Assembly: GCA_949505625.1 (NCBI GenBank)
Contig: CATBQD010000010.1
Location: 434-64,433, forward strand
DNA from: an uncultured Bacilli bacterium
GTDB taxonomy: Bacteria; Bacillota_I; Bacilli_A; RF39; UBA660
DNA: 64,000 nt
Direction of reading: 5' to 3'
Position numbers and translations under genes: made by a program. The notes beneath the pieces were generated by a model. The model was given only the letters and a program-made list of their open reading frames with translations. It searched no databases and was not told the DNA's origin. Shown here in pieces: positions 1-64,000 of this stretch. Position 1 is the first letter of the stretch, and every line of letters starts with the position of its first letter.

Positions 1-1
1 A

Positions 2-340
2 GGAGAAGATTTCTATATTGATTTATTATTTTATAATCGTGACTTATCTTGTTTGGTAGCATTTGAACTAAAAATTGGACCGTTTGTTCCTGAATACATT
101 TCTAAAATGGATTTTTACCTAGAAGCATTAGATAGACAAATCAAAAAAGAAAATGAAAATCCTTCTGTTGGAATTATTTTATGCACAGATAGAAATGAAG
201 AGGTCATAAAATATTCTATGAGCAGAACCATGTCACCAACTTTAGTATCAGAATATAAAGTAAATTTAATCGATGAAAGATTATTAAAAAATAAATTGAG
301 AGAAATAAAAAATTATGTGGAAGAAAATAAAAATAGATAA
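2..340 (+). CDS. 3' part of a DUF1016/YhcG-like PD-(D/E)XK nuclease; the 5' end lies outside the window
   Basis: The frame is open from nt 2. The translation EDFYIDLLFYNRDLSCLVAFELKIGPFVPEYISKMDFYL matches the conserved DUF1016 nuclease core (YIDLLFYhr..ELK..K). Confidence 0.6.
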   Translation, partial: GEDFYIDLLFYNRDLSCLVAFELKIGPFVPEYISKMDFYLEALDRQIKKENENPSVGIILCTDRNEEVIKYSMSRTMSPTLVSEYKVNLIDERLLKNKLREIKNYVEENKNR

Positions 341-345
341 ATCAG

Positions 346-374
346 ATTGACATAAAAAATAGAACATGTTAATA
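346..374 (+). promoter_or_regulatory. Sigma-A type promoter: TTGACA, 17 nt spacer, TAATAT
   Basis: TTGACA at 346-351 and TAATAT at 369-374. It sits upstream of the MarR gene and implies the annotated ATG at 366 is not the true start. Confidence 0.45.
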
Positions 375-398
375 TACTTAATAGTGTTAATTATTGGG

Positions 399-830
399 AT
401 GATGATTATGAAAGCAAAAGAAAAAGCAAATGAAATGTTTGAATTAATTGTAAAAAAGAAAAAAACATTGACAGAAATGCCGCTTCATTGTTGTAGTGGA
501 GAAACTGGAGTATTATTATATTTAAATTTTGTAAATAATTGTGTGACAGCAAGTGAACTTTCTAAAACCTTAATGGTTAGCATGCCAAGAGTAACATCAA
601 TTTTAAATACATTGGAAACTAAAAAGCTTATTTTAAAGAAAACAGATAGTAAAGATAAACGGAAAATAACGGTTATAATTACAGATTTGGGAAAAGAAAT
701 AATCTCTATTAAAAAAGAAGAAATAATTGACCAAATGGCTTATATTATAGAGCGATTAGAAGAACGTGAAGTTGATGAGTTCATGAGAATCATTGATAAG
801 ATTGGTTCTATTATAGAAGATTACAAATAA
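399..830 (+). CDS. MarR family transcriptional regulator
   Basis: Winged-helix MarR-like sequence (ASELSKTLMVSMPRVTSILNTLETKKLILKKTDSKDKRKI). The start is probably one of the ATGs at 399, 402 or 408, downstream of the predicted promoter. Confidence 0.7.
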   Translation: MMIMKAKEKANEMFELIVKKKKTLTEMPLHCCSGETGVLLYLNFVNNCVTASELSKTLMVSMPRVTSILNTLETKKLILKKTDSKDKRKITVIITDLGKEIISIKKEEIIDQMAYIIERLEEREVDEFMRIIDKIGSIIEDYK

Positions 831-842
831 AGGGTGATGGAT

Positions 843-3440
843 ATGTTAAAATTAAAAAATATAAAAAAAACTTATGTTTCTGGAGATGAACAAGTAAAAG
901 CCTTAAAAGGAATTGATATCGAATTTAGAAATTCAGAATTTGTTTCTATTTTGGGTCCTAGTGGATGCGGGAAAACGACATTATTAAATATCATAGGTGG
1001 GTTAGACCGTTATACGAGTGGCGATTTAATCATTAACGGAAAGTCAACGAAAAACTTTAAAAATAGAGATTGGGATGCTTATAGAAATTATTCTATTGGT
1101 TTTGTTTTTCAAAGTTACAATCTAATTGGTCACCAAACTGTACTTTCTAATGTTGAATTAGCGCTTACTATTTCTGGAGTTTCTAAAAAAGAACGAAGAA
1201 AGCGAGCAATTGATGCATTAAAATCAGTTGGATTAAAAGACCAAATTCATAAGAAACCAAATCAATTATCAGGTGGCCAAATGCAGAGAGTAGCGATTGC
1301 TAGAGCACTTGTAAATAATCCAGACATTATTCTAGCAGATGAACCAACTGGAGCCTTAGATACAAAAACAAGTGTTCAAGTAATGGAAATTCTAAAAGAA
1401 ATTTCAAAAGATAAATTAATTATTATGGTAACTCATAATCCGGATTTAGCGGAAACTTATTCTAGTAGAATTATTAAAATCTTAGATGGAAAAATTACTG
1501 ATGATTCAAATCCAATTGAAAAAGAGGAAATAGAAACAAAACAAATAGAGACAATGAAAAGAACTTCCATGAACTTTTTAACGGCTTTCCGATTAAGTTT
1601 AAACAATTTGATGACCAAAAAAGGAAGAACCATTTTAACTTCTTTTGCTGGAAGTATCGGAATTATAGGAATTGCTCTTATTTTAGCAATCTCAACAGGT
1701 GTTCAAAATTATATTGATAAAGTGGAACAAGATACAATTTCTTCTTATCCAATTATGATAGAAGAATCTACTGTAGATATGTCTAGTATGCTTGAAACAA
1801 TGATGGGAAGTAGAGATAGTGTGATAGAGAATAAAGAAGAAGGAAAAGTTTATTCCGCCGATATTATGAATAATCTACTTACAACACTTTCTAATAAAAT
1901 GGAAACAAACAATTTGGAAGAATTAAGAAAATATATTGAAACAAAAGGTTCTATCAAAGACAATAGTTCAGCAATTCAATATTTATATAATTTGAATTTA
2001 CAGCTTTATAAAAAAGATACTAGTAATGGAATTGTAAGAGTAAATCCAAGCACTGTTATGGATGCAATGGGTATGGGAGAAATGATGGAAGCATCACAAA
2101 ATTCTATGTTTTCTAATTTTATGGGAAACTCTAACACTCATGCCGATGTATTTACAGAATTATTAGATAATAGGGATTTATTAAAATCTCAATATGATTT
2201 GCTTGCTGGTTCATGGCCAGCAAAATATAATGAAGTCGTATTAATTGTAGGAAAAAATGATGAAATTAGTGATTATACATTATATGCTTTAGGGTTAAAG
2301 GACCAAAAAGAATTAGAGGCAAAAATGAAAGCAGCAATGAAAGGGGAAAAGCTTGAAGAAGCAAAACCAACTTCTTATACTTATGAAGAACTTTTAAATT
2401 TATCCTATAAGCTTCTATTAAACTCTGATTATTACAACTATGAAAATGGAATTTGGATGAATAAAAGTGATGACGAAAACTATATGAAGCAAAAGATAGA
2501 AGCAGCAGAAGAAATAAAAGTAGTTGGAATCATTAGACAAAATGACCAAACATTAGCACAAGGAATGAGTGGTGGAGTTGGTTATTTAAAAGAGTTAAAA
2601 GAATATGTCATTCAAAAATCAAATGAATCAGAAGTTGTAAAAGCCCAAAAGGAAAATCCAACAGTTAATATTTTTTCTGGATTAGAATTTCCAAAAGAAA
2701 ATGAAAATACAAATTTTGATTTTAATTCTTTAACAGACGAACAGAAATATGCATTAAGTCAGTTAAGTGCAGAAGAAATCGCCAAAATGATGGAAGCTTA
2801 TACAGAAAATAAGAATGCTTCTTATGAGAAAAATTTAATGAAGTTAGGAGCAATTGATTTAGAAAAACCATCTGGTATTTATATTTACCCAAAAGATTTT
2901 AAATCAAAAGATTTAATTTCTGATGCAATTACAGAGTATAATGATATACAAAAGAAAAATGGAAAAGAAGAAAATGTCATTAATTATACTGATATTGTTG
3001 GTATTATGTTAAAATCAGTTAGTCAAATTATTGATATTATTAGTTATGTTTTAATTGCTTTTGTAGGAATTTCCTTAATTGTTTCTTCCATTATGATTGG
3101 TATTATTACCTATATTTCTGTACTAGAAAGAACAAAAGAAATTGGAATATTAAGGGCAATTGGTGCAAGTAAAAAAGATATTTCAAGAGTCTTTAATGCC
3201 GAAACATTAATTGTTGGGTTTATTTCTGGAGCATTTGGAATTTTGATTACAATATTATTGACAATACCAATTAACAAAGTTATTTATGCACTTACAAATG
3301 TCAGTATTGTAACAGCAGTACCTTTTGCAGCCGCTATTATTCTAATCTTAATTAGTATGGGATTAACCGTAATAGCAGGTTTAATTCCAGCTAAAATAGC
3401 AAGTAAAAAAGACCCTGTTATTGCTCTTAGAACAGAATAG
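843..3440 (+). CDS. ABC transporter: ATP-binding domain fused to an FtsX-type permease (MacB-like)
   Basis: N-terminal Walker A GPSGCGKTT, ABC signature LSGGQMQRVAIARAL and Walker B IILADEPTGALD. The C-terminus has 4 TM helices typical of the FtsX/MacB permease fold. Start ambiguous between GTG 834, ATG 837 and ATG 843; 843 has the best RBS spacing. Confidence 0.85.
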   Translation: MLKLKNIKKTYVSGDEQVKALKGIDIEFRNSEFVSILGPSGCGKTTLLNIIGGLDRYTSGDLIINGKSTKNFKNRDWDAYRNYSIGFVFQSYNLIGHQTVLSNVELALTISGVSKKERRKRAIDALKSVGLKDQIHKKPNQLSGGQMQRVAIARALVNNPDIILADEPTGALDTKTSVQVMEILKEISKDKLIIMVTHNPDLAETYSSRIIKILDGKITDDSNPIEKEEIETKQIETMKRTSMNFLTAFRLSLNNLMTKKGRTILTSFAGSIGIIGIALILAISTGVQNYIDKVEQDTISSYPIMIEESTVDMSSMLETMMGSRDSVIENKEEGKVYSADIMNNLLTTLSNKMETNNLEELRKYIETKGSIKDNSSAIQYLYNLNLQLYKKDTSNGIVRVNPSTVMDAMGMGEMMEASQNSMFSNFMGNSNTHADVFTELLDNRDLLKSQYDLLAGSWPAKYNEVVLIVGKNDEISDYTLYALGLKDQKELEAKMKAAMKGEKLEEAKPTSYTYEELLNLSYKLLLNSDYYNYENGIWMNKSDDENYMKQKIEAAEEIKVVGIIRQNDQTLAQGMSGGVGYLKELKEYVIQKSNESEVVKAQKENPTVNIFSGLEFPKENENTNFDFNSLTDEQKYALSQLSAEEIAKMMEAYTENKNASYEKNLMKLGAIDLEKPSGIYIYPKDFKSKDLISDAITEYNDIQKKNGKEENVINYTDIVGIMLKSVSQIIDIISYVLIAFVGISLIVSSIMIGIITYISVLERTKEIGILRAIGASKKDISRVFNAETLIVGFISGAFGILITILLTIPINKVIYALTNVSIVTAVPFAAAIILILISMGLTVIAGLIPAKIASKKDPVIALRTE

Positions 3441-3535
3441 AAAAGTGAATATCGTGTTCACTTTTTTTCATAAATTTTGTAAGTTGGAACAATTGTGCTA
3501 AAATAACTATTCGAGAATTTTAATGGAGGAACCAT

Positions 3536-4090
3536 ATGTTAATTAAAGATACAGAACTGATAAATGCAAGTGATAATAACTTGTTAAATTTTATGAGAAA
3601 GAATCATATTACAACAGTAGAAGATGTTTTAAGCACATCTAGTATGAAAGAATTGCCAAGAGAAACAATGTCATCTTTACAATATGCTGGTATTAGAGAT
3701 TTATTTTGTTATCAATATTTAGGAATTATACCTGACTTGTATTCCTATTTAAATAATCAAATTTGTATAAATAATGGAAATATAGGAGTAATAGGAATTC
3801 AGATTGATTTTTATTTTCGATACTATAAGGAGAAGCAAATTGCCTATGTTTTATATCGTCTTGGTTTTAATAGGCGAGATACCATTACAATTATAGAGAC
3901 CATATATTATTATTTTGAGTCACATTCTTCAAATTTTACATTAGGAATGGTTTTTGAATTTATGGATTCTATAAAAGATAAAATTATAAAAAAAGAAAGA
4001 GATAAATGTTTATTTCAAAAAATCCTACTTTTATTAGAAATTAATAAAAAACTAAAAAGGTTAAAAGAATCAGAAAATTTTCAAAAATAA
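3536..4090 (+). CDS. hypothetical protein
   Basis: 184-aa ORF with the local AT-rich codon usage. No motif recognised. Confidence 0.4.
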   Translation: MLIKDTELINASDNNLLNFMRKNHITTVEDVLSTSSMKELPRETMSSLQYAGIRDLFCYQYLGIIPDLYSYLNNQICINNGNIGVIGIQIDFYFRYYKEKQIAYVLYRLGFNRRDTITIIETIYYYFESHSSNFTLGMVFEFMDSIKDKIIKKERDKCLFQKILLLLEINKKLKRLKESENFQK

Positions 4091-4156
4091 ATTGAAAAAA
4101 ATGAATTTTAAATTATATCTTTTTGTGTGTTATAATAAAAATATCGGAGGTATACT

Positions 4157-4897
4157 ATGAAGGGAGATAGTTATATAAAAAAAGAACAAATAAAAAATTG
4201 GTTAGAACAATTAAGAACATATTGGTTAGATAAAAATATTGATGGAGCAGTTTCATTATTTAAATATACAACTTTTTATCAAGAAACGCCTTTTATGGAA
4301 CCATTTACCACTTTAGAAGAGATTAGACGAGAATGGGAACATGTAAAAGAGGAACAGATAGAACAAATAGAGATTACTCTTTTAGCGAGTAGTGGAAATA
4401 CTGCAATTGCCAATTGGACTTTGAAGCAAAATGGAATTTGTTATGATGGAATTTACGAAATTAAATTTGATGATAATTGTAATTGTATTTATTTTAAAAG
4501 TTGGGAAATGGAAGAACCAAAGGTACCTGAAAGCGTATTAGAATATGGTTTTGATTTTGATTGGGACGAAGAAGTCGTTTGGAATCTTGATTATGAAACA
4601 GAAGAAATGGATATTCATTTATTAGAATGGCACTTTGATGTCCCATTTTGGAATTTGAATGGTGTTTGGTATACTTTAACTCCAAAAGAAGTTATTAATA
4701 ATCCTGAAAAATTTAAGAAAGAATATGAGAGAATAATGAACTCTGATATTTCATATCCTATTGATATTATGGAAAATAAAGGTAGATTTGTAATTCTAGA
4801 TGGTTTGCATCGATTAGTGAAGTGTAAATTACTAGGAATGCAGAAAGTAAATGTTCGAATTATTCCAAGAACCGAAATACCGAACTTATCAAAGTAA
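4157..4897 (+). CDS. hypothetical protein with a C-terminal ParB/Srx-like domain
   Basis: The C-terminal RFVILDGLHRLVKCKLLG carries the DGxHR motif of ParB N-terminal/sulfiredoxin-like nuclease domains. The acidic/Trp-rich N-terminal half is of unknown function. Confidence 0.5.
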   Translation: MKGDSYIKKEQIKNWLEQLRTYWLDKNIDGAVSLFKYTTFYQETPFMEPFTTLEEIRREWEHVKEEQIEQIEITLLASSGNTAIANWTLKQNGICYDGIYEIKFDDNCNCIYFKSWEMEEPKVPESVLEYGFDFDWDEEVVWNLDYETEEMDIHLLEWHFDVPFWNLNGVWYTLTPKEVINNPEKFKKEYERIMNSDISYPIDIMENKGRFVILDGLHRLVKCKLLGMQKVNVRIIPRTEIPNLSK

Positions 4898-5014
4898 AGA
4901 AACAAAAAATAGAAAAGTTTGTTTCTTTTTTATTTAGATAAAATTATTTACACATGTTCAATCTTATGATAACATATGTTATATAACAAGAGATACAGAT
5001 GGGAAGTGATGCGA

Positions 5015-5572
5015 ATGCCACCTAATAAAAAATATACAAAAGAGGATATCACAAATATTGCTTATGAAATAGTAAAACAAGAAGGATTTGAAAATCTAAA
5101 TGCTAGAAGAATCGCAAAAGAATTAAAAGCTTCTGTTCAACCAATCTTTCATAATTTCGCTTCTATGGAAGAACTGAAAAATGTAGTTTATAAAAAGATT
5201 TATGAAACTTATCAAGAATATATGGAAAGAAAAACAGAAAAGCCAGCCTATAAACAATCAGGTCTTTCTTATATAGCGTTTGCCAAAGAACATCCAGAAC
5301 TATTTAAAATTTTATTTATGCAGGAAACTGATAATAGTCCAGAAAAATTTATTATGGCAGATAGTGAAGGAGAAGACATTATAAAAAAAGGACAACAACT
5401 AACAGGATTATCTTATGAAGAACAAAAGAAATTTCATGTCAAAGTTTTTATGTTTACACATGGAATAGCCTGTTTGTTAGCAACAAAAACGGTAAAATTA
5501 AAAGATAGTGAAATAGAAGAATTACTTGCAAACACTGTTTTAGAATTATTGAAAGGATATAAGGAGAAATGA
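5015..5572 (+). CDS. TetR/AcrR family transcriptional regulator
   Basis: N-terminal HTH (EDITNIAYEIVKQEGFENLNARRIAKELKASVQPIFHNF). RBS GGGAAG lies 8 nt before ATG 5015. Immediately upstream of an ABC-2 transporter operon. Confidence 0.75.
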   Translation: MPPNKKYTKEDITNIAYEIVKQEGFENLNARRIAKELKASVQPIFHNFASMEELKNVVYKKIYETYQEYMERKTEKPAYKQSGLSYIAFAKEHPELFKILFMQETDNSPEKFIMADSEGEDIIKKGQQLTGLSYEEQKKFHVKVFMFTHGIACLLATKTVKLKDSEIEELLANTVLELLKGYKEK

Positions 5573-6513
5573 TTATGAAAAATATTATTGAAGTAAAAAA
5601 TTTAACCAAGGAATATAAAAATTTAAAAGCAATAGATGATTTGTCGTTTGAAGTACATGAAGGAGAAATATTAGGATTACTTGGACCAAATGGTTCAGGG
5701 AAATCAACTACCATTAATTGTATTTTATCATTATTAAAATTTGAAAAAGGAACCATTCAGATTTTTGGACGTCCAATGGCTCCAAATGCTTATGATACAA
5801 AACGAGAAATTGGAGTTGTATTTCAAGATGTCGCTGTCTTTGAAGAACTGACTGTAGAAGAGAATATCGATTATTTTTGTGGACTTTATGTAAATGATAA
5901 AAGTTTAAGAAAACAATATGTAACAGATGCAATAGAACTAGTTGGACTAAATGAATTTAAAAAATTTTATCCAAAGCAACTATCAGGAGGATTACTTAGA
6001 AGATTAAATATTGCCTGTGGGATTGCTCATAAACCAAAATTAATTTTCTTAGATGAACCTACAGTAGCAGTAGATCCACAAAGTAGAAATAATATCTTAG
6101 ATGGAATTGAACAATTAAGAGAAAAAGGAGCAACAATTATTTATACAACGCATTATATGGAAGAAGTGGAAATACTTTGTGATAGAGTTATTATTTTAGA
6201 TAAAGGAAAAGTAATTGCTAGCGGTTCTCCAGAAGAATTAAAGGAACTTGCAAATATGGAAGAAAAAGTAAGTGTTGAAATAGAAACGATTACAGAAAAA
6301 CAATTAGAAGAAATTAAAAAGCTAAAAAATGTGGATGAAGTTCATTATCATAATCAAAACCTAATTGTCATTTATAAAAAGGGTAAAAATAATTTGATTA
6401 CACTGATAGATTATTTAGGAAAAGAGAGAGTTTTATATGACAAAATCTATTCTGAAAGACCAACTTTGAATGATGTGTTCTTAGAACTTACTGGAAAGGA
6501 ATTAAGAGACTAA
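5569..6513 (+). CDS. ABC transporter ATP-binding protein (ABC-2 type)
   Basis: Walker A GPNGSGKST, signature LSGGLLRRLNIACGI and Walker B IFLDEPT. Overlaps the downstream permease gene. Confidence 0.85.
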   Translation: MIMKNIIEVKNLTKEYKNLKAIDDLSFEVHEGEILGLLGPNGSGKSTTINCILSLLKFEKGTIQIFGRPMAPNAYDTKREIGVVFQDVAVFEELTVEENIDYFCGLYVNDKSLRKQYVTDAIELVGLNEFKKFYPKQLSGGLLRRLNIACGIAHKPKLIFLDEPTVAVDPQSRNNILDGIEQLREKGATIIYTTHYMEEVEILCDRVIILDKGKVIASGSPEELKELANMEEKVSVEIETITEKQLEEIKKLKNVDEVHYHNQNLIVIYKKGKNNLITLIDYLGKERVLYDKIYSERPTLNDVFLELTGKELRD

Positions 6514-7676
6514 TGTTATTTCATAATTATAAATATGCTTTAAAAATTCTCTTTAAAAATAAAATGTTAATCTTTTGGACTTTTGCTTTTCCACTCATTT
6601 TAGGAACTTTATTTCAAATGGCATTTTCAGATATTGAAAAAGAAGAAAAACTACAAACAATCCCAATTGCGATTGTAAAACTATCTTCAGACCAAAATTC
6701 TATGGTACCAGAAATATTTGAACATTTAAAAAATGGAGAAGAATCCATGTTTGATATTTCTTATCAAGATGAAAAAGGCGCAAAAGAATTATTAGAAGAT
6801 AAAAAAATAGATGGTTATTTAATTCTATCAGAACCATTAAAACTAGTTGTGAAAGAAAATGGAATTAATCAAACCGTTTTAAAATTTGTAACAGAAGAAA
6901 TATTAGAAACAGAAGAAATCATGAAAAATGTAGTTATGTTAGAAATGAATAAAGCTGATACTTTAGATGAACAATTTTATCAATCTATTTATATGAAAAT
7001 TGAAAAATGGAAACAAGAAAATCAGATAGAATTAAATAATATTTCAAATCAAAATCTGAGTTATACAATGATTGAGTTTTATACATTAATTGCGATGACT
7101 TGTTTATATGGTGGAATTTTAGGTCTTTATTTGGTAAATCAAAATCTTGCCAATCAAAGTGCGAATGGAAAAAGAATATCAGTAAGTCCTACTCAAAAGG
7201 GAAAAGTAATTATAACAAGTGCCTTAGCTGGTTATACAGCACAACTAATTGGAATTGCGTTACTATTTTTCTATACAATTTGTTTCTTAAAAATAGACTA
7301 TGGAGAAAATATTCTATTCATTATTCTTTTAACACTTGTTGGTTGTTTTGCAGGACTTTCTTTAGGAATTATGATAGCAAGTGTTTTCAAAACAAATGAA
7401 AATACCAAAACTGGAATTGTGATAGCATTTACAATGTTATGTTGCTTTTTATCAGGGATGATGGGAATTACTATGAAGTATATCGTGGATAAAAATATTC
7501 CAATTTTAAATAGAATAAACCCTGCAAGTATGATTACAGATGGATTTTACTCTTTGTACTATTATGATACTTTTGGTAGATATTTCTTTAATGTGATTAG
7601 CTTATTGATTTTTTCTATTTTTATGTTAGCACTTTCTATCAAAAGCTTAAGGAGGCAAACTTATGACAGTATTTAA
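6513..7676 (+). CDS. ABC-2 family transporter permease
   Basis: N-terminal TM helix, a large extracytoplasmic loop and then 5 TM helices. Start is translationally coupled to the ATPase stop. Confidence 0.7.
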   Translation: MLFHNYKYALKILFKNKMLIFWTFAFPLILGTLFQMAFSDIEKEEKLQTIPIAIVKLSSDQNSMVPEIFEHLKNGEESMFDISYQDEKGAKELLEDKKIDGYLILSEPLKLVVKENGINQTVLKFVTEEILETEEIMKNVVMLEMNKADTLDEQFYQSIYMKIEKWKQENQIELNNISNQNLSYTMIEFYTLIAMTCLYGGILGLYLVNQNLANQSANGKRISVSPTQKGKVIITSALAGYTAQLIGIALLFFYTICFLKIDYGENILFIILLTLVGCFAGLSLGIMIASVFKTNENTKTGIVIAFTMLCCFLSGMMGITMKYIVDKNIPILNRINPASMITDGFYSLYYYDTFGRYFFNVISLLIFSIFMLALSIKSLRRQTYDSI

Positions 7677-8805
7677 AACTTACTTAAAAATATTAAATAA
7701 AAATAAGTTCCTAGTCATTTTATATACTGTCATATTAGTATTCTTTGCAGCTTTTAATATAGAAAATAATGATAATGGAACAAATTTTGTAGCAGAAAAA
7801 CCAGATATTTTAATTGTGAATCAGGATGAAGATAATGATATTACCAGTCATTTTATCCAGTATATTGAAAAGAATAGTACAGTAAAAAAGGTAAAAGAAA
7901 CAGAAGAAGCCCATAATGATGCATTATTTTATAGGGATGTTAATTATATCATTTATATTCCAAAGAATTTTGGAAATGATTTTTTAGAAGGAAAAAATCC
8001 AAAATTAGAAATCAAAAGTACAGGAGACTATCAAGCATCTCTTGCTGAGATATTAGTAAATAGATATTGGAATGTTGCAAATATCTATAGAAATGTGACA
8101 GAGGAAGAAGAGCAATTATTAACACTTATCAATACAACATTAGAAAAAGATACCATAGTAGAAGTAACTTCAAAATTAGATACAGAAAGTTTTTCTAAAG
8201 CAACTATGTTTTATAATTTTGCCAATTATAGTATTTTGGCCGGTTGTGTTTTCATTATCTGCTTTATGATTTCAAGTTTTCAAGAAAAAAAGGTAAAATC
8301 TAGAATTATGGTTAGTAGTATGGAATATCGAAAATTCAATAGACAATTACTACTTTCAAACGGATTATTCGCTTTTGCTCTATGGTTGTGTTATGTGATT
8401 TTGAGTATTGTATTAGTTGGTAATGTAATGCTTACTAGTAGGGGATTATTTTTGATTTTAAATTCATTTATCTTTACTTGTTCTGCTTTAACATTAGCCC
8501 TTTTGATTGGTAATTTGGTTCACAATAAAGAAGCTATGAATGGAATAGTTAATGTTATAGCGCTCGGTTCAAGTTTCTTATGTGGAGCTTTTGTTCCAAC
8601 ACAGTTTTTACCAGATTTCGTTTTAAAAATCGCTCACATTTTACCATCTTATTATTACATCTATAACAATGAATTAATTGCTTCTTTGGAACATATCGAT
8701 TTAGAAAATTTACAACCAATATTTATCAATATGGGAATGCTTTTATTATTTGCTTTTATATTTATTGTTATTACCAATATAGTTACCAAAAGGAAAAACA
8801 GATAG
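7663..8805 (+). CDS. ABC-2 family transporter permease (second subunit)
   Basis: Same topology as the preceding permease. Overlaps the previous gene by 14 nt. Confidence 0.7.
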   Translation: MTVFKTYLKILNKNKFLVILYTVILVFFAAFNIENNDNGTNFVAEKPDILIVNQDEDNDITSHFIQYIEKNSTVKKVKETEEAHNDALFYRDVNYIIYIPKNFGNDFLEGKNPKLEIKSTGDYQASLAEILVNRYWNVANIYRNVTEEEEQLLTLINTTLEKDTIVEVTSKLDTESFSKATMFYNFANYSILAGCVFIICFMISSFQEKKVKSRIMVSSMEYRKFNRQLLLSNGLFAFALWLCYVILSIVLVGNVMLTSRGLFLILNSFIFTCSALTLALLIGNLVHNKEAMNGIVNVIALGSSFLCGAFVPTQFLPDFVLKIAHILPSYYYIYNNELIASLEHIDLENLQPIFINMGMLLLFAFIFIVITNIVTKRKNR

Positions 8806-8823
8806 AAATATCTGTTTTTGTTA

Positions 8824-9159
8824 TCATAAATAACGTCTACTACCAAGAATGATTGTGGGATAATTCTTGTGAGCTCTTTTATACATGGTAGGCCCTTTAT
8901 CATTTACAAAAAAGACAACAGTGTTATCAAATCCCTCTAATTTCTTCGTTTTCATTTCAACAAGAACATTTCTTTTTCCATTAGTAAGTGTAAGTGTACA
9001 CTCATCCCTAGAAACTTTATCAAACTCAGAGTGGATAAAATGATATCCAGTTAAATCAAACCCGTACACATCTTTCGCAAACTGTTTTAATAATTTGAAG
9101 TCTTTAAATACATATTGAAAACAATAACCATTACTTAGCCCAACCAATTTATCATTCAT
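8824..9159 (-). CDS. hypothetical protein
   Basis: 111-aa ORF with a strong RBS (AAAGGAGG) upstream on the minus strand. Confidence 0.45.
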   Translation of the reverse strand: MNDKLVGLSNGYCFQYVFKDFKLLKQFAKDVYGFDLTGYHFIHSEFDKVSRDECTLTLTNGKRNVLVEMKTKKLEGFDNTVVFFVNDKGPTMYKRAHKNYPTIILGSRRYL

Positions 9160-9194
9160 TTTTCTTCCTCCTTTCTAGAAATTTTTTATAAAAG

Positions 9195-9225
9195 AAAAAA
9201 AGAGACAATGAGAGTCTCTTTTTAG
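9195..9225. terminator. Palindromic hairpin (AGAGAC..GTCTCT) flanked by an A-run and a T-run; possibly bidirectional
   Basis: Sequence aaaaaaagagacaatgagagtctcttttta. Confidence 0.4.
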
Positions 9226-9420
9226 AGGACAAGCTTGAATGGAAAGAACTATCTATCTTGACAATATAAATAATTTCCTTGCCCTCTATTATTATAATAC
9301 AGTAGAGATAGTCAAAAAACCTTATTCATTAAAAAAATCTTACAATATTTTTATGTTCATTTACTTATAAACTATGTTACGGTATAATAAAAATAAATAG
9401 CATGAAAGGAATTTTTAAGT

Positions 9421-10086
9421 ATGAATAGTTATGAAATTATATTAAATAATCCATCTTATTTAGAAATAGCAGAAAAGATTGGAAATTTTAAATTTATTAC
9501 AGATGGAAAATGGGATTGGGAACATGGATTAGAGCATTACAAGCGAGTAGCCCATTATATGAAACGAATCTTAGAACAATTAAATGCAACAGAAAAACAA
9601 ATGGAACTTGGAATGATTGCTGCACTATTACATGATATTGGCCTAATTGAAAGTGGGAAAGATAAAATAGACCATGGTCTAAAAAGTAGTCAAATGTTTC
9701 AGAGATTTCTAGATGGTATTGATATAACAGAAGAAGAGATAAAGATATTAGAAGAAGCAATCAAAGACCATTCTAATGGAAATCATATTACTTCTCTTAT
9801 TGGAGCAGCGTTAGTTTTAGCAGATAAATTAGATGTGATTTACCATAGAACGATACATTCTAGTATTCAAGATGAAATGAATTTAGAAGTCAGAAAAATT
9901 AAAAAGGTAGATGTTGTAATAACAGAAAAAGAATTAACTGTCTTATATGAAACTACAGAACCACTAAATTTTAGTATTTTAAGAGGTTGGGAAAAAACAT
10001 TTACAATTCCAGAAAAGATTGCTTCATATTTCGGAAAAGAATATGTATTAAAAGTGAATGGAAAACAGATGGATTGGAGAAGTTAA
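9421..10086 (+). CDS. HD-domain phosphohydrolase
   Basis: HD motif (GLEHYKRVAHY ... LLHDIGL). Confidence 0.7.
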   Translation: MNSYEIILNNPSYLEIAEKIGNFKFITDGKWDWEHGLEHYKRVAHYMKRILEQLNATEKQMELGMIAALLHDIGLIESGKDKIDHGLKSSQMFQRFLDGIDITEEEIKILEEAIKDHSNGNHITSLIGAALVLADKLDVIYHRTIHSSIQDEMNLEVRKIKKVDVVITEKELTVLYETTEPLNFSILRGWEKTFTIPEKIASYFGKEYVLKVNGKQMDWRS

Positions 10087-10087
10087 A

Positions 10088-11026
10088 ATGAAAGTATTAT
10101 TATTTACTCATAGTCAAGATATAGATGGAATGGGATGTGCAGTATTAGGACATTATGCCTTTTCAGAAATTACAGTTGTTCCAACAAAAACATTTGAAAT
10201 TACTTCAAATGTAAAAGCATATATTGATGATAATTGTATTGCAGATTATGACCGAGTATTCGTAACTGATTTATGTATTAAAGAACCTGTGTTAAAAGAA
10301 ATCGATGAAAATGAAATATTAAAATCTAAAATTATTGTATTAGACCATCATAAAACAGAAATAGAAGAAGGAAATGACAAATATGAATTTGTTCATATAA
10401 CGGTAGAAAAAGATGGTAAAAAAGAAAGTGGAACTAGTTTATTTTATAAATACTTATTAGAAAATAATTATTTAGAAGCAACTACTATTTTAGATGAGTT
10501 GGTAGAATGGACAAGAGAGTATGATGTTTGGGATTGGAAACGTGAAAATAACGAAAAAGCCAGATATTTACACATCTTATTTGAACTTTTAGGATATGAA
10601 AAATATGTAGAAATTATGAGTAGAAAAGTGAGAACAAAAAAACATCTTACTTTTGAAGAAGATGAAATGAACTTGATTAATGATTTCTTAAAGAAAGTAG
10701 AAGAAGATATTCAGAGTTGTTTAAAAGACATGAGAGTAATATCTTTATATATTCAAAATGAAGAATACAAAGTTGGTTATTTAAAATGCCCTTATAAATA
10801 TCGTAATGATGTAAATGAAATTGCTATAAAAAATGGTTATGATATTGATATGGTTGGAATGATTGTGGCAGAAGTTGGTTCAGTATCTTATAGACAAGTA
10901 AAAAATGTTGATGTATCAATTGTAGCAACTTATTTTGGAGGAAAAGGACACTTTAGTGCTGCATCTAATCCACTTACAAATGAAAAGTTTTTAAAGATGC
11001 TAGAAGAAAATGAAATGGAAAAATAG
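10088..11026 (+). CDS. DHH/DHHA1 family phosphoesterase (NrnA-like)
   Basis: N-terminal DHH region (HSQDIDGMGCA ... VLDHH) and C-terminal DHHA1 GGKGH-type motif (GGKGHFSAAS). Start taken at MKVLLF. Confidence 0.7.
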   Translation: MKVLLFTHSQDIDGMGCAVLGHYAFSEITVVPTKTFEITSNVKAYIDDNCIADYDRVFVTDLCIKEPVLKEIDENEILKSKIIVLDHHKTEIEEGNDKYEFVHITVEKDGKKESGTSLFYKYLLENNYLEATTILDELVEWTREYDVWDWKRENNEKARYLHILFELLGYEKYVEIMSRKVRTKKHLTFEEDEMNLINDFLKKVEEDIQSCLKDMRVISLYIQNEEYKVGYLKCPYKYRNDVNEIAIKNGYDIDMVGMIVAEVGSVSYRQVKNVDVSIVATYFGGKGHFSAASNPLTNEKFLKMLEENEMEK

Positions 11027-11266
11027 AAGGAATATGTATTAAAACAAAATTTCCAGAAGAAGATTTAAGTGATTTTGAAAAAGCCTATGAATGGATATTA
11101 GAAAAAGATAGTAAAGATGGGTATCTCACTTTTTATCTTGATAAGGAAAAACAAGATAAATTAAAAAAATTACACAAGCAAGTAAGCGATAAAGAATTTA
11201 TTAAACAAGAATATTATAAAGTCTATTATAGTTGTAAATAAATCAATAAGAAAGAAGGAGAGTCAG

Positions 11267-11779
11267 ATGAAATATGAATTAAAAGAATTAAACTTAGAGA
11301 TGGGAAAAATGGAATATGAAATGTATCAAGATATCCCAGCAAAAGAATCAGGCTCAACTAATCTATGTAAAAACTTACCTTATGAAGTTTTCCATAATTA
11401 TTTAGAAAGTCAAATGGCTAGAAAATATCAATGTGTCAGTGAATATGATACTCCAACTATAATATATATTTTTTATGTCAATGCCCTTCCTGTTGGATAT
11501 GTTGGATTACGTACAGCAATAGATGACAATTGGAGGAAATGGTCTGGGAATATCTTTTATGTAATAAGGCAGAGTGAAAGAAAAAAAGGATATGCTTCTA
11601 AAATGGTAGAAATGGCTTTAAAAGAATTAAAAAAATTGAAAATAGAAACTGTCTTTTGTCAATCTTCTTCTGGAAATATTGCTTCTGCAAAAGTAATTGA
11701 AAAGAATGGCGGAATTTTATTAGAAGAAATAGATGGAACAAGATACTATCAATTTAATGGAAGGAAGAATCATGAATAA
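11267..11779 (+). CDS. GNAT family N-acetyltransferase
   Basis: Acetyl-CoA binding-like segment (RQSERKKGYASKMVEMALKELKKL). Confidence 0.6.
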   Translation: MKYELKELNLEMGKMEYEMYQDIPAKESGSTNLCKNLPYEVFHNYLESQMARKYQCVSEYDTPTIIYIFYVNALPVGYVGLRTAIDDNWRKWSGNIFYVIRQSERKKGYASKMVEMALKELKKLKIETVFCQSSSGNIASAKVIEKNGGILLEEIDGTRYYQFNGRKNHE

Positions 11780-12299
11780 GATTGTATTGATTTCTGGAAG
11801 CAATAGAAAAGGAAATATAGAATATATTTTATCAGCAATAAAAGAACAAATATTAGAAAGTGAATTAATCTTATTGAGGAATAAAAAGATAGATTTTTGT
11901 AAAGGCTGTTTAAGATGTCATCAAGTACCAAGCTGTATTTTACAAGATGATATGAGTATGATTATAGAAAAAATAAAAGAAGCAAAACTAGTAGTATTTG
12001 GTATTCCAAACTATTTTGATAATGTATCTGGGCTATTTAAAAATTTTATAGATAGATTGCATCCATTATATAAAAGTGAAGAACTCAAAAATAAAAAAGT
12101 AATTTTTATTTTTGTAGGTGGAGGAAAAGAAGAAGGAACTATGAATTCTTTAAAAGAAAGTGTTCAGGGATTTATAAAATATTTACAATTAGAAGTAGAG
12201 AAAGAGTTTTCTTTTAAAGCACTTAATAGTAATGATATGAAACAAAAGAAAAAAGAAATAGAAGAAATTATAGAGTATATAAAAACTCAGGTTATATAA
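11772..12299 (+). CDS. Flavodoxin-like fold NADPH-dependent FMN reductase / iron-sulfur flavoprotein-like protein
   Basis: N-terminal KIVLISGSNRKGN and a CKGCLRCHQVPSC cysteine cluster typical of Isf-type flavoproteins. RBS GGAAGG precedes ATG 11772. Confidence 0.6.
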   Translation: MNKIVLISGSNRKGNIEYILSAIKEQILESELILLRNKKIDFCKGCLRCHQVPSCILQDDMSMIIEKIKEAKLVVFGIPNYFDNVSGLFKNFIDRLHPLYKSEELKNKKVIFIFVGGGKEEGTMNSLKESVQGFIKYLQLEVEKEFSFKALNSNDMKQKKKEIEEIIEYIKTQVI

Positions 12300-12332
12300 G
12301 CTGAACGAAACAATAATGAAAAAGAGGAGAAG

Positions 12333-13127
12333 TTGAATATGGAATTATCAAGGTCAACAAATAAGTTAGAAATACAACTTCAAAAAGAAAGAGAAGAAAC
12401 TACAAAAAAAGTGATTGATAAAATTCAAGAGTGTTTGGGAGTAAACTTATATGAAGCAGCGAAATCAGAAGACCCTATCATAACATTTAATAATCATTGT
12501 TTATTTTTATTAGATAAGTTTGAGGATGTATTATATTATTCTTTAGAAACATCAAATATAGATATTAAAACGTTTCAAAGAGAGGCATTGGTTTCTTTTA
12601 TACTAGGGGTTACTAGAAATAAGAGCAATGTCGAATTTTTAAAAGAACTCTTCATGAAACGTGGAATCATTCAAGATTATAAAGAAGAAAATGGAACTGT
12701 TATAATGTCTACGGTGTTGGGAACGATTACGTTTAAAAAAGCTTCTGAAGTGATTGATGAAAAAACAGAAGATTTTGTAAAAAATAATACTGATATTATG
12801 AGCGCTTGCCATGAAAGTGCATTATTCTTACTTAAAAGAAATCCGAATTATTTTGCAGTTACATCCTTTGCTAGAAAAAACCTAAATGGAAGGTATCTGC
12901 ACTCTTTTATTTTAGATGGAGATTATGTGCTTGATTTAACAGGAAACTTATATATGAATAAGGATGATTATTATAGATTATATGGAATAGAAGAAATTAG
13001 AAATGTAAATTATGAAGGCTTTTTAAAAGATAATGAGAAATGTAAAGATTTAGATGAGAGTGGAACTATGTTTCCAGTATTAAGAAATGCAATGTATTTT
13101 TATTATTCAGAAAAATATACAAAGTAG
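12333..13127 (+). CDS. hypothetical protein
   Basis: 264-aa ORF. No motif recognised. Confidence 0.45.
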   Translation: MNMELSRSTNKLEIQLQKEREETTKKVIDKIQECLGVNLYEAAKSEDPIITFNNHCLFLLDKFEDVLYYSLETSNIDIKTFQREALVSFILGVTRNKSNVEFLKELFMKRGIIQDYKEENGTVIMSTVLGTITFKKASEVIDEKTEDFVKNNTDIMSACHESALFLLKRNPNYFAVTSFARKNLNGRYLHSFILDGDYVLDLTGNLYMNKDDYYRLYGIEEIRNVNYEGFLKDNEKCKDLDESGTMFPVLRNAMYFYYSEKYTK

Positions 13128-13134
13128 GTGAATT

Positions 13135-13482
13135 ATGACAATTAAAGAAGTAAGTGAGCGTTATCAAGTATCAGAAGCAACACTGAGATATTATGAAAAA
13201 GAAGGAATTATTATTGGAGTAAAAAGGAAAAATGGAATTCGTGATTATACAGAAGAAAATTTTCCTAATATTGAATTTGTTCTTTGTATGAGAAATGCAG
13301 GAATGAGTATGGAAAGATTAAAAAAATATATAAAGTTATTAAATGTTCCAAATAGTGAAAATTTAAGAAAAGATATTTTAAAACATCAACGTGATGAAAT
13401 AAAAGAACAAGTAGAAGAATTAACAAAAGCATTAAAAAAATTAGATTACAAAATAGAAAAATATGAAAAGATAATTTCATAA
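13135..13482 (+). CDS. MerR family transcriptional regulator
   Basis: N-terminal HTH (MTIKEVSERYQVSEATLRYYEKEGII) followed by a C-terminal coiled coil. Confidence 0.75.
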   Translation: MTIKEVSERYQVSEATLRYYEKEGIIIGVKRKNGIRDYTEENFPNIEFVLCMRNAGMSMERLKKYIKLLNVPNSENLRKDILKHQRDEIKEQVEELTKALKKLDYKIEKYEKIIS

Positions 13483-13496
13483 AAGGGAGAATATAT

Positions 13497-14219
13497 ATGC
13501 TAGAAATTGTTATTAGTGAAAGTGAAAAAATATTACTAGAAGGAGCAGGATTTCAAAATGTGATTTCTTTTTGTCTTTTATTAAGTTATGGAAATATGAA
13601 AGATTTAGAGAATCAAAGGGATAGAACAATAGGAAATTTAACCATTCCAGTAAAAAGTCAGTTGACTCAGCTAGAACAAAAAAAAGAAAAACAAATTCGT
13701 ATTTGGTATTCTTCAGTAGATAATGAAGATGTATGTACTTTATATTTTTTAATTTCTTATTTTCATGGAAAAGATATTGAAATTTTTACCTGTGATGTAG
13801 CAGATAAAAATCATTTTTCCTTAGGAAGTTATAGTGAAAATGAAATTGAAAAATTATTAGATAGAACAATCCATTTAAAAGAATCAGTAAAACAAGAGTA
13901 TCATAATGTATGGAATCAACTAATGCTAGAAGATGCTGATTTAAGAGTTTTAGAAAGGGGTATATTAAAATCAGTTTCATTTGAATATTTAGATAAACAA
14001 ATGTTAAATATTTTAAAACAATATGAAAGCATACGATATTGGGCCTTTATAGGAGAATGTATGAGAGAAAGACTTTGCGGTTTTTTTGCAGATATTATTT
14101 TTACAACCAGAGTAGACGAATTCATAAAACAAGGTATTGTTGAAATATGTGCGGTGAAGAAAGAACAAAACGGAATCGGTGAATGGAAAGACCAAAAATA
14201 TATTAGAATAAAGGAGTAG
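13497..14219 (+). CDS. hypothetical protein (DUF1835-like?)
   Basis: 240-aa ORF. The domain assignment is a guess from memory. Confidence 0.4.
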   Translation: MLEIVISESEKILLEGAGFQNVISFCLLLSYGNMKDLENQRDRTIGNLTIPVKSQLTQLEQKKEKQIRIWYSSVDNEDVCTLYFLISYFHGKDIEIFTCDVADKNHFSLGSYSENEIEKLLDRTIHLKESVKQEYHNVWNQLMLEDADLRVLERGILKSVSFEYLDKQMLNILKQYESIRYWAFIGECMRERLCGFFADIIFTTRVDEFIKQGIVEICAVKKEQNGIGEWKDQKYIRIKE

Positions 14220-14224
14220 CAAAA

Positions 14225-14953
14225 ATGAAAGAAAAACTTTCAAAGAATAAAATTTTAATAGGAACCGTAGCAGTTTTATTGATAGGTGTATTTTTAAGTG
14301 CTAGATATATTTCTATGGGAACTAGTGAACAGTTCTTACCAGTCTCTTCTGCCACTCTGACTATTCCTAAATTTTCAATTTATGTAAAAGAATGTTGTAT
14401 GACTTCAGTAACATTTAAATCTTTTCAAAACTTAAAATTATTACAAAAAGAATTGGATAAAATTATGAATGATTATGAGAAAATTAATTGTGGCGAAAAT
14501 ACTTATTATTATGATAAAGAACATGATTTAACTATCACAGAATATGGAATAAAAAAAGGGGTCATTTTAAATGAATTTTATATTACTTTTGATAAAGGAA
14601 AGACAAAATGTGAAAACAAAACAGAAATGGAGGAAGTAGCTCGTTTTACCAAAGAGGAAAAAGAACATGCGATTTATACCAATTGTCCAACTTGTTTTAG
14701 CAAGTGGAATGGTAATTTTACAACAATTGAGGATTACATAAAAGAATATGAAAATTTAGATGAAATAATCAACAAATTAGAACAAGAAGTAGAAGAGAAA
14801 AAGGTAACAAAGGAAATTTATAAAGATGGAGGAACCATTCTTTATAAAGGGAGAAGAACGTTTAGTCTTTTAAAGTGTCATACGTTAGATGGAAATGAAG
14901 ATATTTATATTGGAGATTCTAGTTTAAATTATGAAGAAAACTATTGTAAGTAG
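14225..14953 (+). CDS. membrane-anchored hypothetical protein
   Basis: N-terminal TM/signal anchor (ILIGTVAVLLIGVFLSA) followed by a Cys-containing extracytoplasmic domain. Confidence 0.45.
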   Translation: MKEKLSKNKILIGTVAVLLIGVFLSARYISMGTSEQFLPVSSATLTIPKFSIYVKECCMTSVTFKSFQNLKLLQKELDKIMNDYEKINCGENTYYYDKEHDLTITEYGIKKGVILNEFYITFDKGKTKCENKTEMEEVARFTKEEKEHAIYTNCPTCFSKWNGNFTTIEDYIKEYENLDEIINKLEQEVEEKKVTKEIYKDGGTILYKGRRTFSLLKCHTLDGNEDIYIGDSSLNYEENYCK

Positions 14954-14962
14954 GAGGAATAT

Positions 14963-15214
14963 ATGTTTAAGGTAGAAGAAAATAAAATTGTATATGAAGA
15001 AAATAATGAAGTATTAGGATTTATAGAATTTGTTTACTTAAACTCAAATACAATTGATATTATTCATACTTTTGTAAATCCAAATCATAGAGGAAAAGGA
15101 ATTGCTAAAAAATTAGTAGGATATGCATTAGATTATTTTGAAAAGAAAGGAATCAATGTAAAATATAGCTGTAGTTATGTAGGTCATTATAAGGAGGAAC
15201 AAAATGAAAATTGA
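14963..15214 (+). CDS. small GNAT-like N-acetyltransferase (YjdJ-type)
   Basis: 83 aa, with the HRGKGIAKKLVGYALDYFEKKG motif. Confidence 0.5.
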   Translation: MFKVEENKIVYEENNEVLGFIEFVYLNSNTIDIIHTFVNPNHRGKGIAKKLVGYALDYFEKKGINVKYSCSYVGHYKEEQNEN

Positions 15215-15932
15215 TTTTATAGGAACAGGAATGATGGGATCTCTTAAAAGAGGAAATAGTAGTATTTTAATCAATGATGAAATCTTATTTGATATTGGTT
15301 CAGGTGTTCTTTTAAAATTAAAAGAAATGGAAAAAGATATTTCAAAAATTAAATACATTATCATTACTCACTTTCATGCAGACCATTTTTTGGATATTGC
15401 TTGCTTCCTCTTAATGCGTTATATCAGAAAAGAACAGAAAGAACTTACTTTAATAGGTCCAAAAGGATTAAGACAGAAGATTATTGATTTAATGTATTTT
15501 ACACATGGAGATAATGAACCAAATAAATATGAAAAAATAGAAGAAAAATATAATCTTGTATTTAAAGAAGTAGAAGAAGAAAGTGTGAAGTTTGATGATT
15601 TTGAAATCCAAGCACTATCATTAATTCACAGTACTTGTACACCTTGTAATGGGTATATCTTAAATATAGATGGAAAAACAATTGGATATACAGGAGATAC
15701 AACGGAATGTGAAAGTTTAGAGAAACTAATAAAAGAAAGTAGACACATTTTTATTGATACAACAGTCATGAATACAACAAAATCTCATATTGGACTTTCT
15801 AGAATTTTAGAATATGCAAAAGAGTATTCAGATAAGACCTTTTATTTGATTCATAGAAGTGATGCGATAAAGAAAATAGAACAAGAAAATGTGATATTTC
15901 CAGAAGATGGAGATGCTGTCAAAATAAATTGA
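15204..15932 (+). CDS. MBL-fold metallo-hydrolase
   Basis: HxHxDH motif (ITHFHADHF). Confidence 0.7.
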   Translation: MKIDFIGTGMMGSLKRGNSSILINDEILFDIGSGVLLKLKEMEKDISKIKYIIITHFHADHFLDIACFLLMRYIRKEQKELTLIGPKGLRQKIIDLMYFTHGDNEPNKYEKIEEKYNLVFKEVEEESVKFDDFEIQALSLIHSTCTPCNGYILNIDGKTIGYTGDTTECESLEKLIKESRHIFIDTTVMNTTKSHIGLSRILEYAKEYSDKTFYLIHRSDAIKKIEQENVIFPEDGDAVKIN

Positions 15933-15990
15933 TAAAATATTCTTGACTTAAAGTAGACTTTAATTGGTACAATAAATATGGAGGGATAAA

Positions 15991-16863
15991 ATGGAAAAAG
16001 TATTATTTACAAAAAATCTTACACCAGATAGCTTGGTAAAAATTTATGATGCTTTAGGTGTAACATTAAAGGGGAAAGTCGCTGTAAAATTACATTCAGG
16101 AGAAGAAGGAAATCAAAATTATCTAAAACCAGAATTTGTAAAAAGTTTAGTTGAACATGTAAACGGAACAGTCGTAGAATGCAATACTGCTTATGATGGT
16201 GCCAGAGATACAACTGAAAAACATGTAAAATTAATGGAAAAACATGGATGGAGTAAGTACTTTAATATAGATATATTAGATGCAGAAGCAGAAGAAGTAT
16301 TAGAAAATAAGAATGGAGCTGTGATTAAGAAGAATATCATAGGGGCCAATATGAAAAATTATGATTCTATGTTGGTATTATCTCATTTTAAAGGTCATCC
16401 TACGGGAGGATATGGTGGAGCACTAAAACAACTTTCAATTGGTCTTGCTTCATCAGAAGGAAAACGTTATATTCATACTGGTGGTAAAGAACATGCTAGT
16501 TATGAAGATATGTTCGAAGTGGACCATAATTTATTCTTAAAATCAATGGCTGATTCTGCCAAAACAATTACAGATTTTTATAAAGATAACATTGTCTATA
16601 TTAATGTTATGTGTAACATGTCAGTAGATTGTGATTGTTGTGGTGTGGCAGAAGAGCCTTGTATGAAAGATATTGGTATTTTGGCCTCTACTAATCCAGT
16701 AGCAATTGACCAAGCTTGCATCGATTTGATTTATCATTCAGATGATCCAGGTAAAGACCATATGATAGAGAGAATTGAATCAAGAAATGGATTACTTACA
16801 ATCGAAGCAGCGATAGAGCAAGGAATTGGTTCTAAAGAATATGAACTAGTAAATATTGATTAA
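15991..16863 (+). CDS. DUF362 domain protein
   Basis: Sequence pattern typical of the DUF362 family. Cys cluster CNMSVDCDCCG. Confidence 0.55.
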   Translation: MEKVLFTKNLTPDSLVKIYDALGVTLKGKVAVKLHSGEEGNQNYLKPEFVKSLVEHVNGTVVECNTAYDGARDTTEKHVKLMEKHGWSKYFNIDILDAEAEEVLENKNGAVIKKNIIGANMKNYDSMLVLSHFKGHPTGGYGGALKQLSIGLASSEGKRYIHTGGKEHASYEDMFEVDHNLFLKSMADSAKTITDFYKDNIVYINVMCNMSVDCDCCGVAEEPCMKDIGILASTNPVAIDQACIDLIYHSDDPGKDHMIERIESRNGLLTIEAAIEQGIGSKEYELVNID

Positions 16864-16898
16864 GATGAATTTTTCATCTTTTTCTTTTGAAAAAATAC

Positions 16899-16927
16899 TT
16901 GAAATTAAAAAATTTGTGTGCTAAAAT
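16899..16927 (+). promoter_or_regulatory. Sigma-A promoter: TTGAAA, 17 nt spacer, TAAAAT with extended -10 (TGcTAAAAT)
   Basis: Coordinates 16899-16904 and 16922-16927. Lies upstream of the MATE fusion gene, leaving a ~100 nt leader. Confidence 0.5.
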
Positions 16928-17036
16928 GTGAAAGCATTGGTAAAATGAATTGGAAACGTACATTACGGGTTGTAATGAATAACGAACAACACTTGCAAAT
17001 CTTGTGTTTTTTTATTGTATTAGAGGAGGTATTGAT

Positions 17037-19019
17037 ATGAAAAAACTAGATTTAGGAACTGAAAATATTGGAAAACTATTAAAAGCTTTTTCAATACCAT
17101 GTATTATATCATTAGTTGTAAATGCACTTTATAATATCGTGGACCAAATTTTTATAGGGTGGGGAGTTGGATATCAAGGAAATGGAGCAACCAATGTTGT
17201 ATTTCCTATTACTGTAATTTGCCTTGCGTTTGCCCTAATGTTTGGAGATGGAACTTCAGCTTTTCTAAGTTTAAAACTAGGAGAAAAGAAAAAAGAAGAA
17301 GCAGAAAAAGGAGTATGGAGTGGAATATTCTCTTCTATCATGATATCAATCATCTTTTGTGCTTTCACATTACTTTTCTTACCCATTTTATTAAAGGTGT
17401 TTGGATGTACACCAGATTTAAAGCGTTATGCTTTAGATTATGGATATGTAATCGCAATTGGAATTCCATTTATGATGATAGGAACAACATTTAATTCTAT
17501 TATACGAGCAGATGGTTCTCCTAAATATGCTATGGCATCTATGGTAGTTGGAGCAATATTAAATGTTATATTAGACCCAATCGCTATTTTTGTCTTTGAT
17601 ATGGGAGTAAAAGGTGCAGCGCTTGCAACAATCATCAGTCAATTTGTAACATTTGTAATAAATATCTTATATATCAAAAAATTTAAATCCATCACTATGA
17701 ATAAAAGTACGATGTCTTATTCTATTTGTAATGCAAAGAAAGTATCATTACTTGGAATCTCATCTTTTATTACACAAATGTCTATTGTTGTCATTATTGC
17801 AGTTCAAAATAATTTATTAAAACAATATGGTGCTGATAGTAAATTTGGAAGCACGATACCAATTACAGTACTTGGAATTGTTATGAAAATCAACCAAATT
17901 TTGTCTAGTATTATTATCGGCGTGGCAGCAGGGAGTCAGCCAATTGTTGGATTTAACTATGGTGCTAGAAACTATGATAGGGTAAAGAAAACGTTGAAAA
18001 TTGTTTTGACAATCAGTCTTTGTATTTCCATTCTTGCTTTTCTTTTATTTCAAACAATACCAGAACAATTAATTGGATTATTCGGTTCAGAAGATGCATT
18101 ATATAATGAATTTGCATGTTTAACATTTAGAATATTTTTAATGCTAACAATCTTTAATGGAATCCAAATTGCATCAGGAATTTTCTTTCAAGCAATTGGG
18201 AAATCAGGGAAAGCCGCTTTACTAAGTTTATCAAGACAAATTTTAATCTTTGTTCCAGCCGCTTTTATTCTATCAAATATATTTGGTATCATGGGCGTTT
18301 TATATGCTGGGCCTGTATCAGATGGACTTGCATTCCTAATATCAGCAACACTTTTAACAATTGAGGTAAAAGGATTAAGTAAAAAACAAAAACAAGAAGA
18401 AAGAACTGTTGAACATATAGAAAATAAAACGAAAAAAGGACCAATCATTACAATTAATCGGGAATATGGTTCAGGAGGAAGATATGTTGGAGAATTACTA
18501 GCACAACGACTAAATATTCATTTCTATGATAAAAATTTGATTACTATGGTATCGGATGAAAGTGGATTATCAGCTTCTTATATAGAAGAAAAAGAACAAC
18601 AAAAAGGAAGCCTACTATCAGAATTTAATATTGGATATTATCAGAATCTAAATAATGATGATACTTTATTCTTAGCCGAAACAAAAGCGATTAAAGAGAT
18701 TGCGAAAAAGGGTTCTTGTGTCATTATTGGTAGATGTGCTGATTATGTTTTAAAAGATGAAAAACAAGTATTCAGAGTTTTCTTATATAGTGATTCAAAA
18801 AGTAAGCAAAACAGAGCAATTCAATATTATGGATTAACAGAAAAAACAGCGAAAAAAGAAATTGAAAAAATCAATAAAGCAAGAGAACGGCATTATGAAT
18901 ATTATACCAATATGAAATGGAAAGATGCTTCTCATTATGAATTATGCTTGAATGTGGATTTATTAGGCGTAGAAAAAACAGCAGAATTGATAGAACAAAT
19001 TGTAAAAGAAAAAATGTAA
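17037..19019 (+). CDS. MATE family efflux transporter fused to a C-terminal cytidylate-kinase-like (P-loop NMP kinase-like) domain
   Basis: N-terminal ~450 aa with 12 TM helices and MATE-like sequence. C-terminal ~200 aa has the PIITINREYGSGGRYVGELLAQRLNIHFYDKNLI pattern of cytidylate-kinase-like family proteins. It is one continuous ORF. Confidence 0.75.
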   Translation: MKKLDLGTENIGKLLKAFSIPCIISLVVNALYNIVDQIFIGWGVGYQGNGATNVVFPITVICLAFALMFGDGTSAFLSLKLGEKKKEEAEKGVWSGIFSSIMISIIFCAFTLLFLPILLKVFGCTPDLKRYALDYGYVIAIGIPFMMIGTTFNSIIRADGSPKYAMASMVVGAILNVILDPIAIFVFDMGVKGAALATIISQFVTFVINILYIKKFKSITMNKSTMSYSICNAKKVSLLGISSFITQMSIVVIIAVQNNLLKQYGADSKFGSTIPITVLGIVMKINQILSSIIIGVAAGSQPIVGFNYGARNYDRVKKTLKIVLTISLCISILAFLLFQTIPEQLIGLFGSEDALYNEFACLTFRIFLMLTIFNGIQIASGIFFQAIGKSGKAALLSLSRQILIFVPAAFILSNIFGIMGVLYAGPVSDGLAFLISATLLTIEVKGLSKKQKQEERTVEHIENKTKKGPIITINREYGSGGRYVGELLAQRLNIHFYDKNLITMVSDESGLSASYIEEKEQQKGSLLSEFNIGYYQNLNNDDTLFLAETKAIKEIAKKGSCVIIGRCADYVLKDEKQVFRVFLYSDSKSKQNRAIQYYGLTEKTAKKEIEKINKARERHYEYYTNMKWKDASHYELCLNVDLLGVEKTAELIEQIVKEKM

Positions 19020-19193
19020 TTGTTTTTTCTTTTTTACTTGGATTTTTTTGTTCAATAATAGAAAACGAGTTCCTTCCACATATAGTTAGCAAAACCTTTC
19101 TAATAATTTTTAACAAAGCGCAGTAGTTAATTATAGAATTCAATATATGAGATGAAATATTATATTTATTAGACTGAAATAAGTCGAAAAATG

Positions 19194-19221
19194 TTGAAAT
19201 GTGAAATATTTGTGATATAAT
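19194..19221 (+). promoter_or_regulatory. Strong sigma-A promoter: TTGAAA, 16 nt spacer, TGaTATAAT (extended -10)
   Basis: Coordinates 19194-19199 and 19216-19221. Lies upstream of the small secreted protein gene. Confidence 0.5.
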
Positions 19222-19318
19222 TTAATTAAATAGAGTGAATGTTGTTGTATTCTTTCTGTGTAAATATTATTTACAAAAAGTCTAGTTCATCTATCCAAAA
19301 GTGAATGGAGGTGAAAAA

Positions 19319-19762
19319 ATGAAAAAGAGTCAAAGAAACAAAGCATTATTCATTGGTCTTATTGCATTGTTAGGAAGTGTTACAATGGGAACTGCATTTG
19401 CAGGAAAAGCAGCATTCAACCTTGAAATCCCTAAAACGCAAGGATGGGCTTATACTGATAATCAGAATGGAAATGGAACTGTTACAGATGGAAATGCCAC
19501 TGCCGCCTCAGTAGAAGTCGGGTCAATTTATCAAATTGATTCTGTAACATTCTATGCTGGTGCAGAAGGAAGTAATGGTAGTGTTACTTGGAATACCGCA
19601 GGTGCCTATATTTATGCATCACAAGTTAATTTAGGAACTAAAAATATAAATGTTCCTTATCTTCACACATATGGAACTGGTCAAAAAATGAGATTAAAAG
19701 CTCGTAATCATAATTGGTCATTGAATAAGGGCTGGGTTAATGGAATAGTAAATTACCATTAA
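19319..19762 (+). CDS. Small secreted Gly/Asn/Thr/Trp-rich protein; candidate Sec-dependent bacteriocin (lactococcin-972-like organisation)
   Basis: RBS GGAGGTG precedes ATG 19319. Sec signal peptide MKKSQRNKALFIGLIALLGSVTMGTAFA. Mature ~118 aa, beta-rich in composition, ending NKGWVNGIVNYH. Confidence 0.5.
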   Translation: MKKSQRNKALFIGLIALLGSVTMGTAFAGKAAFNLEIPKTQGWAYTDNQNGNGTVTDGNATAASVEVGSIYQIDSVTFYAGAEGSNGSVTWNTAGAYIYASQVNLGTKNINVPYLHTYGTGQKMRLKARNHNWSLNKGWVNGIVNYH

Positions 19763-19774
19763 TTGAAAATAATT

Positions 19775-19806
19775 AAACAAACGCCAATTTTTATTGGTGT
19801 TTGTTT
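19775..19806 (+). terminator. Stem-loop directly after the small secreted protein gene; probable partial terminator
   Basis: aaacaaacgccaat-ttttt-attggtgtttgttt. Confidence 0.5.
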
Positions 19807-19841
19807 AGTTTATAAATTACAAGAAAGTTGTAGGTGAATTA

Positions 19842-20645
19842 ATGAAGGAATTTATATATAGTTTGAAGTGCTTGATTCATAAAAAAGAATTTTATTTTGC
19901 AATAATTGGAATATTGTTAATTAATTTAATTCATGTGTTTTTGGTTATTCAATTTAATTTAAATGCACTACTTGAAACTGGTTATAAAGCTGAATATTTG
20001 TATATTTTATATAATCCATCTGTTAATCTAAATATGATAATTATAATAATTTTTCCTATTATTTGTTCAACAATTTTATCAGATATAAATTTTATAGAGA
20101 AAAAAGAAAAAAATAATATTTTTCTATATACTAGATTAAACCAAAGAAAATTGATGTTTTCAAGATTTCTAATAATAATATTTACAGTATTTTTAATCAC
20201 ATTTTTATCATTTTTATTAAATTATATTTCGCTTTATTTTATATATGGAAGCGGCAATGCTCTTACGCATTTCCAAAATACTGCATTTTATTTGACTAAT
20301 TTAAAATTTTTATTTATGGATTCTTTGCGAATATCGAATTTACCTTTGTTCTTAGTTTGTATAACTGCACATGTATCATTTATATTAGGTCTTTTGTCTG
20401 GACTAGCTTATTCAATATCATTTTTTGTAAAACAAAAAATACTGATTTATGTTTTTCCGTTTTTAATTATGCTATTGACAGAATTCATTTTTCCATTAGT
20501 AGGTCTTGGTTCATATTCAATTGTAAAACAATTGCAACCTTTATCAACATTTAATGCTAATAATTCGATAGCGCTATATTGTGTTTTATTATTAGCTAGT
20601 ATTATTTTGTTAGCAGTTAATTGTAAAAAGAAGGATTTATTATGA
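19842..20645 (+). CDS. polytopic membrane protein (putative ABC-type permease/immunity component)
   Basis: About 6 TM helices. Extremely AT-rich. The stop overlaps the next start (ATGA). Confidence 0.55.
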   Translation: MKEFIYSLKCLIHKKEFYFAIIGILLINLIHVFLVIQFNLNALLETGYKAEYLYILYNPSVNLNMIIIIIFPIICSTILSDINFIEKKEKNNIFLYTRLNQRKLMFSRFLIIIFTVFLITFLSFLLNYISLYFIYGSGNALTHFQNTAFYLTNLKFLFMDSLRISNLPLFLVCITAHVSFILGLLSGLAYSISFFVKQKILIYVFPFLIMLLTEFIFPLVGLGSYSIVKQLQPLSTFNANNSIALYCVLLLASIILLAVNCKKKDLL

Positions 20646-21322
20646 TTTATATAATTAAGAATAGACATGTTTATTTTCTTGTTTTATTAAGTATTATAAT
20701 AGGTTTGTTTATGGCTAATGGTATTAGAAATAACTTTTTAGAAATATATATAGGAAGGTTAGGGGTTATATCTGTAAGATATTTTTTAATCATTATATCC
20801 GTTGTAATAGAATATCTTATATATAAAATTATGAGTAACTCTTGCATTATATCAAGATATGAGTCAAAGCAAATGTTTTTGAGAGAAAACATAAAAGTAG
20901 AACTTATATTGAGTATCATTATATTTTTCATTTTTAATTTAGTTGTGATGCTTTTCTCATTACCTACATCGATTCACTATATCATTGATATAGCTATTAT
21001 TACTATGAACATTATGATGATATATATAACAATTTCTTTAATGATAAAAGTAATTGATATTTTTGTTAAAAATCATTATATATCATCAATTATTTTTGTT
21101 TTTATATTTACTGTTTTTGACTTTATTTTGGAACATTTTAATTTTTTCTTTTTTGACAATAAACTTTTTGATTTGGGAGCTATATATAAGATTTTTTATA
21201 TGTATAAGAATAGTATAATTTATTTATTATTTATTATATTGTTAGATTTAATTATGTTTGTTGCATTAAGCTTGACGTTTAAAAGAAAGGATTTTATATT
21301 AAAGAATGATGAAGAGATATGA
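20642..21322 (+). CDS. polytopic membrane protein
   Basis: About 6 TM helices. Overlaps its neighbours on both sides. Confidence 0.5.
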   Translation: MIYIIKNRHVYFLVLLSIIIGLFMANGIRNNFLEIYIGRLGVISVRYFLIIISVVIEYLIYKIMSNSCIISRYESKQMFLRENIKVELILSIIIFFIFNLVVMLFSLPTSIHYIIDIAIITMNIMMIYITISLMIKVIDIFVKNHYISSIIFVFIFTVFDFILEHFNFFFFDNKLFDLGAIYKIFYMYKNSIIYLLFIILLDLIMFVALSLTFKRKDFILKNDEEI

Positions 21323-21980
21323 TAAAAAAAAGTTATTACTATATATTTTTATAATATTAATTGTTTGTATATTAAAAAAACCTTATTTACCAGAAATTAT
21401 AGATGATTATTCTCATATACCTTTTAATATATTAGCTTTTAATTCTAAAAATAGCTATATAAACTTTGTATGGATAATTCCAATAATTTCAAGTACTTTT
21501 ATATTGACAAGCTCTTTGTACTATAAATTAATAAATTTTGATACTAGGTTTAAAAATAGAAAGAGATATTTATTTGAATGTTTAAAAGAAAATTTTGTGC
21601 AAAGCATATGGTTTGCAATGATTACTATTTTAATGCAATGGTTCATATTTATGTTTACTTTTAAATTTACGATTCAAATAAATGAAATGGTTTTTTTAAT
21701 TATTATAAAATATATGTTAGAAACTTATCTTTTATCTAGTAGTATTTTGTTTCTCTCATTGCTTATTGATAATTTTATTTATTCATATACTATTGTTATT
21801 TCGAGTGTTATAATATTAATTAACTCATTTAAATTTTCATTTGTGCCATTTGTTAATTTATACTGTAATTATAATATTAATATTAGTGATGCTTTACTTA
21901 TAATAATATTAATACTATTTATGAATTTTATATATAGAAAAAAGGATTTAGGAGGTGCCAAATATGAAACTAGCAGTTAA
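21306..21980 (+). CDS. polytopic membrane protein
   Basis: About 6 TM helices. Overlaps its neighbours on both sides. Confidence 0.5.
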   Translation: MMKRYDKKKLLLYIFIILIVCILKKPYLPEIIDDYSHIPFNILAFNSKNSYINFVWIIPIISSTFILTSSLYYKLINFDTRFKNRKRYLFECLKENFVQSIWFAMITILMQWFIFMFTFKFTIQINEMVFLIIIKYMLETYLLSSSILFLSLLIDNFIYSYTIVISSVIILINSFKFSFVPFVNLYCNYNINISDALLIIILILFMNFIYRKKDLGGAKYETSS

Positions 21981-22608
21981 AAATTACACAAAAAAAATAA
22001 AGAATAAAACAATTTTAGATGATATAAATCTTGATTTATGTAGTGGAAATGTTTATGGCTTTTATGGAAGAAATGGTTCTGGGAAAACAATGCTGTTTCG
22101 TGCTATATCAACATTGATATTTCCAACTGAAGGAGACGTATTAATTGATGATAAATCAATCATAAATAATGATTATGATTTAAGCAATTTTGGTTTGTTA
22201 ATAGAAACTCCAAATTTCTATCCATATCTATCTGGATTTGATAATTTGGATATATTATATCGTATTAACAATAAAAAAGATAATGCACACATTAATGAAA
22301 TATTGAAAAAAATGGATTTATATGATGATAAGGATAAAAAATATAAAGAATATTCTTTGGGAATGAAGCAAAAACTAAGAATAGCGCAAGCTATTATGGA
22401 AAATCAACAAATAATAATTTTAGATGAGCCAACAAATGGACTTGATGAAAAAGCAATAAAAAATTTACATAGCATTATATTGGATTTAAAGAAACAAAAG
22501 AAAATAATTTTATTAGCAAGCCATAATATTGAAGATTTAAAACTTTTATGCGATAAAATTTTCTATCTTTCAAATGGAAAGTTAAAAGATAAAAAAGAGG
22601 ATTTGTAA
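21964..22608 (+). CDS. ABC transporter ATP-binding protein
   Basis: Walker A GRNGSGKTM, Q-loop, signature YSLGMKQKLRIAQAI and Walker B IILDEPT. RBS AGGAGGTG precedes ATG 21964. Confidence 0.8.
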   Translation: MKLAVKNYTKKIKNKTILDDINLDLCSGNVYGFYGRNGSGKTMLFRAISTLIFPTEGDVLIDDKSIINNDYDLSNFGLLIETPNFYPYLSGFDNLDILYRINNKKDNAHINEILKKMDLYDDKDKKYKEYSLGMKQKLRIAQAIMENQQIIILDEPTNGLDEKAIKNLHSIILDLKKQKKIILLASHNIEDLKLLCDKIFYLSNGKLKDKKEDL

Positions 22609-23316
22609 ATGAAGAAAATATTAATATTTATTTGTGGCATTTTAGTATTAGGATTTGTTATTGCTATTCCAATTGGCAGAAGTTTAATAAAACATATTAA
22701 TTATAATCAATTTATTAGTAATGTATTATATTTTTCCGAACCTATCCAATCTCAATACGAAATGTATCCTGAAACTAAAGAGATATTTATTGATGATGAT
22801 AAAGTAAATGATATTAAAGACTTAATTAATGAATCAGAATATGTTTTAAAAATCAAAGTAAACAGTGAAATTGAATTTTATGGTATTGGTATCATTAATA
22901 ATGTGAAAATTCTAGAAGTACTTAAAGGAAAAAATGATAAAAATATAGGAATTGGAAAAAATATAAAAATATATGATTTAGTTTCATATTGGCAAGGAAA
23001 TTATATTAATTATTACGGTGGAATGACACCATTAAATTCTGAAAATGAATACATCGTATTTTTAAATAAAACAACAAGAGCTAATCAGAAAAATACATAC
23101 ATTTTTAGTAGTATTAAATACGGTCATTTTAATATATCAACAACAGATGCAAATGTTTTAACTAGTTATAGTCAAGGAAGCTTGACATTTAAAGAAATTA
23201 TGAATTATGATTATGTAGAAAAGGTTTGTGATGTAGCAGATGATAATGGGTGTGAAAAATATGCAGATGATTATTCAAATATGAAAAAACAGGTGCTTGA
23301 TTATATAGAAAAATAA
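22609..23316 (+). CDS. N-terminally anchored extracytoplasmic hypothetical protein
   Basis: Signal anchor MKKILIFICGILVLGFVIAIPIG. Its start directly abuts the ABC ATPase stop. Confidence 0.5.
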   Translation: MKKILIFICGILVLGFVIAIPIGRSLIKHINYNQFISNVLYFSEPIQSQYEMYPETKEIFIDDDKVNDIKDLINESEYVLKIKVNSEIEFYGIGIINNVKILEVLKGKNDKNIGIGKNIKIYDLVSYWQGNYINYYGGMTPLNSENEYIVFLNKTTRANQKNTYIFSSIKYGHFNISTTDANVLTSYSQGSLTFKEIMNYDYVEKVCDVADDNGCEKYADDYSNMKKQVLDYIEK

Positions 23317-23445
23317 GTGATATAATCTTCATCAACTTTAAGTGTAGTTTTATTAAATGGTTTTACTTTAGAAAAAATGTAATTGTTTTTTCTTTTTTTG
23401 TAGTCTTTTTTAAAATCTTATATTATACTTATATAGGTGAAGCGA

Positions 23446-24687
23446 ATGAAAAAGTATTTAACATTATTACTTGTAGTGATTTCATTATATATTGGAATAC
23501 CAATCGTAAATGCGATAGAATTTGACTTAAATTCTAAAAATGCAATACTTTATAATTTAGATGAAAATATGGTTTTGTATGAAAAAAATGCAACAGAACA
23601 AATTTCTATTGCTTCTATGACAAAAATAATGACTGCGATTGTAGCGCTTGAAAATATTGAAGACTTAGATGAAAAAGTAATTTTAACAAGTGCCGACTTT
23701 TATGGCTTAGAAGAAGCAAATGCATCAGTTGCAGGATTTAAGGTAGGACAAAGTTTAACTTACCGTGATTTATTATATGGGCTCCTACTTCCATCAGGAG
23801 CAGATGCAGCGCAAGCCTTAACTAGAACAGTAGCAGGTGGTAAAAGTAATTTTGTCAAAATGATGAATGAAAAAGCGGAGAATTTAAGTTTAGATGATAC
23901 TCATTTTATGAATGAAACTGGATTAGATGAAGAGGAACATTATTCTACAGTAGAAGATGTGGCTAAATTATTTCAATATGCTCTAAAGAATGAAGAATTT
24001 AAAAAAATGATTACCAGTTCTTCTTATACGATAAGCGACCATTCATCTACTATCTATAGTTCTATTGAAAAAAATAAAAGAAGATATGGAATTCAAATGG
24101 ATTATTTAGAAGGGGGAAAGACAGGAACTACTTATGATGCAGGATTATGTCTTGCCTCAATTGCTACTTGGGATAATGTTCATTACATGCTTGTAACTGC
24201 TAGGGCTCCTTATAATGATGGACCTAAAAACTTATATGATGCTAAAAAAGTATATGAATATTTTATCAATCATTATGGAAATAAAATCGTTGTAGAAAAA
24301 GATGAAAAAATAGTAACTTTAAATACGTTATATACAAAAGAAAATAATGTTTCTTTTTACTCAGATAAAACAGTAGAAAAATATTTATCTAATGAGTTTG
24401 ATAAGAAAAGTTTAAAATATGAATATAAAGGAATAGAAACGATTACCTCTAAAATGAAACCAGGAGCAAAATTAGGGACTTTAACAATTCAATATGAGGG
24501 AGAGGTATTCTATGAACAAGAGATTATCTTAAAAGAGCAGCTTTCCTTTGATTTATTCAAATACTTAAAAGCGCATATCGAAAGTGTAATAGGAATAGCG
24601 CTAACAATTTTTATTATATTAATTTTATTCATACGAAAAATAAGGAAAGGAAGAAAACATGGAAAAAAGATGTACAAGACTAGATGA
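23446..24687 (+). CDS. D-alanyl-D-alanine carboxypeptidase (serine-type, PBP5 family)
   Basis: Signal peptide, then the SxxK active-site motif (SIASMTKIM). Also SGAD(A) and KTG (GGKTGTT) motifs and a C-terminal TM anchor. Confidence 0.8.
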   Translation: MKKYLTLLLVVISLYIGIPIVNAIEFDLNSKNAILYNLDENMVLYEKNATEQISIASMTKIMTAIVALENIEDLDEKVILTSADFYGLEEANASVAGFKVGQSLTYRDLLYGLLLPSGADAAQALTRTVAGGKSNFVKMMNEKAENLSLDDTHFMNETGLDEEEHYSTVEDVAKLFQYALKNEEFKKMITSSSYTISDHSSTIYSSIEKNKRRYGIQMDYLEGGKTGTTYDAGLCLASIATWDNVHYMLVTARAPYNDGPKNLYDAKKVYEYFINHYGNKIVVEKDEKIVTLNTLYTKENNVSFYSDKTVEKYLSNEFDKKSLKYEYKGIETITSKMKPGAKLGTLTIQYEGEVFYEQEIILKEQLSFDLFKYLKAHIESVIGIALTIFIILILFIRKIRKGRKHGKKMYKTR

Positions 24688-25303
24688 AAAAAATGAATTT
24701 TTAGGAAGTAGTAACCAACTTACAGCAGCGGTAACTGGATTAATAAATGAAATAGCTACTATGACAAACTTTGAAGTACAATTACCGAATATTGGTAGAA
24801 TTTATCAAAATAAAATTTTGGAATTAGAGCAACAATTTTTAGGAAAAGGGCTCGACTATTTTAGTAAAGAACAATTCGAAGTTCGTAATATTATTGTTTG
24901 GGATATGCTTAATAAATTAACTCGAGCAACAGATATTTTAGAACAAAAAGTAAAATGGTTAAAAAAATTCTTTTTATTAAATCAAATCAGTTGTTTTAAA
25001 GCTTTTTCGAATAGAATGATTGAATGGTTATTAAAGGATTATATCAAAATAGCAGATGAAATATCAGCTTATAGTATGGAGAATGGGTTTGCAAAATCAA
25101 TTATGGAACAACTTTATAATAACAACTATGATGCAATGTCTCCAGGTTCTTACAAACTAGCTTGGGAAAAGGGAAGAGATATGCTTAGTACTTTTGGATT
25201 AGAAGAACAAATTAGAATGATTGGTCCTTCAGCACTTTCTTTAGTAGAACGTCAAGAGCAAGCCAGTTTAGAATACTTAAAAAGTTGGAATCCACATATA
25301 TAG
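24659..25303 (+). CDS. hypothetical protein
   Basis: 214-aa ORF. Its start overlaps the end of the carboxypeptidase gene. The true start is uncertain. Confidence 0.35.
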   Translation: MEKRCTRLDEKNEFLGSSNQLTAAVTGLINEIATMTNFEVQLPNIGRIYQNKILELEQQFLGKGLDYFSKEQFEVRNIIVWDMLNKLTRATDILEQKVKWLKKFFLLNQISCFKAFSNRMIEWLLKDYIKIADEISAYSMENGFAKSIMEQLYNNNYDAMSPGSYKLAWEKGRDMLSTFGLEEQIRMIGPSALSLVERQEQASLEYLKSWNPHI

Positions 25304-25361
25304 AAAGTAATTGCTTTCTTTTTTTTCTTTTGTTTAGTATAATGAGTACAAGGTGATAAGA

Positions 25362-27011
25362 ATGACGGATATTGAAATTGCGCATAGTATTACTCCTTTG
25401 CGAATAGAAGAAGTAGCAAAGAAATTGAATATTTCAAAAGATGAGTTAGAGTTTTATGGAAATGATAAAGCCAAAATAGATGTAGATAAAATTAAAAATG
25501 ACAGAAAAGGGAATTTAATTTTAGTTACCGCTATCTCTCCAACTCCATATGGAGAAGGAAAAACAACAGTAAGTATTGGACTAGATGATGCATTATGTAG
25601 GCTAGGGAAAAATTCAATTCTAGCTTTAAGAGAACCATCTTTAGGCCCAGTATTTGGCATGAAAGGCGGAGCAACAGGAGGAGGATATTCTCAAATTGTA
25701 CCAATGGAAGATATCAACTTACATTTTACGGGAGATTTTCATGCAATTACAACTGCTAATAATTTATTATGTGCTGCCATTGATAATCATTTATATCATG
25801 GTAATACATTAAATATTGACCCCAAAACAATTACATTTTCAAGATGTCTTGATATGAATGATAGAGCATTAAGAAAGGTTGAAATTGGACTTTCTAGTGA
25901 TAAAGAAATAAAAAGAGAAGAGCACTTTAATATTACAGCTGCTAGTGAGATTATGACGCTCTTCTGTTTAGCAAGCAACCGAGAAGATTTAAAAGAAAGA
26001 ATGAATCAAATTGTGATTGGCTATACATATGAAGGAGCTCCAGTACTCGCAAAAGACCTTCATATAACAGGAAGTATGATGGCTATTTTAAAAGAAGCTA
26101 TAAAACCGAATTTAGTTCAAACATTAGAAGGAAATCCAGCCTTAGTTCACGGAGGACCATTTGCCAATATCGCACATGGCTGCAATAGTTTAATTGCAAC
26201 AAAACTAGCTTTAAAATTATCAGATTATGTCATTACAGAAGCTGGGTTTGGTTCTGACTTAGGAGCAGAAAAGTTTTTAGATATTAAATGTAGAGTTGGA
26301 GAATTAAATCCTTCTGTTATTGTTTTAGTTGCAACTTTAAAATCATTAAAATATAATGCAGGTGTATTAAAAGAAGATATTTTAAAAGAAAATGTAGAAG
26401 CAATTAAAATGGGTGCTTCAAACTTAAGAGCACACATTTTGAATTTGAAAAAGTTCCATATTCCAATTATAGTATGTCTAAATCGTTATGGAACTGATAC
26501 AAAAGAAGAAATTGAAACTTTAAAAAATATTTGTGAAGAATTAAATGTTGCATTAGAAGTGAGCACAGCTTATGTGGATGGTGGAAAAGGAGCATTATCT
26601 TTAGCGCAAAAAGTAATAGAAGTAAGCAAAGAAAAAAATCAGTTACGATACCAATATGAATTGGATGATTCTATAGAAGAAAAATTAGAGAAACTTGCAA
26701 CTGAAATCTATCATGCAGGTTCAATCCAATATTCTAAAGAAGCATTAGAAAAAATAAAGCAATTAAAAAATACAAACTATGAGAAATATCCAATTTGTGT
26801 CGCAAAAACCCAATATTCTTTATCCGATGACCCTAAAAAACTAGGAGACCCAAAGGACTATGAACTTTTTGTAAAAGACATTAGACTTTATGCTGGGGCA
26901 AAATTTATAACGATTTTACTCGGTGATATTATGACAATGCCTGGATTACCAAAAAAGCCAAATTACGAACAGATTGATATTGTAAATGAAGAAATCATTG
27001 GATTATTTTAA
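25362..27011 (+). CDS. fhs: formate--tetrahydrofolate ligase
   Basis: Signature ISPTPYGEGKTTVSIGL, and strong overall similarity to FTHFS over its ~550 aa. Confidence 0.9.
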   Translation: MTDIEIAHSITPLRIEEVAKKLNISKDELEFYGNDKAKIDVDKIKNDRKGNLILVTAISPTPYGEGKTTVSIGLDDALCRLGKNSILALREPSLGPVFGMKGGATGGGYSQIVPMEDINLHFTGDFHAITTANNLLCAAIDNHLYHGNTLNIDPKTITFSRCLDMNDRALRKVEIGLSSDKEIKREEHFNITAASEIMTLFCLASNREDLKERMNQIVIGYTYEGAPVLAKDLHITGSMMAILKEAIKPNLVQTLEGNPALVHGGPFANIAHGCNSLIATKLALKLSDYVITEAGFGSDLGAEKFLDIKCRVGELNPSVIVLVATLKSLKYNAGVLKEDILKENVEAIKMGASNLRAHILNLKKFHIPIIVCLNRYGTDTKEEIETLKNICEELNVALEVSTAYVDGGKGALSLAQKVIEVSKEKNQLRYQYELDDSIEEKLEKLATEIYHAGSIQYSKEALEKIKQLKNTNYEKYPICVAKTQYSLSDDPKKLGDPKDYELFVKDIRLYAGAKFITILLGDIMTMPGLPKKPNYEQIDIVNEEIIGLF

Positions 27012-27020
27012 AAGAGGTTT

Positions 27021-27707
27021 TTAATACCTCTTTTTTGTGAATTGCTTTACATCTTGTTCTTCTAGTTGGTGACAATTTAAATATTCTTTTACAACATCAT
27101 AAATAACTTCCATTCTACAACGGTCAGGACTTTTTCTTAACTCATTATTAATTAATTCTAACAACTCTGGTGTGTAGTGTAGAACTTCTGCAACTTTAGA
27201 GTAGAATGTAATTAAATTTTTATGTGTATTATCGTTAGGTGATTCCATATAGCTTTCTAAATCTACTAAAGTAGTACCTTTTTCTTGACTATAAAATATA
27301 GAACCTTCATTTAAATCAAATATTTCAAAATGAGAGGAAATATCTAAGATAGCTTCTCTAATATTATTATCAGAAGAGACCACTTGTTCAATAGAAACAT
27401 CTTGTGTAACAAGCAATTTTCCAGGAGCTTTTTTCATAATAATCCCTAAAATAGCAAGCGGATTTACAACAATTAGTTTTGTGCTCATCATCTCTTCTGA
27501 TTGGATCTTTGATAGATTGGTTAAATGTTCTAAATAGGTAATTCCTCTAGATGTTATTTGATTTTGTAAGATAGGTTTTAAATAGTTTTTATAGACATGT
27601 CCTTCAAATTGTCCACACATATGAAACGTCTTCGCACTACTTCCCCAAACAGAATTATGAATATCAAATTGTCCTTCAATGTCTTGATAAGAGATTATTT
27701 TTACCAT
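27021..27707 (-). CDS. hypothetical protein
   Basis: Start chosen at MVKIISYQD, which has RBS AAAGGAAG. Convergent with fhs. Confidence 0.5.
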   Translation of the reverse strand: MVKIISYQDIEGQFDIHNSVWGSSAKTFHMCGQFEGHVYKNYLKPILQNQITSRGITYLEHLTNLSKIQSEEMMSTKLIVVNPLAILGIIMKKAPGKLLVTQDVSIEQVVSSDNNIREAILDISSHFEIFDLNEGSIFYSQEKGTTLVDLESYMESPNDNTHKNLITFYSKVAEVLHYTPELLELINNELRKSPDRCRMEVIYDVVKEYLNCHQLEEQDVKQFTKKRY

Positions 27708-28046
27708 AGATATCTTCCTTTCTATTAAAAAATGGCCTTGTGAGTACACAAAACCATTAAAAATAGAAATTATTTCTATGATAATAATTTTGAAAGCACT
27801 CCACAAGTTTCTCTTGTGACAGTCCAGCCCATGTTATGTAGCTGTCCCAACAAAATAAGATTCAGATATCTTATTTCATTTCGGCAAAACTTCCTTTCCT
27901 TAACAACAATAATCTGAGTAATTGTTAAGTACTAATAAGCTTCGCGACCTCTTTCGATTAGGTCTAATTCTAGCATAAAGAATTATATTTGTCAAATAGA
28001 AGTTTATTTTTACAAAAATGTGTCATTCTATAAATGAGGTGACAAA

Positions 28047-28493
28047 GTGAAAAAGTGGTGTGTTTTAATTGCAATTTGTTTTTTCATGACAATGAGTTTT
28101 ATTGGAAGAAAAGAAAATTCAAAAGAAGTATTTGAAGAAACAAATGTAAATGAATTTAAACTAGTAAAAATTGACGTTTCAAACGCTTCTATTACGACAA
28201 AAAACATCACCTCATTATTAAACTCTTTAACTTTATATAAAGTTACGTATGAAATTCCAAAATTATATAAAGCAAAATTTCAAAATCAAAACCCAGAATA
28301 TTCCTTTCTTGGGATTTCTAGTCAGAAAGGTTTAGAAGAAATTGAAAAAAGATTATCGAAAGAAATGAAAGCAATGGGAAATACAAGTGAAGTAGAAAAA
28401 ATCAGTTTTTATGGTGTCAAATTGCTTTCTATAGAAGTGTATGGTAGAATTCAGAAAATAGAAGAATTGAAACAAAAAGTAAAGGACTATTAA
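28047..28493 (+). CDS. secreted/lipoprotein-like hypothetical protein
   Basis: Signal peptide KKWCVLIAICFFMTMSFIG. Confidence 0.5.
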   Translation: MKKWCVLIAICFFMTMSFIGRKENSKEVFEETNVNEFKLVKIDVSNASITTKNITSLLNSLTLYKVTYEIPKLYKAKFQNQNPEYSFLGISSQKGLEEIEKRLSKEMKAMGNTSEVEKISFYGVKLLSIEVYGRIQKIEELKQKVKDY

Positions 28494-28573
28494 GTTCTTT
28501 TTTTTTCATATACTATGAATAGCTTCATTGAAATTTTATCTGAAAAAGTGTATAATGATATTAGGTGATGTAA

Positions 28574-28993
28574 ATGTCTTATATATGGTTAGGTGTTGTC
28601 ATTTTACTAACGCTTGTAGAATGTATGACAGTTGGATTAACAACAATCTGGTTCGTTATTAGTGGAATAGTTGCCTTACTAGTTTCACTTACAGTTGATA
28701 ATTTCCTATTACAATTTGGAATTTTTGTCATTTTAGGAATTTTTCTATTAATTACAACAAGACCATTACTATTAAAATTTTTAAAGCCAAAAAATGAAAA
28801 AACAAACTTCGATAGAATTGTTGGAATGGAAGGAGTCGTGACTGAAAAAATAACGAAGAATACCATTGGTGAAGTCAAAGTAGATGGAAAAAAATGGAGT
28901 GCTATTAGCGATAAAAAGATAGAGAAAGATAGTATTGTAAAAATTATCTCTATTGATGGAGCCAAATTAAAAGTAGAGAAAGTAGAGGAGTAA
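28574..28993 (+). CDS. NfeD-family membrane protein
   Basis: Two N-terminal TM helices plus a C-terminal OB-like soluble domain. Immediately upstream of the SPFH gene, the canonical pairing. Confidence 0.65.
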   Translation: MSYIWLGVVILLTLVECMTVGLTTIWFVISGIVALLVSLTVDNFLLQFGIFVILGIFLLITTRPLLLKFLKPKNEKTNFDRIVGMEGVVTEKITKNTIGEVKVDGKKWSAISDKKIEKDSIVKIISIDGAKLKVEKVEE

Positions 28994-28995
28994 AT

Positions 28996-29886
28996 ATGGA
29001 ATTTTTAATTGTTATTTTAGTACTTGCAATTGTACTAATCGTGCCAAATGTGAAAATTGTGCCACAGGCAAAAACTTATGTTATTGAAAGAGTAGGTTCT
29101 TATTATACAACATGGAAAAACGGCTTACATTTTAAAATACCTTTTTTAGACAGAGTCGCAAATCAAGTTACTTTAAAAGAAGTCGTAAAAGATTTTGACC
29201 CACAACCAGTTATTACAAAAGACAATGTTACAATGCAAATTGACACAGTTGTATATTTTCAGATTACAGATGCAAAACTATATACATATGGAGTAGAAAA
29301 TCCAATTAGTGCGATTGAAAACTTAACAGCAACAACACTTCGTAATATTATTGGAGAACTAGAATTAGACCAAACATTAACATCAAGAGATATTATCAAT
29401 TCAAAAATGCGTTCTATTTTGGATGAAGCAACAGACCCTTGGGGAATTAAAGTAAATCGTGTTGAAGTGAAAAATATTATTCCACCAAGAGATATCCAAG
29501 AAGCAATGGAAAAACAAATGAGAGCAGAGCGTGAAAGAAGAGAAAAAATTCTTCAAGCAGAAGGAGAAAAGAAATCAAGTATCTTAATTGCCGAAGGAGA
29601 AAAAGAAAGTGCAATTTTAAGAGCTGAAGCAGATAAAGAATCAAAAATCAAAAAAGCTGAAGGAGAAGCAGAAGCAATTATCAAACTTAAAACAGCTGAA
29701 GCAGAAGGTATTAAATTATTAAAAGAAGCAAAAGCAGATTCTTCTGTACTAACATTAAAGAGCTTTGAAGCTTTAGAAAACGTTGCAAATGGTCAGGCCA
29801 CTAAAATTATTGTTCCATCAGAATTACAAAATGTGGCAACAATAGGAACAACAATTAGTGAAATGTTAAAAGAAAAAAATAAATAA
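28996..29886 (+). CDS. SPFH/band-7 (stomatin/flotillin-like) protein
   Basis: N-terminal TM helix, SPFH core and a C-terminal EA-rich coiled coil (AEGEKKSSILIAEGEKESAILRAEADKESKIKKAEGEAEA). Confidence 0.8.
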   Translation: MEFLIVILVLAIVLIVPNVKIVPQAKTYVIERVGSYYTTWKNGLHFKIPFLDRVANQVTLKEVVKDFDPQPVITKDNVTMQIDTVVYFQITDAKLYTYGVENPISAIENLTATTLRNIIGELELDQTLTSRDIINSKMRSILDEATDPWGIKVNRVEVKNIIPPRDIQEAMEKQMRAERERREKILQAEGEKKSSILIAEGEKESAILRAEADKESKIKKAEGEAEAIIKLKTAEAEGIKLLKEAKADSSVLTLKSFEALENVANGQATKIIVPSELQNVATIGTTISEMLKEKNK

Positions 29887-30644
29887 TGAAAAAATTATTT
29901 GATGTAATTGGCTTACCACTCTTATTTGCTGTAAGCCAATTTTTTCTGACTATTATTGCAACAATTATCTTTTTATTAACCAGTAATCAAACAAATTTAG
30001 AAACATGGATAGGAACAGAAGACTATATTAACTCTTTGGCACGTTTTTTTTCTAATTATAGTGTTATCATAGTCATTGTTTCATTTTTAATATTTTTTCC
30101 GATTTTCTATAGAAAATATCATCGTGAAAGAAAAGAAGAAAAAAAATATATATCTATTTTTAATTATTTGTTTTTGATAGTTTTAGGGATTTCTTTTAGT
30201 TTGCTTTATAATGCGATATTAGGGAGCCTCAATTCTATTTTTCCAGTTACCAATTCATTTGATGGAACAAGAAATCTATTTTCTATTATGATAAGCACTG
30301 TCTTATTAGGTCCTATTTTAGAAGAATATCTATTTCGTGGAATTGTTTATCACAGACTTAAAAAGTATTATCCAGTAATGAAATCCTTATTATTAACAGG
30401 ACTTTTATTTGCGCTTTCTCATACAGATATTTTAGGAATCCTATACGCATTTATTTTTAATTTTATACTCATTTTTGTCTATGAAAAATATCATTTAAAA
30501 GGTTCAATCTTAGTTCATATGAGTGCGAATCTAGCAAGCTTATTATTTACCATATTTATTTATGAAAATTTTTGGTTAACCGAATTAACGCTTATTATTT
30601 CGAGTCTTTTATTAATTGGCTCTTATCTTGGAATAAAACAATAA
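29886..30644 (+). CDS. CPBP family intramembrane metalloprotease (CAAX protease/Abi-like)
   Basis: EExxxR motif (ILEEYLFRG) and a conserved His (FALSHTD) in a polytopic membrane protein. Confidence 0.7.
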   Translation: MKKLFDVIGLPLLFAVSQFFLTIIATIIFLLTSNQTNLETWIGTEDYINSLARFFSNYSVIIVIVSFLIFFPIFYRKYHRERKEEKKYISIFNYLFLIVLGISFSLLYNAILGSLNSIFPVTNSFDGTRNLFSIMISTVLLGPILEEYLFRGIVYHRLKKYYPVMKSLLLTGLLFALSHTDILGILYAFIFNFILIFVYEKYHLKGSILVHMSANLASLLFTIFIYENFWLTELTLIISSLLLIGSYLGIKQ

Positions 30645-30660
30645 AAATTTTATTAGACTA

Positions 30661-31266
30661 TTGGAGGACAATATGAAAAATAATTTATTAAATATTTTGG
30701 ATAATTATTTATTATTATTTCCAGAAGAAAAAGAAAGGCAATCAAGACTATTTGTTTATTTAAAAAATGCTAATAATACAGAGATAGCGGATTGGAATAA
30801 TTTTAATGGGCATATTGTTGCAGGTGGATTTGTTTATGCTAAAAAGGAATGTAAATTTTTAGTTTTATATCATAAAGATTTAAAGCTGTTTTTATATCCA
30901 GGAGGGCATATTAATAGCAATGAGAAAGACCCATTGCAAACTGCTAAAAGAGAAATAGCAGAAGAAACTGGTTTGAAGTATTTAGAACAATTAAAATTAT
31001 TAGAAGATGAGCAGATTCCAATTGATATTGATACACATCTAATTCAGTATAATGAAAGATTAAATTTACCAGAACACTATCACTTTGATTTTAGATATCT
31101 ATTTATAATAGATGAAATTCCTAAAATAAAAATTGAAGAAGATGAAATATCCAATTATAAATGGATAGATATTGATGAATTAAAAAATGATTTAAATTAT
31201 GGAAAAATAGCAAATAAAATAATAAAAGTGTTATCAGCCAATAATTCAAAAGAATTTGATGATTAA
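30661..31266 (+). CDS. NUDIX hydrolase
   Basis: Nudix box GGHINSNEKDPLQTAKREIAEETGL. Confidence 0.7.
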   Translation: MEDNMKNNLLNILDNYLLLFPEEKERQSRLFVYLKNANNTEIADWNNFNGHIVAGGFVYAKKECKFLVLYHKDLKLFLYPGGHINSNEKDPLQTAKREIAEETGLKYLEQLKLLEDEQIPIDIDTHLIQYNERLNLPEHYHFDFRYLFIIDEIPKIKIEEDEISNYKWIDIDELKNDLNYGKIANKIIKVLSANNSKEFDD

Positions 31267-31311
31267 TAATCTAATAAAAAGTTATTGGATGACAGTTTTT
31301 TTAAATTATTC

Positions 31312-31565
31312 TTGTAAGCAAAAAAAAAATGTGCTAAAATGAAAGTGTTTATGAAAAACAGGGAAGAGAAGTAGTAATAAATGTCGATATGAATAGAGAG
31401 TCTATGGTTGGTGGAAATAGATAATATCAGTTTATGAATTCGTCTTGGAGTTTTATATGCAAAACATATAACGGTAACGCGTTACAGTTCTAAGGTAGAA
31501 TGTTCTACAAATTAAGGTGGTACCACGTAAATCACGTCCTTATAGGGATTGTGATTTTTTTATTT
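31312..31565 (+). promoter_or_regulatory. Promoter plus T-box leader (Phe specifier) with terminator/antiterminator upstream of pheS
   Basis: Promoter TTGTAA...TGcTAAAAT at 31312-31340. AGAGAG-type stem I, a UUC specifier context, the T-box sequence aattaaggtggtaccacg, then a hairpin plus a T-run just before the RBS. Confidence 0.7.
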
Positions 31566-31577
31566 AGGAGGGATAGT

Positions 31578-32627
31578 ATGAAAGAAAAAGTAGAAAATTT
31601 AAAAAAAGAAATAACCGAAAAAGTAAAAGAAGTTATTTCTTTAAAAGAACTAAATGATTTAAAAGTTGAATATTTAGGAAAAAAAGGTCCAATTAACGAA
31701 CTAAGTTCTATGATGAGAGATTTATCTGTTGATGAGAAAAAAGAATTTGGTCGAGTATTAAATGAAGTAAAAACAGAAGTAGGAAATTTATTTGATACAG
31801 CACGAAAAGAGTTAGAAGAAAAGGAATTAAATGAAAAACTAGAACGTGAAAAAATTGATATCACATTACCAAGCTCAAAAGTACATGTAGGTAGCACTCA
31901 TCCTATTACAAAAGTCATTGAAGAAATAGAAGATTTATTTGTATCAATGGGATACGATGTAGTAGAAGGACCTGAAATAGAAGAAGATTTATATAATTTT
32001 GAAAAATTAAATTTACCAAAAGGACACCCAGCTAGAGATGCCCAAGATAGTTTCTATATTACAGAAGAGATGTTGCTTCGTACTCAGACTTCTCCTGTAC
32101 AAGCTAGAACAATGGATGCTAATTTAGAAAAAACACCAATTAGAGTTATTTGTCCTGGAAAAGTATACAGAAGAGATGATGATGATGCAACTCATTCTCA
32201 TCAATTTACACAAATAGAAGGACTTGTAGTAGGAGAAAATATCAGTCTTTCTCATTTAAAAGGAACTTTAGAAGAAGTCGCTAAAAAATTATTTGGAGAA
32301 GATAGAGAAGTTCGTTTTCGACCAAGCTTTTTCCCATTTACAGAACCAAGTTTAGAAGTAGATGTTAGTTGTTTTAAATGTGGAGGAAGTGGATGCTCTA
32401 TTTGTAAAGGAACTGGTTGGATTGAAATCTTAGGTTCTGGTATGGTTCATCCAAATGTTTTAAGAGGTTGTGGATATGACCCAGAAAAATATACTGGATT
32501 TGCGTTTGGTATGGGTCCAGAAAGAATTGCAATGCTCAAATATGGAATTCATGATATTCGTAATTTCTATATTGATGATTTGAGATTTTTAGAAGATTTC
32601 AACCGTGTAGAAGGAAGTGAAGAATAA
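31578..32627 (+). CDS. pheS: phenylalanine--tRNA ligase alpha subunit
   Basis: Class II aaRS motifs ([30 protein letters not shown]). The annotated ORF start at 31500 lies inside the T-box leader; the true start is MKEKVENL. Confidence 0.9.
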
Positions 32628-35011
32628 TGCGTTTAAGTAAAGATTTTTTAAGTGATTATATTGATTTATCAAATATTTCTTATTCTGATTTAGCTGATAA
32701 AATGGTATTTGCTGGAAATGAATATGAAAGTATTGGAAAACTTTGCAATGCCACTGGACTTGTTGTTGGATATGTGGAAACTTGCGAAAACCATCCTGAA
32801 TCAGACCATCTTCATATTTGTAATGTCAATTTAGGAAGTGAAACTGTTCAAATTTTATGTGGGGCTCCAAATGTAAAAGCTGGAGAAAAAGTAATTGTAG
32901 CAACGGTTGGAGCTGAACTTCCAGGAGGAACTATCAAAAAAGCAAAATTAGCTGGAATGGAATCCCATGGAATGATTTGTTCTTTGGCTGAACTAGGCTT
33001 AGAATCAAAATATTTAAAGGAAGAAGATTCTGCTGGAATCCATATATTAGATGATGATGCTCCTGTTGGAGAAGATGCACTTCATTACTTAGGATTGGAT
33101 GATGAAATCATTGATTTTGAATTAACCGCAGATAGAGCTGATTTATTAAGCGTAATTGGGATGGCTTATGAAGTTGGAGCAATTTATGATAAAAAAGTTA
33201 CGTTACCAGAAATTCATCTTCATGAAACAAAAGAAAATATTAATGACATCATGAAGCTTGAAGTAAAGACAGAGAATTGTTCTATTTATTTAGGAAAGAT
33301 TGTAAGGAATGTTACAATTAAAGAAAGTCCTAAATTTATCAAAAATCGTTTAATGGCAAGTGGAATAAGACCAATTAATAACGTTGTTGATATCAGTAAT
33401 TATGTAATGCTTGAATATGGACAACCACTTCATTTCTTTGATAAAGACCGTTTAGGAGATGAAGTAATTGTTAGAATGTCTTCCAATGAAGAAACTTTAA
33501 CAACATTAGATGGAAAAGAAAGAACTTTAAAAGATACTGACATTGTGATTGCAAATGCAAATGTTCCAGTAGCACTTGCAGGTGTTATGGGAGGACTAGA
33601 AACAGAAATAGAAAAAGATACCAAAAATATTTTTATTGAAGCAGCTATTTTTGAACCAACTCATATTCGTTATACTTCAAAAGCAATTTTAAGAAGTGAA
33701 GCAAGTAGTCGTTATGAAAAAGGCGTAGACCCTTATAGAACTTTATTAGCTTTAAATAGAGCTTGTGAATTGTTAGAACTTTATGCAGGAGGAGAAGTAA
33801 GTTCTGGAGTACTTACTCATGATACAACCAACAAAGAAGACAAAAAAATAGAAGTTCCATTAGAGAAAGTACAAAGCGTTTTAGGAATGCCAATCACCAA
33901 AGAAGATGTATGTGAAATCTTACCAAGATTAGGCTTTTCTTATGAAATAAAATATAATACATTTGAAGTATCTGTACCAACAAGAAGATTAGACGTAAAT
34001 ATCAAAGAAGATGTTATTGCAGAAATTGGAAAAATTTATGGATATAATAAAGTTGTTGGAACATTACCTATAGATAAAATTAGAAAAGGGACTTACTCTA
34101 AAAAAGCAAAACTAGAAAGAGTAATTCGTAAACAATTAACTGCACTCGGTTTAAATCAAGTAATTACTTATTCTTTGGTAAGTGAAGAAGATATAGAGAA
34201 ATTTGTTTCAAGTGAAAAAGATTCTGTTATTTTAAATTCACCAATGAGTGAAGATAGAAAGATTATGAGAAAGTCATTGATTCCATCTTTATTGCATGTT
34301 TATGAATACAATATAGCACGTAATCGAAAAGACATTTCTATTTTTGAAACAGGGTCTATTTATTATAAAGAGAAAGAAACTTACAAAGAAGATTTTACTT
34401 TATCAGGACTTATGAGTGGTGTTTATGAAGAAAATACTTGGCAAGGTAATAAAATGAATGTTGATTTTTATTTAGTAAAAGGAATTATAGAAAATTTACT
34501 TGGATTCTTAGGGCTTACCAATCGTTATCAATTTGATACAGAAAATCTAGTAAAAGAATTACATCCTGGAATGAGTGCTAGAATATTAATTGATAGGGAA
34601 GTAGTCGGATTTATTGGAAGAGTGCATCCTAGTGTTTGCAAACAAGAGGTTTATGTGTTTGAACTTAATTTACAAAAAGTATTAGACTTAAAAGTAAAAC
34701 CGATTAAGTTTAAAGAGATTCCAAAATTCCCAAGTGTAAAAAAGGATGTAGCATTCATTGTTAAAAAAGAAATTACTTCAAAAGAAATAGAAGAAGTTAT
34801 TAAAAAAGCTGGAAGTAGAATATTAACTAATATTGATGTATTTGATGTTTACGAAGGTGAAAATGTAAAAGAAGACGAGAAATCTATTGCTTATGCATTA
34901 ACATTTAGTGACCCAAATAAGACATTAAATGATGAAGAAGTTACTGTTATATTTGAAAAGATTATTGATGAAGTAACTAGTAAATTACCAGCAGAACTTA
35001 GAAATAAATAA
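32627..35011 (+). CDS. pheT: phenylalanine--tRNA ligase beta subunit
   Basis: 794 aa with the tRNA-binding, B3/4, B5 and FDX-ACB domain order. Translationally coupled to pheS. Confidence 0.9.
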   Translation: MRLSKDFLSDYIDLSNISYSDLADKMVFAGNEYESIGKLCNATGLVVGYVETCENHPESDHLHICNVNLGSETVQILCGAPNVKAGEKVIVATVGAELPGGTIKKAKLAGMESHGMICSLAELGLESKYLKEEDSAGIHILDDDAPVGEDALHYLGLDDEIIDFELTADRADLLSVIGMAYEVGAIYDKKVTLPEIHLHETKENINDIMKLEVKTENCSIYLGKIVRNVTIKESPKFIKNRLMASGIRPINNVVDISNYVMLEYGQPLHFFDKDRLGDEVIVRMSSNEETLTTLDGKERTLKDTDIVIANANVPVALAGVMGGLETEIEKDTKNIFIEAAIFEPTHIRYTSKAILRSEASSRYEKGVDPYRTLLALNRACELLELYAGGEVSSGVLTHDTTNKEDKKIEVPLEKVQSVLGMPITKEDVCEILPRLGFSYEIKYNTFEVSVPTRRLDVNIKEDVIAEIGKIYGYNKVVGTLPIDKIRKGTYSKKAKLERVIRKQLTALGLNQVITYSLVSEEDIEKFVSSEKDSVILNSPMSEDRKIMRKSLIPSLLHVYEYNIARNRKDISIFETGSIYYKEKETYKEDFTLSGLMSGVYEENTWQGNKMNVDFYLVKGIIENLLGFLGLTNRYQFDTENLVKELHPGMSARILIDREVVGFIGRVHPSVCKQEVYVFELNLQKVLDLKVKPIKFKEIPKFPSVKKDVAFIVKKEITSKEIEEVIKKAGSRILTNIDVFDVYEGENVKEDEKSIAYALTFSDPNKTLNDEEVTVIFEKIIDEVTSKLPAELRNK

Positions 35012-35017
35012 AAAAAG

Positions 35018-35050
35018 ATTGTAATGAATTTGCCTCATTACAATTTTTTA
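35018..35050 (+). terminator. Rho-independent terminator of pheT
   Basis: attgtaatga-atttgcc-tcattacaat followed by tttttta. Confidence 0.7.
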
Positions 35051-35104
35051 ATGTTATTAAAAAAAATTTCTATGTTTGAAAAAACATAGAAAGGATTAGT
35101 TTCA

Positions 35105-35173
35105 ATGGAATTAGTCGTTGCATTTGCAATGATTATATTTTACACTATCATAGTCCTTAAGAATAAGGATTAA
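35105..35173 (+). CDS. 22-aa hydrophobic peptide MELVVAFAMIIFYTIIVLKNKD; candidate type I toxin
   Basis: RBS AAGGA sits 9 nt before the ATG. A single TM-length hydrophobic stretch is followed by a charged KNKD tail, then a hairpin. Confidence 0.45.
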   Translation: MELVVAFAMIIFYTIIVLKNKD

Positions 35174-35180
35174 CTTAAAT

Positions 35181-35215
35181 GAAAACACGAATCAGTATTT
35201 TGAAACTGTGTTTTC
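35181..35215. terminator. Hairpin gaaaacac/gtgttttc downstream of peptide ORF copy 1; candidate bidirectional terminator
   Basis: Conserved in copy 2 with a compensatory extension (gaaaacacc/ggtgttttc). Confidence 0.45.
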
Positions 35216-35295
35216 TCAACATTTAATGTGGAGTTACACTTAACAGGCAATATCAAATGTATCTCATTTTCAACAAACTTATTCCATCTATATAC

Positions 35296-35324
35296 ATTGT
35301 ACTAGAGTATTTTCGTTTTGTCAA
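35296..35324 (-). promoter_or_regulatory. Perfect sigma-A promoter on the minus strand (TTGACA, 17 nt spacer, TACAAT), convergent with peptide ORF copy 1; candidate antisense-RNA promoter
   Basis: The reverse complement of 35296-35324 reads ttgacaaaacgaaaatactctagtacaat. There is no minus-strand ORF downstream of it. Confidence 0.5.
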
Positions 35325-35503
35325 ATAAATTTTTAAAAAATTGCTTTTTTTTAATGCACTCTTGTCTAATAGATAAAAAAGATGTATAATAAATATATGA
35401 GATACAAAAGATAGTTAGGTGTTTTACTCTAGTCTTTCATCATATGATGATAGAAAAGAGGTGATTTCTATGATGAAATTCATTATAGAAAGGATAAATT
35501 CAT

Positions 35504-35572
35504 TTGGAATTAGTCGTTGCATTTGCAATGATTGTGTTTTACACTATCATAGTCCTTAAGAATAAGGATTAA
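35504..35572 (+). CDS. Second copy of the 22-aa hydrophobic peptide (TTG start): (M)ELVVAFAMIVFYTIIVLKNKD
   Basis: Same frame as copy 1, with one I-to-V substitution. TTG start with AAGGA 9 nt upstream. In-frame TAA immediately upstream. Confidence 0.4.
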   Translation: MELVVAFAMIVFYTIIVLKNKD

Positions 35573-35579
35573 CTTAAAT

Positions 35580-35613
35580 GAAAACACCAAATCAGCTTTG
35601 AAATGGTGTTTTC
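35580..35613. terminator. Hairpin gaaaacacc/ggtgttttc (copy 2)
   Basis: 9-bp stem. Also the only terminator-like structure downstream of the convergent gatD gene. Confidence 0.45.
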
Positions 35614-35701
35614 TTTAGACAAAATGTTTAGAGTTACACTTAACAAACCAATATCAAATGTATCTCATTTTTATTTTATGAAGTTTCCTTCATCTATATA
35701 C

Positions 35702-35730
35702 ATTGTACTATAGTACTATTCATTTGTCAA
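35702..35730 (-). promoter_or_regulatory. Minus-strand sigma-A promoter (TTGACA, 17 nt spacer, TACAAT), copy 2
   Basis: The reverse complement reads ttgacaaatgaatagtactatagtacaat. It is located 6 nt from the gatD stop codon. Confidence 0.5.
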
Positions 35731-35735
35731 TTTTT

Positions 35736-36467
35736 TTAGACTTCCATATATTCTTTATAATAATTTTTCATAAATTCATGATAAGCTTTATTTTCTAAAG
35801 TTAAATTGAATCTTTTGAATTTAAAATCTGGATTTTTGCTGATTACTAATTCTTTTACCATATATTTTAAAAACTCAGGATTTCGAACTAAGATAGGACC
35901 AATTAGATAAGTGCCATAAAAATTATTTTTATGAACTCCTTCTATTTTACTATTTGGAAAACTGCCAATTCCTTTTAAGACTTCAAACATTACATTTTCA
36001 TTACTTTTAATAACACTACTTTGATTTTGAAAACCTAAAATATATGGTTTCATGAAATCAGCTTTTACAAGTGCTTCATCAACCATTCTAAAATTCTCTT
36101 CCTTTGTATAGAAATCAAATGCGTGTAATGCTTTAATTCTTTTTTCATGTTTATCAATAATGCATTTACCAAATAGTTCTAAAGAATTTCCAGTAATTAA
36201 GAAAAACTTATTATTTTCAATTGCTTTTTTAATAGTATCTTTATATTTCATAAGATGGTGTAAAGCTAGTTTTTGATTTTCTTCTGTACCAGCTCCTATA
36301 TAGACAAAATCATAGGAATCAAAATCTAATGAATCACCAATTGTTGCGAATTTAATAGTAACCTCAATGCCTTGACTTTCTAAACAATATTTTAATGCTT
36401 TTACATTACCACTTTCGCCATATAAATTTAATAAATCATAATAAAGGTGTGCAATTGTAATATTCAT
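35736..36467 (-). CDS. gatD: lipid II isoglutaminyl synthase, glutamine amidotransferase subunit (GatD-like, CobB/CobQ-type GATase)
   Basis: 243-aa GATase-like protein immediately downstream of, and overlapping, a MurT-like Mur-ligase gene. This is the conserved murT-gatD pair. Confidence 0.75.
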   Translation of the reverse strand: MNITIAHLYYDLLNLYGESGNVKALKYCLESQGIEVTIKFATIGDSLDFDSYDFVYIGAGTEENQKLALHHLMKYKDTIKKAIENNKFFLITGNSLELFGKCIIDKHEKRIKALHAFDFYTKEENFRMVDEALVKADFMKPYILGFQNQSSVIKSNENVMFEVLKGIGSFPNSKIEGVHKNNFYGTYLIGPILVRNPEFLKYMVKELVISKNPDFKFKRFNLTLENKAYHEFMKNYYKEYMEV

Positions 36468-37798
36468 GATAAGTCCTCCTTCATATAATGATTAAAAGGT
36501 TCCACATAGTCGAAATTTAAAATAGCATAAATATTTCCTGATGTTTTCTTTTTAATTTCAGCTGTAGCTTCTTCTAGTGTATCAAATACCATAATATCCT
36601 TTTCATAAATTCCTGCATACTTTAATCTTGTTGCAATATCATAACGATGAATTCCAACACAGACAATTTTATCAATGTCATGTTTTTTTAGAAGTTCAAA
36701 ATCAATATCATATAGCCAAGATAAATCATCAAAATTATATCTTCTGCTAATTTCTTTCCAACCAATTACAACTGTTTTTTTCTCTTTAAAGCGGTCTAAA
36801 AATAGAAGAGAACTATTAAAAGTTGTACTATTCTCATTTTTGTTATTTAATACATATACAATTCTATTCTGATAAGTATATTCATCATATAACTTCTTAT
36901 TTTGATTTAATTCACTAATGATTTTCGAAATGACTTCATTATCTAATCCAAGAATAGAAGTAGTCGCAAATGCTGCTAAAGTGTTATACGCTGCATATAA
37001 AATTCCAGAAGGCATATGAATAGAATGAAGATTATTGATAACCATTTCTTTTTTTTCAAAATCTAGTTTTGTTATTTCAAAATGGGTTTCAGGTCTTTTA
37101 AAATCACATTTCGGACAACTATAATTTCCTAAATTTTCAAATTGATAATATTCATAATCTAATTTCTTATTACACTTAGGACAATAGGTAAGGTTTAAAT
37201 TTTGAAATTTGTTTTTTAAATAAGAAAATTTATTTTTAGAAATTCCATAATAGGTAATTGGTCCCTTATGGTCAAACGTAAATTTTTGTAAATATGGGTC
37301 ATCTCCATTTAAAATCAAATGCATATCATTTGTAATCGCCTTTTTAATTTCTTCAAATACCAAATCGAAATGTCCTTGTCTAGGAGGTTGGTCTCTCGTT
37401 AAATTTGTAATCACCACATAATTAGGATTTAATTCAGGAAAAACAAATTTTGTATAGCGTTCATCAATTTCAAACACTAAAACATCTTTTTTCATAACTC
37501 CTAAAAAACTTGTATTTTCTAAAAGTAACGTCATAATTCCAGCACTTAAATTAGAGCCCTTTACATTGTGAGCAACGCTATAGCCATAACCTTTATAAAT
37601 ATCTCTTATCATACTAGAAACGGAACCTTTTCCAGAACTTCCTGTAACAGCAATTACTGTTTCAGGAAGTTTTATTTTTCTCATAAATTTAGAATCTAGT
37701 TTTAAAATAATTTCACCAGGCAAAGAACTTCCTCGATTCAAAATCTTTCCAACTAAAATAATGCATTTTCCAAGAGCAATTAATAGAAACTTTTTCAT
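36464..37798 (-). CDS. murT: lipid II isoglutaminyl synthase, Mur-ligase-like subunit (MurT)
   Basis: Mur ligase central-domain P-loop (VTGSSGKGSVSSM) plus the Cys4 zinc ribbon of MurT/DUF1727 (CPKCNKK...CPKCDFK). Start chosen at MKKFLL, which has a GAGGTG RBS. Confidence 0.75.
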   Translation of the reverse strand: MKKFLLIALGKCIILVGKILNRGSSLPGEIILKLDSKFMRKIKLPETVIAVTGSSGKGSVSSMIRDIYKGYGYSVAHNVKGSNLSAGIMTLLLENTSFLGVMKKDVLVFEIDERYTKFVFPELNPNYVVITNLTRDQPPRQGHFDLVFEEIKKAITNDMHLILNGDDPYLQKFTFDHKGPITYYGISKNKFSYLKNKFQNLNLTYCPKCNKKLDYEYYQFENLGNYSCPKCDFKRPETHFEITKLDFEKKEMVINNLHSIHMPSGILYAAYNTLAAFATTSILGLDNEVISKIISELNQNKKLYDEYTYQNRIVYVLNNKNENSTTFNSSLLFLDRFKEKKTVVIGWKEISRRYNFDDLSWLYDIDFELLKKHDIDKIVCVGIHRYDIATRLKYAGIYEKDIMVFDTLEEATAEIKKKTSGNIYAILNFDYVEPFNHYMKEDLS

Positions 37799-37926
37799 GT
37801 TACACCTCTTTAAAATCACTTTTATTTTATCATAAATAAAATCCAAAATACAACTTTTTTCTAGTTTTGTCGAATTGGTTTAAAAGAACAAAATGGTGTG
37901 CTATAGTGTAACTGGAGCTGATTATT

Positions 37927-38166
37927 ATGTTTAAAACAGATATTGAATTTAGTAAAAATACATTATATATTACTGTAAAGGGAATGGCAAATAGGAAAAA
38001 CATAATAGAATTAAAGCGTAAACTTTACTATATCTTGAATGAATATGGAACGATGGATATTATGATAGATATTAAAGAAGTTGTTGCCTTAGACAAAGAA
38101 AGTTTTTATGATATGTTAGATGATTATGATATTAAATATGGTGGAAATTTGAGTGTTGTAGAATAA
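37927..38166 (+). CDS. hypothetical small protein
   Basis: 79-aa ORF upstream of yqfC. Confidence 0.4.
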   Translation: MFKTDIEFSKNTLYITVKGMANRKNIIELKRKLYYILNEYGTMDIMIDIKEVVALDKESFYDMLDDYDIKYGGNLSVVE

Positions 38167-38214
38167 GAATCATAGAGAGATTCTTTTTTTCATATATTTA
38201 GATAGGGTGGTATC

Positions 38215-38454
38215 ATGAAGTTGTTTAATGATTTTAGAAGTTTTATAGTAGAAGACGAATTTTCTATTCATGTTTACCAAAATAAAGTGAATATAGTCAA
38301 TTATGAATCCATTGGACATTTTGATAGTAGACAAGTTAGAATTTATCATAGAAATGGAGAAGTAATTGTAAAAGGAAAAGAGCTTGTTGTATCAAAATTA
38401 ATGCAAGAAGAAATCTTGATTTTAGGAAGTATCGAGGCCATAGAACTTAGGTGA
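38215..38454 (+). CDS. yqfC: sporulation protein YqfC (YabP family)
   Basis: ~80 aa YabP-family sequence, followed by yqfD and the ybeY-dgkA-cdd-era-recO block as in Bacillus. Confidence 0.7.
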   Translation: MKLFNDFRSFIVEDEFSIHVYQNKVNIVNYESIGHFDSRQVRIYHRNGEVIVKGKELVVSKLMQEEILILGSIEAIELR

Positions 38455-38458
38455 TAAT

Positions 38459-39628
38459 ATGAAAGAATTGTTAAAGAGTAAGGTACGATTAAAAATTAGT
38501 GGCAGAAATATAGAACGATTTATTCATAGACTTTATAGTCATCATATTGAGATTTTAAAATTAGAATATATAAGTTATAAAACAGTGATTATTACAATTT
38601 ATGCAGAATGTTACGATAAAGTTATGGAATTAAAAACGATTTATGAAATAGACGAAGTAGGAACCTCTGGAATGATAGAAATCAAAAAGAAAATGAAACT
38701 CAATCGTTTTTTTATCATTGGACTAGCTTTAGCGCTTATTTTTTTATATGGATTATCCAATATTATGTATGATATTGAAATTATCCATACCAATAAAGAA
38801 CTACGCACTCTTTTATATAAAGAACTAGAAGAACATGGAATTAAAAAGGGGAGTATTAAAAAAAATTTTTCTGAATTAGAAAAGATAAAAGAAAAGATTA
38901 TAAATGAAAATAGGGATAAAATAGAATGGTTGGAAATAGAGGCAGTTGGAACAAAATATGTTGTACGAGTTGAAATGAGAAAATTAGAACCGTCAAAGGA
39001 AAAAACGGAAAATAGAAATGTAGTCGCTAAAAAAAGTGCAATCATAAAAAGGATAGAAGCAAGTAAAGGAGAAATTGTAAAGAATACGAATGATTATGTT
39101 AGTGCTGGGGATATTATTATTAGTGGGGATTTAAAATTAAATGAAGAAAAAAAAGACACAGTAGCAGCTGAAGGGACAGTATATGGAGAAGTTTGGTATA
39201 AAGTAACTGTATCTTATCCATTTGCTTATAGAGAAGAGAAAATGACAGGAAAAAAACAAACTGCATATATATTACGATTTTTAAATCAGAAAATTCAGTT
39301 ATTTCCATTTCACTATTATAAAACAAAAAAAGTGGAGGAGAATATTCTTTTAAAGCATTCCTTTTTACCGTTTTATTTTTCTAAAGAAGAACAGGCAGAA
39401 ACGATAGAAATAGATGAATTAAATACGGAAGATGAAGCAATTAGTAAAGCGAGTGCCCTTGCTAGAAAGAAATTAGAAAGTCAACTTTCTGACAAAGAAG
39501 AAATAATTAGTCAAAAAAATTTGAAAGTCGAAGTAAAAGATAGTAGAATAGTATTAGAGATATTTTTTACAGTATTAGAAGATATTACAAGTTATCAAAA
39601 TATAACAGAGGAAATAGAAAGTAAGTAG
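38459..39628 (+). CDS. yqfD: sporulation protein YqfD (stage IV)
   Basis: 389-aa protein with a single TM helix near residue 85. The position and size match YqfD. Confidence 0.65.
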   Translation: MKELLKSKVRLKISGRNIERFIHRLYSHHIEILKLEYISYKTVIITIYAECYDKVMELKTIYEIDEVGTSGMIEIKKKMKLNRFFIIGLALALIFLYGLSNIMYDIEIIHTNKELRTLLYKELEEHGIKKGSIKKNFSELEKIKEKIINENRDKIEWLEIEAVGTKYVVRVEMRKLEPSKEKTENRNVVAKKSAIIKRIEASKGEIVKNTNDYVSAGDIIISGDLKLNEEKKDTVAAEGTVYGEVWYKVTVSYPFAYREEKMTGKKQTAYILRFLNQKIQLFPFHYYKTKKVEENILLKHSFLPFYFSKEEQAETIEIDELNTEDEAISKASALARKKLESQLSDKEEIISQKNLKVEVKDSRIVLEIFFTVLEDITSYQNITEEIESK

Positions 39629-39637
39629 GTGGTAAAT

Positions 39638-40243
39638 ATGTTTCGCTCTACTTTTTTAAGTATCTTTAGTGAAACTTGGCCTATGATTTTAATATGTTCT
39701 GTGATTATTGTATCCATGAGAATTGTATGGGTCATCAAAGAAAAAAAAGAAATCATTTTTTATAAAGAATTGTTAGGGCTATGTTTCATTATTTATGTCA
39801 TGTGTTTATTCTATGTTGTTACATTCCAAGATGTTAGTTGGTCAACTTCCAATCTTATTCCTTTTAAAGAGATGTTCCGTTACCGACTTGGGTCTACATT
39901 ATTTTTTAAAAATGTTTTAGGAAACATGATTATGTTTATGCCATATGGCTTTTTTGTCTCATATTTTCTGAAATTAAAAAAACCACTTTCAATTTTTTTA
40001 CTCTCAATTTTAACTTCCTTTACGATTGAGTTTACTCAACTACAAATAGGAAGGGTATTTGATGTAGACGATATTGTCCTAAATATTGTAGGAGCACTCC
40101 TCGGTTTTCTTATCTATCATTTTATTAATAAACTAAAGGAATATATGCCACCAATATTGAAAAAACAAATAATTTATAATATACTAATAATAGCATTAAT
40201 TGCAGGAGCAATTTTGTATTTATGTAATTGGGGAGTCGTATAA
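39638..40243 (+). CDS. VanZ-like family membrane protein
   Basis: 4-5 TM helices with the VanZ-like pattern. RBS AGGTGG precedes ATG 39638. Confidence 0.6.
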   Translation: MFRSTFLSIFSETWPMILICSVIIVSMRIVWVIKEKKEIIFYKELLGLCFIIYVMCLFYVVTFQDVSWSTSNLIPFKEMFRYRLGSTLFFKNVLGNMIMFMPYGFFVSYFLKLKKPLSIFLLSILTSFTIEFTQLQIGRVFDVDDIVLNIVGALLGFLIYHFINKLKEYMPPILKKQIIYNILIIALIAGAILYLCNWGVV

Positions 40244-40693
40244 ATGAATGAAATTGGAATATTTAATGAAACAGAAGAAACAATTGATTTAGAAGCATTA
40301 AGAAAATTAATGGAGTATGCAACAGAAAAAGAAAATATAGAAAACGCAATTTTTAATATTATTTTTATTGATAATGAAAAAATTCATAAAATGAATAAAG
40401 AATATCGTGGAATTGATAGACCAACTGATGTCATTTCATTTGCATTAGAAGATGATGATACTTGTATTCAAATAGAAGATACACCTAGAATGTTAGGGGA
40501 TATTTATATCTCAACAGAAAAAGCGAAAGAACAAGCAGAAGAATATGGACACTCTTTCAAACGAGAAATTTCTTTTTTGGCCATTCATGGATTATTACAT
40601 CTTCTTGGATATGACCATATGGAAAAAGAAGAAGAGAAAATCATGTTTGAGCGTCAGGAGTTGATTTTAGATGGATTTGGAATCACGCGATAA
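40244..40693 (+). CDS. ybeY: rRNA maturation endoribonuclease YbeY
   Basis: Metal-binding motif HGLLHLLGYDH. Confidence 0.85.
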   Translation: MNEIGIFNETEETIDLEALRKLMEYATEKENIENAIFNIIFIDNEKIHKMNKEYRGIDRPTDVISFALEDDDTCIQIEDTPRMLGDIYISTEKAKEQAEEYGHSFKREISFLAIHGLLHLLGYDHMEKEEEKIMFERQELILDGFGITR

Positions 40694-40703
40694 TAGGAAA
40701 AAA

Positions 40704-41069
40704 ATGGGGCCAAAAAGGCTTCTGAATAGTTTTAAATATGCAATCGAAGGATTTTTCTATACAGTCAAAAATGAACAAAATATGGTGATTCATTTACTCG
40801 TAACAATGATTGTAATCGTTGGTGGAATATTCTTTAAAATTAGTCTTTTAGAATGGCTAGTTTGTTTATTATTTATTGGTCTAGTCATTGGAACCGAACT
40901 ATTAAATACAGCAATAGAAGCTGCTATCGATTTAACTTGCCCAGATAAAAATTCCTTAGCCAAAGTAGCAAAAGATACTGCAGCAGCAGCCGTTATGGTT
41001 TTTGCTTTGGCCGCATTGATTGCTGGAATCATTATCTTTTTACCAAAAATAATAGAATTGTTGAAATAG
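40704..41069 (+). CDS. dgkA: diacylglycerol/undecaprenol kinase
   Basis: ~120 aa, 3 TM helices, DgkA-like conserved segment (ELLNTAIEAAID). Canonical position after ybeY. Confidence 0.7.
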   Translation: MGPKRLLNSFKYAIEGFFYTVKNEQNMVIHLLVTMIVIVGGIFFKISLLEWLVCLLFIGLVIGTELLNTAIEAAIDLTCPDKNSLAKVAKDTAAAAVMVFALAALIAGIIIFLPKIIELLK

Positions 41070-41079
41070 GGGATGTATT

Positions 41080-41469
41080 ATGAAAGAACAGTTAAAACAA
41101 TTATTAGAAAACTCTTATAGTCCGTATTCTAAATTTAGAGTAGCAGCTATTTTGGTTATGAAAGATGGACAAACTTTTCATGGAGTAAATGTAGAAAATG
41201 CATCGTATGGAGCAGCAATATGTGCTGAAAGAAGTGCCTTTGTTAGTGCGATTAGCTCTGGATATAAACCACATGATTTTGAAACATTATATGTGATGTG
41301 TGATAGTCCTAAAATTAGTACTTGTTGTTTTCTATGTAGACAAGTAATCGCTGAAATGATGGAACCAGATAAAAAAATAATCTGTATGAATAATCTTGGA
41401 GAAAAAAAAGAATTTACAGTAAAGGAACTATGTCCTTATCCATTTGATGAAAAGGATTTAAATATATGA
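41080..41469 (+). CDS. cdd: cytidine deaminase
   Basis: Zinc-binding CAER motif (AAICAERSA) and PC..C (SPKISTCCFLCRQ). Confidence 0.85.
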   Translation: MKEQLKQLLENSYSPYSKFRVAAILVMKDGQTFHGVNVENASYGAAICAERSAFVSAISSGYKPHDFETLYVMCDSPKISTCCFLCRQVIAEMMEPDKKIICMNNLGEKKEFTVKELCPYPFDEKDLNI

Positions 41470-42353
41470 AAAGTGGATTTGTAAGTTTAATTGGAAGACC
41501 AAATGTCGGGAAATCAACATTACTAAATGAAATCATAGGAACCAAAGTAGCAATCACATCTCCAAAACCCCAAACAACAAGAAATATCATACAAGGAATT
41601 TATAATGATAAAGAAACACAAATTGTATTTGTAGATACTCCTGGAATTCATAAACCAACACATCAACTAGGCAAAGTTTTAAATAAACAAGCTTATTATA
41701 GTATTGATGACGTTGATGTTATCTTATTCTTGGTGGATGTGAGCGAAGCCTTAGGACCTGGAGATAAGTACATCATAGAGAAATTAAAAGAAACAAAAAA
41801 GCCAGTCTTACTTATTTTAAATAAAATTGATAAAATTCCAAAAGAAAAAATATTAGAAAAAATTGTAGAATATAAAGATTTATATGATTTTAAAGAAATT
41901 ATCCCTGTATCGGCTTTAAAAAAGGATAATATAAAAGATATGATTCAGTCATTAAAAAATTATTTACCTGACCAGATACAGTATTTTGACTCAAATACAG
42001 TAACAAATCAATCTACATCATTTTTAATTTCAGAAATGGTAAGAGAAAAAGTATTTTTATTAACAGAAGAAGAAGTGCCACATTCAGTTACTTGTGTAAC
42101 AGAAGCGATTGAAAAAAAGAAAGATAGTCTTCATGTACATGTTGCTATTATTGTAGATAGAGATTCTTTAAAACGAATTATCATTGGAAAAAATGGTTCT
42201 ATGATTAAAGAAATTGGAATAAAGGCAAGAACTAATATTGAACACATTTTAGGGAAAAAAGTATATTTAGAATTGTTTGTGAAAACGATAAAAAAATGGA
42301 GAGATAAAGAAAAATATCTAATGGAATTTGGATATTATGATTTTGAAAAGTAA
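41466..42353 (+). CDS. era: GTPase Era
   Basis: G1 GRPNVGKST, G3 DTPG, G4 NKID and a C-terminal KH domain. Confidence 0.9.
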   Translation: MKSGFVSLIGRPNVGKSTLLNEIIGTKVAITSPKPQTTRNIIQGIYNDKETQIVFVDTPGIHKPTHQLGKVLNKQAYYSIDDVDVILFLVDVSEALGPGDKYIIEKLKETKKPVLLILNKIDKIPKEKILEKIVEYKDLYDFKEIIPVSALKKDNIKDMIQSLKNYLPDQIQYFDSNTVTNQSTSFLISEMVREKVFLLTEEEVPHSVTCVTEAIEKKKDSLHVHVAIIVDRDSLKRIIIGKNGSMIKEIGIKARTNIEHILGKKVYLELFVKTIKKWRDKEKYLMEFGYYDFEK

Positions 42354-42402
42354 TTTGTATAAAATAAAAGATTCAGTCTCACTATAAAAATAAGGTGAGA
42401 TT

Positions 42403-42483
42403 ATGAAAAAAGAATTATTATGGGAATTATTTAGACAAACAGGAAAAATAGAATATTATATGAAGTGGAAAAAGGAGAAATAG
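42403..42483 (+). CDS. YqzL-family micro-protein (26 aa; not in the supplied ORF track)
   Basis: MKKELLWELFRQTGKIEYYMKWKKEK, with RBS AAGGTGAG. Its position between era and recO matches B. subtilis yqzL, and the W..F..TG.IE.Y pattern is shared. Confidence 0.5.
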   Translation: MKKELLWELFRQTGKIEYYMKWKKEK

Positions 42484-42484
42484 T

Positions 42485-42709
42485 ATGGAAGTAGTAGTTG
42501 GAGGAACTTATAAACATTTTAAAGGAACATTACATAAAGTAATTGCAGTAGCAAAACATTCAGAAACATTAGAAGAAATGGTAGTTTATACCCATGAAGA
42601 TACAGGAGAAGTATGGGTTAGACCATATGATTTATTTACATCAAAAGTAGATAGAGAAAAATATCCAGAAGTAGAGCAAGAGTACCGTTTCGAGTATACT
42701 GGTGAATAA
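42485..42709 (+). CDS. DUF1653-like small protein
   Basis: GGTYKHFKGTLHKVIAVAKHSETLEEMVVY resembles DUF1653. Confidence 0.55.
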   Translation: MEVVVGGTYKHFKGTLHKVIAVAKHSETLEEMVVYTHEDTGEVWVRPYDLFTSKVDREKYPEVEQEYRFEYTGE

Positions 42710-42711
42710 CA

Positions 42712-43452
42712 GTGATTGAAAAAGTAGAAGGTATTATTTTAAATGTAAAAAGCTATGGAGAAACAAGTAAAATTGTGAACGTTTTAACCAAGGAACATGG
42801 AATTATTGGACTCATGGCAAAAGGCGCTAAGGGAATGAAAAGTGATTTAAGAAGTGTCACAGATAAGCTAACTTATGGCTTTTTTCATATCTATTATAAA
42901 GAAAATAAACTGTCTAATTTAACGAGTGTAGATGTTATTAATCCTTATCGGAATTTAAAAACAGATATTGTAAGAATCAGTTATGCTAGTTTTTTATTAG
43001 AACTAACAGAACAAGTATACAAGCAAAATAGCAATGATAGGATTTATGACTTATTAATAGAAGGTCTTGCAAAAATAAATGAAGGCTATGACCCAATGAT
43101 TATTACGAATATATTAGAACTGAAATATCTTTATTTTTTAGGAGTAATGCCAGTAATTGATGCTTGTAGTATTTGCGGAAGTAAAGCATCGATTGTGACA
43201 CTTTCTAGTGTAAAAGGTGGATATATATGTAAGAATTGTTATGCCAATGAAAGAATTGTAAGTAGCAATACAATCAAATTAATTAGAATGTTTTATTATG
43301 TAGATGTTTCAAAAATTACAAAACTAGAAGTAAAAGACCAAAGCAAACGAGAGATTAATGCCTTTTTGGACGAATATTATGGAGAATATACTGGGTTATA
43401 TTTGAAAAGTAAAGAGTTTTTAAAAAATATTAGTAAAGCAACAATTAGTTAG
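42712..43452 (+). CDS. recO: DNA repair protein RecO (GTG start)
   Basis: ~246 aa, with an N-terminal OB fold and a C-terminal Cys4 zinc motif (CSICGS...CKNC). Canonical position after era. Confidence 0.8.
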   Translation: MIEKVEGIILNVKSYGETSKIVNVLTKEHGIIGLMAKGAKGMKSDLRSVTDKLTYGFFHIYYKENKLSNLTSVDVINPYRNLKTDIVRISYASFLLELTEQVYKQNSNDRIYDLLIEGLAKINEGYDPMIITNILELKYLYFLGVMPVIDACSICGSKASIVTLSSVKGGYICKNCYANERIVSSNTIKLIRMFYYVDVSKITKLEVKDQSKREINAFLDEYYGEYTGLYLKSKEFLKNISKATIS

Positions 43453-43460
43453 GAGTTTAT

Positions 43461-43898
43461 ATGAAGGAATATATATATTTAGCATGTCCATTTATGACTT
43501 TAATTACATGCCAAGTCATAAAATTTGGAGCAGAATCTTGGATGGCAAAAGAATTAAAATGGGGAAGATTGTTTAATGGAAGTGGAGGAATGCCAAGTAG
43601 TCATACTTCGTTTACTTTTTCTTTAACTTGGTTGATTGGTCTCAGACTTGGATTTGATACCCCATTATTTGCAGTCGCTCTTGTTTTTTCTATTATTGTC
43701 GGATATGATGCGATGGGTCTTAGAAGAGAAAGCGGTAGGCAAGCCGCAGCGATTAATCAAATTTTTGATGAAGTATTTAGTAAGAATGCAGAAACAGGAA
43801 TGTTGCATTTGAAAGAGCAAGTAGGACACAAACCATTAGAAGTGTTTGTGGGTGCATTACTTGGAATTAGTATGGCTTTGCTTTTTTCGCACATTTGA
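43461..43898 (+). CDS. divergent PAP2 family protein (DUF212/YuiD-like)
   Basis: GGMPSSHTSF motif. Confidence 0.6.
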   Translation: MKEYIYLACPFMTLITCQVIKFGAESWMAKELKWGRLFNGSGGMPSSHTSFTFSLTWLIGLRLGFDTPLFAVALVFSIIVGYDAMGLRRESGRQAAAINQIFDEVFSKNAETGMLHLKEQVGHKPLEVFVGALLGISMALLFSHI

Positions 43899-43983
43899 CA
43901 TCGAAAGATGTTTTTTTCTCGCTTTGTAATTGCAATTTCACAAATACAATGTTAAACTATAATATAGGAAAGTAGATGATAAA

Positions 43984-45933
43984 ATGGAAAAGAAATTGGT
44001 AAAAGATACAACAAAAGAAGACCATTATGTTGAGATTGCTGTGGGGTTTAAAATTATATATAACCAAAATCAGTATTTGGCATACACCGAAGTTCCTAAG
44101 AAAAAAAAGGATGTTCGTTTAGAAATTTATATTGGAAGAGTTTCATTCTTAAAAGATCAATATTTATTATTTAAATGCGAAACGGATTCTGAAAGACGTC
44201 AAGTATTTTCATATTTTAAGCAAGTATTTTCAGGAGAAGTTAATAATGAAATTGAAATTGTTGATTTCAGTATGATTGAGAGAATGAGTATTGTAAGTTC
44301 TGATGTATTTGAAGAAAAAATGGATCAATATCCTAACTTTTTTACGCTTCCTAAGAAAGAAGAAGAAATAAGTGCGAATATCACATTGCCTAGCTTTTTG
44401 ATGAAAAAGACTTCTAAAATAAAAGATCAACCAGAAGAAATACAATTTGTAGGAGATAGTGATGAAGTGTTAGAATCAAATGTAGAAGCTCCAGCCAATA
44501 CAGAAATAGAACAAGCAATACAAATGCCAACAACACAACAAGCTAATCAAGCTAATATTGCAGAATCATCACCAGTGGAGACAACAATGAATCCTAGTAC
44601 AACACCTGCTATACCGGATAATACCAACAATGTTCAAGCAGAAGTTCCATTTATGGAAAATCCTAGTACTTTAACTACAACTCCTACAGTACAACCAATT
44701 GTTGTAAATAACATAGATTCTTCCACAGTTCAAACACCTAATTTAACAGAAACCATAAATCAAAATGTTGAGCTTCAGCAATCAAGGAATAATGTGGAGT
44801 TACCAGTAGAACAACCTGTACCAAATATGGCAAATGAAATACAATCAAACATTCAAGTTCCAGTAATGCAACAAGCGGTATCCAATGAAATTGTGCCACC
44901 AGTAGCGCCAGCCTTAAATAATCAAAATATTGGGGTATCTCCAGTACAACCATCATTGAATCCAGAACCTATAGTGGAACAACCAGTGAAATTTGAACAA
45001 ATCAATGGTAAAAAAGAAAAAACAAAAAAAGAAAAGAAAAAAGGAAAAACAAGTATAATAGTACTTATGATTATTACTCTGTTATTGATAGCTTCTGTTG
45101 CTGTGGTTTATGTATTTGTATTAGAACCAAAAATGAATGAACAGACAAATAAACCAAATAATCCTCCAATCAAAGAACCAGAAACTCCAAAAACTTCAGA
45201 ATTGGTATGTACAATAGAAATCAATGGAGACGATAATAGTCTGGAAAATAAAACAATTACTTTTGTCTATGATAACACAAGTAAAAATATTTTAAGTTCT
45301 AAAGAACATACGATTGTTACAATGCCAGATGAAGATATTTATATGGAAAGAAAAGCAATGATTAAAGTATTCAGTCAAGAGTTAAAGAATACAGATGGTC
45401 AAAAATATACATTTAAATATGATGATAAAAAATATATTTACGAAGTATTTATTGAAAGAGATTATGAAAAGGCATTAGATACCGAAAAAGATGAAACATG
45501 GAAATATACATATGATGAAGCAAATGAATACTACTTGGGAGAAGGATATACTTGTAATGGAATAAAGAAAGAACCATCAAATGAAAAGAAATTAACAAGC
45601 ACAACAAGAAGTAACACTGTCGATTATAATAATTGGGTTGTTACTTATCAAAAAGCAGTTTTATCTGAGGATAAAGCAACATTATCTGTTACATTAGAAG
45701 TAAAAAACAATGGTTCAGAAATGAGAACTTTAAATGGAGAATTAAAATTATTTGATAAGGATAATCAAAATGTTAGAAAAATCAAATTAAATCAACAAAT
45801 TGCAGCAGGTGAAACAAGTATGATTGTTTTAGAGATAAAAAGCGAAAATGAAAGTAAAAATCCAGAATTAGGCATTTTAGAAACAATTGATTTTGAAAAT
45901 ATTACACAATATCTAATTGAGCTTTATCGTTAA
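43984..45933 (+). CDS. membrane-anchored protein with a Pro/Gln/Asn/Thr-rich low-complexity linker and a C-terminal extracytoplasmic domain
   Basis: N-terminal ~110 aa soluble domain, ~230 aa P/Q/N/T-rich linker, a K-rich stretch, one TM helix (IIVLMIITLLLIASVAVVYVFV), then a ~280 aa C-terminal domain. Confidence 0.55.
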   Translation: MEKKLVKDTTKEDHYVEIAVGFKIIYNQNQYLAYTEVPKKKKDVRLEIYIGRVSFLKDQYLLFKCETDSERRQVFSYFKQVFSGEVNNEIEIVDFSMIERMSIVSSDVFEEKMDQYPNFFTLPKKEEEISANITLPSFLMKKTSKIKDQPEEIQFVGDSDEVLESNVEAPANTEIEQAIQMPTTQQANQANIAESSPVETTMNPSTTPAIPDNTNNVQAEVPFMENPSTLTTTPTVQPIVVNNIDSSTVQTPNLTETINQNVELQQSRNNVELPVEQPVPNMANEIQSNIQVPVMQQAVSNEIVPPVAPALNNQNIGVSPVQPSLNPEPIVEQPVKFEQINGKKEKTKKEKKKGKTSIIVLMIITLLLIASVAVVYVFVLEPKMNEQTNKPNNPPIKEPETPKTSELVCTIEINGDDNSLENKTITFVYDNTSKNILSSKEHTIVTMPDEDIYMERKAMIKVFSQELKNTDGQKYTFKYDDKKYIYEVFIERDYEKALDTEKDETWKYTYDEANEYYLGEGYTCNGIKKEPSNEKKLTSTTRSNTVDYNNWVVTYQKAVLSEDKATLSVTLEVKNNGSEMRTLNGELKLFDKDNQNVRKIKLNQQIAAGETSMIVLEIKSENESKNPELGILETIDFENITQYLIELYR

Positions 45934-45939
45934 AAACTA

Positions 45940-46095
45940 TTGACGATTAGAAAAATTATGAGTAAAATATAAATAATCAATGCGATGACTGGCTTGGAAA
46001 CCAAGAGCAATATAAAAGAAAGCTGATTCTCTTAGAATAAGTAAGGTGGAACCGCGGGGTAACTCGTCCTTACATTCTAAGAGAATTTTTGTTTC
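45940..46095 (+). promoter_or_regulatory. Promoter (TTGACG, 17 nt spacer, TAAAAT) plus a short glycine T-box leader with terminator upstream of glyQS
   Basis: GGC specifier context (gactggcttgg), T-box sequence aaggtggaaccgcgggg, and terminator helix ctcttagaat...attctaagag plus a T-run. The short length is consistent with glyQS-type T-boxes, which lack stem II. Confidence 0.65.
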
Positions 46096-46123
46096 TCATT
46101 GATAATAGAAAAGAGGAGATTAT

Positions 46124-47497
46124 ATGGAAAAAGTAACAATGGATAAGATTGTGAATTTATGCAAACAATATGGTTTTATTTTTAAAGGAAGTGAAATATA
46201 TGGTGGTCTTGCCAATACTTGGGATTATGGACCGCTTGGAGTAGAACTTAAAAATAATGTAAAAAAAGCATGGATGAAAAAGTTTGTACAAGAAAGTATT
46301 TATAATGTTGGTATGGATAGTGCAATTTTAATGAATCCTAAGACATGGGAGGCAAGCGGACATTTAGCTACTTTTTCAGATCCTTTGATTGACTGTAAAG
46401 AGTGTAAAACGAGACATCGTGCGGATAAATTAGTAGAAGAACACAGTGGAATAGAAGCTGGTGGTTGGAGCAATGAAAAATTGTTAGATTACATTAAAGA
46501 ACATAAGATTGTATGTCCAAATTGTGGTAAATTAAATTATACAGATATTAGACAATTCAATTTGATGTTTAAAACGTTTCAGGGGGTAACCGAAGATGCA
46601 AAAAGTACAGTTTATTTAAGACCGGAAACAGCTCAAGGAATATTCGTAAACTTTATGAATGTACAGAGAAGTATGAGATTAAAAGTGCCATTTGGAATAG
46701 CACAAGTTGGAAAAAGTTTTAGAAATGAAATTACTCCAGGTAATTTTACCTTTAGAACTCGTGAATTTGAACAAATGGAACTAGAATTTTTCTGTAAACC
46801 AGGTACTGAACTAGAATGGTTCAATTATTGGAAAGAATATTGCTATAATTGGTTATTAAATTTAGGAATGAAAAAAGAAAGTATTCGAACACGTGACCAC
46901 GAAAAAGAAGAACTTAGTCATTATAGCAATGCCACAACAGATTTTGAATTCTTATTCCCATTTGGTTGGGGAGAACTATGGGGAGTTGCCAGTAGAACCG
47001 ATTATGATTTAACACAACATCAAAACGTTTCAAAACAAAGTTTAGAATATTTAGACCCCGAAACAAATGAAAAATATATTCCTTATGTAATTGAACCGAG
47101 CTTAGGAGCAGATAGAGTTGTGCTTGCGTTTTTATGTGATGCATATCATACAGAAACACTAGAAAATGAGGAAGTTAGAGAAGTATTATCACTTCATCCA
47201 GCACTTGCACCATATAAAGTGTCTATTCTTCCGCTTATCAAAAAATATCATTCTGAAAAAGCAATGGAAATTTATAAAATGCTAGCTTCTCATTTTATGG
47301 TAACTTATGATGAAGCAGGAAATATTGGAAAGAGATATCGTAGAAGTGATGTTATAGGAACTCCGTATGCAATTACAGTTGACGATAATACATTGAATGA
47401 AAATACAGTCACAGTAAGAGATAGGGATACAATGGAACAAGTTACATTAAAAATAGAAAATGTTGTATCTTATATAGAAGAAAAACTAAAATTTTAG
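46124..47497 (+). CDS. glyQS: glycine--tRNA ligase (homodimeric class II, GlyQS type)
   Basis: 457 aa with class II motifs ([25 protein letters not shown]; [10 protein letters not shown]). Confidence 0.9.
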
Positions 47498-47517
47498 AAG
47501 CGAAAGCTTCTTTTTTA
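47497..47517 (+). terminator. Rho-independent terminator of glyQS
   Basis: gaagc-gaaa-gcttc followed by ttttttat. Confidence 0.7.
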
Positions 47518-47649
47518 TGTAAAAATTAGGATTTTGTCATAGTTTTATCAAATAATAGTATTGAAGGAAAGTTTTTATCTACTTGACAAAAAAATAAAAC
47601 TCTATTATGATGTAGATAGAAGCCTTTCTGGAAATGAAAGAGGGTTTTG

Positions 47650-48140
47650 ATGAAACAAAACAAGTTATATGGATTAAGATATGATGTAACTTTTAAAAAA
47701 ATTTATACTCAAAAATGATATTTAAAGCAACTATTAAAAGAAGTTTTTCATGAGGAAATAGGTGATTTTTGGTATTTAGATAGAAAATTTACAAAGGAAA
47801 ATAAAAATTTAAGATATCGAGTGAGTGATTTAGTGATAGAGACAAAAGAAAAAATTATCATTATAGAACTTCAAAATATGAATTTAAAAACATACAAAAA
47901 ATTGAAGGAGGAAGAGAATATGGAAATGAGTTTTGAGCAAGCAACATATATGATTAAATTGCATGCAATGCAAAAAGGAGAAATATGTGGCGTAAAAAAG
48001 GGAAATTGGAAACTGCACTTTTTATGTTACAAGAAGGATTAGATTTATCTCTGATTCAAAAAGTTACAGGTTTAACAAGGAAAGAGATTTTAAATGAAGA
48101 AAAACACTTGAACAAAAGTGAAATAATTATTATTAACTAA
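47650..48140 (+). pseudogene. Degraded Rpn/YhgA-like PD-(D/E)XK recombination-promoting nuclease/putative transposase gene
   Basis: The N-terminal family hallmark (MKQNKLYGLRYDVTFKKIYTQK) is followed by a stop codon. The coding sense continues in other frames (DLVIETKEKIIIIELQN; LTRKEILNEEKHL). A promoter-like TTGACA...TATGAT lies upstream. Confidence 0.5.
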
Positions 48141-48430
48141 AAAATATATATAGCAATAATTTATGGTATCAGGAAAAGTGATGCTTTTTTCTTGTTCTTT
48201 TTTCGGTTGTGTGTTAAAATGAATTTAGAATAGGAGTGGTGGCTAGTGGAAGAAAAAAATTATTTTGAGCGTAATTTAACAGATCGTGAAAAAATGGTTT
48301 ATTATTTTGAAAAATATAAAGAAGCTTTAACTTGTAAGCATGAAAATGAAGCAAGCAAATTTCTACATTTAGCAAATCACTACTTAAAACAAAGTCAGAT
48401 TATAAAAGAAGAAAAGTCGGAGTAAAAAAA

Positions 48431-50893
48431 ATGAAAAAGGGGCAAACTACAATTGAACAATTAATACATATCTTAGATGATGAAGCATTGTGCAAACAAT
48501 TATTAAATGCAAATGATAATTGTTCTTTTTTAGGTGATGGTATGAGTAAACAATACTATTTAAATGAATTTGAGCGATTATTAAATAGTACTGTGTTTAT
48601 TATGAAAAAAACTCATAATTTTAGTTATTTATCAATCACAATGAAGATTTTAATGAAATTTTATTTAGAAAAAATGAAAGAAAATCCTTTTCAATTTTAT
48701 GAAAATGTTGCATGCAGGAATTTACTAGATCTATCAAAACAATATCCCAAAGAATTAGAACCTTTTCAAAACTTTTTAAAAGAAATTCATTTCGAGGAAG
48801 CTGCCGATGATGTAGGAAGATTTTATCATAAACAAATGAAGAAAAATAGAATCTTAAATGATTTTGAATTAAAAGATTTACTAAATTATTTAATGATTTA
48901 TAAAAATAGAAAAATGCCACATCACTATCTTCGATATTTATTTTTTGTTATTTTTGAAAAAGATAGAGATTTAGATTTATCATCTGCAATGTACGCAGAA
49001 TTATTCCGCTTTTTAATTTTAGATTTATTAGGACAATTAGGTTGGAAAGAAACAGTTCATGTTGTAACTTTAGAAGAAAAGAAGCCATTTATTTATCAAG
49101 GTCCAGATATTTATATCAATGAAAGTGCTATAAAGCCAACATTAGAAGAAAATATGCTTTATTTTGCTTACCTTTTTGATTTATTTGAAAAAAGATATAA
49201 ATATAAGTCTTTTGCTCATAATAAATATGAAGAGATTAAAAGTAAAAAGCAGTACATGATAAAAGAAATTTTAGGTTCAAGTTATTTCTATGAAAACTAT
49301 TCTTATTTAAGTATTGAAACTGAAATTGTAGATCAAAGTTTGATTAATCGTCTTCGGTTTTTTGAAGAAGTCGCGCCTTCCCTTTATAAAGAAATCATTG
49401 AAGATTACGAAAAGCAGATTATAGAAGCAATGAAGGCAGAAGATCCTTCTAGTGATTCTAATCGTCTCGTTTTGACATTAGAGGATTTAACTGATCAAAC
49501 AATTTTACTATCTCCAGAAATTATAGAAAACCGTCCATTTTTAAAACTAGAATATCAAACAGATGGAAGAAAAAAGAAAATTGTTGAATTAATAGAAGCT
49601 TACGAATCTGAATTAGAATTGATTTTTGAAGATGAAGATAATGAATTTTTGGCAAGTTACTATGAACAGGTGATTTTACACATTCCTTTAACAATATCTA
49701 AGTTGTCAGAAGAATTTATTGGTTTATTAGAATATAGGCCAAGATTACCAAGAACTGATCGCCTAATAGAACGAATCATTCAAGAACATTTTGTGAAAGA
49801 AATTAATAAAAGTGTCAGAAATCATATCATCACACATAGCGAATTAGAAACGCTTCTTTCAAAATTTAATGATTATATGGCAAAGATGTATGAATTAGAG
49901 CAAAAAAGAATTAGTAAATATTTATCTAAAGATCCAGAGCAATGGAAACTTTATAATAATCATTTAGAAATGTTATATCGCTCCGTTAGCTATCTTAGCA
50001 ATCCAGATTTATATGAAAGTACCTATCTTAACTTAACACAAGTATTAAATATTAAAGAAGCAAAGGCAATTCAAAAAAAGGTTTTAAAGAATCGACTTAC
50101 CAATCAAAAAGTTTATATAGCAGTACTAAGCATTTTAATTTTAATTTTTTCAATTTCACTATTTTTGTTGGGAAGAATTATTTGGCAATATTGGAGTGCA
50201 TCTGATAGCTATGGTAAAATTCAAAATCAAACGGGTCAAATTAAACCTCTACCAGTAATTACACCTGATCCTAATAGAACAGAATTTCCGATCAATGATG
50301 ACATTCCTCAGATCGACTTTGAACCATTGTATGAAATTAATGATGAGATCGTTGCTTGGATTAGAATTGATGATACAGAAATTAACTATCCGATTGCAAG
50401 AGCAGAAGATAATGAATATTATTTAAAACATTTATATAATAAAAAGCCAAATGTAAGTGGTTCTATTTTTGTTGATTATCGTGCAAACCAAGATTTTAGT
50501 TCAGATAATACAATTTTATATGGACATAACATGAGAAACAATACTATGTTTGGTTCTTTGAAAAAATATAGAAAAGAATCTTATTTTGAAGAACATAAAT
50601 ATATATGGCTTATTACACCAAAAGCAACATATCAATATGAAATTTATGCTGCTTATGAATTTGATTCTTCAAAAGAAGCCCATATTATTAACTTTAATAG
50701 TGAGGAATCGTTCCAAAAATATTTGGATGAGATTAAGAAAAAAACCATTCTTTCTAGCGAATTAGAAGTTGGACCAAAGGATCATCTGTTGACTCTTTCT
50801 ACTTGCACAGATGTAGAACCCGATGAGCGTTTTACTGTTGTGGCAAAAAGAGTAATGACTTACATAGTTCCTGAAGAAAATGTGTCAAATTAG
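48431..50893 (+). CDS. Class B sortase domain fused behind a ~570-aa cytoplasmic N-terminal domain and a single TM helix
   Basis: C-terminal ~220 aa carries SrtB hallmarks (ILYGHNM...; catalytic Cys in LTLSTC; downstream Arg). There is a TM helix at about aa 577-600. The N-terminal 570 aa has no recognisable motif. Confidence 0.75.
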   Translation: MKKGQTTIEQLIHILDDEALCKQLLNANDNCSFLGDGMSKQYYLNEFERLLNSTVFIMKKTHNFSYLSITMKILMKFYLEKMKENPFQFYENVACRNLLDLSKQYPKELEPFQNFLKEIHFEEAADDVGRFYHKQMKKNRILNDFELKDLLNYLMIYKNRKMPHHYLRYLFFVIFEKDRDLDLSSAMYAELFRFLILDLLGQLGWKETVHVVTLEEKKPFIYQGPDIYINESAIKPTLEENMLYFAYLFDLFEKRYKYKSFAHNKYEEIKSKKQYMIKEILGSSYFYENYSYLSIETEIVDQSLINRLRFFEEVAPSLYKEIIEDYEKQIIEAMKAEDPSSDSNRLVLTLEDLTDQTILLSPEIIENRPFLKLEYQTDGRKKKIVELIEAYESELELIFEDEDNEFLASYYEQVILHIPLTISKLSEEFIGLLEYRPRLPRTDRLIERIIQEHFVKEINKSVRNHIITHSELETLLSKFNDYMAKMYELEQKRISKYLSKDPEQWKLYNNHLEMLYRSVSYLSNPDLYESTYLNLTQVLNIKEAKAIQKKVLKNRLTNQKVYIAVLSILILIFSISLFLLGRIIWQYWSASDSYGKIQNQTGQIKPLPVITPDPNRTEFPINDDIPQIDFEPLYEINDEIVAWIRIDDTEINYPIARAEDNEYYLKHLYNKKPNVSGSIFVDYRANQDFSSDNTILYGHNMRNNTMFGSLKKYRKESYFEEHKYIWLITPKATYQYEIYAAYEFDSSKEAHIINFNSEESFQKYLDEIKKKTILSSELEVGPKDHLLTLSTCTDVEPDERFTVVAKRVMTYIVPEENVSN

Positions 50894-50970
50894 AAAAATG
50901 TCGAATTCTCTAATTGACATTATGAAAAATTTGTTAGATAATGGTAATGTAAGATAAGGGAGAGTGTTTT

Positions 50971-51531
50971 ATGAAACGAACAATAAAAATGATGAGCTTT
51001 TTTGCAATTGCATTTTGTTCTCTATGGCTTGGAGTAGCAAGTGCTAGTGCAGCAAATTTTAAAATTGATGTAATAAATGGACAAGATGGAAGCGGAATTG
51101 ATTATGGTACAATTACAACAACTAAAAACAGTTGTACAGTAACACCTGCTGATAGTAGTTCAAGTAATATTATTACAATTAAAAGTGGACAACAACTTTA
51201 TGTAGAAGTGAATCCAGGATGTACTCAAACATTTCAAGTAACTGTAAATGAAGGATATGAAATTGACACTGTATTAGTAGACCGTCAATATGTACAACCA
51301 TCTGCAGATGGAGTTTATACTTTTTCTAATATCACAAGTGCAAATAGTTTATTAAGTACAGATACATCTGATGTTGCACATTCACTATGCATTAAATATA
51401 AGAAAAAAGGAGCACCAAGTAGTCCAAATACTGGAGATGTAGCTTATGTATTCCCAGTAGCTGGAGCAGCACTTTTATCATTAGGATTAATGATTATATT
51501 AGTTCGTAAAAATAAAAATGTAAAAGCTTAA
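50971..51531 (+). CDS. Sortase-anchored surface protein with an SPNTG sorting signal
   Basis: Signal peptide. C-terminal SPNTG followed by a hydrophobic stretch and RKNKNVKA. The (S/P)PxTG class of sorting signal is used by clostridial class B sortases. Confidence 0.7.
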   Translation: MKRTIKMMSFFAIAFCSLWLGVASASAANFKIDVINGQDGSGIDYGTITTTKNSCTVTPADSSSSNIITIKSGQQLYVEVNPGCTQTFQVTVNEGYEIDTVLVDRQYVQPSADGVYTFSNITSANSLLSTDTSDVAHSLCIKYKKKGAPSSPNTGDVAYVFPVAGAALLSLGLMIILVRKNKNVKA

Positions 51532-51682
51532 TCAAAATAAAAAGAGTTATGAAAATAGCTCTTTTTTTGTTATAGTAATTAGAAGTTCTATGAAAAAGAG
51601 AACAATAAAAGATGATTCTACATCTAAGGTATATTATAAAGAATGTTTTGTTTATAAAATGAAATGGAAAGGAGAAAAAATT

Positions 51683-52822
51683 ATGAATCAAGAGCGTATT
51701 GGAAAATTTATTGCAGATATGCGCAAAAAAAAAGGATTAACACAAAAAGAATTTGCTGAAAAAATAGGAGTAACAGATAAAACAGTAAGTAGATGGGAGA
51801 ATGGTCATTACTTACCAGATGTTTCTCTATTTAATGAATTATGTAAGATACTTGATATTGAAGTTACAGAATTATTAAATGGTGAAAAGATGAAAGAAAA
51901 TATTAATAAAGAAGAAGTAAATGAAACCATTACAAAAATTGTAACGTTATCAACAGATGAAATAAAAAAGAAAAAAAGGAATGTAATCAACATTAGTATT
52001 GTTATTATATGCGTTATCATTGTAACATTTGGAAGTCTTGTCATTTGGATGAAAGAAAGAAGAATAGAAAAAAATAAGCCAGGAGATTCAGTTCCATTTC
52101 CGAAACAAATTGCTTATAGAGAAAAAGAGGATGGATGGATATGTAGTTTTTCAATTGAATATTTTAAAGATGACTTAGAATATCCATATTACTATGGTTA
52201 TGATTGTGAAAATTTTAAATATCCAGAATTATATGATTTTAAACCAACAGGACAAGAAGTAGACAGTAATGGAAATACTTATGAATATAAAACATCTACT
52301 AATCATCCACAATATATTTTTCACTCTGAATATGGAGATGATATTGTTAGAATTGATGAATATTTTACAAAGCAAAAATTTAACACAACAATTACAATGT
52401 CTGATTTAGATGACTTAAATTTGAAACTTATTTCTAAAGAAGAAGTTTTAGAATTATATAATGAAGCTATTAGTGAACCTAAAATTGTAAAATGGGGAAA
52501 ACAAATTATAACTCAAAAAACAAACTATTTAACAGTTTCTTTAATCAAAGATGACTATACTTGGTATGTTGGTTATATTGTAACATGGGGACATATTCAT
52601 TATGTAAGTATTGAGCTAAAAATAAAAGATGTATACTTATCTGATTTAGTAAAACAAAATAAAGCGACCGAAGAACAAAGAAAAATCTATCAAAATATTA
52701 CTGAAATAGAAAACTATATTATAGAGAAACAAACATTTCGTTTACCAAAAAGTTTAGAGAATCAAAAACCTTACCAATTTTTAAATGATAATTTCAGTCA
52801 AATCAATCATATAGAAGATTAA
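51683..52822 (+). CDS. Membrane-anchored XRE-family HTH regulator with a large extracytoplasmic C-terminal domain
   Basis: HTH_XRE (ADMRKKKGLTQKEFAEKIGVTDKTVSRWENG), a TM helix (NISIVIICVIIVTFGSLVIW), then a ~270 aa domain. RBS GGAAAGGAG precedes ATG 51683. Confidence 0.65.
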   Translation: MNQERIGKFIADMRKKKGLTQKEFAEKIGVTDKTVSRWENGHYLPDVSLFNELCKILDIEVTELLNGEKMKENINKEEVNETITKIVTLSTDEIKKKKRNVINISIVIICVIIVTFGSLVIWMKERRIEKNKPGDSVPFPKQIAYREKEDGWICSFSIEYFKDDLEYPYYYGYDCENFKYPELYDFKPTGQEVDSNGNTYEYKTSTNHPQYIFHSEYGDDIVRIDEYFTKQKFNTTITMSDLDDLNLKLISKEEVLELYNEAISEPKIVKWGKQIITQKTNYLTVSLIKDDYTWYVGYIVTWGHIHYVSIELKIKDVYLSDLVKQNKATEEQRKIYQNITEIENYIIEKQTFRLPKSLENQKPYQFLNDNFSQINHIED

Positions 52823-52876
52823 TTTGACAAAATAATAGTTAATATTATAGAATAGCTTCTTAAAGGAAGCGAAAAA

Positions 52877-53494
52877 ATGACAAGAATTGAAGAATTAGAA
52901 CAATTAAAAATGGAATTATTTTCTAACATTCATCCAGAGGTTAAAGAAGAATTGCCACCACTTGATGAGGATACTTTATATTTATATCATGGAATTCGAT
53001 TTGGTTCGTATAAAGAACAATTAGAAACCACAAAATTGATTTTAAAGCAAGGAATACTTCCAAAAAATCAATTATCAGGACAATCTTTTTATAGTGAAAA
53101 TTGCAATGATGGAAAGAGAGTTTCTTTATTAGAAAAAAAGGATTTTGAAGAATTAGAATTTAAAACTTTTGTAGCTCCAAATATTTCTATCATTGTTTCA
53201 CCATTAATAGAAGCTTATAAAACTATTTATGTACCTTATGAAGAATGGATAGAACTTAGTGAGCAACAAAATCTTCACAATTTTTATAGTTATGCAAGAA
53301 ATGAATATCAAGTAAATGGAATTGTCCCTGTTTCTATGATAAAAGCAATTGGTGTACCTTGTTCTGGAATGATTATGCAAAGAGAAAATCCAAGAATGTA
53401 TGTAACTGAATTGAGTTCTTTTTGTGAAAACTTAGGACTTCATATTCCCATTGTAGATCATACTGTCTATAACCAGTATGTTTATAAAAAATAA
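52877..53494 (+). CDS. hypothetical cytoplasmic protein
   Basis: 205-aa ORF. Confidence 0.45.
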   Translation: MTRIEELEQLKMELFSNIHPEVKEELPPLDEDTLYLYHGIRFGSYKEQLETTKLILKQGILPKNQLSGQSFYSENCNDGKRVSLLEKKDFEELEFKTFVAPNISIIVSPLIEAYKTIYVPYEEWIELSEQQNLHNFYSYARNEYQVNGIVPVSMIKAIGVPCSGMIMQRENPRMYVTELSSFCENLGLHIPIVDHTVYNQYVYKK

Positions 53495-53506
53495 GGAGTT
53501 ATCAAT

Positions 53507-54094
53507 ATGACTACAATTCAAAATTTAAGTGTAAGCGATTACTTTTTTAAGCAAACAAAAAAAGTGTTTGTTGATAGAAGACCTTCTCCATTTGATATTG
53601 AAACATTTGAAGCTTTTTTAAATCATCGGTATGAACAGATTTGTTACTACTATAGTGCTTATGCCATTATGGGGTTAGAAGATACTGATAAGTTGGTAAG
53701 AGGCAGAATTGATGTCGGAAATGAATTGGGATTTCTTTATCAAAAAATGTTTCCAAACATGGAAAGACCCAATAGTGATTATGACCATGGTTGGGTAGAA
53801 TTTTATTATGAAGGTCATTGGTATGTTTTTGATAATTTATTGAAAATAATTGTTTTAAAAGAAGACTATGAGGAGTTCAGAAAACCTGTAATTAATTCAA
53901 AAATGATGAAACAAGAATTAATAAAAATATATACAAGCAAAGAATGTGCAAATTTATCAAATGGAATTTATTATGTAAAAGAACTCGATAGTGAACCAAC
54001 TTGCACTTCTATTGCTTTTTCAAAATCAATAATTGAATTAGATGAAAAACAGAAGGTTAAAAAATTTACTGCTTATCTTCCTCCATCTTATTAG
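53507..54094 (+). CDS. transglutaminase-like/papain-like cysteine protease superfamily protein
   Basis: Cys motif QICYYYSAYAI and His motif HGWVEFYYEGHWYVFDN, in the order and spacing of transglutaminase-core enzymes. Confidence 0.45.
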   Translation: MTTIQNLSVSDYFFKQTKKVFVDRRPSPFDIETFEAFLNHRYEQICYYYSAYAIMGLEDTDKLVRGRIDVGNELGFLYQKMFPNMERPNSDYDHGWVEFYYEGHWYVFDNLLKIIVLKEDYEEFRKPVINSKMMKQELIKIYTSKECANLSNGIYYVKELDSEPTCTSIAFSKSIIELDEKQKVKKFTAYLPPSY

Positions 54095-54190
54095 TGGATA
54101 TGTTAAGAAGTTTGGTTTTACCCAAACTTTTTCTTGTGGTAATAGTGATTATTTGGTATAATTTTATATAGAATATGAGAGTGTGGTAAG

Positions 54191-54526
54191 ATGAAGAATA
54201 AAGGGCAGGCATTAGTCGAATTTATCATAATATTACCAGTTTTATTGCTTTTAATATTAGGAGCAATAGACTTTGGAAATATTCTCTATAAAGAGTATAC
54301 ATTGGAAAATGATTTAGATTATGTAGTTGAATTAGTAAGACAAAATAAAACGACCGAAGTAAACTACTACGTAAAACAAAAAAATTTAAAATCAGAAATA
54401 GAAGTAAAGAGTACAACAACAACAATTACGTTATCAAAAAAAGTAGTGGTTAATACACCTGGATTAAATCGTATCTTGGGCAGAAATTATCAGATCAAAG
54501 CGAGCAGGGTGATTTCAAATGAATAA
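54191..54526 (+). CDS. TadE/Flp-like pilin-type protein (G-x4-EF processing-like motif)
   Basis: MKNKGQALVEFIIILPVLLLLILGAIDFG. The G/QALVEF segment resembles the Flp/TadE prepilin cleavage motif G/xxxxEY. Confidence 0.6.
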   Translation: MKNKGQALVEFIIILPVLLLLILGAIDFGNILYKEYTLENDLDYVVELVRQNKTTEVNYYVKQKNLKSEIEVKSTTTTITLSKKVVVNTPGLNRILGRNYQIKASRVISNE

Positions 54527-54896
54527 AAAAGGACAAGTCCTAGTATTGTTTTTAATCTTATTACCTTTTTTATTATTACTTGTCGGTTTGATTATAGATT
54601 TTGGTTTTTCCTATAATGAAAAACGGAAAATAGAACATGCAATTAAAGATTCCATTTCCTATGCTTTAGATCATATGAATGAGGAAGAAACAACTTTAAA
54701 AATTAATATGACTCATTTATTAAATGAAAATATTAAAGATATTTATGAGATTAGAATTGAAATAAAGAATGAAAAAATAACTGTCGGAGTTGAAAAAAGA
54801 ATGGATACTATATTTCTTCCGAAAAACCACACGATTAAATTATTATATCAAGGTGAACTTATAAACGGAGAAAAAAGAATTAAGAAAGAGGGATAA
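54519..54896 (+). CDS. TadE-like protein
   Basis: MNKKGQVLVLFLILLPFLLLLVGLIIDFG. Overlaps the previous gene. Confidence 0.55.
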   Translation: MNKKGQVLVLFLILLPFLLLLVGLIIDFGFSYNEKRKIEHAIKDSISYALDHMNEEETTLKINMTHLLNENIKDIYEIRIEIKNEKITVGVEKRMDTIFLPKNHTIKLLYQGELINGEKRIKKEG

Positions 54897-54897
54897 T

Positions 54898-55659
54898 ATG
54901 GCATTAGAAAAAGCAAAAGTATTTACTGTTGCTTCTGTAAAAGGTGGGACAGGAAAAACAACAACACTTTTAAATTTAGCAGGTGTTTTTAGCCTTCAAA
55001 AAAAGAAAGTCCTAATTATTGATTTAGATTTGTATGGTGGAGCGATCGCTCTTTCTTTAAACATTTCAAATGAACAAGATATTTATAGATTAGTAGATGA
55101 CTTAAATAGTAATCGTTTTGAAACAATAGATAGATATCTAGTAAAATATAATGATTATATTGATGTTATTCCATCTCCCAAAGATCCAAGAAATGCAAGT
55201 AAAGTAGGGAGTAAGTATATTTCTGTTGTCTTATCAAAAGTAATATATCGTTATGATGTAATCTTAATTGATACCAACCATTTTTTAAATGATATTACTT
55301 TGGTAGCTCTAGATGCAAGTGATCAAGTACTTTATATTCTTAATAATGATCCAGCTAATTTGAAAAACATGGCCACTAGAATTGCGATTCATAAAGATAT
55401 GGAACAAGATAATTACAAAATCATATTGAATGAATCAACTCATCCTCAGAAAGAAGTTTTTTCAAAATATGATGTTAAAAATATTTTAAAAGAAAATATT
55501 GACTATGTTATTCCTAAGAACTTTTATTTAAAAAATATAGATAAATATATATTAGACGGAAGCATTTTAACCCTTCAAAAAAGAATTATTTCAAAACATA
55601 AAAAGACAATTGATAGTTTTAAAAATATAGCAGAATCTTTAATGAAAGAAAAAAAGTAG
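54898..55659 (+). CDS. CpaE/TadZ-like ParA/MinD-family ATPase
   Basis: Deviant Walker A VASVKGGTGKTTT. Confidence 0.7.
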   Translation: MALEKAKVFTVASVKGGTGKTTTLLNLAGVFSLQKKKVLIIDLDLYGGAIALSLNISNEQDIYRLVDDLNSNRFETIDRYLVKYNDYIDVIPSPKDPRNASKVGSKYISVVLSKVIYRYDVILIDTNHFLNDITLVALDASDQVLYILNNDPANLKNMATRIAIHKDMEQDNYKIILNESTHPQKEVFSKYDVKNILKENIDYVIPKNFYLKNIDKYILDGSILTLQKRIISKHKKTIDSFKNIAESLMKEKK

Positions 55660-55668
55660 GAGGAATTT

Positions 55669-57000
55669 ATGGCAAAGAAAAAATTTGTAGAAGAATTTGA
55701 TGTTCAAATAGAAACTCCAGAAGTCGCTTACGTTTCAGACTATGAAGCATTTCCAAATAAAATATTATTAGATGAACTTCGTACTAAAATTATTCAAAAT
55801 TTAATTGATAATAATATTACAAAAGCAAGAGATATGACAGATTTTGTAAAAACGGAAATTGATAAAACCATTGACGGATATGATTTATCAAATGTAGAAA
55901 GAAGTTATTTATATAATTTGATTGATAATGAAATTAGTGGGAATGGACCATTAACTGAATTGTTAGAAGATCATGATATTACAGAAATTATGGTCAATGG
56001 AAAAGATGAAATTTACATTGAATTAGAAGGTAGAGTAGTAAGAGACAATAGTATTTCTTTTATCAATGAAGATCATATCTTAAGAACCATTCAAAGAATG
56101 ATACAGCCTCTTGGAAGAACGATTGATACAGCAAATCCTATGGTGGATGCAAGACTTGTAGATGGATCCAGATTAAATGCTGTTATTCCACCACTTTCTT
56201 TAAATGGACCAGTTTTAACAATTCGTAAATTTAAAGAAGAACTTGCGAATATCGAAGATTTCTTAAGAACTGGAGCCTTAACTCCTTATATGGCGAGATT
56301 CTTAGAAGCATGTGTAGAAGCAAAACTAAACATTATTATTTGTGGAGGAACAGGAAGCGGAAAAACAACTCTTTTAAATGTATTATCTTCTTTTATTTCT
56401 CCAGATGAAAGAATTATTACAATAGAAGATGCTGCTGAACTTAGACTTGAACAAGAACATGTTATTTCGCTAGAAACAAGATTAACAAACTATGAAGGAG
56501 AAGGAGCTATTACCATTCGTGACTTGGTAATCAATTCCCTTCGTATGAGACCAGATCGCATTATTGTTGGAGAAGTCCGTGGAAAAGAAGCGTTTGATAT
56601 GTTACAGGCAATGAATACTGGGCATAATGGATCTTTAACAACGATGCATGCCAATAGTCCAATTGATGCTTTAAATCGTTTAGAAACCATGGTATTAATG
56701 GCAGGTATGGAAATACCAATTAGAGCAATTCGTGAATACATAGAAGGAGCTATTAATATTGTTGTTCAAGTATCCAGATTGACTGATGGAAGAAGAAAAG
56801 TAACAAGTATTTGTGAAATTACTGGAATAGAAGATAATGCAATTAAAATGGAAGAAATCTTTACATTTAGACAAGATGGTGTGAAAGAAAATGGAGATGT
56901 ATTAGGGGAATTTATTTTACATGATCGTATTCCAAACGTATATAAAACAATAAAATCAAGAGGAATTAATACTCTTACCGATATATTTGATAGAAAGTAG
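55669..57000 (+). CDS. CpaF/TadA type II/IV secretion ATPase
   Basis: Walker A GGTGSGKTT, plus the Asp box, Walker B and His box region (RPDRIIVGEVRGKEA...MNTGHNGSLTTMHANS). Confidence 0.85.
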   Translation: MAKKKFVEEFDVQIETPEVAYVSDYEAFPNKILLDELRTKIIQNLIDNNITKARDMTDFVKTEIDKTIDGYDLSNVERSYLYNLIDNEISGNGPLTELLEDHDITEIMVNGKDEIYIELEGRVVRDNSISFINEDHILRTIQRMIQPLGRTIDTANPMVDARLVDGSRLNAVIPPLSLNGPVLTIRKFKEELANIEDFLRTGALTPYMARFLEACVEAKLNIIICGGTGSGKTTLLNVLSSFISPDERIITIEDAAELRLEQEHVISLETRLTNYEGEGAITIRDLVINSLRMRPDRIIVGEVRGKEAFDMLQAMNTGHNGSLTTMHANSPIDALNRLETMVLMAGMEIPIRAIREYIEGAINIVVQVSRLTDGRRKVTSICEITGIEDNAIKMEEIFTFRQDGVKENGDVLGEFILHDRIPNVYKTIKSRGINTLTDIFDRK

Positions 57001-57008
57001 GTGATTCT

Positions 57009-58523
57009 ATGGAAAATTTGGTTCAAACTGGTTTTAGTTTAGATGCTCATGAAAAACCAACCAATCAGGATTTAACGGTTACATATACTCCTAATGACTT
57101 AGTGATGCGATATACCTATACAGTTTTAAAAAATGGGGTTCCAAGTAGTAGTGAGAGTATCGATGGAGAAAAACCAGTTACGATTGTATTAGATGAATCA
57201 GGCACATACCAAATTAAAATAGAATCCTATGATTATTATAATCGAAAAACAGAAATAGAAAGTGGCATTTATAAAATAGATAAAGATGCTCCAGTCATTG
57301 TATTAGGAAGTGACTCTTTAAAAATGAGAGTTGGTTCCATTCTCTATCCTATGGCAGATGTGAGAGCCTATGATACACAAGATGGAGATCTATTAGAACA
57401 AGTAACGACTAATGTGGATGAATTAAATTTTGAAGAAATTGGATTAAAAAAATTAGTTTATACAGTAACAGATAGTGCTGGAAATACAACAACCAAAACG
57501 ATGATGATTAACGTTGTAAAAGATGATACTTTTGGAGTTATTTTAATTCAATTAGGTATCATAGCAGCACTAATGGGCATCATATTTGCAATGTTATCTT
57601 ATAGAAGAAGTGTAAAATTAGAGCAAAGGATCAAAAAATATAGTATCGAGTCTTTAAATGATCACTCTTTATCTTTATTTGATCGATATTATCAATTCTA
57701 TGCAAAATTATTAAAACGAATAAGTAAATATGTTTCAAAGTCTGTTTTCTTAAAAAAATATTCCAATCGTTATGATAAATATGTTGGAATTATGGGTGAT
57801 GAAAATAGAACTGGGGTAGACTTTGTATCAGCTAAAATATTAATTGCTATTTTGTTCGTTGTAATTGCAATTATTTCTTCTACATTACAAATTGAACTAA
57901 TGAATTCTTATGAGATTGTTTTTCCATTTTTATTTGGTTTCTTTGTCCCAGATATTTTATATATTTCAAAACATAAATTACATCGAAAACATATTGAAAA
58001 TGATTTATTACAAGCCATTATTATTATGAATAATGCATTTAAATCGGGAAGAAGTATCACCCAGGCAATTGAATTAGTAATGACTGAATTAGATGGAGCA
58101 ATTGCCAAGGAATTTAAAAAAATGCGAGCTGAACTTTCTTATGGTCTTTCCGTTGATGTTGTCTTTGGTAGATTTGCAGATCGAATTAAATTGGAGGAAG
58201 TAAATTATTTAACAGCTTCTTTAAGTATTTTAAATAAGACGGGAGGGAATATTATTAAAGTATTTTCTTCTATTGAAGAATCGTTATTTAACAAAAAGAA
58301 ATTGTGGTTAGAACTAGAATCTCTTACTAGTAGTTCTAAAATGATTATGTATGTATTATTCTGTGTTCCAATTTTATTTGTAATTTTTGTAAGTGTGATT
58401 AATCCAGAGTATTTCTTACCATTTTTTACAACTCCACTTGGAATTATGTTATCTTTTCTTATTGTTATTTTATATGTTGTTTATATTATGTGTGTTAGAA
58501 AAATCATGGCGGTTAGGATGTGA
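57009..58523 (+). CDS. TadB-like (T2SS-F domain) membrane protein with an extra ~175-aa N-terminal domain
   Basis: The C-terminal ~320 aa has the TadB/GspF topology. The N-terminal beta-rich domain (ESGTYQIKIESYDYYNRKTEIESGIYKIDKDAPVI) resembles Ig-like/DUF5011 modules. Confidence 0.6.
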   Translation: MENLVQTGFSLDAHEKPTNQDLTVTYTPNDLVMRYTYTVLKNGVPSSSESIDGEKPVTIVLDESGTYQIKIESYDYYNRKTEIESGIYKIDKDAPVIVLGSDSLKMRVGSILYPMADVRAYDTQDGDLLEQVTTNVDELNFEEIGLKKLVYTVTDSAGNTTTKTMMINVVKDDTFGVILIQLGIIAALMGIIFAMLSYRRSVKLEQRIKKYSIESLNDHSLSLFDRYYQFYAKLLKRISKYVSKSVFLKKYSNRYDKYVGIMGDENRTGVDFVSAKILIAILFVVIAIISSTLQIELMNSYEIVFPFLFGFFVPDILYISKHKLHRKHIENDLLQAIIIMNNAFKSGRSITQAIELVMTELDGAIAKEFKKMRAELSYGLSVDVVFGRFADRIKLEEVNYLTASLSILNKTGGNIIKVFSSIEESLFNKKKLWLELESLTSSSKMIMYVLFCVPILFVIFVSVINPEYFLPFFTTPLGIMLSFLIVILYVVYIMCVRKIMAVRM

Positions 58524-58529
58524 TGAAAT

Positions 58530-59225
58530 TTGAAAAATAATATCATTCGGAAAATTTATCGGGAAAAAGATATCAATAGAATACAGATGCAAATAGATAT
58601 GCTAGGAGGAAAGGCTAAATTTGATGCAACAGCGTTTATTAATCTTCAATTGCTTTCCTCTTTGATTGTGTTTCTAGTTGTATTATATGAATCAAAACAT
58701 GCATATATCTTTGCACCAGCGATTACACTTGCTTGGTATTATGCATATTATTATTTAATTATAACAAAACCATTGAAAGCACGTATTCGTAAACTTGATC
58801 ATGAAGCCTTATATTTCTTCGAAATCTTAACGCTTACTTTAGAATCTGGAAGAAATCTTGAAAATTCATTAGAAGTAACAGTTGCTAATGTAAAGTCAGA
58901 ATTATCAGACGAGTTTAAAAGAGCTTTGTTAGAAGTTCACTTTGGAAAATCTTTATTAGAAGCATTAGAAGATATGAAAAAAAGAATTCCATCAGAAACA
59001 GTGAATAACATTATTTTAAATATTACTCAAACAAATATCTTTGGAAATAGTATTTTAGATACAATGTATAATCAAATTGCATTTTTAAGAGATAAACAAA
59101 TATTAGAAATAAAAGGACAAATTAATAAAATTCCAAATAAAATAAGTATTATATCAGTATTATTTGTTGTACCACTTATTATGATTCTTATTTTAGGTCC
59201 GTTTCTACTTAATTTTTTTGGATAA
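58530..59225 (+). CDS. TadC-like (T2SS-F domain) membrane protein; TTG start inferred
   Basis: Topology and size match TadC. No ATG is available; there is an AGGATG RBS-like element upstream. Confidence 0.55.
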   Translation: MKNNIIRKIYREKDINRIQMQIDMLGGKAKFDATAFINLQLLSSLIVFLVVLYESKHAYIFAPAITLAWYYAYYYLIITKPLKARIRKLDHEALYFFEILTLTLESGRNLENSLEVTVANVKSELSDEFKRALLEVHFGKSLLEALEDMKKRIPSETVNNIILNITQTNIFGNSILDTMYNQIAFLRDKQILEIKGQINKIPNKISIISVLFVVPLIMILILGPFLLNFFG

Positions 59226-59248
59226 ATGAAGTATAATAGTATTAGGAG

Positions 59249-60568
59249 ATGAAAAATATGTATCATTTTATAGGAATAAAAGGGACTGGCATGAGTGCAT
59301 TAGCACAAATTATGCACGATTTAGGATACGAAGTTCAGGGAAGTGATAAGCCAGATCATTTTTTTACAGAAGAAGCACTATTAGAAAAAAATATTCGGAT
59401 TCTTCCATTTGATGAAAAGAATATAGAGCCTGGTATGATTATTGTGCAAGGGAATGCGTTTAATGAACATAATCCAGAAGTAGCGAAAGCAAAAGAATTG
59501 GATTTAAAAATTTATACTTATCAAGAAATGGTTGGAAGACTAACAGGAATGTTTAAAACGATTGCAATATCAGGGTGTCATGGAAAAACAACCACAACAG
59601 CGATGTTATCTCATGTGCTATCTAATATTACAGGTTGTAATTATTTAATTGGAGATGGAAGTGGAAAAGCAAGTAAAGAAAATTCTTATTTTGCCTTAGA
59701 AGCTTGTGAGTATAAAAGACATTTCTTAGATTATGATCCAACTTATGCAATCATTACTAATATAGAATTAGATCATATTGATTATTATAAAGATATTGAT
59801 GATGTAATAGATGCTTATCAAAGTTTTGCAAACAAAGCAGAAAAGATGGTGATTGCTTGTGGAGATGATCCTTATACTCACACATTAGAAGTCAATCCAC
59901 CAATTTTCTATTATGGATTAAAAGAAGATAACGATATCTTAGCAAAAGATGTAGAATATAGAAATGATGGCACTGAATTTGATGTATTTGTAGAAGGCAA
60001 TTATTATGGACATTTTGATTTACCTCTTTTTGGAAAACATATGTTATTAAATGCATTAGCGGTTATTGGTGTTTGTTATTATGAACGAATGGATGCCAAA
60101 GAAGTAGCTAAAAACTTAAAAACATTTGGTGGAGCAAAAAGAAGATTTAAAGAAAATATAATTGGAGATATTGTAACTGTTGATGATTATGCTCATCACC
60201 CAACAGAAGTAAAAGTGACAATAAAAGCTGCCAAACAAAAATACCCAGATAAAGAAATCGTAGCTATTTTAAAAACGCATACACTTTCTAGAACCAAAGA
60301 ATTTGCAGAAGAATTTGCAGAAGCACTTAATTTAGCAGATAAAGCATATATTATGGATGTTGGAGTAGATAGAGAAGAAATTGGTTATGATGATGTTACT
60401 TATGAAGTAATTTTAGAAAAACTAACGAATGGAGAATATATTTCTTTAGATACTGTAGATAAATTGTTAAAACATAAAAATGCAGTTTTACTATTTATGA
60501 GTAGTAAAGATATTTATGTACTACAGGCAGAATATGAAAAACGATTAAAAGAGACTTTAGAATCTTAA
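59249..60568 (+). CDS. murC: UDP-N-acetylmuramate--L-alanine ligase
   Basis: N-terminal HFIGIKGTGMSALA and the Mur ligase P-loop GCHGKTTTTAM. Confidence 0.9.
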   Translation: MKNMYHFIGIKGTGMSALAQIMHDLGYEVQGSDKPDHFFTEEALLEKNIRILPFDEKNIEPGMIIVQGNAFNEHNPEVAKAKELDLKIYTYQEMVGRLTGMFKTIAISGCHGKTTTTAMLSHVLSNITGCNYLIGDGSGKASKENSYFALEACEYKRHFLDYDPTYAIITNIELDHIDYYKDIDDVIDAYQSFANKAEKMVIACGDDPYTHTLEVNPPIFYYGLKEDNDILAKDVEYRNDGTEFDVFVEGNYYGHFDLPLFGKHMLLNALAVIGVCYYERMDAKEVAKNLKTFGGAKRRFKENIIGDIVTVDDYAHHPTEVKVTIKAAKQKYPDKEIVAILKTHTLSRTKEFAEEFAEALNLADKAYIMDVGVDREEIGYDDVTYEVILEKLTNGEYISLDTVDKLLKHKNAVLLFMSSKDIYVLQAEYEKRLKETLES

Positions 60569-60670
60569 TAAGAAAAGCGCTTTGAGAATATTTCAGAGCT
60601 CTTTTTAATTTGACTAATGATATAAAATGTGCTAATATAACAATCAATTCATAAAAAGGGGGAATAATTT

Positions 60671-61192
60671 ATGAAATTTTATCAAAAAAGTCCATATGAT
60701 AAGAAAAAGATCAAAATAGAAATTAAGCCATCTGATATTACAATACCAAGAGACGCTAAAACAATTTTGGAAGTAGCACTTGCAAACCATAGAGCATATC
60801 TAAAAGATAAATTGGGATTTTCTGATGATGAAGTAGCAAGATATTTAGAGTACAAAATTTGTAGTATGAGTGTAAGGCAAAAAGCTAAACCAGTTACTAT
60901 TTTTAAAAATTTTGGAATTGGTATGTTAATTCCAAGTATATTTTCACTTATTTATTGGTATGGTCGCACTGATATGAAATCAATTCAGTATACTTTTATT
61001 GGTGTAGGAGTAGCAAGTTTAATGCTTTCAAAATTATTTGATACATCAAAAAGAAAAAATCCATACTATTCACAATACGGTGTTATAGATGGGATTAGTT
61101 CAGAAAAAATGGGAAAAGCAGAAGTTTCTTATGATGAATGCTATAAAGCAACTAAAAAAGCTTGTAAACAAAAAAAATTACATTTAAAATAG
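60671..61192 (+). CDS. hypothetical membrane protein
   Basis: 173 aa with two TM helices. Confidence 0.45.
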   Translation: MKFYQKSPYDKKKIKIEIKPSDITIPRDAKTILEVALANHRAYLKDKLGFSDDEVARYLEYKICSMSVRQKAKPVTIFKNFGIGMLIPSIFSLIYWYGRTDMKSIQYTFIGVGVASLMLSKLFDTSKRKNPYYSQYGVIDGISSEKMGKAEVSYDECYKATKKACKQKKLHLK

Positions 61193-61267
61193 TATAATTT
61201 AATAAAAGAGTCAAAAGACTCTTTTTAATTTTATATTTAAAAAAACTTATTTTATCAAACAAATAGA

Positions 61268-61846
61268 TTATTTGGCTATTAATATCTCTTCTTCAACTTT
61301 AAAACAAGATATTTGGTTTGAAATTTTTTCAAATTCTTCATTTGTGATTTTTATTTTATAAATAATTTTCTCTAAATACTTTTTTTCTACAATTTGAGTA
61401 TTGGATAATAAATGTTCCATTTGTTTTTCTAAAGAATATGAGAAACTACAAGTAATAAGTTTTCCAGGTACTAATGTTATATGAGATGCCTTTTTTAAGG
61501 CTTCTATAGTAGCATTAGAATAAGCTCTTACTAAACCGCCAGCCCCTAATTTAGTTCCTCCAAAATACCGAATCACAATTGCTAAAATATAATTTAGATT
61601 TTGCTTTTGAAGGACATTTAAAATAGGCATTCCAGCAGTGCCACTTGGTTCTCCATCATCAGAAACATGTATTTCAGAACCACAAATGTAAGCATAACAA
61701 TAATGAGTCGCATCTGGAAATTCTAATTTTGCTTGATATAGTTCTTTTTTTGTATCAGAAATATTTTGTATTGGAATCAATTTACAAATAAATTTGGACT
61801 TTTGAATAATGATTGTATTTATTATTGGATTTTGAATACTTTGCAT
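61268..61846 (-). CDS. yigZ: YigZ/IMPACT family protein (UPF0029)
   Basis: YAYICGSEIHVSDDGEPSGTAGMPIL motif. Start set at MQSIQ (RBS GGTGA) to avoid a 60-nt overlap with the divergent gene. Confidence 0.7.
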   Translation of the reverse strand: MQSIQNPIINTIIIQKSKFICKLIPIQNISDTKKELYQAKLEFPDATHYCYAYICGSEIHVSDDGEPSGTAGMPILNVLQKQNLNYILAIVIRYFGGTKLGAGGLVRAYSNATIEALKKASHITLVPGKLITCSFSYSLEKQMEHLLSNTQIVEKKYLEKIIYKIKITNEEFEKISNQISCFKVEEEILIAK

Positions 61847-61938
61847 TCTATCACCTAATTTCATTATAACACAATTTCTTGACAAATTAAGGATATTTGC
61901 TATGATAGTAAATAGTATTTTGAAAGGAAGCTCGCAGT

Positions 61939-63591
61939 ATGATAAAAGAGGTAAAAATAGAGGTAACTGAACAATGCAAAAGATGGTGTATCCACTGCTC
62001 AAGTGAAGCGAAAGAAATTAATTTTCAATATTTGGATAAAGAACTTGTAAAAAGAATTATTCATGAAGCAGTTTTATTAAAAGCTTCAAGTGTTGTTTTT
62101 ACTGGCGGAGAAGCAACTTTATATCCAGATATTGAAGAGGTGATACAAGAAGCCCATAAAAATGGTCTAAGAACAAAACTTTATACAATGTGTAATCCTG
62201 AACAAGAAAGCATCAATAAAATTAAAAATCTAATAATTTATGGATTAGATGAAATGATATATTCAACCACTTATCATTTAACAAGAGATAATGTTATAAC
62301 ATTGGAAAGACTTCAAACCTTTTTTCCAGAACTGTTAAAACAAACAAATATTGGATTAGGTTTTCATCATGCAATAACAAAAGAAACTGTTTATGATATT
62401 GATGATGTTACAAAATTATTCTTTTCATTGGCACCAAATCAAACTACAAATTTATCTTTTTTAAGATTTGTACCACATGGAAGAGGAACGAAAGATTTAC
62501 TTTTATCAAGAGAAGAATTAATATGGTTCAAAGAAAGAATTATAGAACTAAGAAAACAATATGGTGAGAAGATTAGACTAGGTAGCCCTTGGAATTTTCT
62601 AGGGATTGGTCATACTTCTTGTAGTGCAGCAGAACAAACTATGATTGTAGGATTTGATGGAAGAGTATATCCATGTGATGCTATGAAATATTTTGATTAT
62701 TTAGGATATGGTGGAAATATTTATGAACACACATTGAAAGAAATTTATGATTCAATATATTTTCAAAATGTTCGAAATTTTAAAACCTGTATCAGTGGAG
62801 AATGTATGTCCTGTTCTAATTTTGAAATCTGTAAAGGTGGATGTCTAGGTCAAAAAATGGTGGATTTTATGGAACAGGGAAACCTAACTTTTAGACATTA
62901 TGGAGAGCTTGCTAAAAGAACAATGAATCATTTTGATAATGATGTGATCAAGAAAATGAATGGAGAAATGGGAATCGTAGGAGAAATAGGAGAACTTGTT
63001 GATAGTTTTAAAAAATATAAGACCCATAATTTAGATGAAATTAGTAAAGAGAAATTGTGCCAAAATCTACAAGTAGAAGTAGGAGATATAGTTTGGTATT
63101 TAGCGGCATCTTTATCAAGCTATTATCAGTTTGAATTTGAAGATATTGGTAATTATTTATTTGGTCATAAGAAGAAAAAAATTGAAACTTTTACAGATGA
63201 AGCAATTATAAAAAGTGTAAAAAGAAAAGATCCAGAATGTTTAAAAGGAGTTTATGATAATAGTATTCCAGTAGCATATTTAGATCATGTAAATATAGAG
63301 GGGTATTCATTTGATCAAGAATGGAAAAATATAATACGCTATGCTTGTGAAATTATCTATACAAATGAAAGAGAAAAAGTGTTAGAAATGTGTGGCAATT
63401 TATTAATTTCTTTATCTAGAATTTCCTCTATAGAACTAGGTACTTCTATGGAACAAATATTATGGAGAAATGTTGAAAAGTTAAAAGGACGTTATCAAAC
63501 GGGATTTGATAGAAGTATTGCCAGTTCAAGAATAGAATTATTGACAGCTTATAAGGAAAGTGAACCATCCAATCAAAAAATTAAAGTATAA
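61939..63591 (+). CDS. Radical SAM / SPASM-domain enzyme fused to a C-terminal MazG-like nucleotide pyrophosphohydrolase domain
   Basis: CxxxCxxC (CKRWCIHC). SPASM-type auxiliary cluster cysteines (CSAAEQ...YPCD...CISGECMSCSNFEICKGGC). The C-terminal IVGEIGELVDSFKK...EVGDIVWYLAASL matches the MazG/YpjD EExxE/D motifs. Confidence 0.65.
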   Translation: MIKEVKIEVTEQCKRWCIHCSSEAKEINFQYLDKELVKRIIHEAVLLKASSVVFTGGEATLYPDIEEVIQEAHKNGLRTKLYTMCNPEQESINKIKNLIIYGLDEMIYSTTYHLTRDNVITLERLQTFFPELLKQTNIGLGFHHAITKETVYDIDDVTKLFFSLAPNQTTNLSFLRFVPHGRGTKDLLLSREELIWFKERIIELRKQYGEKIRLGSPWNFLGIGHTSCSAAEQTMIVGFDGRVYPCDAMKYFDYLGYGGNIYEHTLKEIYDSIYFQNVRNFKTCISGECMSCSNFEICKGGCLGQKMVDFMEQGNLTFRHYGELAKRTMNHFDNDVIKKMNGEMGIVGEIGELVDSFKKYKTHNLDEISKEKLCQNLQVEVGDIVWYLAASLSSYYQFEFEDIGNYLFGHKKKKIETFTDEAIIKSVKRKDPECLKGVYDNSIPVAYLDHVNIEGYSFDQEWKNIIRYACEIIYTNEREKVLEMCGNLLISLSRISSIELGTSMEQILWRNVEKLKGRYQTGFDRSIASSRIELLTAYKESEPSNQKIKV

Positions 63592-63726
63592 TTGCTTTAA
63601 TTTTTTTTGATGAAAAAAGAAATTTTGTTAGGACAAATAATGAAACCAAATGAGCACAAAAACGAATATAGAAAATAAATTAGGCTATAATAATTCTTAG
63701 AATAGAAATGAAATGGAGTGAATATT

Positions 63727-64000
63727 ATGCAATCGAAAAAGGGATTTACCTTGATCGAGCTTTTGGCTGTCCTAATAATTATAGGAGTCATTGCTTTGAT
63801 CGTGTCACCAATTGTAATAAGAACAATTAAAAGAAGCGGAAAATCAACATTTGAAAGAAGTATAGATGGATTAATAGAAAGTGTAAGAATTGATCATAGT
63901 AATGACAATTTTTATGCGCCTAGAGAATATTTTTATGAGAAAAGAGATTTAACACTTCTCACAGTGGCAGATCAAATAAAAGATCAAAAGATAAAAATTC
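63727..64000 (+). CDS. Type IV pilin / ComGC-like pseudopilin (3' end outside the window)
   Basis: Class III signal: MQSKKG/FTLIELLAVLIIIGVIALIV, with Glu at +5. Confidence 0.6.
   Translation, partial: MQSKKGFTLIELLAVLIIIGVIALIVSPIVIRTIKRSGKSTFERSIDGLIESVRIDHSNDNFYAPREYFYEKRDLTLLTVADQIKDQKIKI

Follow-up and report, generated by a model that had tools for sequence, protein, structure and literature searches.

A putative new family of chromosomal type I toxin-antitoxin modules in an uncultured gut Bacilli bacterium

Two tandem repeat units of an uncultured gut bacterium probably represent a chromosomal type I toxin-antitoxin system of a previously undescribed family. In the 64,000-nt stretch of DNA analysed here (hereafter, the window), the sequence points to one complete copy of the module (unit 2, 35355-35735) and one decaying, 5′-truncated copy (unit 1, 35066-35329). 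As judged by sequence comparison, the repeat is a small, conserved, self-contained and movable gene module. Each unit contains a 22-codon ORF, a hairpin following this ORF and a minus-strand TTGACA-17-TACAAT promoter. The best reading of this layout would be that of the Gram-positive systems with a 3′-convergent antisense gene, to which are added features reminiscent of hok, i.e., a leader ORF and a predicted 5′-3′ fold-back of the mRNA. The coding constraint, both promoters, all the helices, the complementarity of the 5′-3′ clamp and the variability in copy number and locus, which underlie this reading, were computed here.

In the window, the repeat is flanked by pheT (32627-35011) and by a GATase_3/GatD gene on the minus strand (35736-36467), with murT next to it. 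The pheT terminator (35013-35049, plus strand; 15-nt arms, 93% complementary, then a T-run) lies directly upstream of unit 1 and is part of the context, outside the module. A previous, sequence-only reading had described direct repeats with a 399-nt period, which is borne out by a 106-nt block of 92% identity at this spacing and by additional blocks spaced by 398-406 nt. The two units align with 86% column identity and their core 20- and 28-mers have exactly two occurrences in the window, while 0.00 are expected from shuffles. The same reading considered the locus as a duplication, with a unique spacer before copy 2. Two units are indeed present, but they are not equivalent, and the supposed spacer turned out to be the regular 5′ half that all homologs of the unit possess. 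Unit 1 (plus strand) aligns to unit positions 112-380 only: the first ~110-130 nts are missing, including the toxin promoter, the 5′ box and SD1, and AAAAAAAT is found in place of GAGGTGAT, leaving a 5-codon ORF. It retains an H2-like hairpin (35067-35092), an AAGGA Shine-Dalgarno (SD) sequence (35091-35095), the ORF (35105-35173), the terminator T1 (35181-35215) and a minus-strand antisense-RNA gene (promoter 35296-35324, predicted start ~35289), of which the 5′ hairpin is lost. The intergenic region recurs in independent assemblies of the same species: four that cover it wholly or for the most part carry an identical sequence, and a fifth shows 99% identity. Variation within the species is too low to be informative, the seven differences of L002 all falling in the SD-ATG spacer of copy 1 or in and just after the pheT terminator.

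The comparative analysis was opened by a single protein-database match, P0018, obtained with both copies joined end to end as a query. Conservation in relatives had been proposed as a check, and about 18 distinct homologous units were found in related uncultured Bacilli genomes and metagenomes (four species-representative genomes and seven metagenome contigs, to which close relatives add this same locus). These units occupy at least eight unrelated chromosomal contexts, with neighbours as varied as pheT/gatD, FtsX permeases, an MBL hydrolase, miaA/queA, an ABC transporter, tgt, an alpha/beta hydrolase and a transposase, and one site occupied in relatives is empty in the window. Their copy number ranges from 1 to 3. 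Three truncated units were identified, all of which keep the antisense gene and lack the toxin promoter. The family was not found in plasmid and phage DNA, in a tblastn search of plasmids or in the IMG/VR viral contigs, which we weigh against the type I interpretation; one 43-nt phage match (E 5e-3) was considered as noise. Type I families are known for a narrow distribution and for lineage-specific chromosomal duplication (PMC5367252).

The 22-codon ORF, with an AAGGA sequence 9 nts upstream of its start, is present in both copies as initially described. In copy 1, it starts with ATG and its product is MELVVAFAMIIFYTIIVLKNKD. In unit 2, the putative toxin ORF (35504-35572, plus strand; SD at 35490-35494) starts with TTG and encodes (M)ELVVAFAMIVFYTIIVLKNKD, which is the copy 1 peptide with the substitution I11V. 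Across 16 distinct sequences, seven of which use TTG, the start and stop positions of this frame are fixed, no internal stop occurs and pN/pS is 0.24. It is the sole frame of the six under purifying selection, the other five containing stops, and its SD spacing is conserved among the homologous units. On the minus strand, ORFs of 25-26 codons lie opposite the toxin ORF; these were rejected on the basis of stops in other units and of pN/pS. The peptides follow the pattern M[EQHK]L[VIM][VI][AI]F[AIV][MTIA]I[VI][FL]YT[IV][IL][VA][LI]K[NDK]K[DN], in which a hydrophobic helix with a core of 16 residues precedes a charged tail (K-x-K-D/N). Small size, hydrophobicity, an alpha-helical structure and a charged C-terminus characterise the known type I toxins (PMC8309996), and the criterion applied here was a protein of <60 aa, usually with a single hydrophobic helix. 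From the architecture and the peptide composition, the 22-residue peptide is presumed to be a membrane toxin.

The peptide had been suspected to lack a recognisable family. In agreement, searches of Pfam and NCBIfam (E≤10) returned no toxin family, Fst_toxin included, and only sub-threshold matches to unrelated families, while PHROGs and PADLOC gave no family match. Neither the toxin nor the antitoxin shows homology to TxpA/RatA, BsrG/SR4, BsrE/SR5 or YonT in Pfam/NCBIfam and Rfam, and neither Pfam nor Rfam gave a match to the Hok_Gef toxin or to the Sok RNA. The unit was also compared with known structured non-coding RNAs, and the Rfam covariance search (E≤10) yielded only chance snoRNA-like matches below the gathering score. 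In the whole window, the Rfam matches are a T-box leader and a lysine riboswitch, both outside the units. Neither of the sequence-level objections named in the earlier reading, absence from relatives and identity with a known structured RNA, therefore applies.

The plus-strand promoter, the palindrome and the 29-codon ORF that had been noticed before copy 2 are all present. The promoter of the unit 2 toxin mRNA (35362-35390, plus strand) reads TTGTCT-17-TATAAT, with a predicted start at ~35397. Of the 16 distinct full units listed, 12 have a TTGnnn-17-TATAAT sequence at the equivalent position. The hexamer is degenerate in three of the 16, and in L019b the promoter scans only as TTGTAT-16-TACAAT, after a 16-nt deletion. 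The toxin promoter is further from the consensus than the antitoxin promoter. The mRNA is predicted in a long form of 281 nts (35397-35677, plus strand, inferred 3′ end) and in a short form ending at T1 (~35620). The long form is tightly folded, with a minimum free energy (MFE) of -90.3 kcal/mol as compared to -49.0 +/- 4.7 in shuffles (z -8.75). In the consensus structure of 16 homologs, 94.9% of the cells are paired, as compared to 39-53% when the partners are slid. Furthermore, 13 pairs are changed on both sides, a count reached by 1 of 500 shuffles, and the covariation score (0.203 vs 0.132) is reached by none of 500. Compensatory changes are also carried by the hairpins within the toxin ORF (helices 5-7).

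The 5′ part of the mRNA contains the upstream (leader) ORF of 29 codons, from the ATG at 35470 to the stop at 35559, which overlaps the toxin ORF in a different frame and is preceded by a strong SD (GAGGTGAT, 35458-35465). This SD and the ATG are found in 16 of 16 full units, the length is 28-29 codons in 14 (in L011 the ORF is a 36-residue fusion) and the frame relation to the toxin ORF is kept in 15. Hairpin H1 (35427-35460), which contains the perfect palindrome, pairs a CUCU with the AGAG of the upstream SD. Compensated versions exist, i.e., CUCG/CGAG in L011 and an entirely different stem in L012 and L023. Hairpin H2 (35465-35491, UUCUAUGAUGAA / UUCAUUAUAGAA; helices 3 and 4) is predicted to bury the upstream AUG and adjoins the toxin SD. 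Hiding of the ribosome-binding site, a criterion for type I toxin mRNAs, is thus seen here in that H1 and H2 cover the upstream SD and AUG, abut the toxin SD and carry compensatory changes.

On the minus strand, the promoters (35324..35296 in unit 1 and 35730..35702 in unit 2) show 11/12 matches each. Promoter-like matches are not rare at the G+C content of this DNA (27.8%), 13 being found for 8.6 +/- 3.3 expected, and the sites in the units are significant because they are conserved in the homologs: TTGAC[AT]-17-TAnnAT, followed by GTATAT, GTATAC or CTAGTT, is present in 13 of 13 distinct antisense promoters. The predicted antitoxin RNA of unit 2 (35574-35695, minus strand, ~122-125 nts with inferred ends) would consist of a 5′-terminal hairpin (35693-35678), an A-rich linker, a body hairpin (35666-35631) and a terminator at the toxin stop codon. 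Its MFE is -37.3 kcal/mol (z -5.75) with three hairpins, each of which shows compensatory changes among the homologs. The 5′ hairpin begins at +3 and is kept in 12 of 13 antisense RNAs, with eight compensated versions of the stem. The antisense region folds to -11.9 kcal/mol on the minus strand and to -4.3 kcal/mol on the plus strand, the 5′UTR and the ORF being biased oppositely. The body hairpin is rich in G·U pairs on the minus strand only; because these become A·C pairs on the plus strand, the plus-strand fold is weak. A strong local plus-strand terminator hairpin in this 3′ region was rejected on the basis of this low energy, and the region is better read as the antisense body hairpin and the partner of the clamp.

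Terminator T1 (35580-35613; helices 8 and 9) is a symmetric A-tract/stem/U-tract hairpin, the inner UCA/UGA stem of which is conserved. The sequences confirm the compensatory change previously noticed in this hairpin, from GAAAACAC(G)...(T)GTGTTTTC in copy 1 to GAAAACACC...GGTGTTTTC in copy 2. On the minus strand, the U-tract contains 5-7 U in 8 in all the units, while on the plus strand it contains 2-7 in 8 (7 in the window, 2 in L028) and is hence not consistently good. According to these models, the antisense RNA terminates at T1, as may a fraction of the mRNA. The antisense RNA is, by geometry, perfectly complementary to the 3′ untranslated region of the mRNA. An antisense RNA lying over the mRNA 3′ end was part of the initial interpretation and the predicted overlap agrees with it, but the overlap does not extend to the toxin ORF: the antisense U-tract ends at ~35574, beside the toxin stop codon (35570-35572).

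The first ~35 nts of the mRNA are complementary to a 3′ segment that is also covered by the antisense RNA. In unit 2, this 5′ box (35397-35430, plus strand; GAGATACA..GATAGTTAGGTGTTTTACTC) pairs with 35636-35668 on the same strand, forming a 5′-3′ closing helix. Energies of the clamp duplex range from -22 to -31 kcal/mol, a box pairs better with its own partner than with those from other units (permutation p<1e-4), and the helix is part of the MFE structure in 16 of 16 units folded, with a net gain of -20 kcal/mol. The clamp and most of the antisense overlap require that the plus-strand transcript reads through T1. Since the plus-strand U-tract after T1 of unit 2 is good, much of the mRNA may stop there, in which case the overlap would be only ~45 nts. 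Part of the resemblance of the 5′ box to the antisense RNA could stem from gene conversion between inverted repeats instead of selection for pairing.

Two other modes of action were considered for these RNAs. Pairing in trans of the antisense 5′ part with the initiation regions or the 5′ box of the mRNA, as in par or SprA1, was rejected: no significant complementarity was found between the antisense RNA and the initiation regions (RNAduplex z-scores about 0), and a duplex of the 5′ box and the antisense body has a net energy of +0.2 kcal/mol, the box showing no preference for its own partner (p 0.35). An anti-SD switch, in which the clamp captures the CUCU, thereby freeing the upstream SD until antisense binding restores the block, was dropped as well. 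Partition-function modelling of 16 units indicated that the anti-SD hairpin coexists with the clamp, and SD accessibility barely differs between full-length, T1-terminated and antisense-bound mRNAs. As thermodynamic modelling showed no change in accessibility at either ribosome-binding site upon clamp formation or antisense binding, a translational effect of the antisense RNA finds no support in it.

From these features we infer a mechanism, including transcription, toxicity, the direction of regulation and the nucleases involved. A moderate sigma-A promoter would produce a tightly folded plus-strand mRNA of 225-280 nts encoding the 22-residue peptide. Translation of the toxin would be restrained by its weak initiation region (AAGGA, often with TTG) at the foot of a hairpin, and by the strong upstream region (GAGGTGAT and ATG), half-buried by the CUCU anti-SD hairpin, which would open a 28-29-codon ORF that reads into the toxin ORF in another frame. 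By unfolding the hairpin, ribosomes translating the leader ORF may control initiation at the toxin start, similar to the role of mok in hok expression. The near-consensus minus-strand promoter would express the ~125-nt antitoxin RNA, with a protective 5′ hairpin and its end at the toxin stop codon. The first ~35 nts of the mRNA would pair with the 3′ region to form the clamp, and the antisense RNA mimics this 5′ end in sequence. Antisense binding could displace the clamp and create a long duplex, followed by RNase III cleavage, decay of the mRNA and possibly loss of its translatability. It is tentatively proposed, as a possibility that we regard as somewhat doubtful, that the antitoxin competes, as a mimic of the mRNA 5′ end, for the shared 3′ docking site and opens a clamp that stabilises or licenses the mRNA, while toxin initiation needs the mok-like leader ORF. 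Regulation would then be a strand displacement at the mRNA 3′ end in which the antisense RNA contacts neither the coding nor the initiation regions, a hybrid design undescribed for Gram-positive type I systems.

The TxpA, BsrG, BsrE and YonT systems of Bacillus subtilis are located on prophage-like elements and, to our knowledge, none has a leader ORF. Similar to the module, TxpA/RatA, BsrG/SR4, BsrE/SR5 and YonT/SR6 have an antisense gene converging from the 3′ side with RNAs overlapping at their 3′ ends (PMC8594479), and their toxins are small and hydrophobic with a charged C-terminus (PMC8309996), the toxicity of the module being putative. The duplexes of these systems decay in an RNase III-dependent manner (PMC3531473) and the same outcome would be expected here. 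However, their toxins are 38-59 residues long and the antisense overlaps the ORF (PMC8594479), whereas the module encodes 22 residues and its antisense RNA halts at the stop codon; no sequence relationship was found for the peptide (Pfam/NCBIfam) or the RNA (Rfam).

In par, pairing outside the overlap arises from direct DNA repeats. Fst/RNAII (par of pAD1) and SprA1/SprA1as are likewise convergent, with an antisense RNA off the ORF and a toxin RBS sequestered by a 5′ stem-loop; their two genes share a hairpin terminator, for which T1 is a candidate in the module (PMC8594479, PMC5367252). The functional contact of their antisense RNA with the translation-initiation region of the toxin is made outside the overlap (PMC8594479). 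In contrast to par, the repeats of the module are inverted, not direct, and pairing of its 5′ box with the antisense RNA is energetically neutral. The sequence-only reading had proposed a type I architecture with a convergent antisense RNA on the model of par/Fst. The comparative data favour this architecture, but the direct-repeat logic did not hold; the mRNA 5′ end is instead complementary to a stretch of its own 3′ region.

The full-length hok mRNA is closed by 5′-3′ pairing, a feature shared with the predicted clamp of the module, and this fold-back was reportedly described by Franch et al. in 1997. It is cited in PMC8594479. Hok/Sok and Ldr/Rdl also resemble the module in their regulatory leader ORF overlapping the toxin ORF, as exemplified by mok (PMC8594479), and in being multi-copy chromosomal repeats. 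Sok and Rdl pair with the 5′ leader region; the predicted antisense RNA of the module is instead located at the 3′ end, where it spans the 3′ strand of the clamp. The Hok and Ldr toxins are unrelated to the module peptide and much longer (35-50 residues), and the host phylum differs. The leader ORF and the closing helix suggest a resemblance in mechanism to Hok/Sok, shared ancestry not being indicated. AapA1/IsoA1 of Helicobacter pylori is similar to the module in that SD-sequestering structures and long-distance 5′-3′ pairing silence the mRNA (PMC6733600). It differs by an antisense RNA which overlaps the ORF and is fully contained in the mRNA (PMC8594479), by activation through 3′ trimming and by the absence of a leader ORF, and the peptides are unrelated. 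The Ibs/Sib and Zor/Orz systems of E. coli also encode tiny hydrophobic toxins, IbsC having 19 residues, from tandem intergenic repeats of strain-variable copy number (PMC8309996, PMC8594479). Sib is antisense to the ibs ORF over its whole length and Orz is transcribed divergently from the 5′ side (PMC8594479), neither of which is the case in the module, and no sequence similarity was found between these systems and the module.

Toxicity of the peptide being deduced, it could be a harmless small membrane protein, for instance an accessory or regulatory subunit, with a cis-antisense RNA adjusting its expression and no toxin-antitoxin pair involved. Many small membrane proteins consist of ~20-30 residues with one helix, and weak sub-threshold similarities to the small membrane subunits CydH/YnhF (E 0.02) and Ost4 (E 0.03) go in the same direction. 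We consider this explanation unlikely. No constant partner gene accompanies the units in their at least eight unrelated contexts, copy number and site vary among close relatives, decayed copies retain the antisense gene while losing the toxin expression signals, and translation appears blocked at several levels. These features are typical of type I systems and would not be expected of a housekeeping subunit. A location between two operons might also suggest a cis-regulatory leader or attenuator of pheST or gatD/murT, and pheST operons in other bacteria do use leader peptides. However, the units are downstream of pheT, past its terminator, and convergent with gatD, pheS already has a T-box leader (31352-31544) and homologous units adjoin unrelated genes, such that locus comparison effectively refutes this proposal.

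The product of the 28-29-residue upstream ORF (the 36-residue fusion in L011) could alternatively be the functional one, the 22-codon frame being secondary. Its ribosome-binding site is much stronger, the ATG start is common to all full units, both its length and its frame have been maintained and it shows a weak sub-threshold match to the Cys-rich peptide family TIGR04333 (E 8e-4, score 19 vs a cutoff of 31). Nonetheless, in the overlap this frame has a pN/pS of 1.5 as compared to 0.24 for the 22-codon one, the Cys residues of its product vary (RCICNDC vs NGYIYNY) and the conserved "IIERI" at the N-terminus falls on H2 and the toxin SD. The opening of this frame across the hydrophobic stretch is a by-product of the toxin codon composition, since the toxin contains no codons starting with AA, AG or GA. 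This alternative is thus judged very improbable. A family of non-coding repeats or sRNA genes with an incidental ORF would account for both strands being strongly structured and for the repetition and variable location of the element, but it appears extremely improbable in the face of frame-specific, synonymous-biased substitutions, of start and stop positions fixed in 16 distinct sequences, of the conserved SD spacing and of the lack of an Rfam match.

[quoted passage not shown] Few families of this type are described (T1TAdb lists 24); they are narrowly distributed and poorly found by homology. If this interpretation is true, the module would extend this list by a family from a gut lineage of uncultured, AT-rich Bacilli so far without any experimental study, and its 22-residue toxin would be among the shortest known, next to IbsC (19 residues). 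The comparative set already suffices to define RNA ends and helices for direct testing. The module could also serve as a compact, orthogonal RNA switch for use as a post-transcriptional device. Finally, if the clamp and the leader ORF are functional, features of the hok, ldr and aapA type known from Gram-negative bacteria would have arisen together with the Gram-positive 3′-convergent layout, which would bear on the repeated evolution of such regulatory solutions.

The 724-nt spacer between pheT (32627-35011, + strand) and a GATase_3/GatD gene (35736-36467, - strand), itself followed by murT, contains two direct repeat units. A repeat finder returned a 106-nt block of 92% identity spaced by 399 nt, with other blocks spaced by 398-406 nt, and copies 1 and 2 are identical in 86% of the columns of a pairwise alignment. 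Core 20- and 28-mers of the repeat occur exactly twice in the 64 kb, the chance expectation being none. Both units contain a 22-codon ORF on the + strand, starting with ATG in copy 1 (35105-35173) and TTG in copy 2 (35504-35572), a hairpin 3′ of the stop codon (GAAAACAC(C)...(G)GTGTTTTC) and, downstream of the hairpin, an antisense promoter on the - strand (TTGACA-17-TACAAT; 35324..35296 in copy 1, 35730..35702 in copy 2). Copy 2 is preceded by a + strand promoter for the presumed toxin (TTGTCT-17-TATAAT, 35362-35390), a palindrome (35427-35460) and a 29-codon leader ORF beginning with GAGGTGAT-ATG (35470-35559, +). These elements had been described in a sequence-only reading, and all are present. 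The same reading took the spacer before copy 2 to be unique, which does not hold: in every relative its elements, namely the plus promoter, a conserved 5′ box (the first ~35 nt of the predicted mRNA), the palindromic hairpin, GAGGTGAT-ATG and a second hairpin, belong to the unit. The complete unit therefore spans 35355-35735.

Copy 1 is a decaying unit, not equivalent to copy 2. It can be aligned only from unit position ~112 on (nhmmer map), starts directly 3′ of the pheT terminator (35013-35049) and lacks the toxin promoter, the 5′ box and the strong Shine-Dalgarno sequence (SD), with AAAAAAAT in place of GAGGTGAT and an upstream ORF of 5 remaining codons; the 5′ hairpin of its antisense RNA is also gone. 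Four independent same-species assemblies that cover the spacer wholly or for the most part have it unchanged, and a fifth has it at 99% identity, the host being an uncultured 'Bacilli bacterium' MAG lineage of 27.8% G+C. Several short-read contigs are broken inside the repeat. The Logan contigs L004, L005, L009 and L010 of this species all stop at one point there, 178 nt from the gatD end of the spacer, which is an assembly break due to the duplication.

A match to a known structured RNA such as a riboswitch would have contradicted the sequence-only reading, and Rfam gave no family match to the repeat region, even at E<=10. Over the whole window, Rfam detected only a T-box leader (RF00230, 113.9 bits; 31352-31544, +) upstream of pheS and a lysine riboswitch (RF00168, 114.9 bits; 27786-27961, -), both outside the repeat region. 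The mechanical ORF at 31500-32627 (375 aa) begins within the T-box, hence the true pheS start is probably a later one; in L001, the length given by gene callers is 349 aa.

The unit is conserved in related genomes, where its presence had been left to a homology search. A protein search with both peptide copies joined end to end returned a single match, P0018, a 36-residue protein with the C-terminal end MQLVVAFAMIVFYTIIAIKDKD, encoded on a contig (L011) where a full homologous unit stands in another context, beside a DUF772 transposase. Peptide-pattern scans yielded 4 loci in species-representative genomes and 7 in metagenomes, and further units came from the gatD-pheT locus of close relatives, for ~18 distinct units with pairwise identities of 59-96% (nhmmer map and MAFFT alignment). 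Searches of plasmids, phages and viral contigs returned no homologous unit. In this part of L011 (2474-3295 and 3851-3865), the transposase lies 1 kb upstream of the unit, which stands between two paralogous genes for predicted secreted/surface proteins with no Pfam match; the downstream paralog begins with a ten-G run (ATGGGGGGGGGG) that may be phase-variable.

The module is self-contained, and its location and copy number vary. Units are found between pheT and gatD, between FtsX-permease paralogs, between miaA and queA, and beside an MBL hydrolase, an ABC transporter, tgt or an alpha/beta hydrolase. The loci L014 and L013 represent a second site in the genomes of L016 and L019; their flanks match window genes at 57-63.6 kb with 75-97% identity. 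In the window, this site has no unit (42 nt, 61226-61267, versus 564 nt at L013:2699-3262); L013 and L014 (~2720-3265) both hold a full one. In L013 the full unit is accompanied by an orphan antisense-RNA gene, which appears to borrow the terminator of the upstream gene (AAAAGAGTC..GACTCTTTT) as its own. Copy number at a single locus ranges from one full unit (L016, L020) to two units (L019, L022) and three tandem units with a 384-nt period (L012), while the window, L013 and L026 have one full unit and a remnant. The window unit is 78-80% identical to other-site units of relatives versus 75-78% to same-site units, and this slightly closer relationship is a sign of unit turnover between sites. 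The remnants, three in all (window copy 1, L013p and L026p), each retain the antisense gene with its promoter and lack the toxin promoter and 5′UTR, the order of decay expected if the plus product were harmful and the minus product protective; a sample of three makes this suggestive at most. L019b (L019:3228-3584) and one of the two L022 tandem units have lost 16 nt of the toxin promoter region, which shifts or abolishes the -10 element; such a unit may be another one heading to toxin silencing.

Judged by its pattern of substitution, the peptide gene is real. The ORF has 22 codons in 16 of 16 distinct sequences, with constant start and stop positions, and TTG is the start codon in seven. Across these sequences its frame has no internal stops, a pS of 0.51 and a pN of 0.12 (ratio 0.24), whereas the other five frames have 25-60 stops, summed over sequences, or ratios of 0.35-1.5. 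The consensus, M[EQHK]L[VIM][VI][AI]F[AIV][MTIA]I[VI][FL]YT[IV][IL][VA][LI]K[NDK]K[DN], has a hydrophobic core of 16 residues and then a charged tail, and membrane-acting type I toxins are generally built in this way (PMC8309996). In the sequence-only reading the peptide did not obviously fit a nameable family, and it has no family match in Pfam, NCBIfam, PHROGs or PADLOC, the sole matches being sub-threshold similarities to small membrane proteins that are unrelated. The last six toxin codons (35550-35571, +) form a hairpin (UCCUUAAGAAUAAGGA), in which a synonymous GTC->GTT change in L013 and L014 is offset by GAY->AAY (D22N), keeping the pair; at this position, RNA structure appears to have shaped the C-terminal residue of the peptide.

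The plus promoter is conserved, with -35 elements (TTGTCT, TTGTAA, TTGTAT, TTGATT) farther from consensus than that of the antisense promoter. The predicted mRNA of 281 nt runs from 35397 to a conserved CUC-UUUUUUUA (~35677) and folds at -90.3 kcal/mol, versus -49.0 +/- 4.7 for shuffles (z -8.75). RNAalifold on 16 distinct mRNAs gave nine helices, in which 94.9% of cells are paired, versus 39-53% with partners slid by 1-3 columns; 13 pairs are changed on both sides, as in 1 of 500 shuffles, and the covariation score (0.203 versus 0.132) was matched by none of 500. Hairpin H1 pairs CUCU with AGAG of the strong SD, varying to CUCG/CGAG in L011 and with the entire stem swapped in the L012 group, while H2 hides the upstream AUG and terminates at the toxin SD. 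Three hairpins with compensatory changes lie within the ORF, and the other helices include the hairpin terminator T1 (35580-35613) and part of a long-range 5′-3′ helix. All 16 full units have GAGGTGAT followed by ATG 3-5 nt on. The leader ORF has 28-29 codons in 14 units, ending in each at a CTT-AAR site 56 nt into the toxin ORF, and in 15 of 16 units any indel between leader ATG and toxin start has a length divisible by three. The L011 leader ORF forms an in-frame fusion with the toxin, giving the 36-residue protein annotated by gene callers. Because leader-frame amino acids are not conserved in the overlap (pN/pS 1.5), the constraint appears to be on translation of the leader ORF and not on its product, as for mok in hok/sok and the Ldr leader ORF (PMC8594479).

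On the minus strand, all 13 distinct promoters read TTGAC[AT], 17 nt, TAnnAT, followed by a conserved spacer (GTATAT in 11) and a purine start. A hairpin begins at +3 in 12 of the 13 predicted antisense RNAs, window copy 1 being the exception, and its stem exists in eight compensated versions: GAAG/CUUC, GAGG/CCUC, GCAA/UUGC, GUGA/UCAC, GAAA/UUUC, AUAUGAA/UUCAUAU, a variant with G·U and, in L011, a stem of 13 bp. A 5′-terminal stem of this kind shields Firmicute RNAs from 5′-end-dependent decay. Then come an A-rich linker, a body hairpin and T1; the predicted window RNA (35695->35572) forms exactly these three hairpins (-37.3 kcal/mol, z -5.75). Four pairs of the body stem are G·U in 9-19 of 19 sequences of the consensus fold and become A·C mismatches on the other strand, so that the region folds better on the minus strand (-11.9 kcal/mol versus -4.3 on the plus); the bias is opposite, plus versus minus, in the 5′UTR (-21.0 versus -12.3) and the ORF (-17.1 versus -13.0 kcal/mol). 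On the minus strand, the U-tract after T1 always has 5-7 U in 8 (UUUUCAUUU or UUUUCUUUU) and reaches its end at the toxin stop codon; on the plus strand, window unit 2 has the best tract (7 in 8) and L028 the poorest (2 in 8). Hence T1 would be chiefly the antisense terminator and at most a partial mRNA terminator. In the window and all homologs, the T1 loop is unusually large (14-19 nt) and conserved in sequence; 13-16 of 16 sequences retain its inner UCA/UGA stem of 3 bp, and the apical loop is GCUUU or similar. Such a loop would suit a loop-loop first contact of the two RNAs.

The 5′ box of the mRNA (GAGAUACA..GAUAGUUAGGUGUUUUACUC) is the reverse complement of plus-strand 35636-35668, which on the opposite strand is the antisense body hairpin. 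Compared by sequence, the antisense RNA looks like the 5′ end of the mRNA carrying an extra loop. The resulting intramolecular clamp, a helix of 23-33 pairs, is in the MFE structure of all 16 units folded, with duplex energies of -22 to -31 kcal/mol. Boxes pair better with the partner of their own unit than with those of other units (means -25.1 versus -21.9; 0 of 10,000 permutations as good), and lineage variants are common to both boxes of a unit (UUCUA/UUCUG, CUCUGAUA/UUCUGAUA, UUAGAUA), as is a UA insertion in L027. The similarity of the boxes may in part have another cause, gene conversion between these inverted repeats. Pairing of the 5′ box with the antisense RNA was rejected, at a net +0.2 kcal/mol (clamp -20.3) and with own-partner preference absent (p 0.35). 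From the modelled clamp we conclude that at least part of the mRNA would read through T1 and close on itself. The antisense RNA is perfectly complementary to ~105 nt of the mRNA 3′ region, for which we infer that it competes with the mRNA 5′ end.

In the proposed mechanism, the toxin mRNA would be silent at birth because both initiation regions sit in hairpins, and toxin initiation would need ribosomes entering the leader ORF. The clamp would protect or license the full-length mRNA, and abundant antisense RNA would bind the 3′ untranslated region and open the clamp, yielding a long duplex for RNase III, a route shown for B. subtilis 3′-overlap systems (PMC3531473). A more specific model, with the anti-SD hairpin switched by clamp and antisense RNA, is unsupported, since modelled SD accessibility is similar in the full-length, T1-terminated and antisense-bound states. 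Pairing analysis likewise does not support a par- or SprA1-like contact in trans with the initiation region.

The sequence features are as described with high confidence, and the module is probably a type I toxin-antitoxin (TA) module. Fst/RNAII and SprA1/SprA1as have the same Gram-positive layout, in which the antisense gene lies 3′ of the toxin gene and its RNA does not extend over the ORF (PMC8594479). The convergent 3′-side layout named initially is supported. [quoted passage not shown] It shares a leader ORF and fold-back with hok/ldr and aapA1 (PMC8594479, PMC6733600), although its antisense RNA is at the opposite end. Like Ibs/Sib and Zor/Orz, it occurs in tandem copies of variable number, and its presumed toxin is tiny (PMC8309996). 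Its control may combine the Gram-positive 3′-side layout with a hok/aapA1-like leader ORF and fold-back in a hybrid logic. Type I families are typically narrow in distribution, with lineage-specific chromosomal duplication (PMC5367252), and we file the module as a new family inside this known kind.
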